Below are positions 1 through 64,000 of a stretch of DNA of 64,000 bases, piece after piece; position 1 is the first letter of the stretch, and every line of letters starts with the position of its first letter. Where the stretch lies: contig CALXXX010000024.1 of assembly GCA_944392795.1 (NCBI GenBank), positions 215-64,214 of the forward strand, written 5' to 3'. The notes under the pieces were generated by a model. It was not told the DNA's origin and searched no databases. It worked only from the letters and a program-made list of their open reading frames with translations. The stretch is from an uncultured Alphaproteobacteria bacterium (GTDB lineage: Bacteria > Pseudomonadota > Alphaproteobacteria > CAAHEQ01 > UBA3637). Made by a program: the position numbers and the translations under genes.

Positions 1-158
1 TTTTGTCATAAAATCGCCTCTTACAATTTATAATTTATATCAATTTATAATTTATATTATATTCCACAAATTAACCATTATCTATGTAATTTATATCTAT
101 ACAATTTAATTATTACTTTTCAAGAAATATATGAAAAATTCTTTTAAATATTTTAAAG

Positions 159-716
159 TCAAATTATTGTGCTACGTGGTTGACAACCGCAATAAGTTTG
201 TCTGTAGAGTTGTAGCTCTTTTTGCATAGTTTGTCGAATTTGCTCTAATCCTCCCTTGCGCCAATTCACAGGAAAATAAGAAACAGAACTCTTCTCAAAA
301 GCCCTGTTTGCAGCACGATTAACTTGGTCAAAATCTTTATACTTTGAAACGCCTAACACACTTGATACAGCTTTAAAACCATGCTCTTGCGCATATTTTG
401 CAACTTTCCGCAAACGCATTTCAAAACAAATATCACAACGTTTTCCTCGCTCTGGTTCGGATAAAAGTCCTTTCGTTTTTTCACACCAACGTTCATTATC
501 ATATTCTAAAGAAACAAAAGGTACGCTAAACTTCTTACATAGTTTTTCATTTTCTTGCCGTCTTCGTTCATATTCCTCAAAAGGACGAATATTGGGATTA
601 TAAAAAATAACTGTAAAATTAATGCCAATCTTAGACAAATGCTGAATAACAGCACAAGAGCAAGGAGCACAGCAAGACAAAAGGAGCAAAGGTTCTGGTA
701 AATTAACCTCGAACAT
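159..716 (-). CDS. queH: Epoxyqueuosine reductase QueH (DUF208)
   Basis: LLLLSCCAPCS, CDIC and YRQTYCGC motifs. Start moved from the track's 797 to ATG 716, which has GAGAGGAA upstream and overlaps the stop of the preceding ORF. Confidence 0.88.
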   Translation of the reverse strand: MFEVNLPEPLLLLSCCAPCSCAVIQHLSKIGINFTVIFYNPNIRPFEEYERRRQENEKLCKKFSVPFVSLEYDNERWCEKTKGLLSEPERGKRCDICFEMRLRKVAKYAQEHGFKAVSSVLGVSKYKDFDQVNRAANRAFEKSSVSYFPVNWRKGGLEQIRQTMQKELQLYRQTYCGCQPRSTII

Positions 717-1647
717 GAGCTTCCTCTCGAGCAAAATATAACTGTCCCGTCCAACAATCCTCTCCCTCCCACAAATTTTGAGGATTAGATTGCTCAATCA
801 ACTCAGACAACCCATTAAACAAATCTTTTTTTCCAGAAAGACATCCTTCCAATGGCCAGTGCGGATGATAAACAACTGCTCGACGAGCTGTATTCATAAC
901 TTCAATTGCTTTTCTTTCCATAACTTCATCTGAAATAACAGGAGAATCATCAAACTCTTCAAAACCATCAACTAAAATTTTATGATATGCTTTCTGTCTA
1001 ATACTCGTTTCTTCACTTTTGTAAATGTCAGATAAAACAGGTTCTATCAAAGAAAAAAAATACTCCGGAACTCCCTTCATATACTGAGTAAACTTTTTCT
1101 TTAAGCAATGTCGCTTTTTAATTAAGTCAGCTTTGAGTTTAAAATCATCTGTTGCTTTAATTGTATAATGCATTTGCTGTAAAGTCTGGCAAATGATTTC
1201 TCCCCCTACAAAAAAGAAATTACGTGCGTTAGAATTTCGAGCTCCCCAATAATTACTTTTATTCATTTGTTTTATTTTTTGAAAAAATTCAATTGGATAA
1301 TAAAAGCTATTCATTTCTTGAGAACGCTTTTCCATTTTTTTCAAGCTCCAAGGTAAAACCATAGCATGCATCAGATCATAATCAATTTCTGGACGAATCT
1401 GTTTTAGTTCATTAAATTCTTGAAGCTCATAAGTTATGGCTGTTAATACATGTTCAGAGCTACAAACTTCATTTTCTCCCCGGCTAAAATCATTTTCTAA
1501 GCTCAATCGTTGAATAAAATCATGATATTCTTTTGTCGACATCAGCCCCAAATACAGAAAAACAGCCGGATGATAATTTCCATCTTTAATATACTTAAAG
1601 AAAGGATTACGACGAGGCCTTAAATTTTTACCAAAGAACGAAGCCAT
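703..1647 (-). CDS. Hypothetical protein (314 aa)
   Basis: Long ORF with AGGAGAGG upstream; no recognisable motif; overlaps the queH start by 14 nt. Confidence 0.75.
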   Translation of the reverse strand: MASFFGKNLRPRRNPFFKYIKDGNYHPAVFLYLGLMSTKEYHDFIQRLSLENDFSRGENEVCSSEHVLTAITYELQEFNELKQIRPEIDYDLMHAMVLPWSLKKMEKRSQEMNSFYYPIEFFQKIKQMNKSNYWGARNSNARNFFFVGGEIICQTLQQMHYTIKATDDFKLKADLIKKRHCLKKKFTQYMKGVPEYFFSLIEPVLSDIYKSEETSIRQKAYHKILVDGFEEFDDSPVISDEVMERKAIEVMNTARRAVVYHPHWPLEGCLSGKKDLFNGLSELIEQSNPQNLWEGEDCWTGQLYFAREEAHVRG

Positions 1648-1760
1648 ATTTCCTCTCCTGTTTTTGATAATAGTGTATATATTTTTTATGTTTTTGTCAA
1701 TATTTTCACAAATTTGTTTCGAAATTTTCAGATTATTTTTTTCGAAACTCTGGCCATCCT

Positions 1761-1793
1761 AAAAAATAAAAGGGAAGCTAAAAGCATCCCTTT
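1761..1793 (-). terminator. Probable intrinsic terminator after tRNA-Arg
   Basis: AAAGGGA-T-GCT/AGC-T-TCCCTTT hairpin followed by a T-rich run on the minus strand. Confidence 0.55.
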
Positions 1794-1797
1794 CAAA

Positions 1798-1874
1798 TGG
1801 CGCGCCCAAGAAGATTCGAACTCCTAGCCTTCTGATCCGTAGTCAGATGCTCTATCCAATTGAGCTATGGGCGC
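1798..1874 (-). tRNA. tRNA-Arg(ACG)
   Basis: Reverse complement is GCGCCCATAGCTCAATTGGATAGAGCATCTGACTACGGATCAGAAGGCTAGGAGTTCGAATCTTCTTGGGCGCGCCA: cloverleaf, anticodon ACG, encoded CCA. Confidence 0.97.
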
Positions 1875-1885
1875 AAGATGAGAGT

Positions 1886-1914
1886 GTTATATCTGAATTC
1901 ACCCTGAATTGCAA
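1886..1914 (-). promoter_or_regulatory. Candidate sigma70 promoter of tRNA-Arg
   Basis: TTGCAA-N17-TATAAC on the minus strand just upstream of the tRNA. Confidence 0.55.
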
Positions 1915-1921
1915 GCTTTTT

Positions 1922-2653
1922 TTATGCACATCTTTCATTTATTCTATTATTTAATTCAAAAGGCAAAGAAAAGCGAGATTTAACTTCTGTTTTTTTCATT
2001 AAAAAATTTATATCTAACCCCAGTTTCTGTCCATAGAAAGTAACTTTCTGCTCGAACAGTTCCTCGTTAGTACTTTTAGCCGACTCTGGCCAATACTTTG
2101 AAACTGTTTTCAAAGCATTCTGGAGAGAGTTCATTTGTGTTAGTATTTCAGACCCCATTTCCAAATCCTGAGATTCTAAAACGGCCATACAATTCATACG
2201 ATAAGAATTCCAAACTTGATCTTGATAAATACCACCGATAGAATCGACTGCCCCTAATATATCTGTACAAGTTTCCTGATCATTTTGTTTTTTGGCCTCT
2301 TCATAAGCCGCATATAAAACGGTTAATCCTTTTTCCAATAAGGCAAAAGAATGGGGCGGGAACGAATCGTATGAGACCTGAAAACGAGCTTTCAATGCTT
2401 TCTTTGAAAACTCTTCATCTTGAGTACGCAAGCCAATAAGGACAGAACGGACATTTAAATAATGTTGTGCCGCCGTTAGAACAAACAAATTATTACACGC
2501 AACATCATACAACTCATCATGGGAGGCTTTTTTATCTTCTCGACCTAAAAGGCCTTTTATGGCTTGTTCTATGGAACTCTGCATTTTTGCATTCTCTCCA
2601 TGATCTGTCAAACCCTTGCCTAACATGTCAAAACTCTCCTTTTTTCTTGACAA
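1922..2653 (-). CDS. Hypothetical helical protein (243 aa)
   Basis: Long ORF, AGGAGAG upstream, no family recognised. Confidence 0.75.
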   Translation of the reverse strand: MSRKKESFDMLGKGLTDHGENAKMQSSIEQAIKGLLGREDKKASHDELYDVACNNLFVLTAAQHYLNVRSVLIGLRTQDEEFSKKALKARFQVSYDSFPPHSFALLEKGLTVLYAAYEEAKKQNDQETCTDILGAVDSIGGIYQDQVWNSYRMNCMAVLESQDLEMGSEILTQMNSLQNALKTVSKYWPESAKSTNEELFEQKVTFYGQKLGLDINFLMKKTEVKSRFSLPFELNNRINERCA

Positions 2654-3089
2654 TTTTTACTCTTTTTCAAACGGGAATAAAAATCCATTATAACGAAAGC
2701 AGTGATTCATGTCAAGAAAAAATTAACAAAAAGTTAATAAAATGATTTTATCGAAAAGTTTATAAAAAAATCTTTACTTTCCAACAAGAAAACAGAAAAA
2801 AAAATTTAAAAAAACGACTCTAAAACTAACCTATTTATGTATTCAAGCGAATCATTTGAAAAAAAATGAACAAACAAAAATAAGCTTACAAAGCATTTCG
2901 AAACCAAACAATTCAGAGTGCCTATTTTTTTCTAAAAACAATTCATGTTGACATCATAGGTAAAAAATAGGAAAAAGGCTTGCTATTTTTTTTATTTTGT
3001 TATATAAGGGAGTCCTTAACGGCTAAAAAGGCTATGGGATGCCTTCAGGCTAAAAGTTTTAACGTTAATAAAATAATAAAGGATAAAAA

Positions 3090-3284
3090 ATGCCCAAATT
3101 AAAAACAAAATCTGCCGTGAAAAAGCGGTTTTCTTTAACTGCAACCGGCAAAATCAAAAGAACAACGGCCTTCAAACGCCATTGCTTAGCTTGTAAAACA
3201 ACAAAAATGAAACGTCAGGCACGTGGTGGTCGCATTTTAGATGTGACGAATTTTAAAACAGTCGAACGTTTTATGAACGGTTAA
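3090..3284 (+). CDS. rpmI: 50S ribosomal protein L35
   Basis: [14 protein letters not shown] signature; directly upstream of rplT. Confidence 0.95.
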
Positions 3285-3298
3285 AAGGAGTTTGAAAA

Positions 3299-3658
3299 AT
3301 GGCTAGAGTAAAAAGAGGCGTTGTTTCTCACGCTAAACATAAAAAAATCTTGGATTTGGCAAAAGGCTATAGAGGCCGCAACTCCAAAGTTTACACTGTT
3401 GCAAAAGAAAAAGTTGAAAAAGCTTTAGTTTATGCCTATCGTGATCGCCGTCGGAAGAAAAGTAATTTCCGCTCTTTGTGGATTGCTCGTATCAACGCAG
3501 GCGTCCGGGCTGAAGGCTTAACTTATTCCCGATTTATGAACGGGCTGAGACAGGCCGGAATTGAACTGGACCGCAAGGTTTTAGCAGATATTGCTTTAAA
3601 TGATGCGACAAGCTTTGCCGGTTTGGTTGAAAAAGCCAAGACGGCATTAAAAGTGTAA
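3299..3658 (+). CDS. rplT: 50S ribosomal protein L20
   Basis: [34 protein letters not shown]. Confidence 0.98.
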
Positions 3659-3677
3659 AAAAACACGCTAAAAAAAG

Positions 3678-3715
3678 AAAAGGCCGTTGCAAAAAACGGC
3701 CTTTTTTATTATGCT
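3678..3715 (+). terminator. rplT terminator overlapping a candidate pheS promoter
   Basis: AAAAGGCCGTT/AACGGCCTTTT hairpin plus T-run; TTGCAA(3687)-N17-TATGCT(3710) is embedded in it. Confidence 0.7.
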
Positions 3716-3745
3716 ATAGTATCCAAAAATAAAGGGGATATAAAA

Positions 3746-4831
3746 ATGAGTAAAGTAGAGGAAATCAAACCACAAATTTTAACAAGAATTAATGAAGCGT
3801 CTTCATTACAAGGGTTAGAAGATATCCGCATTTCTGTTCTGGGAAAGAAAGGTGAAATCACAGAAATGATGAAAACACTTGGCAGTTTACCTCCCGAAGA
3901 AAGAAAGCTTGCTGGACAAGCTTTAAATGAGCTTAAAACTGAAATCACGGCAGCCCTAGACGCAAAAAAAACAGCTTTAGAAGAAGCCGAACTTAATCAC
4001 CGCTTAGAAACGGAAGTCATAGATGTCACTCTTCCTATTCGCCCGACACATCAAGGACGTATTCATCCTGTTAGTCAAGTGATGGAAGAAATGCTCACTA
4101 TCTTTGCCCAAATGGGTTTCGATTTAGCAGAAGGCCCAGATATCGAAGATGACTGGCATTGTTTCGAAGCTTTAAATTTTCCCCCTTCTCATCCTGCACG
4201 TCAAATGCAAGCCACTTTCTTTATGGAAAATACAAATGGAAATGTATTAAGAACACATACATCTCCGGTTCAAATTCGTGCGATGGAAAACCAAAAACCG
4301 CCTATTCGGATTGTTGCTCCAGGACGGACTTATCGTTGCGACTATGATATGACACACACGCCAATGTTCCATCAAATTGAAGGACTGGTGATTGACACAG
4401 AAACAAACATGGGCCATTTAAAAGGTGTTCTAGCTGATTTCATGAAAAAGTTTTTTGAAGTGGATGATGTTCCTATTCGTTTTCGTCCCTCTTTTTTCCC
4501 GTTTACAGAACCTTCTGCGGAAGTTGATATTGGTTGTTCACGCGAAAATGGTGAATTTAAAATTGAAAGCGGCAAAGGTTGGATGGAAGTATTAGGATGT
4601 GGAATGGTTCATCCTAATGTTCTTAAGAATTGTGGTTTAGATCCAGAAGTTTATCAAGGATTTGCTTTTGGTTTTGGTGTTGACCGTTTTGCAATGTTAA
4701 AATATGGCATTCCAGATTTACGCGGTTTCTTTGATGCTGATATGCGTTGGTTAAAGCATTATGGTTTTATTCCTCTGGACATTCCGACAATTACAAGTGG
4801 TTTAAGCGCGAATGGAGGCGCAAAAAGATGA
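3746..4831 (+). CDS. pheS: Phenylalanine--tRNA ligase alpha subunit
   Basis: LRTHTSPVQIR, FHQIEGL, RFRPSFFPFTEPS, GFAFGFGVDR. Confidence 0.98.
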   Translation: MSKVEEIKPQILTRINEASSLQGLEDIRISVLGKKGEITEMMKTLGSLPPEERKLAGQALNELKTEITAALDAKKTALEEAELNHRLETEVIDVTLPIRPTHQGRIHPVSQVMEEMLTIFAQMGFDLAEGPDIEDDWHCFEALNFPPSHPARQMQATFFMENTNGNVLRTHTSPVQIRAMENQKPPIRIVAPGRTYRCDYDMTHTPMFHQIEGLVIDTETNMGHLKGVLADFMKKFFEVDDVPIRFRPSFFPFTEPSAEVDIGCSRENGEFKIESGKGWMEVLGCGMVHPNVLKNCGLDPEVYQGFAFGFGVDRFAMLKYGIPDLRGFFDADMRWLKHYGFIPLDIPTITSGLSANGGAKR

Positions 4832-7188
4832 AATTTTCTCTTTCTTGGTTAAAAGATTATTTAGATACAACAGCATCTGCAACAGATATTTCTGAAACCC
4901 TGACTCGTATTGGATTAGAAGTTGAAGAAATGACAGATACAGCCTCTGCGTTAAAAGACTTTATCGTAGGAGAAATCAAAACAGTTGAAAAACATCCTAA
5001 TGCAGACAAGCTGAATTTACTGACTGTCTGGACAGGAAAAGAAAGTTTACAAATTGTTTGTGGAGCTCCCAATTGTCGTGTTGGTATGAAAAGTGTTCTA
5101 GCCTTACCCGGTGTTATGATTCCGAAATATGGTGAAAAACTAGAAAAAGGTGTTATTCGTGGTATAGAAAGTCAAGGAATGATGTGTGCGGAAGATGAAC
5201 TTTGCCTTGGCGCAGACCATACCGGCATTATTGACTTAAAAACAGACTTACCTGCAGGAACTCCTTTTGTGGATATTTTGCAACCGGATATCATCTTCGA
5301 TGTAAATGTAACTCCTAATCGAGGTGATTGTTTCGGTGTTAAAGGAATTGCACGAGATTTAGCTGCTGCTGGATTAGGGACACTCAAAAAAACAGATGTA
5401 TCTCCAGTTTCTGGAACATTCAAAAGCCCGGTCAATGTCACAATTGAAACGCCAGATTGCCCCGTATTCGTTGCTCGTTATATTAAAGGAGTTAAAAATG
5501 TTGAAAGTCCGGCCTGGCTAAAAAAGAAACTAATTGCTGCTGGCTTACGTCCTATTTCCGCGTTAGTAGATGTGACTAACTACTTCAATATTGGCGAAAA
5601 TAGGCCTCTTCATGTCTTTGACGCAGATAAATTAACGGGAAATTTATGCGTTCGCTCTGCGAAAGATGGAGAAAAGTTAGATGCGCTAGATGAGCGAACT
5701 TATACCTTAAAAGAAGGTATGATCGTTGTTGCGGATGAAACAGGACCTCAGAGTATCGCCGGTGTTATGGGAGGAACTCCTACAGGATGTAGCTCTGAAA
5801 CGGTCAATGTTGTTTTAGAATCAGCCTATTTTAATCCCATTTCCATCGCAAAAACAGGTCGCGAATTAAATGCTGAATCAGATTCCAGAACTCGTTTCGA
5901 ACGAGGAATTGATCCTAAAGCAACTATTCAAGGAGCAGAAAATGCAACACGGTTAATTTTAGATATTTGTGGAGGAGAAGCTTCTGAACTTGTTATTGCT
6001 GGTGCTGAACCCAATGAAAAACGAGTTATCAATTTCAATTGGAGTACTGTCAACAAACTGTGTGGCATGGATATTGCAAAAGAAAAGATGATTGAAATTT
6101 TAACTCATTTAGGGTTTGAAATCAGTGGTAATGCTATCACTGTTCCTTCATGGCGTTTAAATGATATTCGATATCCAGCCGATATTGTAGAAGAAATCGT
6201 TCGTATTTACGGCTACGATTCTTTGCCTGCTTTATCCATGAAGACAGATGAAATTATTACATCAACTTTAAAGCCTCATCAAAAAAATGAGATTGCTGTC
6301 CGTAGAGCTTTAGCAAATGAAGGCCTATATCAAGCTATCACTTGGTCTTTCATGGACAGTCGTCTTGCCGCTTTATTTGGTTCAAAAGGCTTAAAAATTT
6401 TAAATCCGATTGCTTCTGATTTAGATGAAGTACGTCCTTCTCTTGTTCCAAACTTATTATCTGCGGTTAAACGGAACAACGATAGAGGTATCGCTGATGT
6501 TGCTTTATTTGAAGTCGGCCCAGCATTTACAGGTGTTCAACCAGGAGAACAAAAAACAATTGCCTGTGCTATTCGTTCAGGAAAAACAGGACCAAGACAT
6601 TGGGCAGAAAAAGAACGTTTTATTGATACTTTTGATGCAAAATCAGATGCTATTGCTGCTTTAGCTGCTGTTAACGCACCGATTTCCAGTCTTCAAGTAT
6701 TTAAAAATGCACCAGCTTGGTATCATCCTGGTCGTTCGGGTGCTTTATGCTTAGGGAAAACAGTCTTAGCTGTCTTTGGTGAATTACATCCTAAAATTTT
6801 AAGCGCTTTTGATGTAAAAGGACCTATCGTGGCATGTGAGGTCTATCTAGATGCTGTTCCTCCGACTAAAAATAAGGTTAAGAATAAAGCCTTAAAACTT
6901 TCAGCGTTAATGCCATTAACACGAGATTTTGCTTTTGTCATGGAACAAAATGTAGACGCAGCAAAGCTTTTAAATGCAATCAAAGGCTTAGATAAAGAGC
7001 TTATTGAAGATGTGCGTATCTTTGACGTCTATCAAGGAGATAAGCTCCCAAAAGGAAAAAAATCTCTTGCCGTAGAAGTTGTTATTCAACCTAAAGAAAA
7101 AACACTCACGGATGAAGAAATTGAGCTGTTATCTCAGCGTATCATTGGTATAGCTGCCAAAGTTGCAGGTGCCGAACTAAGAGCATAA
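4828..7188 (+). CDS. pheT: Phenylalanine--tRNA ligase beta subunit
   Basis: MKFSLSWLKDY, IVCGAPN, TPNRGDC, RFERGID; ATGA overlap with the pheS stop, so the start is 4828 rather than the track's 4747. Confidence 0.98.
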   Translation: MKFSLSWLKDYLDTTASATDISETLTRIGLEVEEMTDTASALKDFIVGEIKTVEKHPNADKLNLLTVWTGKESLQIVCGAPNCRVGMKSVLALPGVMIPKYGEKLEKGVIRGIESQGMMCAEDELCLGADHTGIIDLKTDLPAGTPFVDILQPDIIFDVNVTPNRGDCFGVKGIARDLAAAGLGTLKKTDVSPVSGTFKSPVNVTIETPDCPVFVARYIKGVKNVESPAWLKKKLIAAGLRPISALVDVTNYFNIGENRPLHVFDADKLTGNLCVRSAKDGEKLDALDERTYTLKEGMIVVADETGPQSIAGVMGGTPTGCSSETVNVVLESAYFNPISIAKTGRELNAESDSRTRFERGIDPKATIQGAENATRLILDICGGEASELVIAGAEPNEKRVINFNWSTVNKLCGMDIAKEKMIEILTHLGFEISGNAITVPSWRLNDIRYPADIVEEIVRIYGYDSLPALSMKTDEIITSTLKPHQKNEIAVRRALANEGLYQAITWSFMDSRLAALFGSKGLKILNPIASDLDEVRPSLVPNLLSAVKRNNDRGIADVALFEVGPAFTGVQPGEQKTIACAIRSGKTGPRHWAEKERFIDTFDAKSDAIAALAAVNAPISSLQVFKNAPAWYHPGRSGALCLGKTVLAVFGELHPKILSAFDVKGPIVACEVYLDAVPPTKNKVKNKALKLSALMPLTRDFAFVMEQNVDAAKLLNAIKGLDKELIEDVRIFDVYQGDKLPKGKKSLAVEVVIQPKEKTLTDEEIELLSQRIIGIAAKVAGAELRA

Positions 7189-7202
7189 AAAGCAATACTT
7201 TT

Positions 7203-7231
7203 AAAAGCCTCTCTTTTGAGAGGCTTTTTTT
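7203..7231 (+). terminator. Intrinsic terminator after pheT
   Basis: AAAAGCCTCTC-TTTT-GAGAGGCTTTT plus T-run. Confidence 0.85.
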
Positions 7232-7249
7232 TATATTAATAACAAAAAT

Positions 7250-7278
7250 TTGACTATTCTTTTCACCTTACATATAAT
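7250..7278 (+). promoter_or_regulatory. Near-consensus sigma70 promoter
   Basis: TTGACT-N17-TATAAT, followed by SD-like AAGAGAGG at 7293-7300. Confidence 0.75.
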
Positions 7279-7350
7279 TAATTCATAGAATTAAGAGAGG
7301 ATTCGCTAATTTACATACTCATTTTTATATTTGCATGTGAATCTCTTTCA

Positions 7351-7878
7351 ATGGCAAAAACAATTAATCGAAAAGCTTACAAAGTTTTCAAAGAACAAGT
7401 AACTGCCTATTGGAATGGATCTTCCGCTGGATGTTGTGATACGACAGCTAATTATGCTTTAGTCAAAAATTATATTGATGATCAAACAGAAACACCTTAT
7501 ATCTGTTGCAAGCGTCAGGAAGACGACGGAGACTATACTGATTATACAGTAGTAGGTGCAGTCAATGGAACGTGTTGTGGTGAATATGCTAAAAATGAGT
7601 ACAGCATGATAACCCCAGATGATGCTGATCCAAGCAAAGAAGCAATAGTTCATTTTTCACATACAGAAACTTTTTCCGTTCAAAAAAATCAAGGGGATTA
7701 TTATTGTGGATCAGAATATAAATACATTATAACATATAAAGGAGAAACAACCACTAATGTAGAAACAAAGCTTGTCACACCAGAAAAATGGTGTTTTTAC
7801 AATTATCTTGATCCAAGTGGAAATTACTGTGTATGCAGTTCAACAGGCGATCCTGAAAACGGAGAAATTTGCAGTTAA
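7351..7878 (+). CDS. Cys-rich, probably exported protein (true start may be ATT 7309)
   Basis: 11 Cys including three CC doublets. The frame is open upstream and encodes the hydrophobic IYILIFIFACESLSMA. Confidence 0.7.
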   Translation: MAKTINRKAYKVFKEQVTAYWNGSSAGCCDTTANYALVKNYIDDQTETPYICCKRQEDDGDYTDYTVVGAVNGTCCGEYAKNEYSMITPDDADPSKEAIVHFSHTETFSVQKNQGDYYCGSEYKYIITYKGETTTNVETKLVTPEKWCFYNYLDPSGNYCVCSSTGDPENGEICS

Positions 7879-7995
7879 ATAACTTTTTTTACTTTTAGAT
7901 TATTTATTTTTTTCAAAGTCTTGTAAAAAAGTTCACGCTTGACCTCTAATTCTCTCAATGAGAAGTATCAAGTTTTTTAATAAAATTACTATGGA

Positions 7996-10128
7996 TTAAC
8001 TGCTAAATGTACTGCCAAACCCAGATGTTGGTTGCTGTTCCGGCGGGACATGAACCGTTGATTGATCAAAATTCGGATCATTCTTTAATTCTAACTGCTG
8101 TTGTCGCATAGCATCATATTCTGGTGTATTCCCTGTTCCTGTTGACGTCCCTGTCGATTGCTCTTGTTGAATAGCACTAACATCTGCTGCCATTTGCTTA
8201 TACATTTCTGTCATGGCTAAGCTCTTTTGAGCATCCGTCATCGTTGTATTTGATTGCAAAGCTTGTGCTTGAGCCGTATAATTTTGGACGACAGAACCAT
8301 AAACAGGAGGTAATTCTGTTGCCGTAGAAACTATTGGTGTTCCATTCGAAGAAGAACCAGAACCCAAGAATTGATCTAAAATATTAGCCCCTGAATTAAC
8401 ACCTGACACAATCGAATTAGCCGCATTAGAGACACTAGTTGAACCAGTTGCTGCATATTCTGCATTTCGACCTGCTGAGATCAACTTATAAACAGCTGAT
8501 TGAACATCTGACATTGTTCCACTACCGAATGCACTTTGAGCCAAACCGCCGATACCCTGTCCAGCTGTTGTTACTGTTGATTTAATATTGGAAATATCAT
8601 TAAGCATTTGTTGAGCCTGATCAGCATATCCAAGATCAACTCCGGTAATTTGTTGAAATGAATTTTCAAGCCCAGATGCCGTATTTGTTAAATTTCTAAA
8701 GAAACTCTCTAAATTATTAACATTATCAGCACCTGCTCCTAAGAAATCTAATGCGCCTTTAAATGTTTCTTCCAGTTTTTCGCCTGTTGTTTTGGCGGCC
8801 CACTCCTTATTAGATATTTCATCTATTTGATTAGTAAATTGTTCATATTTTTGTTGAAATTCTGCCTCTTTTTTAGCCAACATTTTATCTTTTTCTTCCT
8901 GGCTCAAAGCACTGTTTTCGATTGTTTTTTTAGTTTGTTCAAATTGAGCCTTCTCAGCATCAGCCTGAGCTTGTAAATTTTGTTTTTCTCGAGCCCATTC
9001 TTGTTTTTTTTGTTCTAAGGCCCGCTCAGCCTCTTTTTGTTTTTCCTGAACTAACTGATTAGCGGCCTCTTTTTGAATCTCAAGTTCTTGTTTTTGAGCG
9101 GCCTCTATTTCGGCTTTTGTTGATGCCAATTGTTCATCAACTTTTGCTTTTTCCATTGCTTTTTCTTCTGCCGACATATTCGGATTATTATCTATTTCCT
9201 CCTTACGTTGAGCAGCAGCTTCCTCTGCACGTTCTGTTGCTGTTTTTTCAAGAGAGGTACGTTCTTGTTCCAACCCCTCTAATTCACCCTGTCGAGAAGC
9301 TTCTAACTCTTCTAACATAAAATTTCGTTCTTCTTCTGAAAGCGTTTGATCATTCAGAATATTATTCATTTCCTCGTTATAACGTTGATTAACCTCATCT
9401 TGGGCGGCTTGATTTTCTGCTATTGCTTGTTCTTGTTCTCTTTGCGCCGCTGTTTTATTCAATTCTTTTTCTTGCTCCTGCAAAGGATTTAAAGCTTCTT
9501 CGCGCATTAATTCATTTTCCTCCAAAAGATGATTCCGCTCTTCTTCTGTCAAAGTTGGATCATCTAAAATAGCTTGACGTTGTGCATCATATTGCGCATT
9601 AATTTCATCTTGCTGAGTTTTATTTGCTTCCAAAGCTTTTTGCCGTTGAGCTTCTTCTGCAACAGCCTTTTCACGTGCAATGCGATTTTCTTCTTCCTTA
9701 ACACGAGCCTGATATTTTGCTTCCTCTGCCGCTATTAATTGTGCTTTTTCCTCGTCTGTCAATTTTGGATCCGCCTTAATTTTAGCTATATTCGTATCAC
9801 GTTCATAAAGAGCCTTATCTAATTCGGAAACAGTTGTTGGAACAGAAGTTGCTGTTGAAGTAGAAGCACCATCTAATTTAATTGTATCCTGAGTTATTTC
9901 ATGGAAATTTACAGTTCTTCCCATCAAGGCATCATCATAGACATGCAAGTTACCAAATTCATAAGGGATATAATCAGAAGAAGATGTTGTTGACCCGATT
10001 CCTGATGTTGTTGACCCGGTCCCTGATGTCGTGGTCGGAGTAGGAGTTGTTTGTTGTGCTAGCATACTTTCCGAAATACTCAATAAACCAATCGTTAAAA
10101 TTGTTGTCAGTAATAATCTGTTTTTCAT
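7996..10128 (-). CDS. Secreted coiled-coil repeat protein
   Basis: Signal-peptide-like MKNRLLLTTILTIGLLSISESMLA after AAGGAG; Thr/Ser-rich N-terminus; repeated I-x-x-[DN]-x-x-[LM]-[ST]-x-EE[KR] units. Confidence 0.8.
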   Translation of the reverse strand: MKNRLLLTTILTIGLLSISESMLAQQTTPTPTTTSGTGSTTSGIGSTTSSSDYIPYEFGNLHVYDDALMGRTVNFHEITQDTIKLDGASTSTATSVPTTVSELDKALYERDTNIAKIKADPKLTDEEKAQLIAAEEAKYQARVKEEENRIAREKAVAEEAQRQKALEANKTQQDEINAQYDAQRQAILDDPTLTEEERNHLLEENELMREEALNPLQEQEKELNKTAAQREQEQAIAENQAAQDEVNQRYNEEMNNILNDQTLSEEERNFMLEELEASRQGELEGLEQERTSLEKTATERAEEAAAQRKEEIDNNPNMSAEEKAMEKAKVDEQLASTKAEIEAAQKQELEIQKEAANQLVQEKQKEAERALEQKKQEWAREKQNLQAQADAEKAQFEQTKKTIENSALSQEEKDKMLAKKEAEFQQKYEQFTNQIDEISNKEWAAKTTGEKLEETFKGALDFLGAGADNVNNLESFFRNLTNTASGLENSFQQITGVDLGYADQAQQMLNDISNIKSTVTTAGQGIGGLAQSAFGSGTMSDVQSAVYKLISAGRNAEYAATGSTSVSNAANSIVSGVNSGANILDQFLGSGSSSNGTPIVSTATELPPVYGSVVQNYTAQAQALQSNTTMTDAQKSLAMTEMYKQMAADVSAIQQEQSTGTSTGTGNTPEYDAMRQQQLELKNDPNFDQSTVHVPPEQQPTSGFGSTFSS

Positions 10129-10158
10129 GTTCCACTCCTTATTCCATGTCCTCTTTTT

Positions 10159-10187
10159 AGGATAACTCTTTTCAAGGCTGAAGTCAA
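10159..10187 (-). promoter_or_regulatory. Candidate sigma70 promoter for the repeat protein
   Basis: TTGACT-N17-TATCCT on the minus strand. Confidence 0.55.
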
Positions 10188-10198
10188 TAAATACTGAC

Positions 10199-10237
10199 AA
10201 AAAAGCCTTCTTTTTTTTCGAAAAGAAGGCTTTTTTT
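10199..10237 (-). terminator. Intrinsic terminator after infC
   Basis: AAAAGCCTTCTTTT/AAAAGAAGGCTTTT inverted repeat with flanking A/T runs. Confidence 0.8.
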
Positions 10238-10240
10238 GAA

Positions 10241-10792
10241 TTACTTAGTCGAAATAGGACCTATCAGCATCCCCATAGCTTTTCCCTCAAGCTTAGGTTC
10301 TTGTTCCACCTTACCAATTTCGATTAAATCTGTTTTAATTCTGTTTAAAACATCTAGCCCTTGATCTTGATAAGACAATTCTCGTCCTCGAAATTTTAAT
10401 GTAAACTTGACTTTATTTCCATCGCTCAAAAAGCGTTTAGCGCTTTTTAGTTTGACTTCATAGTCATGTGTATCAATCATTGGAGTTAACTTTAATTCTT
10501 TTACTTCAACAATTTTTTGTTTTTTCTTCGCTTCATTTTTACGCTTTTGCATTTCATATTTATACTTACCTAAATCCAGTATCTTACAAACAGGCGGAAT
10601 GGAATTAGGAGAAATTTCAACTAAATCTAATCCCTCCTCTCTTGCCTTTGCCAAAGCTTCACGTGTAGAAACAACTCCTACATTATTTCCGTTCGAAAGG
10701 ATTAAACGCACTTCTTTAACAGAAATTTTTTCATTTGCTTTTGGTCCCTCGTCATTTGCAGGTTCAAAAGCTTTATTATTTTCGATAACTAT
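10241..10792 (-). CDS. infC: Translation initiation factor IF-3 (probable ATA start)
   Basis: LDLVEISPN, PPVCKILDLGKYKYE, KVKFTLKFRGRE; GGAGG lies 5 nt before an in-frame ATA at 10792. Confidence 0.95.
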   Translation of the reverse strand: MVIENNKAFEPANDEGPKANEKISVKEVRLILSNGNNVGVVSTREALAKAREEGLDLVEISPNSIPPVCKILDLGKYKYEMQKRKNEAKKKQKIVEVKELKLTPMIDTHDYEVKLKSAKRFLSDGNKVKFTLKFRGRELSYQDQGLDVLNRIKTDLIEIGKVEQEPKLEGKAMGMLIGPISTK

Positions 10793-10863
10793 TGTAGCCT
10801 CCATTTGATTATTAACACACATTAGAAAGAAAACCTCTTTCTGCCGTTATCATACTTATTTTT

Positions 10864-10893
10864 TTGACAGAATCAACTTTTTTTATATATACT
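10864..10893 (+). promoter_or_regulatory. Candidate sigma70 promoter (leaderless transcript)
   Basis: TTGACA-N18-TATACT ending 7 nt before ATG 10901; no SD. Confidence 0.55.
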
Positions 10894-10900
10894 CCTATCT

Positions 10901-12694
10901 ATGCGATGGATATTTATGTTTTTAATCATAATTTTTTCTTCTTGCGCTTTGGCTCAAGAAGAAAAATTACCAGCGCCCATCATCTCTGTCACAAAGTTTG
11001 TTAATCAAACAAAAAAACAGCTTCAATCAGCTCAAAAAAACTCTCCTAAAGAACTCTATCAACAAGCACCTTCTTGGACAACGGCGCTCTATGCCGATGA
11101 AAAATCTATGAGCCCTATAACAGGAACAGATGGAACCTCACCGTGGAAACAAACAATATTTGGACGTATTCGTTTACTTACTTGTCACACCGGTATAAAA
11201 AACTTAAGAAATTTATGGTTAACTTTAGATACGGAAATAAAAAAAGGATGGTCTATTCGCATTCCTCATTTAACTATCCAACCGACATCTCAAATTATAA
11301 ATGCTCATTTTTTTATTCCCAAACTCCCCCCCTTTGACGGGGAAAAGCCAAAACAATTTGTTAAAAGTGCCTCTTTTCCTTTTTATTTGCAGCTTAATCA
11401 AGCTAATACACCTTTAACAATAGATATTGACACAAATTTTGAAGCGTGCTTTCAAAATAATTGTCAACAAATTCAATCATCTGTTTCAATAACTCTTCCT
11501 AACACACAAAGTAAACCGTCTCCTTTTTGCCCATACATTCGCCGCTCAATGATGTATGTTCCTCTGGAAGCCTCAAAAGATGAGCTTACTTTCTTTTTAA
11601 CGCCGGAAAATTATTTACAAATTCAAGCTTCTTTTGAAAAAAAAGCATTTGAACCTCAAATTTTATTGACACAAAAAAAACAAATTTTTTACAAAATAAT
11701 ATCTCAAGAAACTATTCATAATAAGTTAAATATAACACTTTTACCTCAAAATTGGTCGCCAACCGAGCCTATTACTGTAACGATCATGAACAGAAAACAA
11801 ATAATGGAAAAAACAATGATTCCTCCATTAGGAGAAGCGCCAAATTTATCTTTTATCCCTTCTCAATCCAACAGACCATTCCGCTTTATTCTTTTCTTTT
11901 TAACAACCCCACTAATGTCTTATCTTTTATATGTCTTCTTCAAAAATGAATATAGCGCACGTCGAAAGAGCCTTTTCATTATTTGTATTTATCTTTTAAG
12001 CGGTATTTTATTTCAACTCCTTTTTCCACTCTTATCAGGTCTACATCTTTACGATTCTTTATTGTGGGCTTGGTCCATGGGAATCATCTTCATCCTTGCT
12101 GCTCTTTTTATTCAAAATTTAACTTTGATTTCTTTTATCGCTCTCACTTTTTTAGCTCCATTAACTTATCTTTATCCTCTTGTACAAGAAGATGAAAGTT
12201 GGCTCTTCGTTCAGTTAGCCTGTATATCAACTATACCTTATGTACTGTTTGCGTATATTCCCTCTTTTGCGGTCTCATGGAGTCGGTTTACACAAAAATT
12301 ATCACCCTTGTGGAAACGTCTCCCTTTGCTTATAAGTGGCACTATTTGGACTTTAATACTGCTTTGTTTACTCTATCATACCGCTGTCCCCACCCAAACA
12401 TCTCAGCAGCATCCCCAAGCAGAACTGATACTGATCAGTCCGCCTTGGCACATTCAAGGAACTCTTTTTGATATAACAGCCACACAGTTAAGCACAGGAA
12501 AAGAATTACTAAAAAAAGGAATACTATCCGTCAAAAGACAAACATCTCATTCAAAAATAGATATTCAACCCAACGAAACACCGTCTTTTCCTTTTGCTAT
12601 TTTAAAAGGAGAAAAACGATCAAAACCACTTATTTTCAAACCAACATTATCAACTTATCAACTAACAGACTACTTTAACTCTGTTCTTAATTGA
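10901..12694 (+). CDS. Degenerate DsbD/ScsB-like membrane protein
   Basis: Signal peptide; LTLDTEIKKGW and CFQNNC resemble the DsbD N-domain; multiple TM helices; C-terminal thioredoxin-like segment (LISPPWHIQG) without CxxC. Confidence 0.5.
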   Translation: MRWIFMFLIIIFSSCALAQEEKLPAPIISVTKFVNQTKKQLQSAQKNSPKELYQQAPSWTTALYADEKSMSPITGTDGTSPWKQTIFGRIRLLTCHTGIKNLRNLWLTLDTEIKKGWSIRIPHLTIQPTSQIINAHFFIPKLPPFDGEKPKQFVKSASFPFYLQLNQANTPLTIDIDTNFEACFQNNCQQIQSSVSITLPNTQSKPSPFCPYIRRSMMYVPLEASKDELTFFLTPENYLQIQASFEKKAFEPQILLTQKKQIFYKIISQETIHNKLNITLLPQNWSPTEPITVTIMNRKQIMEKTMIPPLGEAPNLSFIPSQSNRPFRFILFFLTTPLMSYLLYVFFKNEYSARRKSLFIICIYLLSGILFQLLFPLLSGLHLYDSLLWAWSMGIIFILAALFIQNLTLISFIALTFLAPLTYLYPLVQEDESWLFVQLACISTIPYVLFAYIPSFAVSWSRFTQKLSPLWKRLPLLISGTIWTLILLCLLYHTAVPTQTSQQHPQAELILISPPWHIQGTLFDITATQLSTGKELLKKGILSVKRQTSHSKIDIQPNETPSFPFAILKGEKRSKPLIFKPTLSTYQLTDYFNSVLN

Positions 12695-13122
12695 AGCTCC
12701 TCGATAAAACGACGAGCTAAAGCATCAACTCGTTCATTTTCCCGGTGTCCGTTATGTCCTTTAACCCAAACCCATTTCAAATGATGAGGAAGACTAAGTC
12801 TTAATAACTCTTGCCATAGTTCTAAGTTTGCTACAGGTTTCTTAGAAGCACTTTTCCAATTCTGAGCAACCCAAGTCGGAAGCCATTGAGTAAATCCTTT
12901 TAAAACATATGTACTATCTGTATAAATGGTCGCATCAACTGGCTCCTTTAACTGTCGAAGAGCTTCTATCACAGCCGTCAGTTCCATTTGATTGTTGGTT
13001 GTTTCTATTGCACCACCAGATATTTCTTTTTCTTTCCCCTTATAGCGCATTAAAACTCCCCATCCTCCCGGACCAGGATTTCCACTACATGCACCATCAG
13101 TGTAAATTTCAATTTTCTTCAT
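12670..13122 (-). CDS. rnhA: Ribonuclease HI
   Basis: IYTDGACSGNPGPGGWG, TTNNQMELTA, WVKGHNGHRENERVDALA. Confidence 0.97.
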   Translation of the reverse strand: MKKIEIYTDGACSGNPGPGGWGVLMRYKGKEKEISGGAIETTNNQMELTAVIEALRQLKEPVDATIYTDSTYVLKGFTQWLPTWVAQNWKSASKKPVANLELWQELLRLSLPHHLKWVWVKGHNGHRENERVDALARRFIEELQLRTELK

Positions 13123-13381
13123 TCCTTGAAGATGCCCGATTCTTTACCTATATTCAAGTATAAAGATAAAAAACTTTTTATTAGAGTATATTCTTTAAGA
13201 TATAATCTAAGATTTATCTTGTATTATCCAAAAAAATAGCAATATAAAAGGAAGATGAAGCAACAAAATTCCTATTCTTATTGGATGTTTTTTTAAAATG
13301 TATGCACTTTATTTTAAATTATTGTTGAAAAAAATATAAAAATACAAGTATAAACACTTTCAAGAAAAGAAATAACATAAG

Positions 13382-13750
13382 ATGATAAACAACATGACAA
13401 AAGAAAACTTTAGCAAAATATTGGGAAATCGCATTCGGGAGCTTAGGAAGATGAATGGGATGAGCCAATTGGATCTCGCCACGGAAATGGATGTAACACT
13501 GAATACTGTTTCCGGAATCGAGTGTGGGAAAACTTCTCCTAAAATTGAAACCTTGTGTCGAATGGCACTGGCTTTAGATATTCCGTTAGAGGATTTTTTC
13601 TCTTTTCCGGAACAATTTCCCCGTGATAAGAATGTTCGTCGGAAAGTAGAAAGCTTAGCACGTCAGTTGCTTCTATACGATGAGGATTTCATTGATTTAA
13701 TTATTGAAAATATTCATACAATGATGAAAATTAAAGGACCTAAAAAATAG
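13382..13750 (+). CDS. XRE-family helix-turn-helix regulator
   Basis: LGNRIRELRKMNGMSQLDLA...VSGIECGKTSP. Confidence 0.88.
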   Translation: MINNMTKENFSKILGNRIRELRKMNGMSQLDLATEMDVTLNTVSGIECGKTSPKIETLCRMALALDIPLEDFFSFPEQFPRDKNVRRKVESLARQLLLYDEDFIDLIIENIHTMMKIKGPKK

Positions 13751-13762
13751 GTCCTTTTTTTT
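13733..13762. terminator. Bidirectional terminator between convergent genes
   Basis: AAAGGACCT-N7-AGGTCCTTT plus T-run, overlapping the XRE stop codon. Confidence 0.65.
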
Positions 13763-13766
13763 CATT

Positions 13767-13952
13767 TTAAGCTACTTTTTTTGGCTTTATTTGAGCAGTT
13801 TGCATAGCTTTAGCTTCACTAAAGCAGACACGTTCGGCATATTCGCTTTGCTTTCCTTTATTAAAATGATTAACAGGTCTAAAATACCCCATCACACGTG
13901 TCCACACTTCGCAAGGTTGACGTTCTTCATCTTTTAAATGAACAGCACACAT
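13767..13952 (-). CDS. Stand-alone NrdD C-terminal glycyl-radical domain (61 aa)
   Basis: CEVWTRVMGYFRPVNHFNKGKQSEYAER matches the class III RNR C-terminal motif; SD AGGGAGG upstream. Confidence 0.8.
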   Translation of the reverse strand: MCAVHLKDEERQPCEVWTRVMGYFRPVNHFNKGKQSEYAERVCFSEAKAMQTAQIKPKKVA

Positions 13953-14132
13953 TTTTTCCTCCCTAAGATTTACTTCATTTTACAATATAACACAAAGAGT
14001 TAAAAAAAACGTTAATTTAAAAATCTTTAAAACTTTATAGTTATGTAGATAAGTATTGCTTTTCCTTCCTAAATGATATATATCTTTATTAACTTAGGTA
14101 ATAAAAATATTTTTATCATTAAGAGAAAAGAT

Positions 14133-15806
14133 ATGCCTGATAAAAAAAACACACTTCAAATTGGACGGAGTATGATTGAAATCATCGCTGTTTTAGCGAT
14201 TATTGGTATTTTAACTGCTCTTAGCCTAACTTTATATAGCTATTTAATCAACAAACACCGCGCTAATAACACAATTTATGATACTATGTTACGTGCTACT
14301 AATGTCCCAATGTATTATGAGACATATAAAGAGGCAAACGAAGGTACTCTTTTTAATTTCCCTGATCTAGGCCCAACGACACCAGACGCCTATCCAACTC
14401 AAGCCATTCGTGAACCCTTAACATCTCCCTACATTTTCCGAGTAGAAGTAAGTGCTATTCCTAATGAAGTTTGTCGACATGTGATTGATTTAAATCCAAC
14501 TGACATAGATCTTATCAAAATAAACTCAACAGAAAGGAGCAAACCAGACTCCACATCCGCAGATTGCTCGAAACAAAAATTAAATACCTTCTATTTTTAT
14601 TTCGAACCGACAACCCCCTCTTCGTCTGAAGAGGATGACGACCTTCAGGAAGGAGGCTGCACAGAAGATTCTTGTGAAAATTGTCATTTCTGTGATTCAG
14701 AAAGTGGGCAGTGCGTGCGTGAAGATTGCCCAATTCTAACCTGTCCAACAGGTTCTTATGCAACAGGCGTCGATGATTGCAACTGTATTATATCTTGTCA
14801 AGATTGCCCCGAGTTTACGCCATGTAATACTTGTTTTGATACTCTATATGACGCAAAAGGTTGTCCTACAGGTTGTACTCCCAGTACCTCTCATGAATGT
14901 TTATGTCCGGATGAACCTGTGTCTTGTAACCCTTTGTGCGAGACAGAAGGACAAGATAATAACGGCTGTCGAACATGTACTTCTTTATGTACAGAATCAT
15001 GCACAGTCTGTGGAGAAAATGGATGTGAAGCAAGTGATGCTCCAGAATGTCAGTGTCCGGAAGGATGTGATGCTTGTGAACAATGCGTCAACGGTGTATG
15101 TCAATTTATGTGTGGAGCAGAGGAAGTTTGCAATAGTGAAGGAACATGCGTACACTGTCCGTTAATTTTAAATGAAGGCAGAACTTGTCCTGATAATGGT
15201 CAGGGCGCTCTCTACATTACTTGGTGTCATAAAGAATCTTTAGGAGATAACAGCTGTGGTTGTTGCATATCTTGTCCTGGAGAAGGAGTAGCTTATGCTT
15301 TCAAACGAAATCCAGAGTCGCCAGAAGAGTGTTGTTTTGAGGAAGTTATTCAAAAATCAAATGGAGAATGGATGTGCTGCTCCTCAGATTCATCTCTTTA
15401 TAATATGAAATATGCATCTGGTCTCCGCTTTGACAGCAATAATAATCCTTATCTTGGAAGCCCAGCTCTTATTGATACTTTGTGTTGTAAAGCATCACCT
15501 CTTTGTCAATGGGGCTTGGATTACAAAGGAATAGAGATTTGTTATAGGCCTTATCAATGCTGCCCAGAAGGTTCAAAACCGCATATTATTTCGATGATTG
15601 ATAGAGGAGAACATGACATCGAATTTTTATCAGGATGCTGTGCTGGTACAGTGTCATTAAAATATTCTTGCGATTATACCGATTCTGATCCATCCAGTCC
15701 CTGTTATTATATTAGCGGCAATCATGCCGAGGCTTATACTTGTTCTACTGGGTGGATAGAAGATTGCTCAAATTGTACTTCCTCAGGCTATTATACGGTA
15801 GAATAG
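14133..15806 (+). CDS. Prepilin-like protein with a large Cys-rich C-terminal region
   Basis: QIG|RSMIEIIAVLAIIGIL prepilin-like leader (Glu+5), acidic linker, then about 58 Cys by hand count. Start set at MPDKK. Confidence 0.85.
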   Translation: MPDKKNTLQIGRSMIEIIAVLAIIGILTALSLTLYSYLINKHRANNTIYDTMLRATNVPMYYETYKEANEGTLFNFPDLGPTTPDAYPTQAIREPLTSPYIFRVEVSAIPNEVCRHVIDLNPTDIDLIKINSTERSKPDSTSADCSKQKLNTFYFYFEPTTPSSSEEDDDLQEGGCTEDSCENCHFCDSESGQCVREDCPILTCPTGSYATGVDDCNCIISCQDCPEFTPCNTCFDTLYDAKGCPTGCTPSTSHECLCPDEPVSCNPLCETEGQDNNGCRTCTSLCTESCTVCGENGCEASDAPECQCPEGCDACEQCVNGVCQFMCGAEEVCNSEGTCVHCPLILNEGRTCPDNGQGALYITWCHKESLGDNSCGCCISCPGEGVAYAFKRNPESPEECCFEEVIQKSNGEWMCCSSDSSLYNMKYASGLRFDSNNNPYLGSPALIDTLCCKASPLCQWGLDYKGIEICYRPYQCCPEGSKPHIISMIDRGEHDIEFLSGCCAGTVSLKYSCDYTDSDPSSPCYYISGNHAEAYTCSTGWIEDCSNCTSSGYYTVE

Positions 15807-16104
15807 TAGTGAACAATTATCAAAATGATGCTTTGAGGCTTTAAAGCCTCATAATAATTCTCTATGATATTTCGTTCAAATAGAGGGAATTCTGAGAAAA
15901 CTTTTTAAAATTTTAAAGAGTTATAAAATAGAGCTTTACTCAATAAGTCTGTTTTATTCCAGAACCTAAGGTTAAATAGAGTGTTTATTCTGAAAGAAAA
16001 CCACAGAGATAATTTGAATAAAACATAAAGAAATACATATGACTACATTATAAAAATTACATTTATAGAAAAAGTTTAAAAAGAAAATATTGGCATTGTT
16101 AATA

Positions 16105-16134
16105 AAAAACCCCTGTTAAAAAACAGGGGCTTTT
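16105..16134 (-). terminator. Terminator after ptsN
   Basis: CCCCTGTT/AACAGGGG hairpin with T-run on the minus strand. Confidence 0.7.
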
Positions 16135-16146
16135 CATAAATTTCAC

Positions 16147-16602
16147 CTATTCATCAGCATCTGCTGTTTGAATAATTTTCAAAGTTTCTTCTTTTGTTTT
16201 TGCGGAACGCAGCTGAGTACAAACATCTTCATTACGTAATAATTTAGAAATTCGTGCCAAAGCTTTTAAATGATCTGCGCCAGATTCTTCCGGCACCAAC
16301 AAGAAAAAGATTAAATCAACAGGTTTTCCATCAATTGCTTCGAAATCCAATGGCTTTGTACGCATAAAAGCACAAAATAAGTCCTTTAACCCAGGCAATC
16401 TTGCATGAGGAATTGCAACTCCCTTACCAATACCTGTTGTCCCCAAACGTTCTCGTTCGATTAAAGCATCAAAAACAGCTTGATGTTCACATCCAGTCAA
16501 AGGAGCAGACACTTCGGCGACTTCTTCAAGTGCTTGTTTCTTCGAAGCCGCATCAACATCTAAAAAGATGAGACTAGGCTTTAAAATATCCACAATTCTC
16601 AT
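16147..16602 (-). CDS. ptsN: PTS IIA nitrogen-regulatory protein
   Basis: LIERERLGTTGIGKGVAIPHAR (phospho-His), HLKALARISKLL. Confidence 0.93.
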   Translation of the reverse strand: MRIVDILKPSLIFLDVDAASKKQALEEVAEVSAPLTGCEHQAVFDALIERERLGTTGIGKGVAIPHARLPGLKDLFCAFMRTKPLDFEAIDGKPVDLIFFLLVPEESGADHLKALARISKLLRNEDVCTQLRSAKTKEETLKIIQTADADE

Positions 16603-16608
16603 GAGAAA

Positions 16609-17160
16609 TTAGCCTTTATTCTTAGGATCAACCCAACCGATATTACCATCTGAACGACGATATACCATATTCAATCCACCATGTGCTGAATTACGGAACA
16701 TCAACGCAGGCAAATCTGCTAAATCCATACGCATTACCGCACCACTGACAGAACAAATCGGTAACTCTGTTTGCATTTCTGCCACAATAACAGGAGCAGT
16801 TCCTTTAACTTCTTCTTCTTCCTCTGGTTCAATAACGGCAGCATCAACCATTTCAAACTTAATATTTTTATGTTCCGTCAAACGGTTTTTGTAACGCCGT
16901 AGTTGACGAGCGATACGATCACATGCCTGATCAAAAGCGACATATGCATCCGCTCCTTTAGCAGAACCTTTCAATAAAGCACCTGAACCAGGATGAACTG
17001 TGACTTCTGCTTTAATAGCATCGCCTTCGCGAGAAAAAACAACTGACGCATCAATTGCTGCATCAAAATACTTATCGACGACAGCAGACAAGTTTTTTTC
17101 TGCATAAGATTGCATGTTGTCGCCTAAATTCAATTGTTTTCCAGTAATTGTTATTTGCAT
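16609..17160 (-). CDS. hpf: Ribosome hibernation promoting factor (long HPF)
   Basis: MQITITGKQL, RQLRRYKNRL, C-terminal LNMVYRRSDGNIGWVDP; start moved to 17160. Confidence 0.93.
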   Translation of the reverse strand: MQITITGKQLNLGDNMQSYAEKNLSAVVDKYFDAAIDASVVFSREGDAIKAEVTVHPGSGALLKGSAKGADAYVAFDQACDRIARQLRRYKNRLTEHKNIKFEMVDAAVIEPEEEEEVKGTAPVIVAEMQTELPICSVSGAVMRMDLADLPALMFRNSAHGGLNMVYRRSDGNIGWVDPKNKG

Positions 17161-17251
17161 TTTTTTATCCTTAACTATAAACCATAGATTTATCAATCTA
17201 AAAGTCTTTCTCAGAAAAGTCAAGGCACTTCTTTAGCATACCTACAAATTC

Positions 17252-17923
17252 TTAACGGGAATAATGATTATGTTTTTGAAAATTTCTGATTTCTGTCCGC
17301 CGACGTTTTCGAAATTTCTCGTTAATTTGTCCGTAGAGCATCCAATCATCCGGTGAAAAATCATCCTCTTTAAATTGGACTTCCCAAATATTATGATTCA
17401 TGTGTATTACATGAGAGGTCCGAATAAGTGAAGCTTTAGTAGCACCTACATTTTTAGCCTCAACTCGGTACCATAGAACTTTTGAATCCATCATCGTATT
17501 TAAAATGCTTTCTAAGCCTTGATCCCCCAGTGGATTACCCGAAAGTGTTAATCGCCCTATTTTTTTAGATGATAAAACGGTAGCCAAAGCAGGGGCAGAA
17601 GCCGAAGTCATCTGACAATTTTCTAAGTCAATCGTCGTACAATGTGTATTATCCTTTAAACTTTCCGCCAATTTTAAAATGATCTCATCTGTCATTTTTT
17701 GCCCGGACCAATTTAATGTATCTAGCTCTGAATCGTTCTGCATAATTTGATTTAATTGATATTTCAGTTGTTCCGAAGAAAGTTTTATGACATTGTTTTC
17801 TAAATATCCTCTTTGCTTGTACTGTAGTCGCAATTTCTCATCTGCCGTTTCTTTAGCAATCAAGGCATGACGTTCTTCTTCTGTCATATCTGTCATATAT
17901 TGAAATTTTAAACGAGATGTCAT
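17252..17923 (-). CDS. Leucine-rich-repeat protein, ribonuclease-inhibitor-like class
   Basis: LDTLNWSGQKMTD, TTIDLENCQMTS, GRLTLSGNPLGDQG at about 28-aa spacing; SD AGGAGGT before ATG 17923. Confidence 0.8.
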   Translation of the reverse strand: MTSRLKFQYMTDMTEEERHALIAKETADEKLRLQYKQRGYLENNVIKLSSEQLKYQLNQIMQNDSELDTLNWSGQKMTDEIILKLAESLKDNTHCTTIDLENCQMTSASAPALATVLSSKKIGRLTLSGNPLGDQGLESILNTMMDSKVLWYRVEAKNVGATKASLIRTSHVIHMNHNIWEVQFKEDDFSPDDWMLYGQINEKFRKRRRTEIRNFQKHNHYSR

Positions 17924-17974
17924 AATATACCTCCTGCAAATAAAAATTATAGCAAAAAATAGACAAAAAATCAA

Positions 17975-18003
17975 TTGATTTTAAGAAAGAAATTGTTTAG
18001 ACT
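17975..18003 (+). promoter_or_regulatory. Candidate sigma70 promoter (leaderless hemW)
   Basis: TTGATT-N17-TAGACT, 6 nt before ATG 18010. Confidence 0.45.
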
Positions 18004-18009
18004 AAAAAA

Positions 18010-19062
18010 ATGGAAAAATTCGGTATTTATATTCATTGGCCTTTTTGTCTGTCTAAGTGTCCGTATTGCGATTTTTTCTCATTGCCAGCAGCCTCTTGGG
18101 ACGAGAAGACTTTAGAAAGTGCTTATATACGAGATTTAAAACGAATTCCTATTCGAACAGTAACAAGCTTATTCTTTGGTGGAGGAACTCCCTCTCTGAT
18201 GAGCCCGCGTTTGGTCCATCGCTTAATAACTGTGATCCGTGATAATTTCCCTGTTGCCTCAGAAATGGAAATATCCTTGGAAGCCAATCCGGATGCTATT
18301 GATAAACTTAAAATGGAAGCTTTTCATGCAGCTGGAATAAACCGACTCTCTTTAGGGATACAAGCTTTAAATCAAAAAGATTTAAAATTTCTAGGAAGAC
18401 GACATACTTTAGAAACAGCTTTACAACGCATTGAAGAAATGAAGTCTGTCTTTTATAATTTTTCTTTCGATCTCATATATGCTCGACCTGGACAAACTTT
18501 GCAAGCTTGGCAAAACGAGCTGGAAGAAGCTCTTTCATTTAATCCCCCTCATCTCTCTTTATATCAGTTAACAATTGAAGAAGAAACACCTTTTGCGCGT
18601 AAAAACATTGATCTTCCTGATGATGAAATAGCCAGATCGCTTTATGAATGGACTTTAGAAAGAATGGAAAAAGCTGATTGTCCTTTCTATGAAGTTTCTA
18701 ATTTTGCTCGTTCCGGTTTTGAATGCCGACATAACCTTTTATATTGGGAAGGAGATGACTATGCAGGCATTGGACCCGCTGCCCATGGTAGACTGGGATT
18801 AATTGCAACTGAGAACCCTAAGAACCTATCAAGTTGGTTAAAAGGAGAAACAATTACAACACTTTTATCCCCCTTTGAAAGACAAGAAGAAAAACTGATC
18901 ATGGGGCTTCGTCTCAAAAAAGGTATATCCGATAAAGGACTATCACCGATCAACATTCAAAAAGCGATCAAAAAGGGATGGTTAAAACAAGAAAAAGGAC
19001 GTATTTTTGCAACCCGTGAAGGTTTTATGATGCTCAATCAACTGATTCTGGAACTGGCATAA
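18010..19062 (+). CDS. hemW: Radical SAM heme chaperone HemW (HemN-like)
   Basis: IYIHWPFCLSKCPYCDF, FFGGGTPS, LEANP, HLSLYQLTIE, HNLLYW. Confidence 0.9.
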   Translation: MEKFGIYIHWPFCLSKCPYCDFFSLPAASWDEKTLESAYIRDLKRIPIRTVTSLFFGGGTPSLMSPRLVHRLITVIRDNFPVASEMEISLEANPDAIDKLKMEAFHAAGINRLSLGIQALNQKDLKFLGRRHTLETALQRIEEMKSVFYNFSFDLIYARPGQTLQAWQNELEEALSFNPPHLSLYQLTIEEETPFARKNIDLPDDEIARSLYEWTLERMEKADCPFYEVSNFARSGFECRHNLLYWEGDDYAGIGPAAHGRLGLIATENPKNLSSWLKGETITTLLSPFERQEEKLIMGLRLKKGISDKGLSPINIQKAIKKGWLKQEKGRIFATREGFMMLNQLILELA

Positions 19063-20476
19063 TATTTCCGACGGTCTGAAGAGCTTCTATTTCCTTGCGA
19101 GCACGTTCTTGAGCTATTCGTTGTTGTTCGCGATAAGCATTCAGTATTCGAATATCCGACATATGCTCTTTCATAAAGGCTTCTTCTTCAAAGGAAGATG
19201 CTGGTTTTTCCAAGACACGAAAATTATTTTTTCCAGCTATTTGAAAAACACCTAACAATCTTTCTGATGAGCCATCTTGACGCAGACGGAATAGACCATC
19301 TGTTCCCATAAATCCTCTGCTACTTGTCAGGCTTTCCTCGGACAGGCCCAAGGTTTGAGGCAAAACAGATGCAAGAGCGACAGCATCATATGCTAAAGAA
19401 GCCAATCGAACAGGTGTTCGACCATAAGTTTCTTTATATTTAGCAGAAAAAGCTTCAAATCCAGAAGAGGGAAGAGCTGCAAAGCGTCCACCCAATAAAG
19501 CTCCCTCATTTGTCAACGAAGGCTCATACCAAGTAGACATACCAAGAAACATAACATCTTTTGGTGTCACATCATAAAGGCCAAATAAAGAAGCAATAGA
19601 TTTTAAACGATTTCCATCATCAGCAATAAATAAGGCATCAAAATCTAATTGTTCGGCGATAGGAATTTCTGGCTCTAAATTTTCTTTCTCAGATTTCTTT
19701 TTATCTTTTTCCTTTTCATCTGCATATTTCTTTTTTGAAGCAAAAGAATCCGGTAAAACAGACAAAACATAAGGTTCAAAGTTGATAAAAGTCGGATTAT
19801 AAACAGCTAACTTTGTAATTTCTATTCCACAAGCGGCAGCAGCTTTTCGAGCTGTATCGATAGCAATATCTCCGGCTTTATTATCAGGTGCCATAATTGC
19901 TAATCGTGTCTTTTTTTGTTCGCAAGCATGCCGAATAATACGCTCTGTTTGTTGTGTCAACAACAAAGCCATCGTATAAACACCTTTTCCAACCGAGTCG
20001 GTATCTGAAGTAAAAGACACAACTGGAATATGATCAGCCATTTTACGAACAGCTTTAACTTCATCAGCATAAACAGGTCCTAACACAAGCTGAACATTAT
20101 CTTTCTCAGCTTTCTCAAAAGCTTCTTTTGCTCCTTCAGCTGTCCCTTTTGTATCATAAAACTGTAAGACTAAATTATCATTTGCCAACTCAAACTGAGC
20201 CAACATACCAGCATTACGCAGTTCTTCTCCTAACTGCTTTGATTTCCCTGTTAAAGGGAGCAACATTCCGACACGGACACTGACATTTTGTTTAGAAGAC
20301 TTAAGTAAGTCTTCATATTGAGGCGCGTCAATACTTCCTTCATAATATGGGATAATAGAAGCAGGAAGTTCTCCTAAAATGGGTTGTTCATACTTATCTC
20401 TTACCGCGCATGCTGCGGCAAAAAGCATACACCCCAAACAGGCTATTTTGGAAAAGAAAGTCCTTTTTTCTAACAT
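19034..20476 (-). CDS. Penicillin-binding protein activator (LpoA/LppC-like lipoprotein)
   Basis: Lipobox-like FAAAC, VGMLLPLTG, LVLGPVYA, ASLAYDAVAL, GTDGLFRL; divergent from rsmI. Confidence 0.82.
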   Translation of the reverse strand: MLEKRTFFSKIACLGCMLFAAACAVRDKYEQPILGELPASIIPYYEGSIDAPQYEDLLKSSKQNVSVRVGMLLPLTGKSKQLGEELRNAGMLAQFELANDNLVLQFYDTKGTAEGAKEAFEKAEKDNVQLVLGPVYADEVKAVRKMADHIPVVSFTSDTDSVGKGVYTMALLLTQQTERIIRHACEQKKTRLAIMAPDNKAGDIAIDTARKAAAACGIEITKLAVYNPTFINFEPYVLSVLPDSFASKKKYADEKEKDKKKSEKENLEPEIPIAEQLDFDALFIADDGNRLKSIASLFGLYDVTPKDVMFLGMSTWYEPSLTNEGALLGGRFAALPSSGFEAFSAKYKETYGRTPVRLASLAYDAVALASVLPQTLGLSEESLTSSRGFMGTDGLFRLRQDGSSERLLGVFQIAGKNNFRVLEKPASSFEEEAFMKEHMSDIRILNAYREQQRIAQERARKEIEALQTVGNIMPVPESVD

Positions 20477-20560
20477 GTTATCAAAAATATTTTTATTATT
20501 TATCTTCTTTTGGTATAATCGAAAATAATTAAAATTTCAACAAAAAAGAGGATTCTTTTC

Positions 20561-21394
20561 ATGACTGCGACCCTTTTTCTTGTCTCGACGCCTATCGGCA
20601 ACCTTGGCGATTTTTCGGACCGTGCAAGAGACGCTTTTCAAAAAGCAGATTTAATTGCTTGTGAAGATACGCGTCATACAAAAAAACTAATTGGACTTTT
20701 AGGAATTGAAACACACGCAGACTTTCTATCCTATCATGAGTATAACGCAGACAAAATGCGTCCTATTGTTATAGAAAAATTATCTGAAGGACTAGATATT
20801 GTTTTAGTTTCCGATGCAGGAACTCCTTTAATTTCAGATCCGGGATACAGACTTGTCAGAGATTGTTTAAAGACCGAAATAAAAGTTGTTCCAATCCCCG
20901 GAGCAAATGCGGTTCTACCTGCCTTACAATTATCTGGATTACCTTCCGATCGTTTTATGTTCGTTGGTTTTCTGGAAACAAAAACAACTGCTCGCCAAAA
21001 AGAACTTTCCGAATTTAAAACTGTTCCGGCTACTTTAATTTTTTATGAGTCGCCTCATCGTGTTTTGGAAACTTTGAAAGACATGTTCGCCGTTTTCGGA
21101 GACAGGTCTGCTGCTGTTGTTCGAGAGCTTACAAAACGTTTTGAAGAAAGTAAAATAGGCCTTCTATCCGAATTAATCGCTTTTTATGAGCAAAATGGAG
21201 AACCAAAAGGTGAAATTGTTATTTTAGTCGATAGACCCTCTGAAAAGACTCCTATCAATTTTGATATTCATGCAATGCTAACGCAAGCCATGAAAAATAA
21301 AACATTACGAGATGCTGTTGATGAAGTGACGACCATAACCGGATTAGACCGCCGTAAAATTTATAAAGAGGCTATTGAGATTAAAAATGGATAA
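20561..21394 (+). CDS. rsmI: 16S rRNA C1402 2'-O-methyltransferase
   Basis: VSTPIGNLGD, CEDTRHT, LVSDAGTPLISDPG, FYESPHR, RELTKRFEE. Confidence 0.97.
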   Translation: MTATLFLVSTPIGNLGDFSDRARDAFQKADLIACEDTRHTKKLIGLLGIETHADFLSYHEYNADKMRPIVIEKLSEGLDIVLVSDAGTPLISDPGYRLVRDCLKTEIKVVPIPGANAVLPALQLSGLPSDRFMFVGFLETKTTARQKELSEFKTVPATLIFYESPHRVLETLKDMFAVFGDRSAAVVRELTKRFEESKIGLLSELIAFYEQNGEPKGEIVILVDRPSEKTPINFDIHAMLTQAMKNKTLRDAVDEVTTITGLDRRKIYKEAIEIKNG

Positions 21395-21770
21395 ACGCAC
21401 CCGCGGACAAACAGCTTATATTTCTGGTCATGCTGCTGAACAAACGGCTCTGAGTTTTTTAGAAAAAAAAGGTTATGTTTTAGTCGCAAAAAATCTAAAA
21501 ATGCCAAAAGGAAGCGGCGCTAATGAATTGGATTTAGTTGTCAAAAAGAATCAAATGCTGGTTTTTGTCGAAGTCAAAAAGCGTCAAACAATGGATGAAG
21601 CCGCCTTTTGTATTACAAAAAACATGAAAAAACGTTTATTAAAAGCTGGCGCTGCCTTTTTAGCTTTACACCCTGAATTTGAAAATTTTGATTGTCGCTT
21701 TGATGTCGTTCTCTTTTCAAAAGACAACGAGTGCCTTCATCTTGAAAATGTCTTATGGGAAGGAGCATGA
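21387..21770 (+). CDS. yraN: YraN family protein (UPF0102)
   Basis: GHAAEQTA, NELDLV, LVFVEVK, CRFDVV. Confidence 0.9.
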   Translation: MDKRTRGQTAYISGHAAEQTALSFLEKKGYVLVAKNLKMPKGSGANELDLVVKKNQMLVFVEVKKRQTMDEAAFCITKNMKKRLLKAGAAFLALHPEFENFDCRFDVVLFSKDNECLHLENVLWEGA

Positions 21771-22339
21771 AGTACTTATTTCCTCTTTTTTTACTTTTGA
21801 CTGGCTGCCAAATCATTGGAACGACTTATAATGTCGGTAGCAAAGTCGGTTCTGTCCTTATGGATGAAAGGACATTAGAAGATGATTGGAAAGATACACA
21901 AATCAATATAGCCCTTCGAACAAAATTAATGAGTGAAAAATTTGCTTATGTTTTAGATGTTGAAATTACTGTTTTTGAAAGTGAAGTTATGCTCAATGGT
22001 GCTATCCCAACCATTGAAGACATGGAACGTATTGTTGAAATTGCTTGGAAAACAGAAGGTGTCAGTAAAGTTTACAATCACATTCGACTTGAAAATCCCG
22101 CTCAAATCACAGATACTTCTGAAGATGCTTTCATCGCAGCATCCATTCGCACACAATTAGCCTTGACGCAAAACGTTTCTTCTGTCAATTATAAGATAAC
22201 AGTCGATGATAATGTATTGTATGTCATGGGCATTGCCAAAAATCAAGCTGAGTTTGATGCCGTTATGAATGCGATTAAAAGTACAAAAGGAGTAAAAAAA
22301 GTTATTTCTCATGTCAGAAAATCATATGAACAACAATGA
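21767..22339 (+). CDS. Dual BON-domain lipoprotein (DolP/YraP-like)
   Basis: Lipobox LTGC; two BON domains; ATGA coupling to yraN. Confidence 0.85.
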   Translation: MKYLFPLFLLLTGCQIIGTTYNVGSKVGSVLMDERTLEDDWKDTQINIALRTKLMSEKFAYVLDVEITVFESEVMLNGAIPTIEDMERIVEIAWKTEGVSKVYNHIRLENPAQITDTSEDAFIAASIRTQLALTQNVSSVNYKITVDDNVLYVMGIAKNQAEFDAVMNAIKSTKGVKKVISHVRKSYEQQ

Positions 22340-22535
22340 ATTATTAAACCTGCTTTTATCTTTTATTCCCCCAGGAAATGAAGCTCTTAAAGACAGAGCT
22401 ATCCTATTGGCAACTTTTGATAATTTAAAAGACGCTATTGAAGCAATGGAAGCCTATATTGCCAATGCTGATCCAGATGAAGATACTTCTAAAGAACGAG
22501 AATTTTTGGAAAAAATGAAAAATCATCTCAATTAA
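22326..22535 (+). CDS. Small hypothetical protein
   Basis: ORF overlapping the BON gene end; plausible amphipathic helices. Confidence 0.55.
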   Translation: MNNNELLNLLLSFIPPGNEALKDRAILLATFDNLKDAIEAMEAYIANADPDEDTSKEREFLEKMKNHLN

Positions 22536-22705
22536 AAAATTATTCTTTTTATAAAAATAAACATTATAAGAAGCTTTTCGTTAAAACTTATCATCATTTC
22601 CAATAGATTATTTGGAAACATAACATCCTATAAACAAAGAGAAAATTGACTTCTTTACTCTTCCATGTTATACTTTTTCTATTCATTGAGAAAGGCTATT
22701 TTAAC

Positions 22706-22915
22706 ATGAAACGAAAAATCGTCTTTACACAAAAAACTCCCACCATTCCTCTACCAAAAGAAAAAGACTATGATAAAGAAGCCTATCAACATTTTTTATG
22801 TGAAGGAATAAATGGTAAAGGCTGCGGAATCGAAAAGCAATATATTTCTCACTACCGCCGAGAAAGAACTTGGAAAGAACTCTGTCATTCGTTTTGGCAA
22901 CATGACGGAGATTAA
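22706..22915 (+). CDS. Small hypothetical protein (69 aa)
   Basis: GAAAGG SD before ATG 22706; followed by a hairpin. Confidence 0.5.
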   Translation: MKRKIVFTQKTPTIPLPKEKDYDKEAYQHFLCEGINGKGCGIEKQYISHYRRERTWKELCHSFWQHDGD

Positions 22916-22942
22916 AAAAGGGAGCTTTTTACTCCCTCTTTT
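22914..22942. terminator. Probable bidirectional terminator
   Basis: AGGGAG/CTCCCT stem flanked by A and T runs, between convergent genes. Confidence 0.5.
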
Positions 22943-25460
22943 ATTTCACAACGATATTCAACAATCTTTTTGGCACATAAATTACTTTAACGATTTCTTT
23001 GCCGGACAAATAATCCGTCAAACGTGGTTCTGCTTGAGCAATTTTCAAGACCTCCTCTTGCTTTGCCTCCACAGGGACCAAAATTGTCGCTCTTTTTTTA
23101 CCCATAATTTGAACAACAATTTCGATTTCACTTTCTTGTAGCATTGCTTCATCGTAAGTCGGCCATTTTTCATAAGCTAAAGTTGTCTTATGTCCCAAAC
23201 GCTCCCACAACTCTTCCATCATATGAGGCGCAATAGGAGATAAAAGAAGCACAAAGCTTTCCATAATAGACCGATTCACCTTTTCAGCCTTACTCAAGGC
23301 GTTTGTCAACTCCATCATTTTTGCAATAGCGGTATTAAAAGACATTTTTTCCATATCGTCCGATACACCTTTAATTGTTTTATGTATCAGCTTTTCTAAA
23401 GAAACATCTCCTCCTTCTGAAACAATGCGTGTTGAAAGCTGATCATCTTCACTGACAAAAAGGCTCCAGACACGCTTTAAAAAACGAGAAGCGCCATTAA
23501 TGCCCTCATCCGTCCAAGGCTTCTCTGCGGAAACAGGTCCCATAAACATCTCATAAAGACGCAAGGCATCTGCTCCATAATCTCTGACAACATCGTCTGG
23601 ATTTGCAACATTATATCGAGACTTACTCATCTTTTCGACCTGAGTATTCACTCTGACACCAGTTGCCTTGACAAAATAGTCATTTCCACGACGTTCGACA
23701 TCTGTCGGGTGATAATATTTACCGTTATCATCACGATAAGAATAAGCCGTAATCATTCCCTGATTAAATAACTTTTGGAAAGGTTCTTTTGTAGAAACCA
23801 ATCCAGCATCGAATAAAACTTTATGCCAGAAACGAGCATATAATAAATGCAAAACAGCATGCTCTGCTCCTCCGATATAAGTATCGACAGGCATCCAATA
23901 TTTTTCTGCTTCTTGACTCCAAGCCTCTTTATCATTTGTCGGATCGCAATAGCGTAAGAAATACCAACTGGAACCAGCCCATTGAGGCATAATATTTGTT
24001 TCTCTTTTAGCCGGAAGGCCTGTTTCTTCGTCTATTGTATTCACCCAATCGGTTGCCTTTGATAAAGGAGGTTCTCCATCCTTTGAAGGACTAAAATCTG
24101 TCATTGGAGGCAACAAAACTGGTAAATCCTTTTCTGGTAAAGACTTGATAGTTCCATCCGCACAGTGAATAATCGGGAACGGTTCTCCCCAATAACGTTG
24201 ACGAGAAAACAACCAGTCCCGCAATTTATAATTAACGGTCCCTTTTCCCAATCCCCGCTCTTCTAACCATTCAGTCATCTTTTTCTTTGACTCTGCCACA
24301 TGAAGACCATTTAAAAAACCTGAATTGATTAAAGCACCATCACCTTCCCAAGCTTCTTTGGAAATATCTCCGCCTTCAATGACTTGAATAATCGGTAAGT
24401 TAAATTTTTTCGCAAAATCATAGTCTCGTTGATCATGCGCCGGAACAGCCATAATCGCTCCATAACCATAATCTCCTAAAACATAATCAGCAATATAAAT
24501 AGGTATTTTCCGCCCATCAACCGGGTTGACTGCATAAGCTCCAGTAAAAGCCCCTGTCTTTTCTTTAGCTTCTGCTAATCGGTCTTGAGCAGACTTCTTT
24601 GAAGCTTCGGCAACATAAGCTTCAACATTGGCACGTTCTACTTCTGTCGTAATCATCTTTACCAAAGCATGCTCCGGAGCTAAAACGCAATAGGTTGCTC
24701 CGAATAAAGTATCTGGACGCGTTGTGTAAACAGTAAATTCCGCATCAGCTCCGTCAACTTTAAATTTAACATCAGCTCCGGTTGATTTTCCAATCCATTC
24801 CCGTTGCATGACTTTAATTCCCTCAGGCCAATCCAAATCATCCAAATCTGTCAACAACCGCTCTGCATATTTTGTAATTCTAAGCATCCATTGACGCATC
24901 GGTTTTTTAATGACCTCGTCCCCAGTCTCAACATACTTACCGTCTTTGACTTCTTCATTTGCCAAAACAGTCCCTAATTTCGGACACCAATTAACGGGAA
25001 CCTCAACTTCGTATGCTAATCCTTTATCAAACAACAGCTTAAAAATCCACTGTGTCCACTTATAATAAGAAGGATCTGATGTCTTAATTAACCTGTCCCA
25101 ATCATAAGAAAAACCGACACCTTTCATCTGTTGCGTAAAATAATCACAGTTTTTATGAGTTACTTCACTGGGATGAATACCTTTACGTTCAGCATATCTT
25201 TCAGCCGGAAGACCAAAACTATCATATCCCATAGGATGCAAGACATTAAAACCACGCATTCTTTTATAGCGTGCAATAATATCAGAAGCGGTATATCCTT
25301 CAACATGACCGACATGCAAACCATCTCCCGATGGATAAGGAAACATATCCAATACGTAATATTTTGGTTTATTTTTATCAATTTCAGCCTTAAAAGTCTT
25401 ATTATCTTCCCAATATTTTTGCCATTTTTTTTCAATCGCTTGATGATTATACTCAGCCAT
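22941..25460 (-). CDS. leuS: Leucine--tRNA ligase
   Basis: [14 protein letters not shown] (HIGH), editing domain, KMSKS; AAGGAG before ATG 25460. Confidence 0.98.
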
Positions 25461-25578
25461 TTCCAACTCCTTTGTTAAATATGTCCGAAAATAGCATAAA
25501 TCCAAATGAATAGCAATAAAGAAGTGTGAGACTTTTGCTTCAAAAATTATCCATAAAAAAAATAAAATAAGACGAAAC

Positions 25579-26796
25579 TTATTGATACCGCAAAGCTTCA
25601 ATCGGGTCTAATTTCATCGCTTTAACAGCTGGAAACAAACCAGAAGCCACCCCAACAATAACAGCGACAGAAAAAGAAATAACAACTGTCCATATAGAAA
25701 TCGGAACATTTTTATCAAAAATCGCACCGCCTATTTGCGATAAACCAATGCCGATAACTAACCCCATAATACTTCCCATAAATGATATTAAAATTGATTC
25801 AACCAAAAACTGAACCATAATCCATCTATTAGGTGCCCCTAAAGCCTTTCGCGTTCCAATTTCACGTGTTCTTTCCGTCACGGAAACTAACATCATGTTC
25901 ATAATACCTATAGAACCGACGATTAAAGAAATGGAAGCAATAGCCGCCAACAATAATGATAAATAAAAACCAACTTTTTTAACTTGCTCTACCAATTCTG
26001 CCATATTTCGAATTGTGAAGTCATCATCCTCTCCATTTTTTAAATGATGACGTGCTCTCAATAAATAACTAACTCTTTGTTGAACAGCTTCAATTTTACT
26101 CTCATCAGCCACTTTTACAAAACCAATATTAACCATTTGAGGCATACGAGCTCCTCGAATTTTCTGTCTTAAAGTCGTAAAAGGCATAAAAATTAAATTG
26201 TCTTGATCCTCTCCGGTTAAGCCGGGACCTTTTGCTTTTAAAGTCCCGACAACGGTAAATGGAATATTTTGAAGTCGAATAACTTTACCAATCGGATTTT
26301 CAAAACCAAATAACTCATCAACAACTGTTTGTCCTAAAAGAATATGAGATGCCGCAGATTTTAAATCTCGTTCTGTCAAGCCTATACCTCTATCAATTTC
26401 CCAATTACCAACTATCATATAATCAGGAGTTATTCCTCGAGCCGACACATTCCAGTTATTTTTACCATAAACTGCTTGAACAGTCGCATGTGTTGCATAA
26501 GATGTCGTTTGAACATCTTTCAGCTCCTTCATCGCATCCATATCTTGACGACTGACCGTCGGACGCCCCATCGCCGTCCGAACGCCTCCACTGACAGAAG
26601 CTCCTGGTAAAACAATCAAAAGGCTTCCGCCCATACTTTCAAAGCTTTCATCTATGACATTTTGCACAGTCTGACCAACAGCAACCATCAAAACAACAGC
26701 AGCAACACCAATCATAATGCCAAGTGTTGTTAGAAATGTCCGCATCTTATAAGCAGTAATTGAAATCCAAGCTTCACTGAAAATCAGTCTGAACAT
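25579..26796 (-). CDS. MacB-like ABC transporter permease (FtsX domain)
   Basis: [51 protein letters not shown]. Confidence 0.92.
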
Positions 26797-26808
26797 CGAT
26801 TATTTCCT

Positions 26809-27495
26809 TTAATACTCATCTTCTGCTTCTAAAATCTTTAAAAAATCATCATAGGCTTTTTGATCATAAACCTTCACATCAGTATCACCATTCCCTGTAG
26901 CGATCAATGTTCCGGCTCCATTATAAATATAGCCCTTATCTCCCTTTTGAATGACCGTATAAAGCAATGTTTTTGTCTGGGCATTAGAATAACTCGCAGA
27001 CATTGTACCATCTGCCATCATATCAATTTTTGTTTCTATGCCATTTTCAACTTGTGTCATCGTTCCGACAGCTTGCCCTTTTACCATTTGAACATCTATC
27101 TGATTACTTTTCCCAGAAGCTTTGATATGACCAGATAATTCCTTTTCATTTAAATCTGTTAAATGCATTTCTAATTTTTCTCCGGTCGGATAATCTTGAA
27201 CAACATCTAAATATTCATCTTTGTGCCCAGAAATATGGCCGATAACTTTTCCTGTTTTTTTATCTGTTAATACGTGTTGAACAGTATCTGTTTCCGTATT
27301 GTACTTAGAATCTATTTTAATTTGTTCTTCTCCTTTTGGATTTGAAATTTGAATGTTTGCATTTGTATCTGTTAAATTTTTAACATCTATATTTGCTTGA
27401 TGTTCTCCATAATAAACTCTTTGAGATGGCACTGTTTGTGCTTGTGCTGCGCTGAAAAATGTTATGCCCAAACAAACTAATAATAATTTTTTCAT
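26809..27495 (-). CDS. Secreted hypothetical protein, beta-rich
   Basis: MKKLLLVCLGITFFSAAQA signal peptide; AAGGAG SD. Confidence 0.8.
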   Translation of the reverse strand: MKKLLLVCLGITFFSAAQAQTVPSQRVYYGEHQANIDVKNLTDTNANIQISNPKGEEQIKIDSKYNTETDTVQHVLTDKKTGKVIGHISGHKDEYLDVVQDYPTGEKLEMHLTDLNEKELSGHIKASGKSNQIDVQMVKGQAVGTMTQVENGIETKIDMMADGTMSASYSNAQTKTLLYTVIQKGDKGYIYNGAGTLIATGNGDTDVKVYDQKAYDDFLKILEAEDEY

Positions 27496-27555
27496 TTTTT
27501 TCTCCTTTTTTCATTCTTCATAAGTTTTTGAACAATCAAAATTTTCTTTCATAAA

Positions 27556-28272
27556 TCACAAATGTTTCTTTTCAAAATATCTTTTAACAGAACCATCATA
27601 CTCAATTGTCCCGTCGGCAATACGTATCAAACGTTTAGCATATTGAGCCACATCTGGTTCATGTGTCACTAAAATAATTGTAATTCCTGTTTCGTTTAAC
27701 TTTTGAAAAAAAGTCATAATCTCGTCAGAAGTGCCGCTATCAAGATTACCTGTTGGTTCATCGGCTAAAATAATTTTAGGATTATTAATTAAAGCTCTAG
27801 CAATTGCGACTCTTTGTTGCATCCCACCGGATAATTGGTTAGGAACACGATCTTGATATCCCGCAAGCTTGACTTTTTTAATCATTTCTACAGCACGTTC
27901 ATAACATTCTTTTTTACCACAACCTTGATAAATCAAAGGCAGAGAAACATTATCAGCAATAGTCCTTTTCATTAACAAGTTAAAACTTTGAAACACAAAG
28001 CCTAAAGTCTTGCCACGCAGCTCAGCTAACTCATTATCTGTTAATTTAGAAATATGATGCCCGGCTAAGATATATTCTCCAGAAGTGGGACGATCTAAGC
28101 AACCTAAGATATTCATCAGAGTTGATTTACCTGAACCCGAATGTCCCATAATAGCAACGAATTCACCTTCTGTAATTGTAAAATTAACATCCTTCAAAAC
28201 CTGTTGGCTTAAACCACCCAGCATGTAATACGTTTTTTTCAGATGTTTAACTTCAACAACAGACTGAGACAT
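27556..28272 (-). CDS. ABC transporter ATP-binding protein (MacB/LolD family)
   Basis: GHSGSGKST, LSGGMQQRVAIAR, ILADEPTGNLD, VTHE. Confidence 0.95.
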   Translation of the reverse strand: MSQSVVEVKHLKKTYYMLGGLSQQVLKDVNFTITEGEFVAIMGHSGSGKSTLMNILGCLDRPTSGEYILAGHHISKLTDNELAELRGKTLGFVFQSFNLLMKRTIADNVSLPLIYQGCGKKECYERAVEMIKKVKLAGYQDRVPNQLSGGMQQRVAIARALINNPKIILADEPTGNLDSGTSDEIMTFFQKLNETGITIILVTHEPDVAQYAKRLIRIADGTIEYDGSVKRYFEKKHL

Positions 28273-29399
28273 TATCGTCTAAAACCTCCACTCGTTCCTG
28301 TAGAAATAAATTCAGAAATCAGCTCTTGACCTTCTTTTAGTCCACCTACAACTTCAACATACATGACATCACTTAAGCCGACTTGAATAACATGAGGCTT
28401 TAACCCTCCATCTTCAAAAGTATAGACAACAGCCTCCGAAGGTTTGATATCTTGAGGACGAGCACCCGTCAAATGCTGCCTCAAAAAAGCGTTCGGTTTA
28501 AATTGAACAGTTGTATTGGGAATACGCAAAACATTATCTTTTGCTGCTGTTACAATCGTTACGAATGCCGTCATTCCCGGTAATAATTTTTTATCATCAT
28601 TTGCAACTTCAACAATAACCGTATACATCACAACATTTTGTTCTTCAGTCGGATTAAGCCGAACTTGTTGAACGGTTCCTGTAAAAACTTCAGTCGGATA
28701 AGCATCTACGGTAAATTCTGCTTTCATCCCTTGTTGGATTTTGCCGATATCTGCTTCGGAAACATTGGCTTCTATCTGCATAAGCTTTAAATTTTCTGCA
28801 ATTTGAAAAAGTGTCGGTGTAGAAAAAGATGCGGCGACAGTCTGTCCCTGCTCTACTTCTTTTGACAGAACTGTTCCCGAAACAGGCGATTCTATCCGAG
28901 CATAATCCATATTTTGCTTTGCTTTATTATATCCTGCTTGAGCACTTTTTAAATTTGCTTCAGCGGTTGCTAAAGAAATTTCAGCATCTTCCATTTCTGC
29001 TTTGGCAATCAATTTTTGCTCATATAAATCTTTATAACGTTGATAGTTCATCTCTGCGACTTTATACTTACTTTGAGCTAATTCTAAAGCCGCTTGATTA
29101 TCCATTAAACTTTCATTTAATAAAAATTTATCTAACTCTGCTAAAAGTTGCCCCTTTTCAACTTCATCATTGTAGTCCACCAATACTTTTTCAATAATCC
29201 CAGAAACCTGCGTGCCGACACTTACCACATTAATCGGTTGTAATGTACCGGTGGCCGTCACTTTTTCAACAACAGGACCTTTTTCAACCTTGACAAATTC
29301 AAATTGATTACGACTAAGATGGCTTGATGGCTTCAAAAAAGCATATCCTCCAACGCCGATTAACGCAACTATTCCTAAAACAACCAAACCTTTTTTCAT
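28272..29399 (-). CDS. Periplasmic adaptor / membrane fusion protein (MacA-like)
   Basis: N-terminal anchor, VGTQVSGII, IESPVSGTV, GQTVAASFSTPTLF. Confidence 0.92.
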   Translation of the reverse strand: MKKGLVVLGIVALIGVGGYAFLKPSSHLSRNQFEFVKVEKGPVVEKVTATGTLQPINVVSVGTQVSGIIEKVLVDYNDEVEKGQLLAELDKFLLNESLMDNQAALELAQSKYKVAEMNYQRYKDLYEQKLIAKAEMEDAEISLATAEANLKSAQAGYNKAKQNMDYARIESPVSGTVLSKEVEQGQTVAASFSTPTLFQIAENLKLMQIEANVSEADIGKIQQGMKAEFTVDAYPTEVFTGTVQQVRLNPTEEQNVVMYTVIVEVANDDKKLLPGMTAFVTIVTAAKDNVLRIPNTTVQFKPNAFLRQHLTGARPQDIKPSEAVVYTFEDGGLKPHVIQVGLSDVMYVEVVGGLKEGQELISEFISTGTSGGFRR

Positions 29400-29440
29400 A
29401 AAATAACTCCTTTTTCCCTCAGAAAAAACATCTTCTGATA

Positions 29441-30790
29441 TTACGAACGCGCCTCCATTTTACCTAACACGCGCATTAAATTATTCTTAGCGATTAAAAA
29501 ATTATAAAAACTGGTGCTAAATTCAATTCGGGCATTTGCTAACTGTGCTTGAGCATCTAAAAGGGTTAGAATATTAACCCGACCCACTTTATAGGAAGCA
29601 AAAGCAACACGTTCTGATTCTTCGGCGCTCTTTAAAAGAGTTTGAGAAATCGTATGCGTTCTAAAAGAAGTCTTATAATCCTGCACTGCTGCCCAAACTT
29701 CATTTTCAATTGTATTTTTTAAATCTGTTAATTCATTTTGTGCTTGTTCATATTGATATGCAGCTTGTCCGATTTTATAAGACTGTTGAAAGCCTGTAAA
29801 AATAGGAACAGATAGCTGCAACCCGGCAGAAGAACTATAAGTCGTATCACGCCCACGACGTAAATCATCTCCGATACCGGCACCGGCATTAGCTGATAAA
29901 GTTGGTAATCCATCTGATTTTGCAATTTCAATATCTAATTCTGCAGCTTGCTTGGCGAGTTCTTTAGCCTTATAATCTGGCCTATTTTTCAAAGCTTGTT
30001 CTATCAGTTTTTCAATCTCATCAACATCTTCTGTATCTTGAATTTTTTCATCTCGCCTGTTTAACTTTAACAAAGTATAAGGAGGTAAATTCATCAACTT
30101 AGCAAGGTTGCCTCGTTGAATCGCTATCTCTTTTTGTGCAACGGTAGAGGATAACTTGGCTTGAGCATAAGCTGTTTCTGCTTGCAGTTTGTCTGATAAT
30201 GGCACAAGTCCCAAATTAAAACGACTAGACGCTTCCTCATAGGCTTTTTGAGAAGCCTTCTCACTCTCCAGTAAACCTTCATACTTTTCTTCTGCTGACA
30301 AAACGCTAAAAAAACTTTCCGCGACATTATAAAGCAACGTTTGCAAACTATTATCATATGTATAATAAGCACTATTCAGATACGTTTTAAACTGCTCCGC
30401 CGTTGCAGAACGACCGCCGAAATCCAACAGAAGCCACTTTAATGATAAATCAGCATTTGTATCTGTCTGATCATCTGAACCATCGCCATCTACTTTTGTA
30501 TTACGCTGTGTTAACGAGGCCGCTCCATCAATGCTCGGCAGATAAGAAGACAAACTTTGACCATATTGAGCCCCTGAAACCTTTGTTGCCAAATAGCTTA
30601 CTTTCAAAGAGGGATTTTGACAAACAGCTATTTCCATAACATCTAATAAATCTAAATTCTCTGTTATTTTCTTATGATGACAAACCTGTTCATTTTCTTG
30701 TTTATAAATACCAAAAGGATCCAAGGCAAAAGCTGGAAAAACAAAGAAAAGAAAAAAAAGACTAAAATCTAATTTAAGAATAAACTTCAT
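29441..30790 (-). CDS. TolC-family outer membrane channel
   Basis: Duplicated OEP-like halves, LPSIDG, LSVPIFTGF, LTLLDAQ. Confidence 0.9.
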   Translation of the reverse strand: MKFILKLDFSLFFLFFVFPAFALDPFGIYKQENEQVCHHKKITENLDLLDVMEIAVCQNPSLKVSYLATKVSGAQYGQSLSSYLPSIDGAASLTQRNTKVDGDGSDDQTDTNADLSLKWLLLDFGGRSATAEQFKTYLNSAYYTYDNSLQTLLYNVAESFFSVLSAEEKYEGLLESEKASQKAYEEASSRFNLGLVPLSDKLQAETAYAQAKLSSTVAQKEIAIQRGNLAKLMNLPPYTLLKLNRRDEKIQDTEDVDEIEKLIEQALKNRPDYKAKELAKQAAELDIEIAKSDGLPTLSANAGAGIGDDLRRGRDTTYSSSAGLQLSVPIFTGFQQSYKIGQAAYQYEQAQNELTDLKNTIENEVWAAVQDYKTSFRTHTISQTLLKSAEESERVAFASYKVGRVNILTLLDAQAQLANARIEFSTSFYNFLIAKNNLMRVLGKMEARS

Positions 30791-30928
30791 AATTCACTCC
30801 TTTTTGTATCATAAATCCCTTTTCTTAACAAAATATAAACCTCTTCATCGTTTTTACAGGTGCTTTTTATATAAGGATAATTTTTTTATCTTATAGGATG
30901 TTTTTTCGATCAAAAAATGGAATAAAAA

Positions 30929-30953
30929 AAAAGCCCTTAGAAACAGGGCTTTT
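30929..30953 (-). terminator. Terminator after the small regulator
   Basis: AAAAGCCCT/AGGGCTTTT with T-run on the minus strand. Confidence 0.75.
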
Positions 30954-30968
30954 GTATGATTTTTTAAA

Positions 30969-31175
30969 TCAACTGTTCGCAAAGAAAGAGACTTTAGGTC
31001 GAGGATCTTTTAACTCGATGGTATCTGAACTATCATAGAAATCATCCCACATATCTAAAGCATCGCAGACAGCCTGAATTAAGAAATCCTGAACACTTTC
31101 TCCATTTTTATGGGCATGTTTTTCCAACTTCTCATATAGTCTTTCGTCAATATTAAGCGCTATCTTACGTGCCAT
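30969..31175 (-). CDS. Small ribbon-helix-helix-like protein (68 aa)
   Basis: Alternating beta strand KIALNID followed by two helices (ERLYEKLEKHA, SVQDFLIQAV); AGGGAG SD. Confidence 0.65.
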   Translation of the reverse strand: MARKIALNIDERLYEKLEKHAHKNGESVQDFLIQAVCDALDMWDDFYDSSDTIELKDPRPKVSFFANS

Positions 31176-31210
31176 TCTTCTCTCCCTATTTTTAGTTTCT
31201 AAATTTGTTA

Positions 31211-31310
31211 TAGACGCACGAGTTAGAGACTGCAACAAAAAAATGCGACTTTTTTTGCCGAGTCGCTCTAATTGTTTTCTTGCACGACTCGCAAAGGCGC
31301 AGAAAGTCTA
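31211..31310 (-). promoter_or_regulatory. Candidate structured leader RNA / attenuator
   Basis: GC-richer island with nested stems. GCGACT/AGTCGC hairpin followed by ATTTTTTT; upstream CGAGTCG is complementary to the 5' arm. Confidence 0.4.
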
Positions 31311-31599
31311 GCTTTAGATAAGATAATTTTTTTTAAAAAAAGAACCGCTATTTTGCCTATTTTTTAAGCAACTTTCTTTTGCATGTCTCTTTTTTTTAGT
31401 TTTTCCGATTCGAATCGATAAGTGCTTTAATATATTTTCTCCCTAATAGCTTTAAAACTGATATTTTTCCTTTTTAACGTTTTGTTTATGCTTTTATTAT
31501 AGACTCATAACCAAGTTCTTATAAGGGGTTATTTGTTCTTTTTTTGTTCTTAAATTCTTCATAAAAACTCTAAAAAAATGACTCATTTCCTATGCAAAT

Positions 31600-31635
31600 T
31601 CCCATTGACTCCCATCTCATCCCATGATATCCCAT
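31600..31635 (+). promoter_or_regulatory. MraZ-box direct repeats overlapping the dcw promoter
   Basis: TCCCAT at 31600, 31610, 31620 and 31630 (exact 10-bp period; TGGGA on the minus strand); TTGACT at 31605. Confidence 0.75.
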
Positions 31636-31683
31636 AAGAAGAAAAGAAACAGGAAACGAGTCGTATAAAAACAGGGGAACATT

Positions 31684-32157
31684 ATGGTCAAGAAAAGCTG
31701 TCTTTTCCTTGATACCATTCAAAATAAAATCGATACCAAACTTCGCATATCGGTTCCTGGTTCATTTCGCGCTGTCTTAGAAGAAATGAACACAGAGTTA
31801 ATTCTATATGCTTCATTCAAACAACCCTGTCTGGAAGGACTAACAGGGGATATGCTAGAGGTTCTTGCTCAAGGTATCTATGAACAATATGACATGTTTT
31901 CTGAAGAAGAAAATGATTTAACGAGTCTTATTTTTGCAGAATCACGCGTTTTTCCTTTGGATAGCACCGGACGTTTAACTTTACCTCCTAAATTGATGGA
32001 ACACGCTGAATTATCTGATACAGCCCTGTTTGTCGGGAAGGGTAAAACCTTTCAAATCTGGAATCCTGAAATCTTCGCCGAAGAGCAACAAAAAATTCGT
32101 GAAAAGATGAAAACACGGCCGCTCACGTTCCGCCTAAAAAAGGAGGTAAATGAATGA
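31684..32157 (+). CDS. mraZ: Transcriptional regulator MraZ
   Basis: KIDTKLRISVPGSFR, LDSTGRLTLP, FVGKGKTFQIWNP. Confidence 0.92.
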   Translation: MVKKSCLFLDTIQNKIDTKLRISVPGSFRAVLEEMNTELILYASFKQPCLEGLTGDMLEVLAQGIYEQYDMFSEEENDLTSLIFAESRVFPLDSTGRLTLPPKLMEHAELSDTALFVGKGKTFQIWNPEIFAEEQQKIREKMKTRPLTFRLKKEVNE

Positions 32158-33065
32158 GCCGCCACATTCCCGTTCTATTGAAAGAAGCTGTGGCAGCCCT
32201 TCGAATTCAGGATAACGGGGTTTATGTGGATGGCACCTTTGGAGCAGGAGGATATACCTCTTTCATTTTAGAGCAAAATCCAACTGTCCATGTCTATGCT
32301 TTAGATCGAGATGAAACCGCTATCTCTGCCGGTCGAGCACTTGTAAAAAAATACGCTCCTCGACTTCATTTAATTCATGGTTGTTTTGGAGACATGTCAG
32401 AACTGATACCGGAATCCGTAGACGGAATTGTGTTAGATATCGGTGTTTCCTCAATGCAGATTGACACACCTGAACGCGGTTTTTCATTTCAAAAAGATGG
32501 TCCTTTAGATATGCGTATGGGACAAACGAGGTTAACTGCTGCCGATATAGTTAATACATTCAAAGAAAATGAATTAGCCGATATTCTGTTTCAATATGGG
32601 GAAGAAAAGAAAAGTCGATTAATTGCAAAAAAAATCATTGAACGTCGCAAAGAAAAACCTTTTAAAACTACCCTTGATTTAGCACAACTTATTCACGGAT
32701 GTATGCCGCACAAAGAAGGCGAGATTGATAGCGCGACACGAACATTTCAAGCCTTGCGCATTTATGTAAATGATGAATTAGGAGAATTGGAACGAGCTTT
32801 AATTGCCGCTAAAAGCTTATTAAAGCCTGCCGGAATTTTAGCAGTTGTTTCTTTTCATTCTTTAGAAGATAGAATCGTCAAACGCTTTTTCCAAGAACAA
32901 AGTGGACACACCCCCAATACGAATAAGCATCTTCCTCCTGTTCAAAAAGAAAAGCCCAGTTTTGAATTGTTAACGAAAAAGCCAGTAACGGCAACTTTAG
33001 AAGAAAAAAACGCCAATCCTCGCTCAAGATCTGCCAAACTTCGTGTGGCAAGGAGGCTTGCATGA
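32154..33065 (+). CDS. rsmH: 16S rRNA m4C1402 methyltransferase
   Basis: HIPVLL, DGTFGAGG, LDIGVSSMQID, SFHSLEDRIVK, NPRSRSAKLR. Confidence 0.97.
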   Translation: MSRHIPVLLKEAVAALRIQDNGVYVDGTFGAGGYTSFILEQNPTVHVYALDRDETAISAGRALVKKYAPRLHLIHGCFGDMSELIPESVDGIVLDIGVSSMQIDTPERGFSFQKDGPLDMRMGQTRLTAADIVNTFKENELADILFQYGEEKKSRLIAKKIIERRKEKPFKTTLDLAQLIHGCMPHKEGEIDSATRTFQALRIYVNDELGELERALIAAKSLLKPAGILAVVSFHSLEDRIVKRFFQEQSGHTPNTNKHLPPVQKEKPSFELLTKKPVTATLEEKNANPRSRSAKLRVARRLA

Positions 33066-33397
33066 AACGTTTTTTATTTAATATGATTTTCGTATTGCTT
33101 GCCTTTATGTCTTCTGCCGGTATGTTTATTTTAAAGTATCAGGTCATTGTTCAAGAAGAAAAACTTGCCTCTCTTCAACATGAGATTATCAAAAACCAAC
33201 GGACTATTCATGTTTTAAAAGCGGAATGGTCTCATCTCAACGATCCAGAGCGTATTCGAACGTTAATTGAAGCACACACAAAGCTGGCTGTTGTTAAGTC
33301 TACTCAAATTATTCAATTAGAAGATGTCGCTTTAAAAGAACTCCCCGCTCCGACACGCAAACCGCAAATTGTTCCTGTCGCCTACGAAAGACCATAA
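33062..33397 (+). CDS. ftsL: Cell division protein FtsL
   Basis: Single TM, coiled coil, LKAEWSHLNDPERI; positioned between rsmH and ftsI. Confidence 0.85.
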   Translation: MKRFLFNMIFVLLAFMSSAGMFILKYQVIVQEEKLASLQHEIIKNQRTIHVLKAEWSHLNDPERIRTLIEAHTKLAVVKSTQIIQLEDVALKELPAPTRKPQIVPVAYERP

Positions 33398-33398
33398 A

Positions 33399-35132
33399 AT
33401 GCCTTTTAAGAAAAAAAAAGAAACTTTCTTCTATGTCGGACAAGAAATTCCTGTTTCCGGAGGTGATCGCTATCGTTTTTTAGATAAAGCTACCGTTTCT
33501 GCTTTAAAAACGGGACGTTTAAGAATGTTGTTTGTTGCCTATGTTTTTTTAATAGCTTTTCTCATCCTAGGAGGTCGCCTTTTTGAACAAACAATTTTAA
33601 AAAAGAATATCAATCCCCCTCGACGGCAGCTTTCTTTAACAGACTTACCCGTTAAACGGGCCGATATTGTTGATCGAAACGGAACAATCCTAGCGACTAG
33701 CCTCCCAACCGTTGATTTATATATTGATGCGCGTCATGTGCCGCATCCGCAACAACTGGCAGAAGATTTAATAAGTGTTCTACCGGATCTAAAAAAAGAA
33801 ACAATTTTAAAACAAATTGCAACAAAAAGCAGTTTCCGGTTTATCAAAAGAAATTTAACACCAAAAGAACAATACGCAGTCAATCGTCTGGGCTATCCGG
33901 AATTAAATTTCATAGACGGAGAACAACGCATTTATCCCCAAAGTCATTTGTTTTCACATTTGTTAGGTTTTACCAACATTGATAATAAAGGCATAACCGG
34001 ACTTGAAAAAGCATTTGATGAACAATTAACCCAAGATACTACACCAATTCGACTTTCTGTAGATACCGGCATTCAAAATATTGTGCGTTATGAATTAGAA
34101 AAGGGCATTCAAAAGTTCAACGCCACCGGAGGAGCCGCTGTTGTTATGAATGCCAAAAACGGAGAAGTATTAGCTCTTGTTTCTCTTCCTGATTTTGATC
34201 CGAACCGTGCGTCGACGCGAACAAATCAAAATCTTTTTAACAAAGCAACCTTAGGTGTTTATGAAATTGGATCTGTTATGAAGCTCTTCACAGTCACAAT
34301 GGGTCTTGAAAGTAAAACTATCACGCCTGATGATAAAGTTGATGCGACTGAACCTTTAAAATATGGTCGTTTCCGTATAACAGATTATCAAGGGAAAAAT
34401 CGTTTTTTAACTATTCCGGAAGTTTTAATTTATTCATCTAATATTGGCTCGGCAAAAATAGCTTTAGCTATGGGAGAAGAGCAACAACGTGCTTTTTTAG
34501 AACGTTTTGGCTTATTGTCACCACTATCATTTGAACTACCGGAAAAAGGACGACCAATGTATCCTGATCCTTGGCGAGAAATTAACACTGTCACTATTGC
34601 GTATGGATATGGTCTGGCTATTTCACCGCTTCATGTAGCTTCTGCCGTCAGTGCTATTGTGAATGGAGGTTTATACCATCATCCGACTGTTTTAAAGGGG
34701 AAAAATGACACTGAACCGGCGACACAAGTCATATCACCCCAAACATCTCGCATCATGCGTTTTATGATGAGAGCTGTTGTTGACATAGGCTCAGGAAAAA
34801 GCGCTAACATTAAAGGATATTTAGTCGGAGGAAAAACAGGCTCTGCAGAAATGCAAGATGAAAACGGACGATACGTTAAAGGAACTTTAAGAACTTCTTT
34901 TGTCGGAGCTTTTCCTATGGATGATCCTCAATATGTTGTTTTTGTTATGTTGGAAAACCCGATGAAACGTGAAGAAGACTGGTATTTCAATACAGCTGGT
35001 TGGAACGCGACGCCTACAGGAGGACGCATTATAGAGGCTATTGCACCTCAACTTGGTATTATTCCAAAAGAAGAACTTGAAAAACCAGCCTATATTGAGG
35101 TAGCCTATAGTCAGTATAAAAAGAAAAAATAG
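33399..35132 (+). CDS. ftsI: Penicillin-binding protein 3
   Basis: RADIVDRNG, SVMK (SxxK), SSN, KTG. Confidence 0.95.
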   Translation: MPFKKKKETFFYVGQEIPVSGGDRYRFLDKATVSALKTGRLRMLFVAYVFLIAFLILGGRLFEQTILKKNINPPRRQLSLTDLPVKRADIVDRNGTILATSLPTVDLYIDARHVPHPQQLAEDLISVLPDLKKETILKQIATKSSFRFIKRNLTPKEQYAVNRLGYPELNFIDGEQRIYPQSHLFSHLLGFTNIDNKGITGLEKAFDEQLTQDTTPIRLSVDTGIQNIVRYELEKGIQKFNATGGAAVVMNAKNGEVLALVSLPDFDPNRASTRTNQNLFNKATLGVYEIGSVMKLFTVTMGLESKTITPDDKVDATEPLKYGRFRITDYQGKNRFLTIPEVLIYSSNIGSAKIALAMGEEQQRAFLERFGLLSPLSFELPEKGRPMYPDPWREINTVTIAYGYGLAISPLHVASAVSAIVNGGLYHHPTVLKGKNDTEPATQVISPQTSRIMRFMMRAVVDIGSGKSANIKGYLVGGKTGSAEMQDENGRYVKGTLRTSFVGAFPMDDPQYVVFVMLENPMKREEDWYFNTAGWNATPTGGRIIEAIAPQLGIIPKEELEKPAYIEVAYSQYKKKK

Positions 35133-35141
35133 GAAGAGAAT

Positions 35142-37949
35142 ATGAAACTTGCTGAATTACTCAAAATTGCCAGAGTGGCAACTCCTTTTGAAACAGACAT
35201 CGATATTCGTGGTATTACCTCGGACTCGCGCGAGGTTGAAAAAGACTATTTATTCGTTGCTTTACCTGGCACGAATCACAATGGACTAAAATATGTTCCA
35301 GATGCAATTTCTAAAGGAGCAGCAGCTATTCTGACACAAGAAGCTTTCGAAGCTTCTATTCCTGTTTTTCAAACGAATCATATTCGTGAAGCCTTAGCAG
35401 CGATGTGTGTTCTTTTTTATGAACCTCATCCTGGAACACTTGTTGCCGTTACAGGGACAAATGGTAAGACTTCTACAGTTTTTTTTACAAGACAAATTTT
35501 TGAACATGCTGGCTTTCTTGCTGCAAGCATGGGAACACTAGGCGTGCAATCTAAAAATTTTCATTCCTATAGTGGAATGACAACGACAGATACGGTTCAT
35601 CTGAACCAAGATTTGCAAGCTTTAGCTGAAAACGGCATTACACACGTAGCTATGGAAGCTTCCAGTCATGGATTGGAGCAACATCGTTTGGATGGATTAA
35701 TGTTTAAAGCCTCAGCTTTTACAAATTTAACACGAGATCATTTAGATTATCATCTAACGATGGAGGCTTATCTTGAAGCAAAATTAAAACTGTTTACGCA
35801 GCTGACAAGTGAAATAGCAGTTTTAAATGCAGATGTTCCTGAGTATGAATCCATAAAAAGTGTCTGTCTTAACAGAGGTTTACGCATTTTTAGTTATGGG
35901 AAAGATGGAGAAGAAATCCGCTTGCTGTGTCAAACCTTACACGAAACCGGACAAGAATTAACGATTGAATTATTTGGACATGTTTACACGGTTGATGTTC
36001 CTGTTGCCGGACATTTTCAAGGAATGAACGTTCTGGCTGCATTAGGTCTAGCGATTGGTGCCGGAGTCGATATTGAAAAAGCAGTTGAAGCTTTAAAAAC
36101 ACTCAAAAGTCCTGATGGTCGAATGGAATTGGTTGGCCGAACCCAAAAAGGCGCATCTATTTTTGTCGATTATGCTCATACGCCAGATGGTCTAGAAACA
36201 GCTTTAAAATCTCTTCGTTTACACACAAAGGGGCATTTGAGCGTTGTTTTTGGCTGTGGCGGTAATCGAGACACGGGGAAACGTCCCATGATGGGAAAAA
36301 TTGCAACAGATTTAGCCGATACGGTTATTGTGACAGATGATAACCCCCGTTTCGAAGATGCAAAGCTCATTCGTTCTCAAATTTTAGAAGCAGCTCCTCA
36401 TGCCATTGAAATTGCTGACAGAGCCAAAGCTATTTTTTATGCTATTTCACACTTAGAGGCTGGGGATGTTTTATTACTGGCTGGCAAGGGACACGAAGAA
36501 GGACAGCTTATTAATGGTTTTATGCATCCGTTCAATGACAAAATTCAAGCGATTCTCAGTTTAAGAACTTTAGAAGAAAAACCTCTTTGGACAAGTGATG
36601 AATTAATAGAAGCAACTTCAGGAAAGGCTTATAAAACTTTTGTAGGCTACGGTGTTTCAATTGATACGCGGACACTTGTCCCCGGAGACATTTTTATCGC
36701 GCTTAAAGGAGAAAGACTTGATGGTCACGATTACGTCGCAGAAGCCTTAAAAAAAGGAGCAGCAGCTGCCATCGTCAGCCATGACATCCCGGATGTTTCA
36801 GACTCAGCAAAGCTCTTCTTTGTTGTCAACACAGATGAAGCTCTAGAAGATATGGCTCGTTATGCGATGCGCCATTCTCGGGCCTTAAAAATCGGGATTA
36901 CGGGCAGTTCAGGGAAAACAACAACAAAAGAAATGCTTGCTTTGGCATTAACCGGGCAAGGAACAATTCATGCGACTAAAGGCAACTTAAATAATCAATG
37001 GGGAGTTCCTCTAACGCTTGCACGTTTGCCACGTTTGACTGATTATGCCATTATTGAAATGGGAATGAATCATACGGGAGAAATGGAATATCTTTCTCAC
37101 TTAGTCGAGCCTGATGTTGCGATGATTACGATGATCGGCTCGGCACATCATGAGTTTTTTAAAACACTCCAGGATATTGCAGCAGCTAAAGCCGAAATTT
37201 TTATTCACATGAATAAACTCGGTACGGCTGTTTTACCAAGAGATTCAGACTATTACGAATTTTTAAAGAATAAAGCGATAGAACATACTGTTGCACATCA
37301 AATTTCTTTTGGACAAAATCTAGATGCTGACTCTCGTCTTTTAAAGGCGGAGCAAACATCAGAAGGAACATTTGTTTCTGCGAGCCTTATGGGAGAATTG
37401 GTCACCTTTTCATTACAAACGACCGGCATGCACTTTGTTATAAATGCTCTCGGTGTTTTAGCTATAGTAAAAGCCTTGGGAGCAGATGTAAAAAAAGCAG
37501 CTCAGAACCTATCTAAGATGAAGCCGCTCAAAGGACGAGGAGAACAAGTCCAAGTATGCCTTGATGGTAAGCTCATTACTTTAATTGATGACAGTTACAA
37601 CGCGAATCCTTCATCTATGAAGGCAGCTCTTTCCGTGTTGGGACAAAAGCAAGGGCGTAAACTGGCTGTTTTAGGAGATATGCTTGAATTAGGCGAACAA
37701 TCTAAAACGTTGCATACTGCTTTAGCTCAAGATTTAGTCAACCAAAAAGTAGATCGCCTTTATACAGTCGGACGAGAAATGCGGGCTTTGTTTGAAGCCG
37801 TTCCAGCAGAAATGCGTGGTTGGGCTGCACAAACTGCATTAGAGCTGCTTCCAATTCTGAAACAAGACTTAAGAAATGGCGATGTTGTTTTGTTTAAAGG
37901 CTCGAACGGGACAAAAATAACTCGTTTGGTTGAGGCTCTTCAAAATTAG
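35142..37949 (+). CDS. murE/murF: Fused MurE-MurF peptidoglycan ligase (935 aa)
   Basis: First half GTNGKTS, MEASSHG, DNPR (mDAP specificity); second half GSSGKTTTKE, IDDSYNANPSS; no stop between them. Confidence 0.95.
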   Translation: MKLAELLKIARVATPFETDIDIRGITSDSREVEKDYLFVALPGTNHNGLKYVPDAISKGAAAILTQEAFEASIPVFQTNHIREALAAMCVLFYEPHPGTLVAVTGTNGKTSTVFFTRQIFEHAGFLAASMGTLGVQSKNFHSYSGMTTTDTVHLNQDLQALAENGITHVAMEASSHGLEQHRLDGLMFKASAFTNLTRDHLDYHLTMEAYLEAKLKLFTQLTSEIAVLNADVPEYESIKSVCLNRGLRIFSYGKDGEEIRLLCQTLHETGQELTIELFGHVYTVDVPVAGHFQGMNVLAALGLAIGAGVDIEKAVEALKTLKSPDGRMELVGRTQKGASIFVDYAHTPDGLETALKSLRLHTKGHLSVVFGCGGNRDTGKRPMMGKIATDLADTVIVTDDNPRFEDAKLIRSQILEAAPHAIEIADRAKAIFYAISHLEAGDVLLLAGKGHEEGQLINGFMHPFNDKIQAILSLRTLEEKPLWTSDELIEATSGKAYKTFVGYGVSIDTRTLVPGDIFIALKGERLDGHDYVAEALKKGAAAAIVSHDIPDVSDSAKLFFVVNTDEALEDMARYAMRHSRALKIGITGSSGKTTTKEMLALALTGQGTIHATKGNLNNQWGVPLTLARLPRLTDYAIIEMGMNHTGEMEYLSHLVEPDVAMITMIGSAHHEFFKTLQDIAAAKAEIFIHMNKLGTAVLPRDSDYYEFLKNKAIEHTVAHQISFGQNLDADSRLLKAEQTSEGTFVSASLMGELVTFSLQTTGMHFVINALGVLAIVKALGADVKKAAQNLSKMKPLKGRGEQVQVCLDGKLITLIDDSYNANPSSMKAALSVLGQKQGRKLAVLGDMLELGEQSKTLHTALAQDLVNQKVDRLYTVGREMRALFEAVPAEMRGWAAQTALELLPILKQDLRNGDVVLFKGSNGTKITRLVEALQN

Positions 37950-37963
37950 GAAAGGGATAAAAT

Positions 37964-39043
37964 ATGCTGTATTGGCTTTTACTTCCGTTATCTCAAAATT
38001 ATACCATTTTTAATTTACTGAAATATCAAACTTTCCGTTCAGGAGCTGCTCTTTTAACGGCCTTAATCATTTGTCTTATAATAGGTCCGCACTTAATCAA
38101 ATTTTTAAAATCAAAAAGCAAACAACCGATTCGCAAAGATGGTCCTCAAACGCACTTGAAAAAAGAAGGAACTCCGACCATGGGCGGTCTGATGATTTTA
38201 ATCAGTTTATTTATTTCAGTTCTTTTATGGGCAGATTTAAGAAGCCCTTATATTTGGATGCTTTTGATTGTCACAGCCATCTATGGATTATTAGGTTTCA
38301 GAGATGATTATCTAAAAGTCATTCAACATAATCCAGATGGTGTATCCGGCCGTAAAAAGCTTTTTTGGCAATTTATAACGGCGGCTGGATTGGTTTTTTG
38401 GATTATGAGCTTAGCTCCAGCCGAAATGGCTACCGAACTTGCTTTTCCGTTTTTTAAAAATCTTTTTTTAAATTTGGGAGTTTTTTATCTATTTTTTGGA
38501 GCAATTGTCATTGTCGGTTCTTCTAATTCAGTCAATTTAACAGACGGTTTAGATGGCCTCGTTTCCGTTCCGCTCATTATGGCGAATTTAGCTTTTGTTA
38601 TTATTGTTTATGTTTGTGGCAATGCTATTTTTGCTAATTATCTTCAAATTCCTTATGTTCCCGGTATCGGAGAAATGACGATTTTTGGCTGTGCTGTCAT
38701 AGGAGCTGTTCTTGGCTTTTTATGGTTTAATGCGCCACCGGCTGAAATTTTTATGGGGGATACCGGTTCTCTAGCTTTGGGAGGCGCATTAGGTACAATG
38801 GCTGTGGCAGCCAAACATGAACTGGTTCTGGCCATCGTAGGAGGCTTATTTGTCATTGAAGCACTTTCTGACATCATTCAAGTTGGAAGTTATAAAATGC
38901 GTAAAAAGCGCGTCTTTTTAATGGCTCCCATTCATCATCATTTTGAAAAAAAAGGATGGCCGGAAACAAAAGTTGTTATTCGTTTTTGGATTATTTCAAT
39001 TGTACTGGCGCTTATAGGTCTTTCTACTTTAAAAATTAGGTAA
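37964..39043 (+). CDS. mraY: Phospho-MurNAc-pentapeptide transferase
   Basis: KEGTPTMGG, NSVNLTDGLDG, IFMGDTGS, MAPIHHHFE. Confidence 0.98.
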   Translation: MLYWLLLPLSQNYTIFNLLKYQTFRSGAALLTALIICLIIGPHLIKFLKSKSKQPIRKDGPQTHLKKEGTPTMGGLMILISLFISVLLWADLRSPYIWMLLIVTAIYGLLGFRDDYLKVIQHNPDGVSGRKKLFWQFITAAGLVFWIMSLAPAEMATELAFPFFKNLFLNLGVFYLFFGAIVIVGSSNSVNLTDGLDGLVSVPLIMANLAFVIIVYVCGNAIFANYLQIPYVPGIGEMTIFGCAVIGAVLGFLWFNAPPAEIFMGDTGSLALGGALGTMAVAAKHELVLAIVGGLFVIEALSDIIQVGSYKMRKKRVFLMAPIHHHFEKKGWPETKVVIRFWIISIVLALIGLSTLKIR

Positions 39044-39045
39044 AA

Positions 39046-40182
39046 ATGAAAATAAAAAAACAACTTCAAGAAATACGATTTTTTTTAGCAGAATGGTATC
39101 GAACTTTAGATACGTGGCTATTATGGTCTATTGCCGGTTTAATTGTTTGCGGAATTTTTTTGACTTTTTCAGCCAGCCCTGTTGTGGCAGAGCGCGTTTT
39201 AAAAACGCAAGACACTTTTTATTTTGTTAAAAAACAACTGTTTTTTTTAATTCCCTCTATCGGGTTGATGTTAGGCGTTTCAATGTTATCGCCCAAACAA
39301 ATTCGGCGACTGGCATTTATTGTTTTTACAGCTTCCTTAATTGCCCTAGTCTTAACCTTAGTGGCCGGTATGGAAGTTAAAGGTGCAAAGCGATGGCTTT
39401 ATTTCCCGGGCTTTTCTATTCAACCATCCGAGTTTATGAAACCGGCTTTTGCGGTTATTTGTGCTTGGATATTTGCTTCTGGTCGTTTGATTGATAAATT
39501 CCCTGGTATTCGAATTGCGGGGTGTATTTATCTAACGACAATTATGTTGCTTCTTTTACAACCGGATATTGGTCAAACACTCACCATCAGCACGATTTGG
39601 GGCTGTCAGTTATTTTTGGCAGGTATTTCTGTTTTATGGGTTATTGCGTTATTGGGAATCGGTATCTTTGGCGTTATTGGGACATATTTCATTTTTCCAC
39701 ATGTCCAAAGCCGTATAGATCGTTTTCTTAATCCAGAAACCGGAGATGTTTTCCAAGTTCGCACCTCATTAGAAGCTTTTCATAATGGCGGCTGGTTTGG
39801 ACGAGGGCCTGGAGAAGGAATCATTAAAGGAAAATTGCCAGATGCACATACAGATTTTATTTTAGCGGTTGCAGCAGAAGAGTTCGGATTTTTCCTTTGT
39901 GCTTTTTTGATTTTTTTATTTGCCTTTATTATCTTCCGAGGCTTTTTAATCATGAGCAAAGAGAAAAATCTTTTTAATATGCTGGCTGTTGCTGGACTTT
40001 TAACACAATTTGGTGTACAAGCTTTCATTAACATGGCATCGACCCTGAACCTCATTCCGACAAAAGGAATGACATTACCGTTTATTTCATACGGTGGTTC
40101 ATCGCTTTTATCTTTGGCGTTCGGGTTCGGAATTATCTTGTCTTTGACAAGACGCCATCCGACACAAGGAGGATTGGAATGA
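39046..40182 (+). CDS. ftsW: Peptidoglycan glycosyltransferase FtsW
   Basis: GAKRWL, QPSEFMK, LQPDIG, PDAHTDFI, PFISYGGSS. Confidence 0.96.
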   Translation: MKIKKQLQEIRFFLAEWYRTLDTWLLWSIAGLIVCGIFLTFSASPVVAERVLKTQDTFYFVKKQLFFLIPSIGLMLGVSMLSPKQIRRLAFIVFTASLIALVLTLVAGMEVKGAKRWLYFPGFSIQPSEFMKPAFAVICAWIFASGRLIDKFPGIRIAGCIYLTTIMLLLLQPDIGQTLTISTIWGCQLFLAGISVLWVIALLGIGIFGVIGTYFIFPHVQSRIDRFLNPETGDVFQVRTSLEAFHNGGWFGRGPGEGIIKGKLPDAHTDFILAVAAEEFGFFLCAFLIFLFAFIIFRGFLIMSKEKNLFNMLAVAGLLTQFGVQAFINMASTLNLIPTKGMTLPFISYGGSSLLSLAFGFGIILSLTRRHPTQGGLE

Positions 40183-41276
40183 AAAAGAAATTGATTGTAT
40201 TGACAACAGGCGGTTCCGGAGGACATGTTTTTCCCGCAGAAGCTTTAGCGACTGAAATGAAAGGGAAAGAATATGATCTTGCTTTTATCACAGACAAGCG
40301 GATTCAAAACAAAATTCAAGGAACATTAGCAACTTTACCTATTTATTACGTCTGTGCAGAAGCAGTAACGGGAAAAGGTCTTCTGGGAAAATTAGCCAGT
40401 GCTTTTAAACTTTTAACAGGAACCGTTCAATCAATTATTCTCTTAACAAAATTAAAACCCTCTCTTGTCGTTGGTTTCGGAGGATATGCTTCTATACCTG
40501 CAACATTAGCGGCACAATTGCTTCATATTCCGGTTGTCTTACATGAGCAAAATGCTATCTTAGGTCGAGCTAATCGTCTTCTAGCGCGACGGACTCGTTT
40601 AATTGCTACTTCTTTCACTCCGACGCAACTGATACCAGAAGGTATTAGCACTCGACAAACAGGTATGCCGGTTCGCCCTCAAATTATGGAAAAGAAAGGA
40701 ACACCCTATCCGACGGATAAAGATGAATTCCGTTTATTGATTATCGGAGGGAGTCAAGGTGCTCGAGCTTTTTCAGATATTATCCCAAAAGCCTTAATTA
40801 ATTTAGCGCCAGATTTAAAAGCAAAGCTCGTTTTAACGCAACAAGTTCGCCCGGAAGATGAAAAGCGCGTCAAAGAAGAATATCGTAATTCTGGCATTAA
40901 AAGTATTACGTTATCTTCGTTTTTTAATAATATTCCCGAGCTTTTATCTAAAGCTCATCTTGTTATTTCGCGTTCAGGTTCTTCGAGCCTTGCTGAATTA
41001 TCTGCCTTAGGAAGACCGGCGCTACTTATTCCGCTTCCCACTTCAGCTGATGACCATCAAACAGCAAATGCTCGCGTATGGACGGCGGATGGAAGCGGTT
41101 GGTTGATGATAGAAAAAGATACAACGCCTGATAAATTATCCAGCCGATTAACGGAACTGATGGAAAATCCGTTCATCTTACAAAGAGCAGCAGCTTGTGC
41201 ACTAGGTAAAAATCAGACACGCGGCGCAGAAGATTTGGCAGAGACACTTTCGACTATTTTAAAGGAAAAAGAATGA
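40179..41276 (+). CDS. murG: Lipid II GlcNAc transferase
   Basis: TGGSGGHVFP, HEQNAILGRAN, GGSQGA, HQTANA. Confidence 0.97.
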   Translation: MKKKLIVLTTGGSGGHVFPAEALATEMKGKEYDLAFITDKRIQNKIQGTLATLPIYYVCAEAVTGKGLLGKLASAFKLLTGTVQSIILLTKLKPSLVVGFGGYASIPATLAAQLLHIPVVLHEQNAILGRANRLLARRTRLIATSFTPTQLIPEGISTRQTGMPVRPQIMEKKGTPYPTDKDEFRLLIIGGSQGARAFSDIIPKALINLAPDLKAKLVLTQQVRPEDEKRVKEEYRNSGIKSITLSSFFNNIPELLSKAHLVISRSGSSSLAELSALGRPALLIPLPTSADDHQTANARVWTADGSGWLMIEKDTTPDKLSSRLTELMENPFILQRAAACALGKNQTRGAEDLAETLSTILKEKE

Positions 41277-42667
41277 GCTATCTTTCGAATAAAACGATTC
41301 ATTTTATCGGCATTGGCGGAATCGGAATGAGTGCTATTGCCGAATCATTATTACAAATGGGAATTCATGTTCAAGGCTCAAATAATGTCGAAAATGAACA
41401 TGTCATTCGTCTGCGTGAAAAAGGTATTCAGGTTTTTATTGGACAACGTGATGGAAGTTGTCTCAAAAATGTTGACATGGTTGTTACTTCCTCTGCTGTT
41501 CCACAGAATAATCCGGAATTATTAGCAGCAAAAGAAAAAGGCTTACCTATTGGTCATCGCTCGGAGATGCTGGCTGAACTGTTGCGTTTAAAACAAGGTA
41601 TTACAGTTGCAGGTACACATGGGAAAACAACGACAACAGCTATGATTGCTGATGTATTAGAAAAAGGTGGACTAGAGCCTTCCTATATTGTTGGTGGGAT
41701 TATGAATGTTTGCGGCAGCAATGCAAAAATCGGACGAAGTGATTGGATGGTTGTTGAAGCGGATGAATCGGATGGCAGCTTTTTACGTCTTCCAAAAATG
41801 ATCTCTGTTGTTACAAATATTGACCCAGAGCATCTTGATTATTATGGTTCTTTTGAACAAATGAAAAAAGCTTTCATTCATTATCTGCAAACCACATCTT
41901 TTTATGGATTTTGTGTTGCTTGCTTAGATCATCCCGTTGTCAAAGAAGTCATTGAGCACGTTCCAAACAGACGTATTATTACTTATGGATTGGATAAAGC
42001 AGCTGAAATTCATGCCGAAAATATCCATATTGAACCAGGGAAATTGAATTTTGATATTGTAATTAAAAATGAAATTTTCCCAAACTGGACATTACCCATG
42101 TTTGGAATACACAATATTTTAAATGCAATGGTTCCGATTGCCATAGCAAAAGAACTAGGCATGCCTTTGGAAAAAATAAAAAAAGCTTTATCTTATTTTG
42201 ATGGCGTTCAACGTCGTTTTACCAAACGCGGGACCTTTAATGGCATCACAATTTACGATGACTACGCTCATCATCCTGTAGAAATTGCCGCCGTTTTAAA
42301 AGCCGCAAGAGAAGCCGTTGGGACACATCAAGTTGTTGCTATTTTCCAGCCCCATCGTTATTCTCGAGCAAAAGATTTAGCAGATGCATTTGCACATTGT
42401 TTTGAAAAAGCAGATCGTGTTTATGTCGCAGATATTTATTCTGCCGGAGAAAAGCCTTTGCCGGATATCAACAGAGATATTCTAGTCGCAAAAATTAAAG
42501 CTTCCGGTCATAAAGGAGCATTTGCTTTAACGAGTAAAAATGAATTAAAAGAGATTGTCTTAAAGCACATGAGCGCCGGTGATTTAATAATTGGTCTTGG
42601 CGCTGGTGATATCTCAAAATGGATGAAAGAACTACCGGAAATTTTAAATGAAAGAGAGGCTGTATGA
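41273..42667 (+). CDS. murC: UDP-MurNAc--L-alanine ligase
   Basis: GIGGIGMS, GTHGKTTTT, EADESDGSF, DDYAHHP. Confidence 0.97.
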   Translation: MSYLSNKTIHFIGIGGIGMSAIAESLLQMGIHVQGSNNVENEHVIRLREKGIQVFIGQRDGSCLKNVDMVVTSSAVPQNNPELLAAKEKGLPIGHRSEMLAELLRLKQGITVAGTHGKTTTTAMIADVLEKGGLEPSYIVGGIMNVCGSNAKIGRSDWMVVEADESDGSFLRLPKMISVVTNIDPEHLDYYGSFEQMKKAFIHYLQTTSFYGFCVACLDHPVVKEVIEHVPNRRIITYGLDKAAEIHAENIHIEPGKLNFDIVIKNEIFPNWTLPMFGIHNILNAMVPIAIAKELGMPLEKIKKALSYFDGVQRRFTKRGTFNGITIYDDYAHHPVEIAAVLKAAREAVGTHQVVAIFQPHRYSRAKDLADAFAHCFEKADRVYVADIYSAGEKPLPDINRDILVAKIKASGHKGAFALTSKNELKEIVLKHMSAGDLIIGLGAGDISKWMKELPEILNEREAV

Positions 42668-43602
42668 TTTTTGATAAACTAAAAAGTTTTTTTACGCATC
42701 AAAGACCTCACATTTTTTTACCGCGCACAAAAAGTGAAATTAAAAAAAATATTCCTTTAGCAAAAAAAACTTGGATGGGTGTTGGTGGTGAAGCCGAATT
42801 TTATTTCGAACCTTTTGACGAAAAAGATTTAAGTTTTTTTATCAAAAACAAGCCAGCTATACCAATGACGGTTTTAGGCGGAGGCTCAAATGTCATTATT
42901 CGTGACAAAGGAGTCCCCGGAATTGTTGTTCATTTAGGGAAAAGTTTTGCAAACATTACACGAAAAGGCAATATTATTACTTGTGGAGCTGGTCTTTTAA
43001 CCATTGACCTTGCGAAATTTGCGCAAAAAGAAGGATTATCCGGTTTTGAATTTTTATCAGGTATTCCAGGTTCTGTGGGAGGTGCTCTTCGGATGAATGC
43101 AGGAGCCTATGGTTCTGAGATAAAAGATATTTTGACGTCCATTCGTCTTGTTGATGGCAATGGTTCCGTTCAAGAATTTTCTCCACAAGCTGATTTTTTT
43201 CAATATCGTCGCAATGCTTTACCGGATGATTGGATTTTTATAGGTGCTTCTTTTAAAGGAACGCCAGCAGAACCAACAGTTATTCAGTCAAAGATGGATG
43301 AGTTTAAGAAAAAAAGAGAAATGGGACAACCGACTGGCGTTAAAACATGCGGTTCCACCTTTAAAAACCCAGAAGGATTAAAAGCGTGGCAATTAATAGA
43401 TAAAGCAGGATGTCGAGGTCTTAAAAAAGGCGATGCAATCGTATCAGAAAAACATTCTAATTTTCTGATTAACCAAGGGAAAGCAACCGCTGAAGATGTA
43501 GAAGAGCTTGGTGAAGAGGTTCGTCGCCGTGTTTTGAAAAAATGCGGGGTCCATCTGGAATGGGAAGTAAAGCGCATTGGTATTCGAGGAGATGAGGAAT
43601 GA
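42664..43602 (+). CDS. murB: UDP-N-acetylenolpyruvoylglucosamine reductase
   Basis: GGGSN, GIPGSVGGALRMNAGAYG, GSTFKNP, HSNFLIN. Confidence 0.96.
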   Translation: MIFDKLKSFFTHQRPHIFLPRTKSEIKKNIPLAKKTWMGVGGEAEFYFEPFDEKDLSFFIKNKPAIPMTVLGGGSNVIIRDKGVPGIVVHLGKSFANITRKGNIITCGAGLLTIDLAKFAQKEGLSGFEFLSGIPGSVGGALRMNAGAYGSEIKDILTSIRLVDGNGSVQEFSPQADFFQYRRNALPDDWIFIGASFKGTPAEPTVIQSKMDEFKKKREMGQPTGVKTCGSTFKNPEGLKAWQLIDKAGCRGLKKGDAIVSEKHSNFLINQGKATAEDVEELGEEVRRRVLKKCGVHLEWEVKRIGIRGDEE

Positions 43603-44522
43603 AAAAAGTAGCTGTCGTTGCTGGCGGAATGTCTTCGGAACGAGAAATATCGTTGATGACGGGACAAGGCGTTTTAGAATCTCTGTTAAGACAAGGATAC
43701 GATGCTTTTTTATTAGAGTTAACACCTCACATTTTTGACTTTGTTCGGACCTTAGAAAAAGAGAAGCCAGATGTCATTTTTAATGCGCTTCATGGTCGCT
43801 TTGGAGAAGATGGCAACATCCAAGGCTTATTCAATCTGATGCAAATTCCTTATACACATTCAGGTGTTCTCGCTTCTGCTCTTTCCATGAACAAGAAAAT
43901 GGCAAAAATACTTTTTGAAAAGGAAGGATTACCGGTAGCGGAAGATAAAATTATTACTCTTTTTGACTTAAAGCAAAAGGAACATTTACCATATCCCTAT
44001 GTTATCAAACCATTAAATGAAGGGTCTTCTGTCGGGGTTTATATTATTACAAGTCCTGAAGATGAAAAGGCTTTGATGGAACGTTGGCCTTTTGGCGGAG
44101 CCGCTGTTATGATGGAGGAGTATATTCAAGGACGAGAGATGAGTGTTCCTGTTTTAGATGGAAAAGCAATTGGTGTTGTTGAAATTGCTCCCAAAAAAGG
44201 ATTTTATACATATGAAAATAAATATCAAGAAGGAAGGACAGATCATTTTATTCCCGCACCTATTCCTCAAAAGCAAACAGATCTTTTAATGGATTATGCT
44301 GAACGCGCGCATCACGTTCTCGGTTGCAAGGGAGCATCCAGAACGGATTTCCGTTATGATGACACTCAGCCAGATAAAGAACCTCGTCTTGTTATTTTGG
44401 AATTGAATAATCAACCCGGAATGACGGCTCTTTCTTTACTGCCGGAAGTCGCAAAAAAAGCTGGCATTTCCTACGATGAAGTAGTATCATCCTTGGTGGA
44501 GGAAGCTGAATGCGAAGAATAA
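43599..44522 (+). CDS. ddl: D-alanine--D-alanine ligase
   Basis: GGMSSEREIS, LHGRFGEDG, EGSSVG, YENKY, ELNNQPGMT. Confidence 0.97.
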   Translation: MKKVAVVAGGMSSEREISLMTGQGVLESLLRQGYDAFLLELTPHIFDFVRTLEKEKPDVIFNALHGRFGEDGNIQGLFNLMQIPYTHSGVLASALSMNKKMAKILFEKEGLPVAEDKIITLFDLKQKEHLPYPYVIKPLNEGSSVGVYIITSPEDEKALMERWPFGGAAVMMEEYIQGREMSVPVLDGKAIGVVEIAPKKGFYTYENKYQEGRTDHFIPAPIPQKQTDLLMDYAERAHHVLGCKGASRTDFRYDDTQPDKEPRLVILELNNQPGMTALSLLPEVAKKAGISYDEVVSSLVEEAECEE

Positions 44523-45367
44523 AAAAACAAAAGAAAAAAACAAAACTAACTTTTCGCCAACTCTTTCGGCGAACCATTAAGATATTTTTTTTGATTGTTT
44601 TTTTATGTTTTATCTGTGTTGGTATATGGAGCTTTAAAACAGGCTATTTACAAAACAAATGGACAGAAGCTAAGCTTTTTTTCCACGAAAGTATGGGAAA
44701 AGCAGGGTTTTCTGTCAAAGATGTTTTCATTCAAGATCGGGTGAGAACGTCTTTTAGCAGTCTTCAAGAAGCTATTGCCGTTAATCAAAATATGCCTATG
44801 ACGCAGGTTGATATTTATGCCATGAAAGAACGTATTAAAGCTCTTCCTTGGGTTAAAGATGTCATTATAGAACGCAAGCTTCCCAATCAATTATTCATTC
44901 AATTAATAGAGCGTCGCCCTATTGCTTTATGGCAAAAAGATGGACGCCATCATCCTTTGGACGAGGAAGGTAATGTGATTAATGTTTCTCCAAAAGGATT
45001 AGAATATTTACTTATTACGGTTGGGGAAGATGCTCCTCGTCACACACCTGAATTGGTAAATGAGCTGATAAAATATCCTGAATTAAACCGTCGCGCCATG
45101 TCTGCAGTTCGAATCGGGGGACGCCGTTGGAATTTAATTCTAGATGAAGTCGATGATGGGCTTGAAATTTACTTGCCAGAAAATGATGTACCTGCCACAT
45201 TAGCTCGTTTAGACCGTTTAAATAAAGAACATGATCTATTAAATAGACAGCTCAAACGAATTGATTTACGATTACCTGATCGCCTTATTGTTCAAACAAT
45301 TGATAATCGTCCTATTCAACCATTACGTTCTGCCCCCAAAAATTTAACTGGAGGACATGATGTCTAA
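44510..45367 (+). CDS. ftsQ: Cell division protein FtsQ
   Basis: TM plus POTRA (LPWVKDVIIERKLP), IDLRLPDR. Confidence 0.92.
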   Translation: MRRIKKQKKKTKLTFRQLFRRTIKIFFLIVFLCFICVGIWSFKTGYLQNKWTEAKLFFHESMGKAGFSVKDVFIQDRVRTSFSSLQEAIAVNQNMPMTQVDIYAMKERIKALPWVKDVIIERKLPNQLFIQLIERRPIALWQKDGRHHPLDEEGNVINVSPKGLEYLLITVGEDAPRHTPELVNELIKYPELNRRAMSAVRIGGRRWNLILDEVDDGLEIYLPENDVPATLARLDRLNKEHDLLNRQLKRIDLRLPDRLIVQTIDNRPIQPLRSAPKNLTGGHDV

Positions 45368-46610
45368 CTTGATCAAAAATGGTTTTGTCACTGCTTTGGA
45401 TATCGGTTCAACAAAAATTTGCTGTTTAATTGCAAAGGTTCTTTCCGATGGTTCTTTTCATATTATCGGGAGTGGCTATGCGCAAGCAAAAGGTATAAAA
45501 AACGGTGTTATTGTTCACTTAAATGATGCAACCGCTTCTATTCAAGATGCCATCATGATGGCAGAAGAGAAAGCTGAACGTCGTGTTGAATCTGTTATTG
45601 TGAACATCTCATCAACACAATTAAAATCAACTTTTGCCAAAGCAGAAATAGAAATTGCAGATAATAAACCTGTCTCCTCCAACGATGTTCGTAAGTTAAT
45701 TGATTTAGCTTTACAAAAAGCTGAATTATCTGACCAAGAAATCATTCATCAACTTCCCCTTTCTTATGACTTAGACGGACAAAACGATATAATAGAACCA
45801 TCCGGACTTTACGGTAAAAAATTAAGTATTGTTTTACATGTTATTTCCATTCCTCTGACACAAATTAGGAATCTTTCTCTTGCTCTTGAACGATGCCACG
45901 TTTCCATTGATGCCAAAGTTGCAACACCTTATGCTTCTGCCCTTTCTGTTTTAAGCGAAGATGAAAAAGAAACTGGAGCGACTCTTATTGATATAGGGGG
46001 AGGAAATGCGTCAATTGCTATTTTCTCTGGCGGTTTTATTCGCTACGCAGCAGCTCTTCCTTTAGGTGGACTTTTATTAACTAAGGATATTGCACAAGTT
46101 TTAAAAACGCCTTTTTCTGATGCTGAACGTGTTAAAACGCTTTATGGAAGTGCTTTTTTATCGCCACAGGATGAAAAAGAAACTTTAAGTGTTCCCCTTA
46201 TTGGAGAAACAGAAGAAGGAACACTGACAACATTACCACGTTCTTATTTAATTTCCATTATGGTCCCTCGCATTGAGGAGATGTTGGAATTAACGAACGG
46301 CTATTTAAAAAGTCAAGAAACAGATGATTATGCTACACGCCGAATTGTCTTTTGCGGCGGAAGCAGTCTGATACCCGGGTTAAGAGAAAAAGCAAGTGCT
46401 ATGCTGGAGGCACAAGTTCGAATGGGTAAACCTCTCATGATGAAAGGATTGCCTGATTTTATGCCAAGCACGACCTTCTCGACAGCTACAGGTCTCTTGC
46501 GTTATGCGGCGAATCGGCGTATACATTCCGAAGATAAACGAATTAAACCTACAACTTCTTCAACTAGTTTTATAAAAAGGGCGACAAAATGGCTGATGCA
46601 GAATTTTTAA
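45357..46610 (+). CDS. ftsA: Cell division protein FtsA
   Basis: [32 protein letters not shown]. Confidence 0.95.
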
Positions 46611-48127
46611 AAACAGAATCAGATACAGACTTAAAAATTGGACTACCGGAGCAAGGTCCTGAAATTTTGCTAACCCCCAACATCGGCGTTATCGGCGTTG
46701 GTGGCGCCGGAGGGAATGCTGTTAATAATATGATTAATTCTCATTTAGCCGGTGCGTCATTTATTGTAGCGAACACAGATGCGCAGGTTATGTCTAAATC
46801 ATTAACACATGAGCGCATTCAATTAGGTTCGACATTAACTCAAGGATTAGGAGCAGGTTCTAATCCAGAAATCGGAAAAGCGGCTGCTGAAGAAAGTGCT
46901 GATAAAATTAAAGAAGCAATTCAAGGTCTCCATATGTTATTCATTGCCGCTGGCATGGGAGGCGGAACCGGAACCGGAGCTTCTCCTGTTATTGCGCGCA
47001 TTGCCAGAGAAATGGGTATTTTAACGGTTGGTGTTGTTACAAAACCTTTCCGTTTAGAAGGTTCTAAACGAATGCGCACAGCTGAAGCCGGTATTGAAGA
47101 GTTAGCTAAATATGTTGACACTCTGATTATCATTCCTAATCAAAATTTATTCCGCATTGCCAAAGAAAACACATCATTTGTTGATGCTTTCAAAATGGCG
47201 GACGATGTCCTATTTCAAGGCGTGAGAAGTATTACCGACTTAATGATGACACCGATGTTGGTTAATTTAGATTTTGCAGACTTAAAAACAGTTATCTGTG
47301 AAATGGGAAAAGCAATGATGGGATCTGGAGAAGCTGAAGGAGAAGGTCGAGCTTTGGCGGCTGCGGAAAAAGCGATTTCCAATCCACTCTTAGATGTCTC
47401 CATGAAAGGTGCAAAAGGTATTTTAATTAACATTTCCGGAGGCAAAGACTTAACCTTAATGGAAGTGGATGAGGCAGCCGAGCGAATCCGAGAAGAAGTG
47501 GATGAAGACGCTAATATTATTTTTGGTGCGAGCTGCGATGAAAATCTAGAAGGAAAAATTCGTGTTTCCGTTGTTGCAACAGGCCTATCTGGTGAGACAA
47601 AATCGAAAACACCTGAAACAGAAAAAATGCTCAAAGAAGCACAAGAAATTGTCCAAGTCACTCCTCCTGCTTCAGAAATCATCGTTCCAAATCCAGATGC
47701 ATTAAGCACAACCGTTACACAGGAAACAACTTTATTAGATAAAGAAGATAACGTTGTTGCTTCTTTTGCATCAGAGACGACCATTACAAAGCATGATGAA
47801 GGGCAAACTATTGATAATATTTCTTTGGAAGAAACTTTTATTCCAGAACCGGCAGTTATGTCAAAACCTGATGTGGAAGACTTAGAAGAAGAAGCTGAAG
47901 AAGAATTTATTCCTTCTTTAGATGATTTGAAAGATGAACCGATTGAAACACCTCCAAAACGCTCTTTTTTGGGAGATGGTTTTTTACCGGGTATTTTTGG
48001 AGATAGAAGCTTTACGAAAGACCAAAAGCGTAGCAAGCGCTTAAAAGAAGAGACTAATCGCAAATTACCAGAAATTAATGAAGAAGATTTAGAAATTCCT
48101 TCTTTCCTCCGGCGGAAAAATGACTGA
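46589..48127 (+). CDS. ftsZ: Cell division protein FtsZ (long acidic linker)
   Basis: [27 protein letters not shown]-terminal LEIPSFLRR. Confidence 0.98.
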
Positions 48128-49385
48128 TTTTCTTATTTCACGCAAATCCGCTCTTTCTATTCTAGAACAAACGGCCCGAAAAGGGAAAAGTCTCGAGGAT
48201 GTTTTCGAAAAAGAAACGCAAGGTCTTGATAGTCGAGATAAAGCTTTTATTCGTATGCTAACGTCGACAACTTTTCGCCGTTTGGGACAGATAGATGATT
48301 TATTATCAACTTTGCTCAAAAAACCACTTCCTGCTCGAGCTCAAAAAGCGCAAGATATTTTAAGGCTCGGCATCACACAACTCTTATTCATGGAAACGCC
48401 GGCACACGCTGCCGTATCCACTTCTGTGGAATTGGCTCGTCAAACGGGAGAAGATTTTTATGTTCCCCTTATCAATGCATTACTCAGAGAATTAACGCGC
48501 CGCGGAGACAGCCTTCTAAGAATGCAAGATGCCGCTTTACTCAATACACCTTCTTTTATCTGGGACAGTTGGGTAAAAGCTTATGGGCAAGACAAAGCTC
48601 GCGCCATGGCAGAAGCCAACATGACAGAACCGTCCGTTGATATTTCTGTCAAGGAAAATCCAGCCTATTGGGCAAAGCAATTAAATGGAGAATTATTACC
48701 AACCGGCTCTGTTCGTCTTGCTCCTAATAGTTACATTCCGGAACTTCCCGGTTTCCAAGAAGGAGCCTGGTGGGTTCAAGACGCAGCCGCCGCTTTAGCT
48801 GTCCGGTTAATGGGAGATGTTAAAGGGCTTAAAACAGCAGATTTATGTTCAGCTCCGGGGGGGAAAACAGCCGGTCTTCTTAATGCTGGAGCCATCGTTG
48901 ACGCTTATGATATTTCCGCAAAGCGCCTTCAACGAGTCGAGGAAAATCTCAGACGACTTCATTTATCCGCAAGTTTAATTGCAAAAAATGCTAATGAAAT
49001 AGAAGGCAAAGAAATTTACGATAAAATTTTAATCGATGCCCCTTGTTCTGCAACAGGCACATTACGGAGACATCCGGATATTATCGTTCATCGAACAGCT
49101 CAGGATATTGAACGCTTACAAAACGCGCAAGAAAACTTGTTAAAAACAGCGCATCGTCTGGTGAAAAAAAACGGAACTGTTGTCTATTGCACTTGCTCAT
49201 TACAAAAAGAAGAAGGGGAAGACATAATTGATAAGTGTGCTTTCTTATTTGATAGAGTTCCCATCACCGATTCGCTCTTGCATCCCCATTTAACAATCCA
49301 CGGAGACATCCGAACCTTTCCAATGGACGGAACAGATGGCTTTTTTATGGCTAAATTAAGAAAAAAAGGAGACAAATATGCCTAA
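48120..49385 (+). CDS. rsmB: RsmB/Sun-family rRNA m5C methyltransferase
   Basis: NusB-like N-terminus, [30 protein letters not shown]. Confidence 0.88.
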
Positions 49386-49959
49386 AACAATTGCTTTTTT
49401 ATTCTCAGGTAAGATCGAAAGTCCGACAAATTTAGCTCTTTTAACTGGAATGGATGCCTTAGATAAGTCTCAATATACCCCTATCGCATTTGTCGAAGAC
49501 ATGAATGGAAGCTTTACAAAAAAGCTACAAAAGCAAAAACTCAAGCTTGTTCCTTTTCAGCTAAAATGTCCGGTTGATCCAAAAGCTTCTCGCCTTAAAG
49601 GAGCTTGGCAAACATTCCGTAATTCTTTGATGGTTTTAATGTTGGTAAAACATTATCAAATTGATTTCGTTGTTTCGGCAGAAATGGGATTAATTTTAGC
49701 TTTCTCTCCCGGAGTTTACGCTGCTCATAAAAAAATCATTTGGATGCAAGAATCTTTATGGGAAGATTATCCCATCGCAGAACTCTGGTCAGGATATATG
49801 GGAGGTTTATTTGTCAGTTCAGAAAAAGTATTAAAATCGCTTCCCCCTTCTTTGCAGTATCATGCAAAAATTTTAGAACCTCCGTCCTTTGAAACAGCGC
49901 TCAAAAAGAAAGAAATTGCAAAAAATTATATAGAAACGCTTTTAAAAGATTGCAATTAA
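49378..49959 (+). CDS. Hypothetical protein resembling a lone GT-B N-terminal domain
   Basis: Rossmann-like pattern (IAFLFSG...IDFVVS...KIIWMQE...LFVSSE); ends at 193 aa with no donor-binding domain. Confidence 0.5.
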   Translation: MPKTIAFLFSGKIESPTNLALLTGMDALDKSQYTPIAFVEDMNGSFTKKLQKQKLKLVPFQLKCPVDPKASRLKGAWQTFRNSLMVLMLVKHYQIDFVVSAEMGLILAFSPGVYAAHKKIIWMQESLWEDYPIAELWSGYMGGLFVSSEKVLKSLPPSLQYHAKILEPPSFETALKKKEIAKNYIETLLKDCN

Positions 49960-50012
49960 AATTCTTTCGTTGTAAAACTAAAAATAGTTAGGCAATCACA
50001 AAGGAGAAATAA

Positions 50013-50531
50013 ATGAAAAAAACTTTTTTAGCGATATTGGCCGGTATGATTCTGTTTTCCAGTCCTGTTTTAGCACAAACGAATAAACGCTTGGAAATGC
50101 TTGGAACGTTTGGTTCTTGGACTGCATACAAAATGGATGAAAAAGACGGTAAGTTATGTTATATGGCTTCCGTTCCTCAAAAGTCAGAAGGAAAATACAA
50201 ACGCCGCGGAGATGTTGTGTTAATCGTAGCTCACCGTCCAAATGAAAAAACATGGGACGTTGTTAGTTTAACTGCCGGTTATACTTATAAAAAAGATTCT
50301 TCTGCGTCCATTAAGATTGATAACCAAAAAGCGATTAGTTTATTCACGCATGAAGATACGGCTTGGGCAAATTCTTCCAAAGCCGACTCACAATTGGTCC
50401 GTATGATGAAAGCGGGGAATAAAGCTGTTATTCAAGGAAAATCATCCCTGGGTACTTTAACAACTGACACGTTCTCTTTATCAGGCTTTACAAAAGCATA
50501 CAACGCCATCAGCAAAGCTTGCGGTAAATAA
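50013..50531 (+). CDS. Invasion-associated locus B (IalB)-family periplasmic protein
   Basis: Signal peptide, GTFGSW, CYMASVP, DTFSLSGFTKAYNAISKAC; upstream of rlmN. Confidence 0.85.
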   Translation: MKKTFLAILAGMILFSSPVLAQTNKRLEMLGTFGSWTAYKMDEKDGKLCYMASVPQKSEGKYKRRGDVVLIVAHRPNEKTWDVVSLTAGYTYKKDSSASIKIDNQKAISLFTHEDTAWANSSKADSQLVRMMKAGNKAVIQGKSSLGTLTTDTFSLSGFTKAYNAISKACGK

Positions 50532-50534
50532 TAA

Positions 50535-51599
50535 ATGAAAGATTTAGTGGGCTTGTCCCGCGAAGCGCTTCTGACCGAAGTCACAGCTTTAGGTGAGAAG
50601 CCTTTTCGCGTTAAGCAATTGTGGCAATGGATTTATAACAAAGGCGTAACTGATTTTACGCAGATGACAAATATTGCCAAACCTTTACAAAAACGATTAG
50701 CGGAAAATTATTTTATTTCAAGACCTCAAATCGTCACAGAAAAAAACTCAACGGATAAAACACGCAAATGGCTTTTCCGCTTCGCAGACGGAAAAGAAGT
50801 CGAAACCGTTTATATTCCAGAAGAAGATCGTGGAGCAGTTTGTCTATCCACCCAAGTGGGCTGTCAAATGGGATGCCGCTTCTGTCACACAGGGACACAA
50901 GGCTTTACGCGCAATTTAACTGCCGGCGAAATCGTCGGCCAATTTATGGCCGCGCGAGACAGTTATGGTGAATGGCCCTCCCCCACAGATGAAACGCGTT
51001 TTTTATCAAATGTTGTCGTCATGGGCATGGGTGAACCGCTTATGAATTACGATAATTTAGTAACGGCGATGCGAATCTTAATGGACGGAGAAGGAATTGC
51101 TTTATCTAAACGTCGAATAACCGTTTCAACCTCCGGTATTGCTGATAAAATTCCGAACTTAGCAACGGATTTGGGGGTAAAACTAGCTGTCAGCTTACAT
51201 GCTCCGACTGATGATATCCGAAATCAAATTATGCCTATTAACCGACGTTTTCCTTTAAAGGATTTAATGGAAGCTTGTAAAGAATACCAACAAAAATTAG
51301 AGCATCGTCAATATATTACAATGGAATACGTTATGTTGAAAGATGTTAACGACTCGATTGAGCAAGCTCATCAATTGATTGATTTGGTTAAGGGATTGGA
51401 AGTAAAATTTAATCTGATTCCTTTTAATCCCTGGGACGGTTGTCCTTACGAATCTTCTTCTAACAATGCCATCCGCCGCTTTCAAAAAGTTTTAGAAGAT
51501 GCTTGGTTCCCTGCGCCGATTCGCGTTTCCAGAGGCCAAGACATTATGGCCGCCTGTGGTCAACTTAAATCCGTTTTCCACAAAGAACAAAAGAAATAA
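50535..51599 (+). CDS. rlmN: 23S rRNA m2A2503 methyltransferase
   Basis: CLSTQVGCQMGCRFC, VMGMGEPL, SLHAP, DIMAACGQL. Confidence 0.97.
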   Translation: MKDLVGLSREALLTEVTALGEKPFRVKQLWQWIYNKGVTDFTQMTNIAKPLQKRLAENYFISRPQIVTEKNSTDKTRKWLFRFADGKEVETVYIPEEDRGAVCLSTQVGCQMGCRFCHTGTQGFTRNLTAGEIVGQFMAARDSYGEWPSPTDETRFLSNVVVMGMGEPLMNYDNLVTAMRILMDGEGIALSKRRITVSTSGIADKIPNLATDLGVKLAVSLHAPTDDIRNQIMPINRRFPLKDLMEACKEYQQKLEHRQYITMEYVMLKDVNDSIEQAHQLIDLVKGLEVKFNLIPFNPWDGCPYESSSNNAIRRFQKVLEDAWFPAPIRVSRGQDIMAACGQLKSVFHKEQKK

Positions 51600-51667
51600 G
51601 CTATTTTTACATGAAAAGGTATGCATTTTTTACCTTTTATTAAGAGATTATATCGTATTTTGACTCT

Positions 51668-51706
51668 CAAGAGAAGAAATTGCCCACGGGCAATTGAATT
51701 TTCTTG
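51668..51706. repeat. Inverted repeat upstream of the pilin pair (operator-like)
   Basis: AATTGCCC-AC-GGGCAATT (51678-51695) with outer arms CAAGAGAA/TTTTCTTG, abutting TTGTCT-N17-TAGTTT. Confidence 0.55.
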
Positions 51707-51779
51707 TCTTCCAAAATCAGCTATGCTAGTTTTGGAATTGGTTAATTAACCTATAACTTATAAGAAAAGGATTTTTAAA

Positions 51780-52184
51780 ATGAAAAATACTCAACAAGGT
51801 CGTTCTATGATTGAAATGCTCGGCGTTTTAGCCATTATCGGTGTTTTGTCCATCGGTGGCTTGGCTGGTTACACAATGGCGATGAACCGCCACAGAGCAA
51901 ACCAAATTTTGGACTATGTCTCTCGTGCTGTTGTTATTGCTCAAACAAAGGGCGATGGTGCACAATCCATCGATGATACTTGCCAAAACATTTTGGATGG
52001 TGAAGCAGTTCCTGTCTCTGGCATGACTTGCGAAGTAGATCGTACAGCTGGTATCGATCAAAATACAACAGTCACAGTTGGTGGTGTTAATGAACGTATT
52101 GCTGCTGCTTTAGCAAACCGCTCCGGCAACCAAGTAACAATTACATCCACTTCAAATGGTGCTAATTTCACATTCATGAATTAA
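51780..52184 (+). CDS. Type IV pilin-like protein, copy 1
   Basis: QQG|RSMIEMLGVLAIIGVLSIGGLAGY; 134 aa; one Cys pair. Confidence 0.88.
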   Translation: MKNTQQGRSMIEMLGVLAIIGVLSIGGLAGYTMAMNRHRANQILDYVSRAVVIAQTKGDGAQSIDDTCQNILDGEAVPVSGMTCEVDRTAGIDQNTTVTVGGVNERIAAALANRSGNQVTITSTSNGANFTFMN

Positions 52185-52206
52185 TTTTCTGAAAGGATTT
52201 TTAAAA

Positions 52207-52614
52207 ATGAAGAATACTCAACAAGGTCGTTCTATGATTGAAATGCTCGGCGTTTTAGCCATTATCGGTGTTTTGTCCATCGGTGGCTTAGCCGGTTACA
52301 CAATGGCCATGAACCGTCACAGAGCAAATCAAATCTTGGACTATGTCTCTCGTGCTGTTGTGATCGCTCAAACAAAGGGTGATGGAACACAGGAAATTTC
52401 GAATGAAAATTGCTCTACCATTTTAGATGGTGAAGATGTTCCAGTCTCCGGCATGGGATGTACAGTGAACAAAACAGCTGGCTATGCAAATATCACTGTT
52501 TCTGTAACAAATGTTAACAGCCGTATTGCAGCTGCTTTACAAAATCGTTCCGGTAACCAAGTAACGATTACATCTACTTCAAACAGTGCTGCTTTCACTT
52601 TTGCAAGTTCATAG
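52207..52614 (+). CDS. Type IV pilin-like protein, copy 2
   Basis: First 60 aa identical to copy 1; diverged C-terminal half; same AAAGGATTTTTAAA leader. Confidence 0.88.
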   Translation: MKNTQQGRSMIEMLGVLAIIGVLSIGGLAGYTMAMNRHRANQILDYVSRAVVIAQTKGDGTQEISNENCSTILDGEDVPVSGMGCTVNKTAGYANITVSVTNVNSRIAAALQNRSGNQVTITSTSNSAAFTFASS

Positions 52615-52630
52615 TTTGCAAAATGAGGAA

Positions 52631-52661
52631 AAAACGCTCCGAGGTATCGGAGCGTTTTTTT
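52631..52661 (+). terminator. Strong terminator after the pilin pair
   Basis: AAAACGCTCCGA-GGTA-TCGGAGCGTTTT plus T-run. Confidence 0.88.
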
Positions 52662-52683
52662 ATATCTTTTTATGAACGAAATA

Positions 52684-52712
52684 TTGACGCTTTTCTTCAT
52701 TTTTCCTATGAT
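52684..52712 (+). promoter_or_regulatory. Candidate sigma70 promoter of the GT41 gene
   Basis: TTGACG-N17-TATGAT. Confidence 0.65.
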
Positions 52713-52732
52713 AAAAAGAAAAAAGGAAAATA

Positions 52733-54298
52733 ATGAACACAGCTTTAGATCTTCTTAACAAAGGCGTTGAATACGCACAAAATAAAAATTACACTCAAGC
52801 GGAAAAATGTTTCCGTCAATCCCTAGAACTGGATCCGAATAATCCTGTTACTATTCGAAACCTTGGCAACGCTTGCGCAGCAGATGGCCGAATGACGGAA
52901 GGGCTTGTCTATCTGACACAATACTTGGATATGAGACCTGACGACTTAGAAACCATGGGACATGTCCTTTACTTAAAGTATAATTACTGCATTTGGAATG
53001 GATTAGAAAGAATGCAGGAACGCCTTAAAAAAGGATTACAAGAACATACTCTGCAATCCGAACCTAAACTTTTATTTTTGGGAATGACTTTCGAAGAACG
53101 CTATCACTATATGACGAAGCTAGCCGCAGAGAACAAAAAACTTTCTCTTTTGCGCAAAGAAAAACCTTTCTCATTACCAACTTATCAACACGACAAGTTA
53201 AAAGTCGGTTTTTTCACAACAGATATAGGACCTTCTCCTTGTGGTTTTGTCATTGCCAGTTTATGGGAAAACTTATCTCACGATGATTTTGAATGGCATT
53301 GTTTTTCTTGCCGAAAACTTTCCGATAAGCCTGAAGATGCTCCCTTAATAAAGCGGCACAAGGCGGCTTTTGATTTTTTCCATGACGTCTCGAATATAAA
53401 AGACTTCCGCATGATGGCTGATACCATAGCAAAAGAAGAAATTGATATTTTAATTGATGTCAATATGCTTATCAATTCAATGTATCCGGCTTTATATTAC
53501 AAGCCTGCACCGATTATCGTAAATTATTTAGGCTATCCTTCGACAACAGGCTTGCCTTGGTATGATTATATGATTGCAGATGCTTGGACCGTTCCTTCAG
53601 AAAAAGAACGTTGGTTTACAGAAAAAATTATTCGTATGCCTCATTGTTATCATTGTGTTGACACAAACCCTGAAACTTATCCAGGGCTTGCACCTAAATC
53701 GATTCTAGGACTTCCAGAAAAAGGAACTATTTTTGCCTGTTTAAATTCTCCGTTTAAAATTACACCTCACTATTGGGATATGTGGATGCGAATTTTAAAG
53801 GCTGTTCCTGACAGTATCCTTTGGTTACGTTCTTTTAATTTTGAAACTGATGAGAAATTTAAAGAAGAAGCTAAAAAACGCAATATTAATCCCAACAGAA
53901 TTATTGTCTTGCCGAAAATGCCAACTCATGCAGACTTTCTGTATTGCTTCAAAAATGCTGATTTATTTCTGGACACAGAAATGTACAACGCACATTCAAC
54001 TGCTTTAGAGAGTCTTTTCTGTGGTGTCCCCCTTATTACTTGTCCAGGAGACTCTTATGCCTCACGCGTTTCATCCAGTATGCTGCATGCCTTCGGATTA
54101 GATGAGATGATTTGCAAGACAGAAGAAGAATATGAAAAAAAAGCAATTGAACTTGGTCTTAATACAGAAAAGCTCAATTGTCTTAAAGCAAAAACCGTTG
54201 CGTTAATGACACAAAATAATCCACTGTTTGATATGAAATCTTATGCACGAGATTTTGAGAAGCTTTTACGACAAATTTCATCTAAAAAGAATTCTTAA
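52733..54298 (+). CDS. TPR-containing GT41 (OGT/SPINDLY-like) glycosyltransferase
   Basis: About two N-terminal TPRs; PAPIIVNYLGYPSTTG, FACLNSPFKIT, DLFLDT..YNAHST, PGDSYASRVSSSML. Confidence 0.9.
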   Translation: MNTALDLLNKGVEYAQNKNYTQAEKCFRQSLELDPNNPVTIRNLGNACAADGRMTEGLVYLTQYLDMRPDDLETMGHVLYLKYNYCIWNGLERMQERLKKGLQEHTLQSEPKLLFLGMTFEERYHYMTKLAAENKKLSLLRKEKPFSLPTYQHDKLKVGFFTTDIGPSPCGFVIASLWENLSHDDFEWHCFSCRKLSDKPEDAPLIKRHKAAFDFFHDVSNIKDFRMMADTIAKEEIDILIDVNMLINSMYPALYYKPAPIIVNYLGYPSTTGLPWYDYMIADAWTVPSEKERWFTEKIIRMPHCYHCVDTNPETYPGLAPKSILGLPEKGTIFACLNSPFKITPHYWDMWMRILKAVPDSILWLRSFNFETDEKFKEEAKKRNINPNRIIVLPKMPTHADFLYCFKNADLFLDTEMYNAHSTALESLFCGVPLITCPGDSYASRVSSSMLHAFGLDEMICKTEEEYEKKAIELGLNTEKLNCLKAKTVALMTQNNPLFDMKSYARDFEKLLRQISSKKNS

Positions 54299-54302
54299 AA
54301 GG

Positions 54303-57270
<2,968 letters not shown>

Positions 57271-57274
<4 letters not shown>

Positions 57275-59115
57275 TTCTTCACTTTTTTATCCATATAGTC
57301 ACTCACAAGCTCTTTTAATGTCTCATCTAATTCTTTTTCTAAAGAAGTTGATAACTTAGATGCTTTATTGATTTCTTCTAAAAGATAAGGTTGATTAAGA
57401 CGAATTTGCTCTAACATTTTTGTTTCAAAATCAGGAATATCTGATGGCTCCATCGAAGATAAATACCCTTTTACAACAGCATAAAGAGAAATAAACTCTT
57501 CCTCAAATGACAAAGGTTGATGAAGCTTTTGTTTAAGTACCTCTGTCATTCGAACACCTTTACGCAATAATTCTTGAGTTGTCTCCTCTAAATCAGAAGC
57601 AATTTGCGCAAAAGAAAGCATCTCACGATATTGAGACAAGTCTAATTTCATAGAGCCGGAAATTTTTGCTAAAAGAGGACGTTGAGCTTTAGAGCCTACT
57701 CGACTGACAGATAAACCGACATTAACAGCCGGACGAACGCCTTGATGAAATAATCCGCTTTCCAAAAAAATTTGCCCATCTGTAATAGAAATGACATTTG
57801 TCGGAATATACGCAGATACATCCCCTTCTTGCGTTTCAACAACCGGTATAGCTGTTAAAGAACCTCCACCCTTTTTGTCACTCATCATCGCAGCTCGCTC
57901 TAACAGCCTGGAATGTAGATAGAAAATATCCCCAGGATAAGCTTCTCGACCAGGAGGCCGCCGCAGTAATAATGAAATTTGACGATAAGCATTTGCATGC
58001 TTTGATAAATCGTCCAGAAAAACAATAGCATTCATCCCTTGGTCACGAAAATATTCTCCAATTGTCATCCCCGTAAACGGAGCCAAATATTGTAAAGAAG
58101 CCATATCAGAGGCTGACGCTAATACAATGGTCGTATAAGCCATAGCTCCTTCATTTTGTAAAATGCGTTGCACCTCTGCAACTGTTGACTGCTTTTGCCC
58201 GATAGCAACATAAATACAATAAACTTTTTCCTTTTCGCTTTTGGCTTGTTCATTCACTCTTTTTTGATTTAAAATACTATCAATAATCAAGGATGTTTTT
58301 CCGGTTTGACGATCCCCCACGATTAATTCCCGTTGTCCCAGTCCTATTGGAACAAGAGCATCTATCACTTTAATACCCGTTTGAAAGGGAATTTTTACCG
58401 GCTGACGTTCAATAATACCCGGAACAGATGCCTCTAAAGGCATCTTAGTTGTTGCCTTTAATTCTCCAGCATCATCAATAGGCTCCCCTAAAGCATTTAC
58501 AACTCTGCCAATCAATTCTTTCCCAACAAAAACCTTAGGAACATCACCCGTTTGAACAGCTAAATCGCCTTCTTCCAATTTCGAGCTGTTAGACAACAAA
58601 ACAACATCTGAATATTCCGGATTTAAATTAAAAACGATTCCCTTAATCTTATTTGAAAAGTCTATAAGTTCTCCCGCTCGCGTCCGTTTCATCCCAGATA
58701 CGCGAACTATACCATCTTTAATCGAAACAACACGTCCTATTTGCTTAACTTTCGGATGAACACTTTTTTCCTCCGCTAATCTTTTAAGCAAATGATCAAA
58801 TGCGCCAGATGATAGTTCTGTCAAAGAAACTTTACCTAAAACTTCTTGAAGTTGATACAACTTTTCTTTAACAGAAGCATCAATTAAGGAAGAGCCTATT
58901 TGTAACTGAAAACCACCCAATAAAGAAGGATCAATTTTAATATTTAACAAAGCTTTTTTGACATGCAGCGATTGTGAAACAAGTTCACTGATCTGCAACT
59001 GTTGCCTTTTATTGAGTGCGTGAGACGTAATAATATCAACATATAATTCCTCGCAAAGGAAAGTCTCTTTTTTAGAGTGTTGCTTCTTATTTTTTGTCTG
59101 TTTTTCTACAACCAT
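57271..59115 (-). CDS. atpH/atpA: Fusion of ATP synthase delta C-terminal domain and alpha subunit (614 aa)
   Basis: Residues ~24-93 carry delta/OSCP C-domain motifs (IITSHAL, IDPSLLGGFQLQIGSSLIDASV). The rest is alpha (GDRQTGKT, PPGREAYPGD, GLSVSRVG). Confidence 0.92.
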
Positions 59116-59139
59116 TATCTTCCCCTTTTCTTTTTTTTA

Positions 59140-59168
59140 GTTGTAGCACAAACAAACACCCCCTGCAA
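59140..59168 (-). promoter_or_regulatory. Candidate promoter of the F1 operon
   Basis: TTGCAG-N17-TACAAC with extended TG, upstream of the AAGGGG SD. Confidence 0.45.
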
Positions 59169-59183
59169 GAAAACACTTTATTT

Positions 59184-59699
59184 TTATGTCTCAGGAATAA
59201 AAATATCTTCTAATTGGGCTTGTTTTAAGTTAAATCCTCGCCAACCGTATTGAAAAGGCAAAGAAAGGCATATCAGAGACGCTGATGGACAACTTTCTGA
59301 AAGATGATATCGAATAGTAACGGATGTCGGAACCAATAACTGAATAAACTCGAACAAGGCAGGACTATGTCCAATAATCATAATTTGATCAATTGTATCA
59401 TCTACTAAATTTAAAAGCTCTAAAAGAGTATATTCACTTGCTAAGTATAAGAAATCCAAAAAAACAATATGCCCTGTATGACAAAAAGGCGATAGACCCT
59501 CAAAAGTCTCGCGCGCTCTTTTTGCTTTGGAACAAAAAATGAGCTCTGGCTCTATGGAATGCAAAGATAAATAATGCTTTAATTTTTTCACTTGCCGTTT
59601 TCCCTTCAGAGACAACGGCCTATCAAAATCACGCATCTGCGCTGTTGCTCGACGACCTTGTGCATTATTCAACAGATATAGGATACGCTTTTTGCACAT
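59184..59699 (-). CDS. SixA-like histidine-phosphatase fold, catalytic RH motif absent
   Basis: DFDRPLSLKG, FCSKAKRARET, IIGHSP, but LLNNAQ where LRHAK/LRHG is expected. Confidence 0.75.
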   Translation of the reverse strand: MCKKRILYLLNNAQGRRATAQMRDFDRPLSLKGKRQVKKLKHYLSLHSIEPELIFCSKAKRARETFEGLSPFCHTGHIVFLDFLYLASEYTLLELLNLVDDTIDQIMIIGHSPALFEFIQLLVPTSVTIRYHLSESCPSASLICLSLPFQYGWRGFNLKQAQLEDIFIPET

Positions 59700-59761
59700 T
59701 AAAAATCCCCCTTAGTTTCAATCCAAAAAAGGATACAACTAAAAGTTGAGATGAGCAAGCT

Positions 59762-60220
59762 TTATTTTAAAGTAGATAAAACATTTTGTTCAATTTCGCG
59801 CAACCTTTGACGTACCTCTTCTTGAATAAAAGGATAAGATACGTTTTCTTCACGAGGCCAAATGGGCTTCATATCCGGAGAAAAGTCTGTTGTTTCCAAC
59901 CATTCATCTTTCGAACGAACTGTTGCCTTTTTTTCTTTTTGTGGAATAGAAGTTTCTATGATCTCAGGTAAAGTCTGTTTTGAAGCTGGTTTAGTTTCTG
60001 CCTCATCCACAAAAACAGAAGGTAAAAACTCGGAATGACGCGTATGATCCTTAACCAAATCCTTATATTTATAATGAGCAAAATACAAAATTGTGCTCAA
60101 CAAAAGGACAAGAACAATAGGAATAAAATAATGATTAAACAATAAAAGACATGCACCAAGTGCTTGCCCCATTCGATTAAAAAGAGATAACGGTGTTTTT
60201 TTCTTTCTCTTAGAGGGCAT
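59762..60220 (-). CDS. Hypothetical membrane-anchored protein
   Basis: Basic N-terminus, hydrophobic segment, AAGGAG SD. Confidence 0.7.
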   Translation of the reverse strand: MPSKRKKKTPLSLFNRMGQALGACLLLFNHYFIPIVLVLLLSTILYFAHYKYKDLVKDHTRHSEFLPSVFVDEAETKPASKQTLPEIIETSIPQKEKKATVRSKDEWLETTDFSPDMKPIWPREENVSYPFIQEEVRQRLREIEQNVLSTLK

Positions 60221-60229
60221 TATGTCTCC

Positions 60230-60466
60230 TTATTTAATCTTCTCAGAAATACGTTCTAACTGACGTTCTTCTCGCCCGATAATTCCTTGAGAAGAATGAG
60301 AAACATCTTGTGCTCCTTCAACCACAACCTCCTTTGTGGACGAGAAAACGCTCATTATTTTCCCGGGGACTTCTCGAGGGGTAATTCCTCCGAAGAACCA
60401 AAAAGCTCCAAGAATAAGAGCAAGAATAACAATCCACTCAAAAAGTTGTCGTAAAAATTCCCGCAT
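60230..60466 (-). CDS. Small single-TM hypothetical protein
   Basis: WIVILALILGAFWFFGG; AGGAG SD. Confidence 0.65.
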   Translation of the reverse strand: MREFLRQLFEWIVILALILGAFWFFGGITPREVPGKIMSVFSSTKEVVVEGAQDVSHSSQGIIGREERQLERISEKIK

Positions 60467-60590
60467 TTTATTCTCCTTTTTTCTTTCTTTTCTTATAATT
60501 TAAACAAAAATATTTCTTTTGTCATTAAGTTTTTATGCTTTTTATTGAGAAAAAATTTTTTTCCTTCTATATTAAGAAGGAGAAGGAAAA

Positions 60591-61055
60591 ATGTTTTATT
60601 TTTTTAAAAGTAAAAAGCAAAAAACAAAACAACCGTTTTGGGAACATAAAAAGCTATCTCAAATGACCGAACAAGAATGGGAAAGCTTATGCGACAGGTG
60701 TGGTAAATGTTGCTTAATTAAAATCGGCGTTTGGCGAATTCGATTCACGAACATCGGCTGCCCGCTTTTAAATGTAAAAACGGGTTTATGTTCAAGCTAT
60801 TCAAACCGTTGGAATACTGTCCCAGAATGCATCAAATTAACTCCCAAAAATTTACGAAAATATGCTAAATATCTTCCAAGGACTTGTGCTTATCTATGGA
60901 TTTTAAAAAAGCGTCGTCTACCACCTTGGCATTACTTAGTATCAGGTTCACGCCAAAGTGTTCATCAAATGGGAATTTCCGTTAAAAACAGAGCAGAACC
61001 CTTCCAACAACCTGTCGATTTAAAGGAGCATGTTATCTCATGGTCCGATCTTTAA
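60591..61055 (+). CDS. YcgN family Cys-cluster protein (UPF0260)
   Basis: EWESLCDRCGKCC, CSSYSNR, VPECIKLT, LPRTCAY, WHYLVSG. Confidence 0.9.
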   Translation: MFYFFKSKKQKTKQPFWEHKKLSQMTEQEWESLCDRCGKCCLIKIGVWRIRFTNIGCPLLNVKTGLCSSYSNRWNTVPECIKLTPKNLRKYAKYLPRTCAYLWILKKRRLPPWHYLVSGSRQSVHQMGISVKNRAEPFQQPVDLKEHVISWSDL

Positions 61056-61723
61056 TTGTTTCAGGAACATCCATAGATATTATTCCTAAAAAAGGATGCC
61101 ATTCTCTCAAGTTGAGAATAGATCGGAAAACAGGAAAACCACAAGTTATTATTCCATTTTTATATCCCATTTTTATGGTTCAAAAATTTATAGAAAGTCA
61201 TATCGTTTGGTTACAAAAGCAGATATCATTAACACCGCAAAAAATAACTTTTAAAGACGGAATGAAACTTTCAATTTTAGGGCAAGAGCTTATCATTCGA
61301 CATCAAGATAAAAGAATCGGCGGCGTATTTATTGAAGGGAACATCTTAATTGTCACAGGTTCTTCTGAACATCTTCACAGACGCGTAAAAGATTTTATCC
61401 AAAAACAAGTCTCTGAATATGTTTCTGTGAAAGCGCCAAAAATAGCAGAACAGTTAAATTGTTCTATCAAACGCATAACCATCAAAGATACCATTTCACG
61501 CTGGGGAAGCTGCACCTCAACAGGACATCTATCTTTTTGTTGGCGACTGGGTCTAGCTCCTCTATTTGTTTTAGATTACGTAATTATCCATGAGGTTGCT
61601 CATTTGGTTGAAATGAATCATTCTTGGGCTTTTTGGAAAAAAGTTGCAGAATTAAATGCTAATACACGACAAGCAAAAAAATGGCTTAATGAAAACGCAC
61701 CTTACTTGCATTCTTTTCTATAG
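61040..61723 (+). CDS. YgjP/DUF45-family metallo-hydrolase
   Basis: SRWGSC, DYVIIHEVAHLVEMNHS. Confidence 0.88.
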   Translation: MVRSLIVSGTSIDIIPKKGCHSLKLRIDRKTGKPQVIIPFLYPIFMVQKFIESHIVWLQKQISLTPQKITFKDGMKLSILGQELIIRHQDKRIGGVFIEGNILIVTGSSEHLHRRVKDFIQKQVSEYVSVKAPKIAEQLNCSIKRITIKDTISRWGSCTSTGHLSFCWRLGLAPLFVLDYVIIHEVAHLVEMNHSWAFWKKVAELNANTRQAKKWLNENAPYLHSFL

Positions 61724-61744
61724 AAATCTTATTTTTTCGTTGAA

Positions 61745-62497
61745 ATGGCCATTAAAAAAAGATACACTCTTTCAAAGGGATGTAAAAAGGATTCTAATAT
61801 GTTTTTTTGGTTGGCTGTTTTAACATTTTTTACGACAATTTTAATTTATGGTTTCTATCCACGCTCTGACGCACTTAAAATCGTCGACAAACCGGAAGCA
61901 AATAATGCTATTTCAGAAGTTGTCACACAGCATACTTCAGCTCTGCAAGGCATCACCCTGCAAAAAGGCGGACGTCCTGTCTATATCGATCTCGTTCCGG
62001 AAAATGGCTCTGTTACTTTATCTGAGGATGTCTACTATAATTATTTACCTGATGGTTTTATCTTCTCGGAGACTCCTCCCATTAGTCGTGTTTTTTGCCT
62101 AAATAATACCAACGGACAGCCCGCAGATACTTGCGCTGTCACAGCGCCAACAGCAGCTTACCCTAAAGGAACAACAGATTTTCTTGTTACTTATGGAGAT
62201 GTTCCTTTTAATTTTAGTGCTTATATTGCCGCTCTTGCCCCACGCTCATTGGGAGAAAAGGTCTTCCTCACAGATTACTCAGAAGAATATCATTTACAAA
62301 CAAATTGTGGAACCGTCAGCTGTGAAAATGGTGTTTGTCACCTTAATAATACACGATACTTAACGGCAGAAGTTCCTATTTCAATTGCCGATCAAATACC
62401 AGAAGGTAGTTTAGTTTGCTTGTCTCGTTTATCCGCGGCTTATGAGTTAGATGAAAACAACAAGCCAACTTTAATTCAAGTGACACATTTACCTTAA
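61745..62497 (+). CDS. Single-TM exported protein, possibly pilus accessory
   Basis: One N-proximal TM, four Cys, YLPDGF; immediately upstream of the PilV-like gene. Confidence 0.65.
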   Translation: MAIKKRYTLSKGCKKDSNMFFWLAVLTFFTTILIYGFYPRSDALKIVDKPEANNAISEVVTQHTSALQGITLQKGGRPVYIDLVPENGSVTLSEDVYYNYLPDGFIFSETPPISRVFCLNNTNGQPADTCAVTAPTAAYPKGTTDFLVTYGDVPFNFSAYIAALAPRSLGEKVFLTDYSEEYHLQTNCGTVSCENGVCHLNNTRYLTAEVPISIADQIPEGSLVCLSRLSAAYELDENNKPTLIQVTHLP

Positions 62498-62513
62498 ATG
62501 AAGAGAGGAAAAC

Positions 62514-64000
62514 ATGTCTAATATCAGTTATAAAACACAAAAAGGTTCTTTAATGATTGAAGTTATCGCCGTTTTGGGATTGCTTGCTTTAATCACGCCT
62601 CTTTTATTCCAACAAATTGCACGCCGCAATGAAGAAATTATCAACACACAAATAGCGACAGAAGTCAGAGCTGTTAAAGATGCTGTTGCTGCATACATTC
62701 AAGCAAATGAAAATCAAATTGCTCGTAATTGCGGCCTTACAGATGAAAATGGAACTTATATTGCGACACCTGATGGAGAAATCTATGCATGCGATGCCAT
62801 CGGTTCTGCCGAGTTTATTCCTTTCTTTAGCGGAATCAGCGGTGTATTATCAGACTATAATTATGAGTTCTATGGTTACACGATCCCAAGTCGATCAGAC
62901 AGCGCCGGAAATGTATCGGATTATCGTCCTGTGATTTATGCGACGATTAGTAGAAATGCTGGAGAAAACTTTACTTTAAGACAAGCCGCTCGAATTGCTT
63001 CGTTAATCGGTCTAGACGGAGGTGTTGTCGTTGAAGATCCTGATGTCCCCTCCCAAAGAATTATCAGTGGCATACAAGGTGCTTGGGAATTAGATACAAC
63101 TCTCCCCCTCAACACAATCGTTGCTGTCACAGCATTCAATGACGCAACAAATTCAGCTATTTTAAAAGATGTTAAACTAGAACACTTCCAAGGACAAACC
63201 ATGCAAGCAGATACAGCCGTTGCTACTCGTATGAATGTCAGAGAATTTTTATCCATCGGACCTAATAATATAACCTCTTGCATTGAAAACTATGGAAACA
63301 ATACAATCCGCGTAAAGTATGGACAAACAGAAGAGGATTTAACAGCAGATCCGGCTATTTCTCCAGAATGTGCTCCATTGTTCGAAGTGAATGGAGATAC
63401 AGGCGTTGTTTATATCCATAATGGACAAATTCGTACCGGTCAAAAGATAGAAGCTTCTCAATCTACAGCTGGAGAAACACGCGAGACAAATGCAGATGGA
63501 ACACCTAAGTATGATGAATATCAATTGGATCCTGCTTATACTTCCGTGATGAATGACATTAAATTGACCTCTCGAGGCGGAGCTCGACTCAGCGATATTT
63601 TACCTAACTATGTTTTAAAAGATATTTATTATGCAAGCACCTCAACTTCTGATGGAGCGAATGTATCCGATGTCACTTATCCTGGATTATCGGGACATAC
63701 CATTACAGGAAATCCTTGGACTGTTCCTATCCCTGAATGTCCGGTAGGATACGCCCCTGCTATCACAGTATCTCCTTCACTTATTCAAGGTGCCTTAATG
63801 TATACCTTTCCTGAAGAAATAACGGAAGTTAACACAAAAGGTTTTGCTAAAGCCAGCGGTGCTTATCGTTTTCTAATCTCAGAAAAAGAAGCTGTTAAAA
63901 AAGAGGCCCCAAACGCGACAGGAAACTGGTCCATTACGGTTCAATTTTGGCATCCTGATAAATACTGGACAGCAGCAGGTAATGTTTTTCGATCACTTAT
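62514..64000 (+). CDS. Prepilin-like, shufflon-PilV-like adhesin (3' end outside the window)
   Basis: Translated by hand; absent from the ORF track because there is no stop. MSNISYKTQKG|SLMIEVIAVLGLL, AARIASLIGLDGG, GIQGAW, VPIPECPVGYAPAI; open to the window end. Confidence 0.8.
   Translation, partial: MSNISYKTQKGSLMIEVIAVLGLLALITPLLFQQIARRNEEIINTQIATEVRAVKDAVAAYIQANENQIARNCGLTDENGTYIATPDGEIYACDAIGSAEFIPFFSGISGVLSDYNYEFYGYTIPSRSDSAGNVSDYRPVIYATISRNAGENFTLRQAARIASLIGLDGGVVVEDPDVPSQRIISGIQGAWELDTTLPLNTIVAVTAFNDATNSAILKDVKLEHFQGQTMQADTAVATRMNVREFLSIGPNNITSCIENYGNNTIRVKYGQTEEDLTADPAISPECAPLFEVNGDTGVVYIHNGQIRTGQKIEASQSTAGETRETNADGTPKYDEYQLDPAYTSVMNDIKLTSRGGARLSDILPNYVLKDIYYASTSTSDGANVSDVTYPGLSGHTITGNPWTVPIPECPVGYAPAITVSPSLIQGALMYTFPEEITEVNTKGFAKASGAYRFLISEKEAVKKEAPNATGNWSITVQFWHPDKYWTAAGNVFRSL

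What the first reader, a model, noticed from the sequence alone, without database searches (positions are those of the whole stretch)
57271..59115. ATP synthase delta C-domain fused to alpha, with the delta N-domain deleted
Seen: the first gene of the F1 operon has its own promoter and SD, encodes only the b-binding C-terminal half of delta, and runs in frame into a full-length alpha. No delta N-domain is encoded upstream. Established: the delta N-domain clamps alpha N-termini, F1 has 3 alpha per 1 delta, and the fusion I know of is b-delta in mycobacteria. Inference: a covalent link replaces the clamp. If all three alphas carry it, the enzyme could dock up to three peripheral stalks, as V-type ATPases do. 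The clean domain loss argues against a sequencing artefact.
Basis: partly seen in the sequence, partly recalled or inferred. Interest (0 to 1): 0.82.

Follow-up and report, generated by a model that had tools for sequence, protein, structure and literature searches.

The report
Natural delta-C-domain/alpha ATP synthase fusion
This uncultured gut alphaproteobacterium, like its whole order, makes the ATP synthase alpha subunit with only the stalk-binding half of subunit delta fused to its front, the same design that engineers built in 2025 to give the enzyme up to three stator stalks; it is real and conserved, but the design has already been noted in print for another bacterium.

Summary
[quoted passage not shown] I found no delta N-domain anywhere in this 99.4%-complete genome.

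It is not an artefact. About 60 of 80 species genomes of the order carry the same fusion, as do more than 100 protein clusters from independent assemblies. The delta-C part is under strong purifying selection (dN/dS 0.05-0.11).

The fused alphas form one clade. Its sister group is unfused alphaproteobacterial alphas with a normal 184-aa atpH.

The best PDB match for the first 180 residues is chain 9jc1_I, the engineered Bacillus PS3 "deltaDeltaN-alpha" fusion (Ueno et al. 2025). It aligns without a gap across the junction. That enzyme formed up to three stalks and a-subunits and doubled H+/ATP. The same paper already names natural fusions in Acidaminococcus fermentans.

The "own promoter" claim is not supported, and no conserved internal start for a free alpha exists.

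Verdict: a new member (an order of gut Alphaproteobacteria) of a recently recognised, uncharacterised natural kind.

The parts
57271..59115 (-). Fused gene delta(C-domain)-alpha, 614 aa (roughly 68 kDa by my estimate)
   Evidence: ORF; Pfam OSCP plus three alpha domains; TIGR00962 at 689 bits
59121..59125 (-). Shine-Dalgarno-like GGGGA, 6 nt before the ATG
   Evidence: Sequence read
59056..59115 (-). aa 1-20: Lys-rich N-terminal tail, variable across the order and predicted disordered
   Evidence: AF2 pLDDT 34-51; variable in relatives
58834..59055 (-). aa 21-94: delta/OSCP C-terminal domain (four strands plus two helices), the part that binds the b-dimer in solved ATP synthases
   Evidence: PF00213 positions 103-172. 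Aligns to delta C-termini of Paracoccus 5dn6_H, E. coli 5t4o_L and bovine OSCP. AF2 pLDDT 86-90 with E21-30, H36-50, E52-61, E69-73, E76-79, H82-94. dN/dS 0.05-0.11.
58810..58833 (-). aa 95-102: linker (GKVSLTEL), at the position of the engineered GGSGGS linker of 9jc1
   Evidence: Gapless alignment of aa 41-174 to 9jc1_I residues 21-154
58771..58809 (-). aa 103-115: alpha N-terminal helix, retained
   Evidence: AF2 helix 103-115; aligns with alpha residues 2-20 of PS3 inside 9jc1_I
57271..58770 (-). aa 116-614 plus stop: alpha core (beta-barrel, nucleotide-binding and C-terminal domains)
   Evidence: PF02874, PF00006 and PF00306; best full-length PDB sequence matches are mitochondrial alphas, E about 1e-175
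58822..58824 (-). In-frame TTG (codon 98) proposed by another first-stage note as an internal start; not conserved as a start signal
   Evidence: SD duplex -3.7 kcal/mol here; 23% of ordinary internal ATG/GTG/TTG codons reach -4. Two relatives have no start codon at the junction at all.
56195..57274 (-). atpG (gamma), start overlapping the fused gene's stop by 4 nt
   Evidence: PF00231
54730..56217 (-). atpD (beta); has ARSLV where most betas have ARxRV
54303..54761 (-). atpC (epsilon)
   Evidence: PF02823

Best explanation
This is a genuine, functional gene fusion that arose once in the ancestor of an order of uncultured, small-genome gut Alphaproteobacteria.

The ancestral adjacent genes atpH and atpA lie 1 nt apart in the nearest unfused relatives. 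They merged, and the delta N-terminal helical bundle was deleted. That bundle normally sits on the F1 crown and clamps the alpha N-termini.

As a result, every alpha copy carries the delta C-domain, which is the docking site for the C-termini of the b/b' stalk. It is tethered through an 8-residue linker to the retained alpha N-terminal helix.

Shown here:
- the architecture;
- the absence of any delta N-domain in the genome;
- order-wide conservation under purifying selection;
- a junction of the same length as the engineered Bacillus PS3 deltaDeltaN-alpha enzyme.

Inferred:
- The fused domain binds b/b' as in 9JC1, so the covalent link replaces the delta-N clamp as the stator attachment.
- All three alphas are equivalent docking sites, so the enzyme can hold one to three stalks, each bringing an a-subunit.

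How many stalks it holds in the cell is not settled. I put about 0.3 on more than one stalk being the usual state.

The organism lacks the usual respiratory complexes. The enzyme therefore either pumps protons at the expense of ATP or makes ATP from small gradients. In the second case a raised H+/ATP ratio would help.
For: - Architecture.
- No other delta in the genome.
- Normal Fo operon elsewhere (atpI-like, a, c, b' of 167 aa, b of 184 aa), with no delta-N attached to anything.
- About 60 of 80 species genomes of the order, in 15 of 16 genera, have OSCP positions 9x-172 inside 570-640-aa alpha frames. Genomes outside the order have delta frames of about 190-200 aa.
- More than 100 protein clusters at 90% identity, 591-638 aa, carry PF00213 plus the alpha domains. 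They come from NCBI, ENA, Logan and JGI assemblies.
- The fused alphas form one clade (SH-aLRT 94). It is sister to unfused alphas whose locus has a normal 184-aa atpH ending 1 nt before atpA.
- dN/dS is 0.05-0.11 for delta-C and 0.02-0.05 for alpha.
- AF2 predicts the four-strand, two-helix delta-C fold at pLDDT 86-90.
- In Foldseek, 9jc1_I gives the best query TM-score, 0.82 over 580 columns, against 0.70-0.73 for ordinary alphas.
- The sequence alignment to 9jc1_I is gapless across the junction.
- The engineered fusion forms up to three stalks and a-subunits, has H+/ATP of 5.8 against 3.0, and binds b2 in the canonical way: PMC12229609.
- Every genome with a canonical a-subunit also has the fused alpha, except where the assembly is broken. 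Genomes without the fused alpha lack the canonical a as well.
Against:
- Most carriers, including this genome, also have a complete N-type ATPase operon. The fused enzyme therefore need not be the main rotary ATPase. About 20 of 80 order genomes have lost it altogether.
- In this genome's subclade, beta has lost an Arg equivalent to E. coli beta-R246. By my knowledge that residue is a phosphate-binding residue, so catalysis may be altered.
- a, b and b' are single-copy genes in a separate operon, and nothing indicates threefold expression.
- Binding of b/b' to the fused domain is inferred from homology, not shown.
Confidence: 0.85

Rival explanations
1. Single-stalk enzyme. The fusion is real, but only one of the three delta-C domains binds the one b/b' stalk and one a-subunit. 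The other two are idle. On this view the fusion is a neutral ratchet in a reduced genome rather than an adaptation.
For: - There is one gene each for a, b and b'.
- In the engineered enzyme, single-stalk particles were common in cryo-EM (PMC12229609).
- Genome reduction and loss of respiration fit relaxed constraints.
- The canonical enzyme is dispensable in about 20 of 80 relatives.
Against: - With the same design, and with a and b still encoded once each in the operon, the engineered enzyme averaged about two stalks and a-subunits by SDS-PAGE and by H+/ATP.
- No feature is seen here that would block the two other sites.
- The design has been stable across a whole order under purifying selection.
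Confidence: 0.45
2. Native multi-stalk enzyme. Two or three b/b' stalks and a-subunits are the usual state, which multiplies H+/ATP and allows ATP synthesis at low proton-motive force.
For: - The architecture and junction length are the same as in 9JC1, which forms up to three stalks.
- The delta N-domain that breaks threefold symmetry is absent.
- Natural two-stalk, two-a F1Fo exists in Chloroflexus, which has a shortened delta-N (PMC12002316).
- The organism is an anaerobe without the usual pmf generators.
- The c subunit lacks the GxGxGxG packing motif order-wide. From what is known of alkaliphile c-rings, this could mean a wider ring; that link is my inference.
Against: - There are no stoichiometry data.
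- a, b and b' are single genes in another operon.
- A second rotary ATPase is present.
- An earlier scan check of the related b-delta-alpha fusions priced the equivalent claim at 17/100 (an AI note, not evidence).
Confidence: 0.3
3. Two isoforms. An internal start, or proteolysis at the linker, yields free alpha as well as delta-C-alpha, which restores roughly one delta-C per three alphas.
For: - In this genome an in-frame TTG (58824-58822) lies 9 nt after AGGT and would start alpha at its normal N-terminus.
- The same Leu codon is TTG in genus relatives.
Against: - Across 35 distinct loci no start codon position with an SD is conserved at the junction.
- Two loci have no ATG, GTG or TTG there at all, and several have only codons with no SD.
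- The SD energy here (-3.7 kcal/mol) is ordinary for internal codons.
Confidence: 0.1
4. Decaying enzyme. The canonical F1Fo is on its way out in this lineage, the N-ATPase does the work, and the fusion is tolerated damage.
For: - The canonical enzyme is lost in about 20 of 80 relatives.
- Beta has lost an Arg in this subclade.
- Gamma, epsilon and c are divergent.
Against: - All eight genes are intact here.
- dN/dS is well below 1 for delta-C and alpha in every pair tested.
- The a-subunit Arg and the c-subunit Glu are kept.
- The fusion predates the split into the two deep subclades.
Confidence: 0.07
5. Assembly or sequencing artefact that removed a stop codon or part of atpH.
For: None found. 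Reads could not be examined.
Against: The same architecture is present in about 60 species genomes and in more than 100 protein clusters from independent assemblies. The identical protein occurs on two contigs.
Confidence: 0.01

Closest known systems
Engineered Bacillus PS3 deltaDeltaN-alpha fused FoF1 (PDB 9JC1; Ueno et al., Nat Commun 2025, PMC12229609)
   Same: - Delta residues 105-178 only are fused through a short linker to alpha residue 2, with no delta N-domain.
- Our aa 41-174 align without a gap to chain residues 21-154.
- The AF2 model superposes over 580 columns with query TM-score 0.82.
   Different: - It is man-made, in a Firmicute enzyme with a b2 homodimer and a truncated epsilon.
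- Ours is natural and of alphaproteobacterial/mitochondrial type, with a b/b' pair, a 20-residue Lys-rich tail and a natural linker (GKVSLTEL instead of GGSGGS).
- Stalk number is measured there and unknown here.
Natural deltaDeltaN-alpha fusion of Acidaminococcus fermentans (UniProt D2RLW6), plus G4Q3K6 and A0A1I2C5T3, named in the Discussion and Suppl. Fig. 9 of PMC12229609
   Same: As described in the paper, delta and alpha are fused and the delta N-domain is missing. The host is an anaerobic gut bacterium. Its authors predict it to be multi-stalk.
   Different: - It belongs to a different phylum (Negativicutes).
- Our alpha groups with alphaproteobacterial and mitochondrial alphas, so an independent origin is likely.
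- I could not fetch those sequences to compare them directly.
- Neither natural enzyme has been characterised.
[quoted passage not shown]
   Same: It is a natural F-type enzyme in which an altered delta N-domain goes with more than one stalk and more than one a-subunit.
   Different: Delta is a separate subunit there, with a shortened N-domain that dimerises on the crown. There is no fusion to alpha.
Mycobacterial b-delta fusion (e.g. PDB 7JG5 chain d, 445 aa)
   Same: Delta is covalently joined to a neighbouring stator subunit. Its C-terminal domain matches ours weakly (E 0.003).
   Different: Full-length delta is fused to b, not to alpha. There is one copy and one stalk per enzyme.
b-deltaC-alpha triple fusions (744-756 aa) in Clostridia/Oscillospiraceae metagenome genomes
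   Same: A delta C-domain without the N-domain is fused in frame in front of alpha.
   Different: They also carry a membrane-anchored b arm at the N-terminus, with a free b gene just upstream. On the alpha tree they have separate origins. I found no paper on them.
N-type ATPase b subunit of the same genome (257 aa, contig C11)
   Same: It has a delta-C-like domain without a delta N-domain, attached to another stator subunit. Orthologues match OSCP positions 9x-172.
   Different: The domain is attached to b, not alpha. It belongs to a separate operon (beta-epsilon-Q-R-a-c-b-alpha-gamma). The fused alpha scores below the N-ATPase alpha cut-off (530 against 750.5).

Membership tests
F-type ATP synthase subunit alpha (TIGR00962 atpA) | Whole-protein score above the curated cut-off; N-terminal barrel, P-loop nucleotide-binding domain and C-terminal helical domain present | tested here: met
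   688.9 bits against a cut-off of 484.45, positions 9-501 of 503; PF02874, PF00006 and PF00306; GDRQTGKT P-loop in the sequence
F-type ATP synthase subunit delta / OSCP (PF00213) | C-terminal alpha/beta domain (the b-binding part) | tested here: met
   Profile positions 103-172 at aa 24-93, 48.7 bits against 22.3; aligns to solved delta/OSCP C-domains; AF2 fold of four strands and two helices
F-type ATP synthase subunit delta / OSCP (PF00213) | N-terminal helical bundle that binds the alpha N-termini | tested here: not met
   Only 20 residues precede the C-domain. No match to profile positions 1-100 anywhere in the genome. phmmer/hmmsearch with two N-domains gave a best E of 0.3.
deltaDeltaN-alpha fused FoF1 (engineered 9JC1; natural A. 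fermentans type) | Delta C-domain fused in frame to the alpha N-terminus through a short linker | tested here: met
   Single ORF; gapless alignment across the junction to 9jc1_I; best query TM-score to 9jc1 chains
deltaDeltaN-alpha fused FoF1 (engineered 9JC1; natural A. fermentans type) | No separate full-length delta and no delta N-domain in the genome | tested here: met
   The only other delta-like domain is in the N-ATPase b subunit.
deltaDeltaN-alpha fused FoF1 (engineered 9JC1; natural A. fermentans type) | All alpha copies carry the fusion (no second atpA, no free alpha) | tested here: inconclusive
   There is one canonical atpA; the only other alpha is the N-ATPase alpha. No internal start is conserved. 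Protein-level data are lacking.
deltaDeltaN-alpha fused FoF1 (engineered 9JC1; natural A. fermentans type) | The fused domain binds the b-dimer; more than one stalk and a-subunit per complex; raised H+/ATP | not testable with these tools
   Needs the purified enzyme (cryo-EM, native MS, equilibrium-pmf assay)
N-type ATPase alpha (TIGR03324) | Score above the curated cut-off; operon order beta-epsilon-Q-R-a-c-b-alpha-gamma | tested here: not met
   530 bits against a cut-off of 750.5. The operon here is [deltaC-alpha]-gamma-beta-epsilon. The true N-ATPase operon is on another contig.

The most novel reading that the evidence does not exclude
A whole order of uncultured gut Alphaproteobacteria (relatives of the mitochondrial lineage, here without a respiratory chain) natively runs a near-threefold-symmetric F-type ATP synthase with two or three b/b' stalks and a-subunits. 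Each stalk docks on an alpha-borne delta C-domain. The H+/ATP ratio would then be two to three times c/3, and the enzyme could make ATP from very small gradients. The glycine-motif-less c subunit may be part of the same adaptation.
Probability: 0.3. Interest if true: 0.85.

Novelty: new member of a known kind. Interest (0 to 1): 0.55.

Why it matters
A single peripheral stalk and a single a-subunit were taken as fixed features of F-type ATP synthases until 2025. In that year an engineered deltaDeltaN-alpha enzyme and the Chloroflexus structure showed that stalk number, and with it H+/ATP, can vary.

Natural enzymes with the engineered design have only been mentioned in passing and none has been studied. 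This order offers about 60 species' worth of natural, selected variants of that design in an alphaproteobacterial (mitochondrion-like) background.

The hosts are anaerobes with no obvious respiratory proton pump, which is the setting where a high H+/ATP ratio is predicted to pay. The operons are small enough to express in an E. coli strain lacking its own ATP synthase. Whether multi-stalk F1Fo exists in nature is therefore directly testable with them.

Tried and rejected
- **Internal start giving free alpha:** tested on 35 distinct loci. No conserved start or SD was found, so it is rejected as a family-wide mechanism. It is not excluded for this species.
- **Delta N-domain encoded elsewhere or attached to b/b':** rejected.
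- **The roughly 260-aa second OSCP hits in relatives as a separate delta:** they are the b subunit of the N-ATPase operon.
- **Fusion inherited from an N-ATPase:** rejected. The alpha scores below the N-type cut-off and sits in an atpAGDC operon.
- **G007 as a relative with a truncated delta-C:** the region is a run of N in that assembly, so it is uninformative.
- **P0094, an apparently unfused alpha inside the fused clade:** not followed up. It may be a cut or mis-started gene call.
- **Direct comparison with A. fermentans D2RLW6:** P0373, labelled Selenomonadaceae, turned out to be a truncated b-deltaC-alpha.
- **Literature searches for this fusion in gut Alphaproteobacteria:** nothing found.
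- **GTDB name of the order:** I suspect RF32/CAG-239. This is my guess only; the records are titled 'uncultured Alphaproteobacteria bacterium'.
Full report
**Observation**

The window holds an F1 operon on the minus strand. It consists of a 614-aa ORF (57271-59115), gamma (56195-57274, start overlapping the previous stop by 4 nt), beta (54730-56217) and epsilon (54303-54761).

- Pfam places OSCP/delta profile positions 103-172 of 172 at residues 24-93 of the first ORF (E 1.2e-12).
- The three alpha domains sit at residues 123-602.
- TIGR00962 (atpA) matches residues 108-607 with 689 bits, against a cut-off of 484.
- Only 20 Lys-rich residues precede the delta part.
- The start ATG at 59115 has a GGGGA motif 6 nt upstream.
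- The gene 68 nt upstream is a histidine-phosphatase-family protein.

The observation therefore stands as described, with one exception. The sigma-70 consensus scan finds no promoter-like site in the 68-nt gap, so 'own promoter' is unsupported.

**Is the delta N-domain anywhere else?**

The window lies in a 1.29-Mb, 41-contig genome that is 99.4% complete.

- PF00213 matches this genome only once, at this gene, and only over profile positions 103-172.
- phmmer and hmmsearch with the N-domains of two normal alphaproteobacterial deltas, run against all six-frame ORFs, gave nothing better than E 0.3.
- The canonical Fo operon is on another contig. It encodes an AtpI-like protein, a, c, b' (167 aa) and b (184 aa), all of ordinary length and with no extra domain.
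- A second, complete N-type ATPase operon (beta-epsilon-Q-R-a-c-b-alpha-gamma) lies on contig C11.
- The roughly 260-aa second OSCP hits seen in relatives are the b subunit of that N-type operon.

**Not an artefact, and not confined to this genome**

- Among the 80 species genomes of the family, which is also the whole order in this collection, about 60 have OSCP positions 9x-172 inside open frames of 570-640 aa. These span 15 of 16 genera.
- Genomes of other families in the class have delta in frames of about 190-200 aa.
- ORFs read from eleven loci show the same layout: a short basic tail, delta-C, linker, alpha.
- The protein database holds more than 100 clusters at 90% identity, 591-638 aa long, with PF00213 plus the alpha domains. 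They come from NCBI, ENA, Logan and JGI assemblies and are annotated simply as 'F0F1 ATP synthase subunit alpha [Alphaproteobacteria bacterium]'.
- Close relatives are gut metagenome bins.

**Selection and origin**

Nei-Gojobori dN/dS was computed for pairs of relatives whose dS is not saturated:

| Region | dN/dS |
|---|---|
| delta-C domain | 0.05-0.11 |
| linker plus alpha N-helix | 0.03-0.45 |
| alpha core | 0.02-0.05 |

On a maximum-likelihood tree of the alpha part, the fused proteins form one clade (SH-aLRT 94) with two deep subclades (each 100). The clade is sister to unfused alphaproteobacterial alphas. In one of those unfused relatives the locus reads priA, atpH (184 aa, full OSCP), atpA (starting 1 nt after the atpH stop), atpG, atpD, atpC.

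The simplest history is therefore loss of the atpH stop plus deletion of the N-domain, once, at the base of the order.

The best full-length PDB sequence matches are mitochondrial alphas. This fits alphaproteobacterial ancestry rather than transfer from Firmicutes.

**Structure and the key comparison**

AlphaFold2, run with 44 family sequences, gives mean pLDDT 79 and pTM 0.79.

- Residues 21-94 form a four-stranded sheet with two helices at pLDDT 86-90.
- An alpha N-terminal helix follows at residues 103-115.
- The beta-barrel begins at residue 123.

This is the delta-C fold described for solved enzymes (PMC12002316).

Searching the PDB by sequence with the N-terminal part turned up chain 9jc1_I, named 'ATP synthase delta subunit, ATP synthase subunit alpha'.

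- With the first 180 residues as query, 9jc1_I is the best match in the PDB (E 5.6e-14).
- Residues 41-174 align to chain residues 21-154 without a single gap.
- The natural linker GKVSLTEL therefore lies exactly where the engineered GGSGGS linker is.
- By fold, the 9jc1 chains give the highest query-normalised TM-score: 0.82 over 580 columns, against 0.70-0.73 over about 480-510 columns for ordinary alphas.

**What 9JC1 is**

Ueno et al. (Nat Commun 2025, PMC12229609) deleted residues 2-104 of Bacillus PS3 delta and fused residues 105-178 to the alpha N-terminus. Their reasoning was that the delta N-domain occupies the threefold axis and limits the enzyme to one stalk.

Their results:

- The enzyme bound b2 in the canonical way.
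- It formed one, two or three stalks, each with an a-subunit.
- It averaged about two stalks by SDS-PAGE.
- Its H+/ATP was 5.8 against 3.0 for the wild type.
- It made ATP at half the pmf.

Their Discussion states that the Acidaminococcus fermentans operon has the same fusion with the N-domain missing (UniProt D2RLW6, Suppl. Fig. 9). It also names two further UniProt entries and calls a natural multi-stalk enzyme 'highly likely'.

A natural two-stalk, two-a enzyme with a shortened delta-N was solved in Chloroflexus the same year (PMC12002316).

The architecture itself, however, is already in print for another phylum.

**Tests of the rivals**

*Free alpha from an internal start.* I scanned the junction of 35 distinct loci for in-frame ATG, GTG or TTG codons and scored the upstream SD pairing.

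- No position is conserved.
- Two loci have no candidate start codon at all.
- Several loci have only candidates without an SD.
- The TTG of this genome (58824-58822) pairs at -3.7 kcal/mol. That is ordinary for internal codons: 23% of them reach -4.

*Decay.* All genes are intact and under purifying selection. The a-subunit Arg and the c-subunit Glu are kept. Three points argue the other way:

- About 20 of 80 relatives have lost the whole canonical enzyme and keep only the N-ATPase.
- Most carriers have both enzymes.
- In this genome's subclade, beta reads ARxLV where the other subclade and most betas read ARxRV.

*Stalk number.* Nothing in the sequence measures it. a, b and b' are single genes in another operon.

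**Context**

The genome has no match to cytochrome bd (PF01654), NuoH (PF00146), Rnf/Nqr (PF02508) or heme-copper oxidase (PF00115), while the control genomes do match. This looks like a fermentative anaerobe without the usual proton pumps.

The enzyme then either hydrolyses ATP to build a gradient or harvests small gradients. Only in the second case would a raised H+/ATP ratio be an obvious advantage. This step is inference.

**Wider picture**

An exhaustive profile-free search with residues 1-200 also found other fusion architectures.

- Triple fusions of b, delta-C and alpha (744-756 aa) occur in many Clostridia/Oscillospiraceae metagenome genomes, with a free b gene just upstream.
- One triple fusion of alphaproteobacterial type was found.
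- Two full-length delta-alpha fusions were found, of 676 and 699 aa.

On the alpha tree these arise separately from the clade studied here.

Earlier notes of this scan report the same three architectures in other genomes and the same closest-known enzyme. I treated those notes as leads. What I state here rests on my own calls.

**Verdict**

The fusion is real, ancient and functional. It is the natural counterpart of a design whose consequences are known from engineering. It is a new member, in a new phylum-level setting, of a kind already noted in the literature but never characterised. Whether the native enzyme has more than one stalk is open. I put that at about 0.3.

Noticed in passing
G000 contig C5 (outside the window); loci L062-L091: The canonical c subunit of the whole order lacks the GxGxGxG helix-1 packing motif. 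This genome has AVAKWLA; other genera have GVAKGVA or AAAKGIA. It also has a conserved Lys about 17 residues before the RNP loop. The ion-binding Glu and the a-subunit Arg are kept. This might mean a wider c-ring; untested.
   Followed up: partly
window 55486-55530 (beta); loci L092-L121: Beta reads [17 protein letters not shown]. The second Arg of ARxRV is Leu in genera g1, g14, g11 and g6, but is kept in the other deep subclade. It is therefore a fixed, subclade-wide change, not an error.
   Followed up: partly
G000 contig C11, about 20.7-27.4 kb in the reverse-strand coordinates: A complete N-type ATPase operon (beta-epsilon-Q-R-a-c-b-alpha-gamma), with a Na+-type c subunit (VETSALYS) and a 257-aa b subunit carrying a delta-C-like end. 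It is present in most genomes of the order, and it is the only rotary ATPase in about 20 of 80.
   Followed up: partly
whole genome G000: No match to cytochrome bd, NuoH, Rnf/Nqr or heme-copper oxidase families in a 99.4%-complete genome. This is an alphaproteobacterium without the usual respiratory chain.
   Followed up: partly
L060 6001-8235; L061 6001-8262; L057 91-2379: Triple fusions of b, delta-C and alpha (744-762 aa). Many Clostridia/Oscillospiraceae metagenome genomes have them, with operon (I)-a-c-b-[b-deltaC-alpha]-gamma-beta-epsilon. One alphaproteobacterial-type contig also has one. Here each alpha would carry its own membrane-anchored stalk arm.
   Followed up: partly
proteins P0164 (676 aa) and P0250 (699 aa): Full-length delta (OSCP positions 10-172) fused to alpha in other metagenomic lineages. 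These are possible intermediates of the same route.
   Followed up: no
window 51780-52614 and 62514-64000: Two tandem type IV pilin-like genes with identical N-terminal halves, and a large prepilin-like ORF running off the window end.
   Followed up: no
L122 (G007:C6:28500-31200): In this relative the delta-C coding region is a run of N in the assembly. The 538-aa 'short' alpha (P0052) is therefore an assembly effect, not a reversion.
   Followed up: yes
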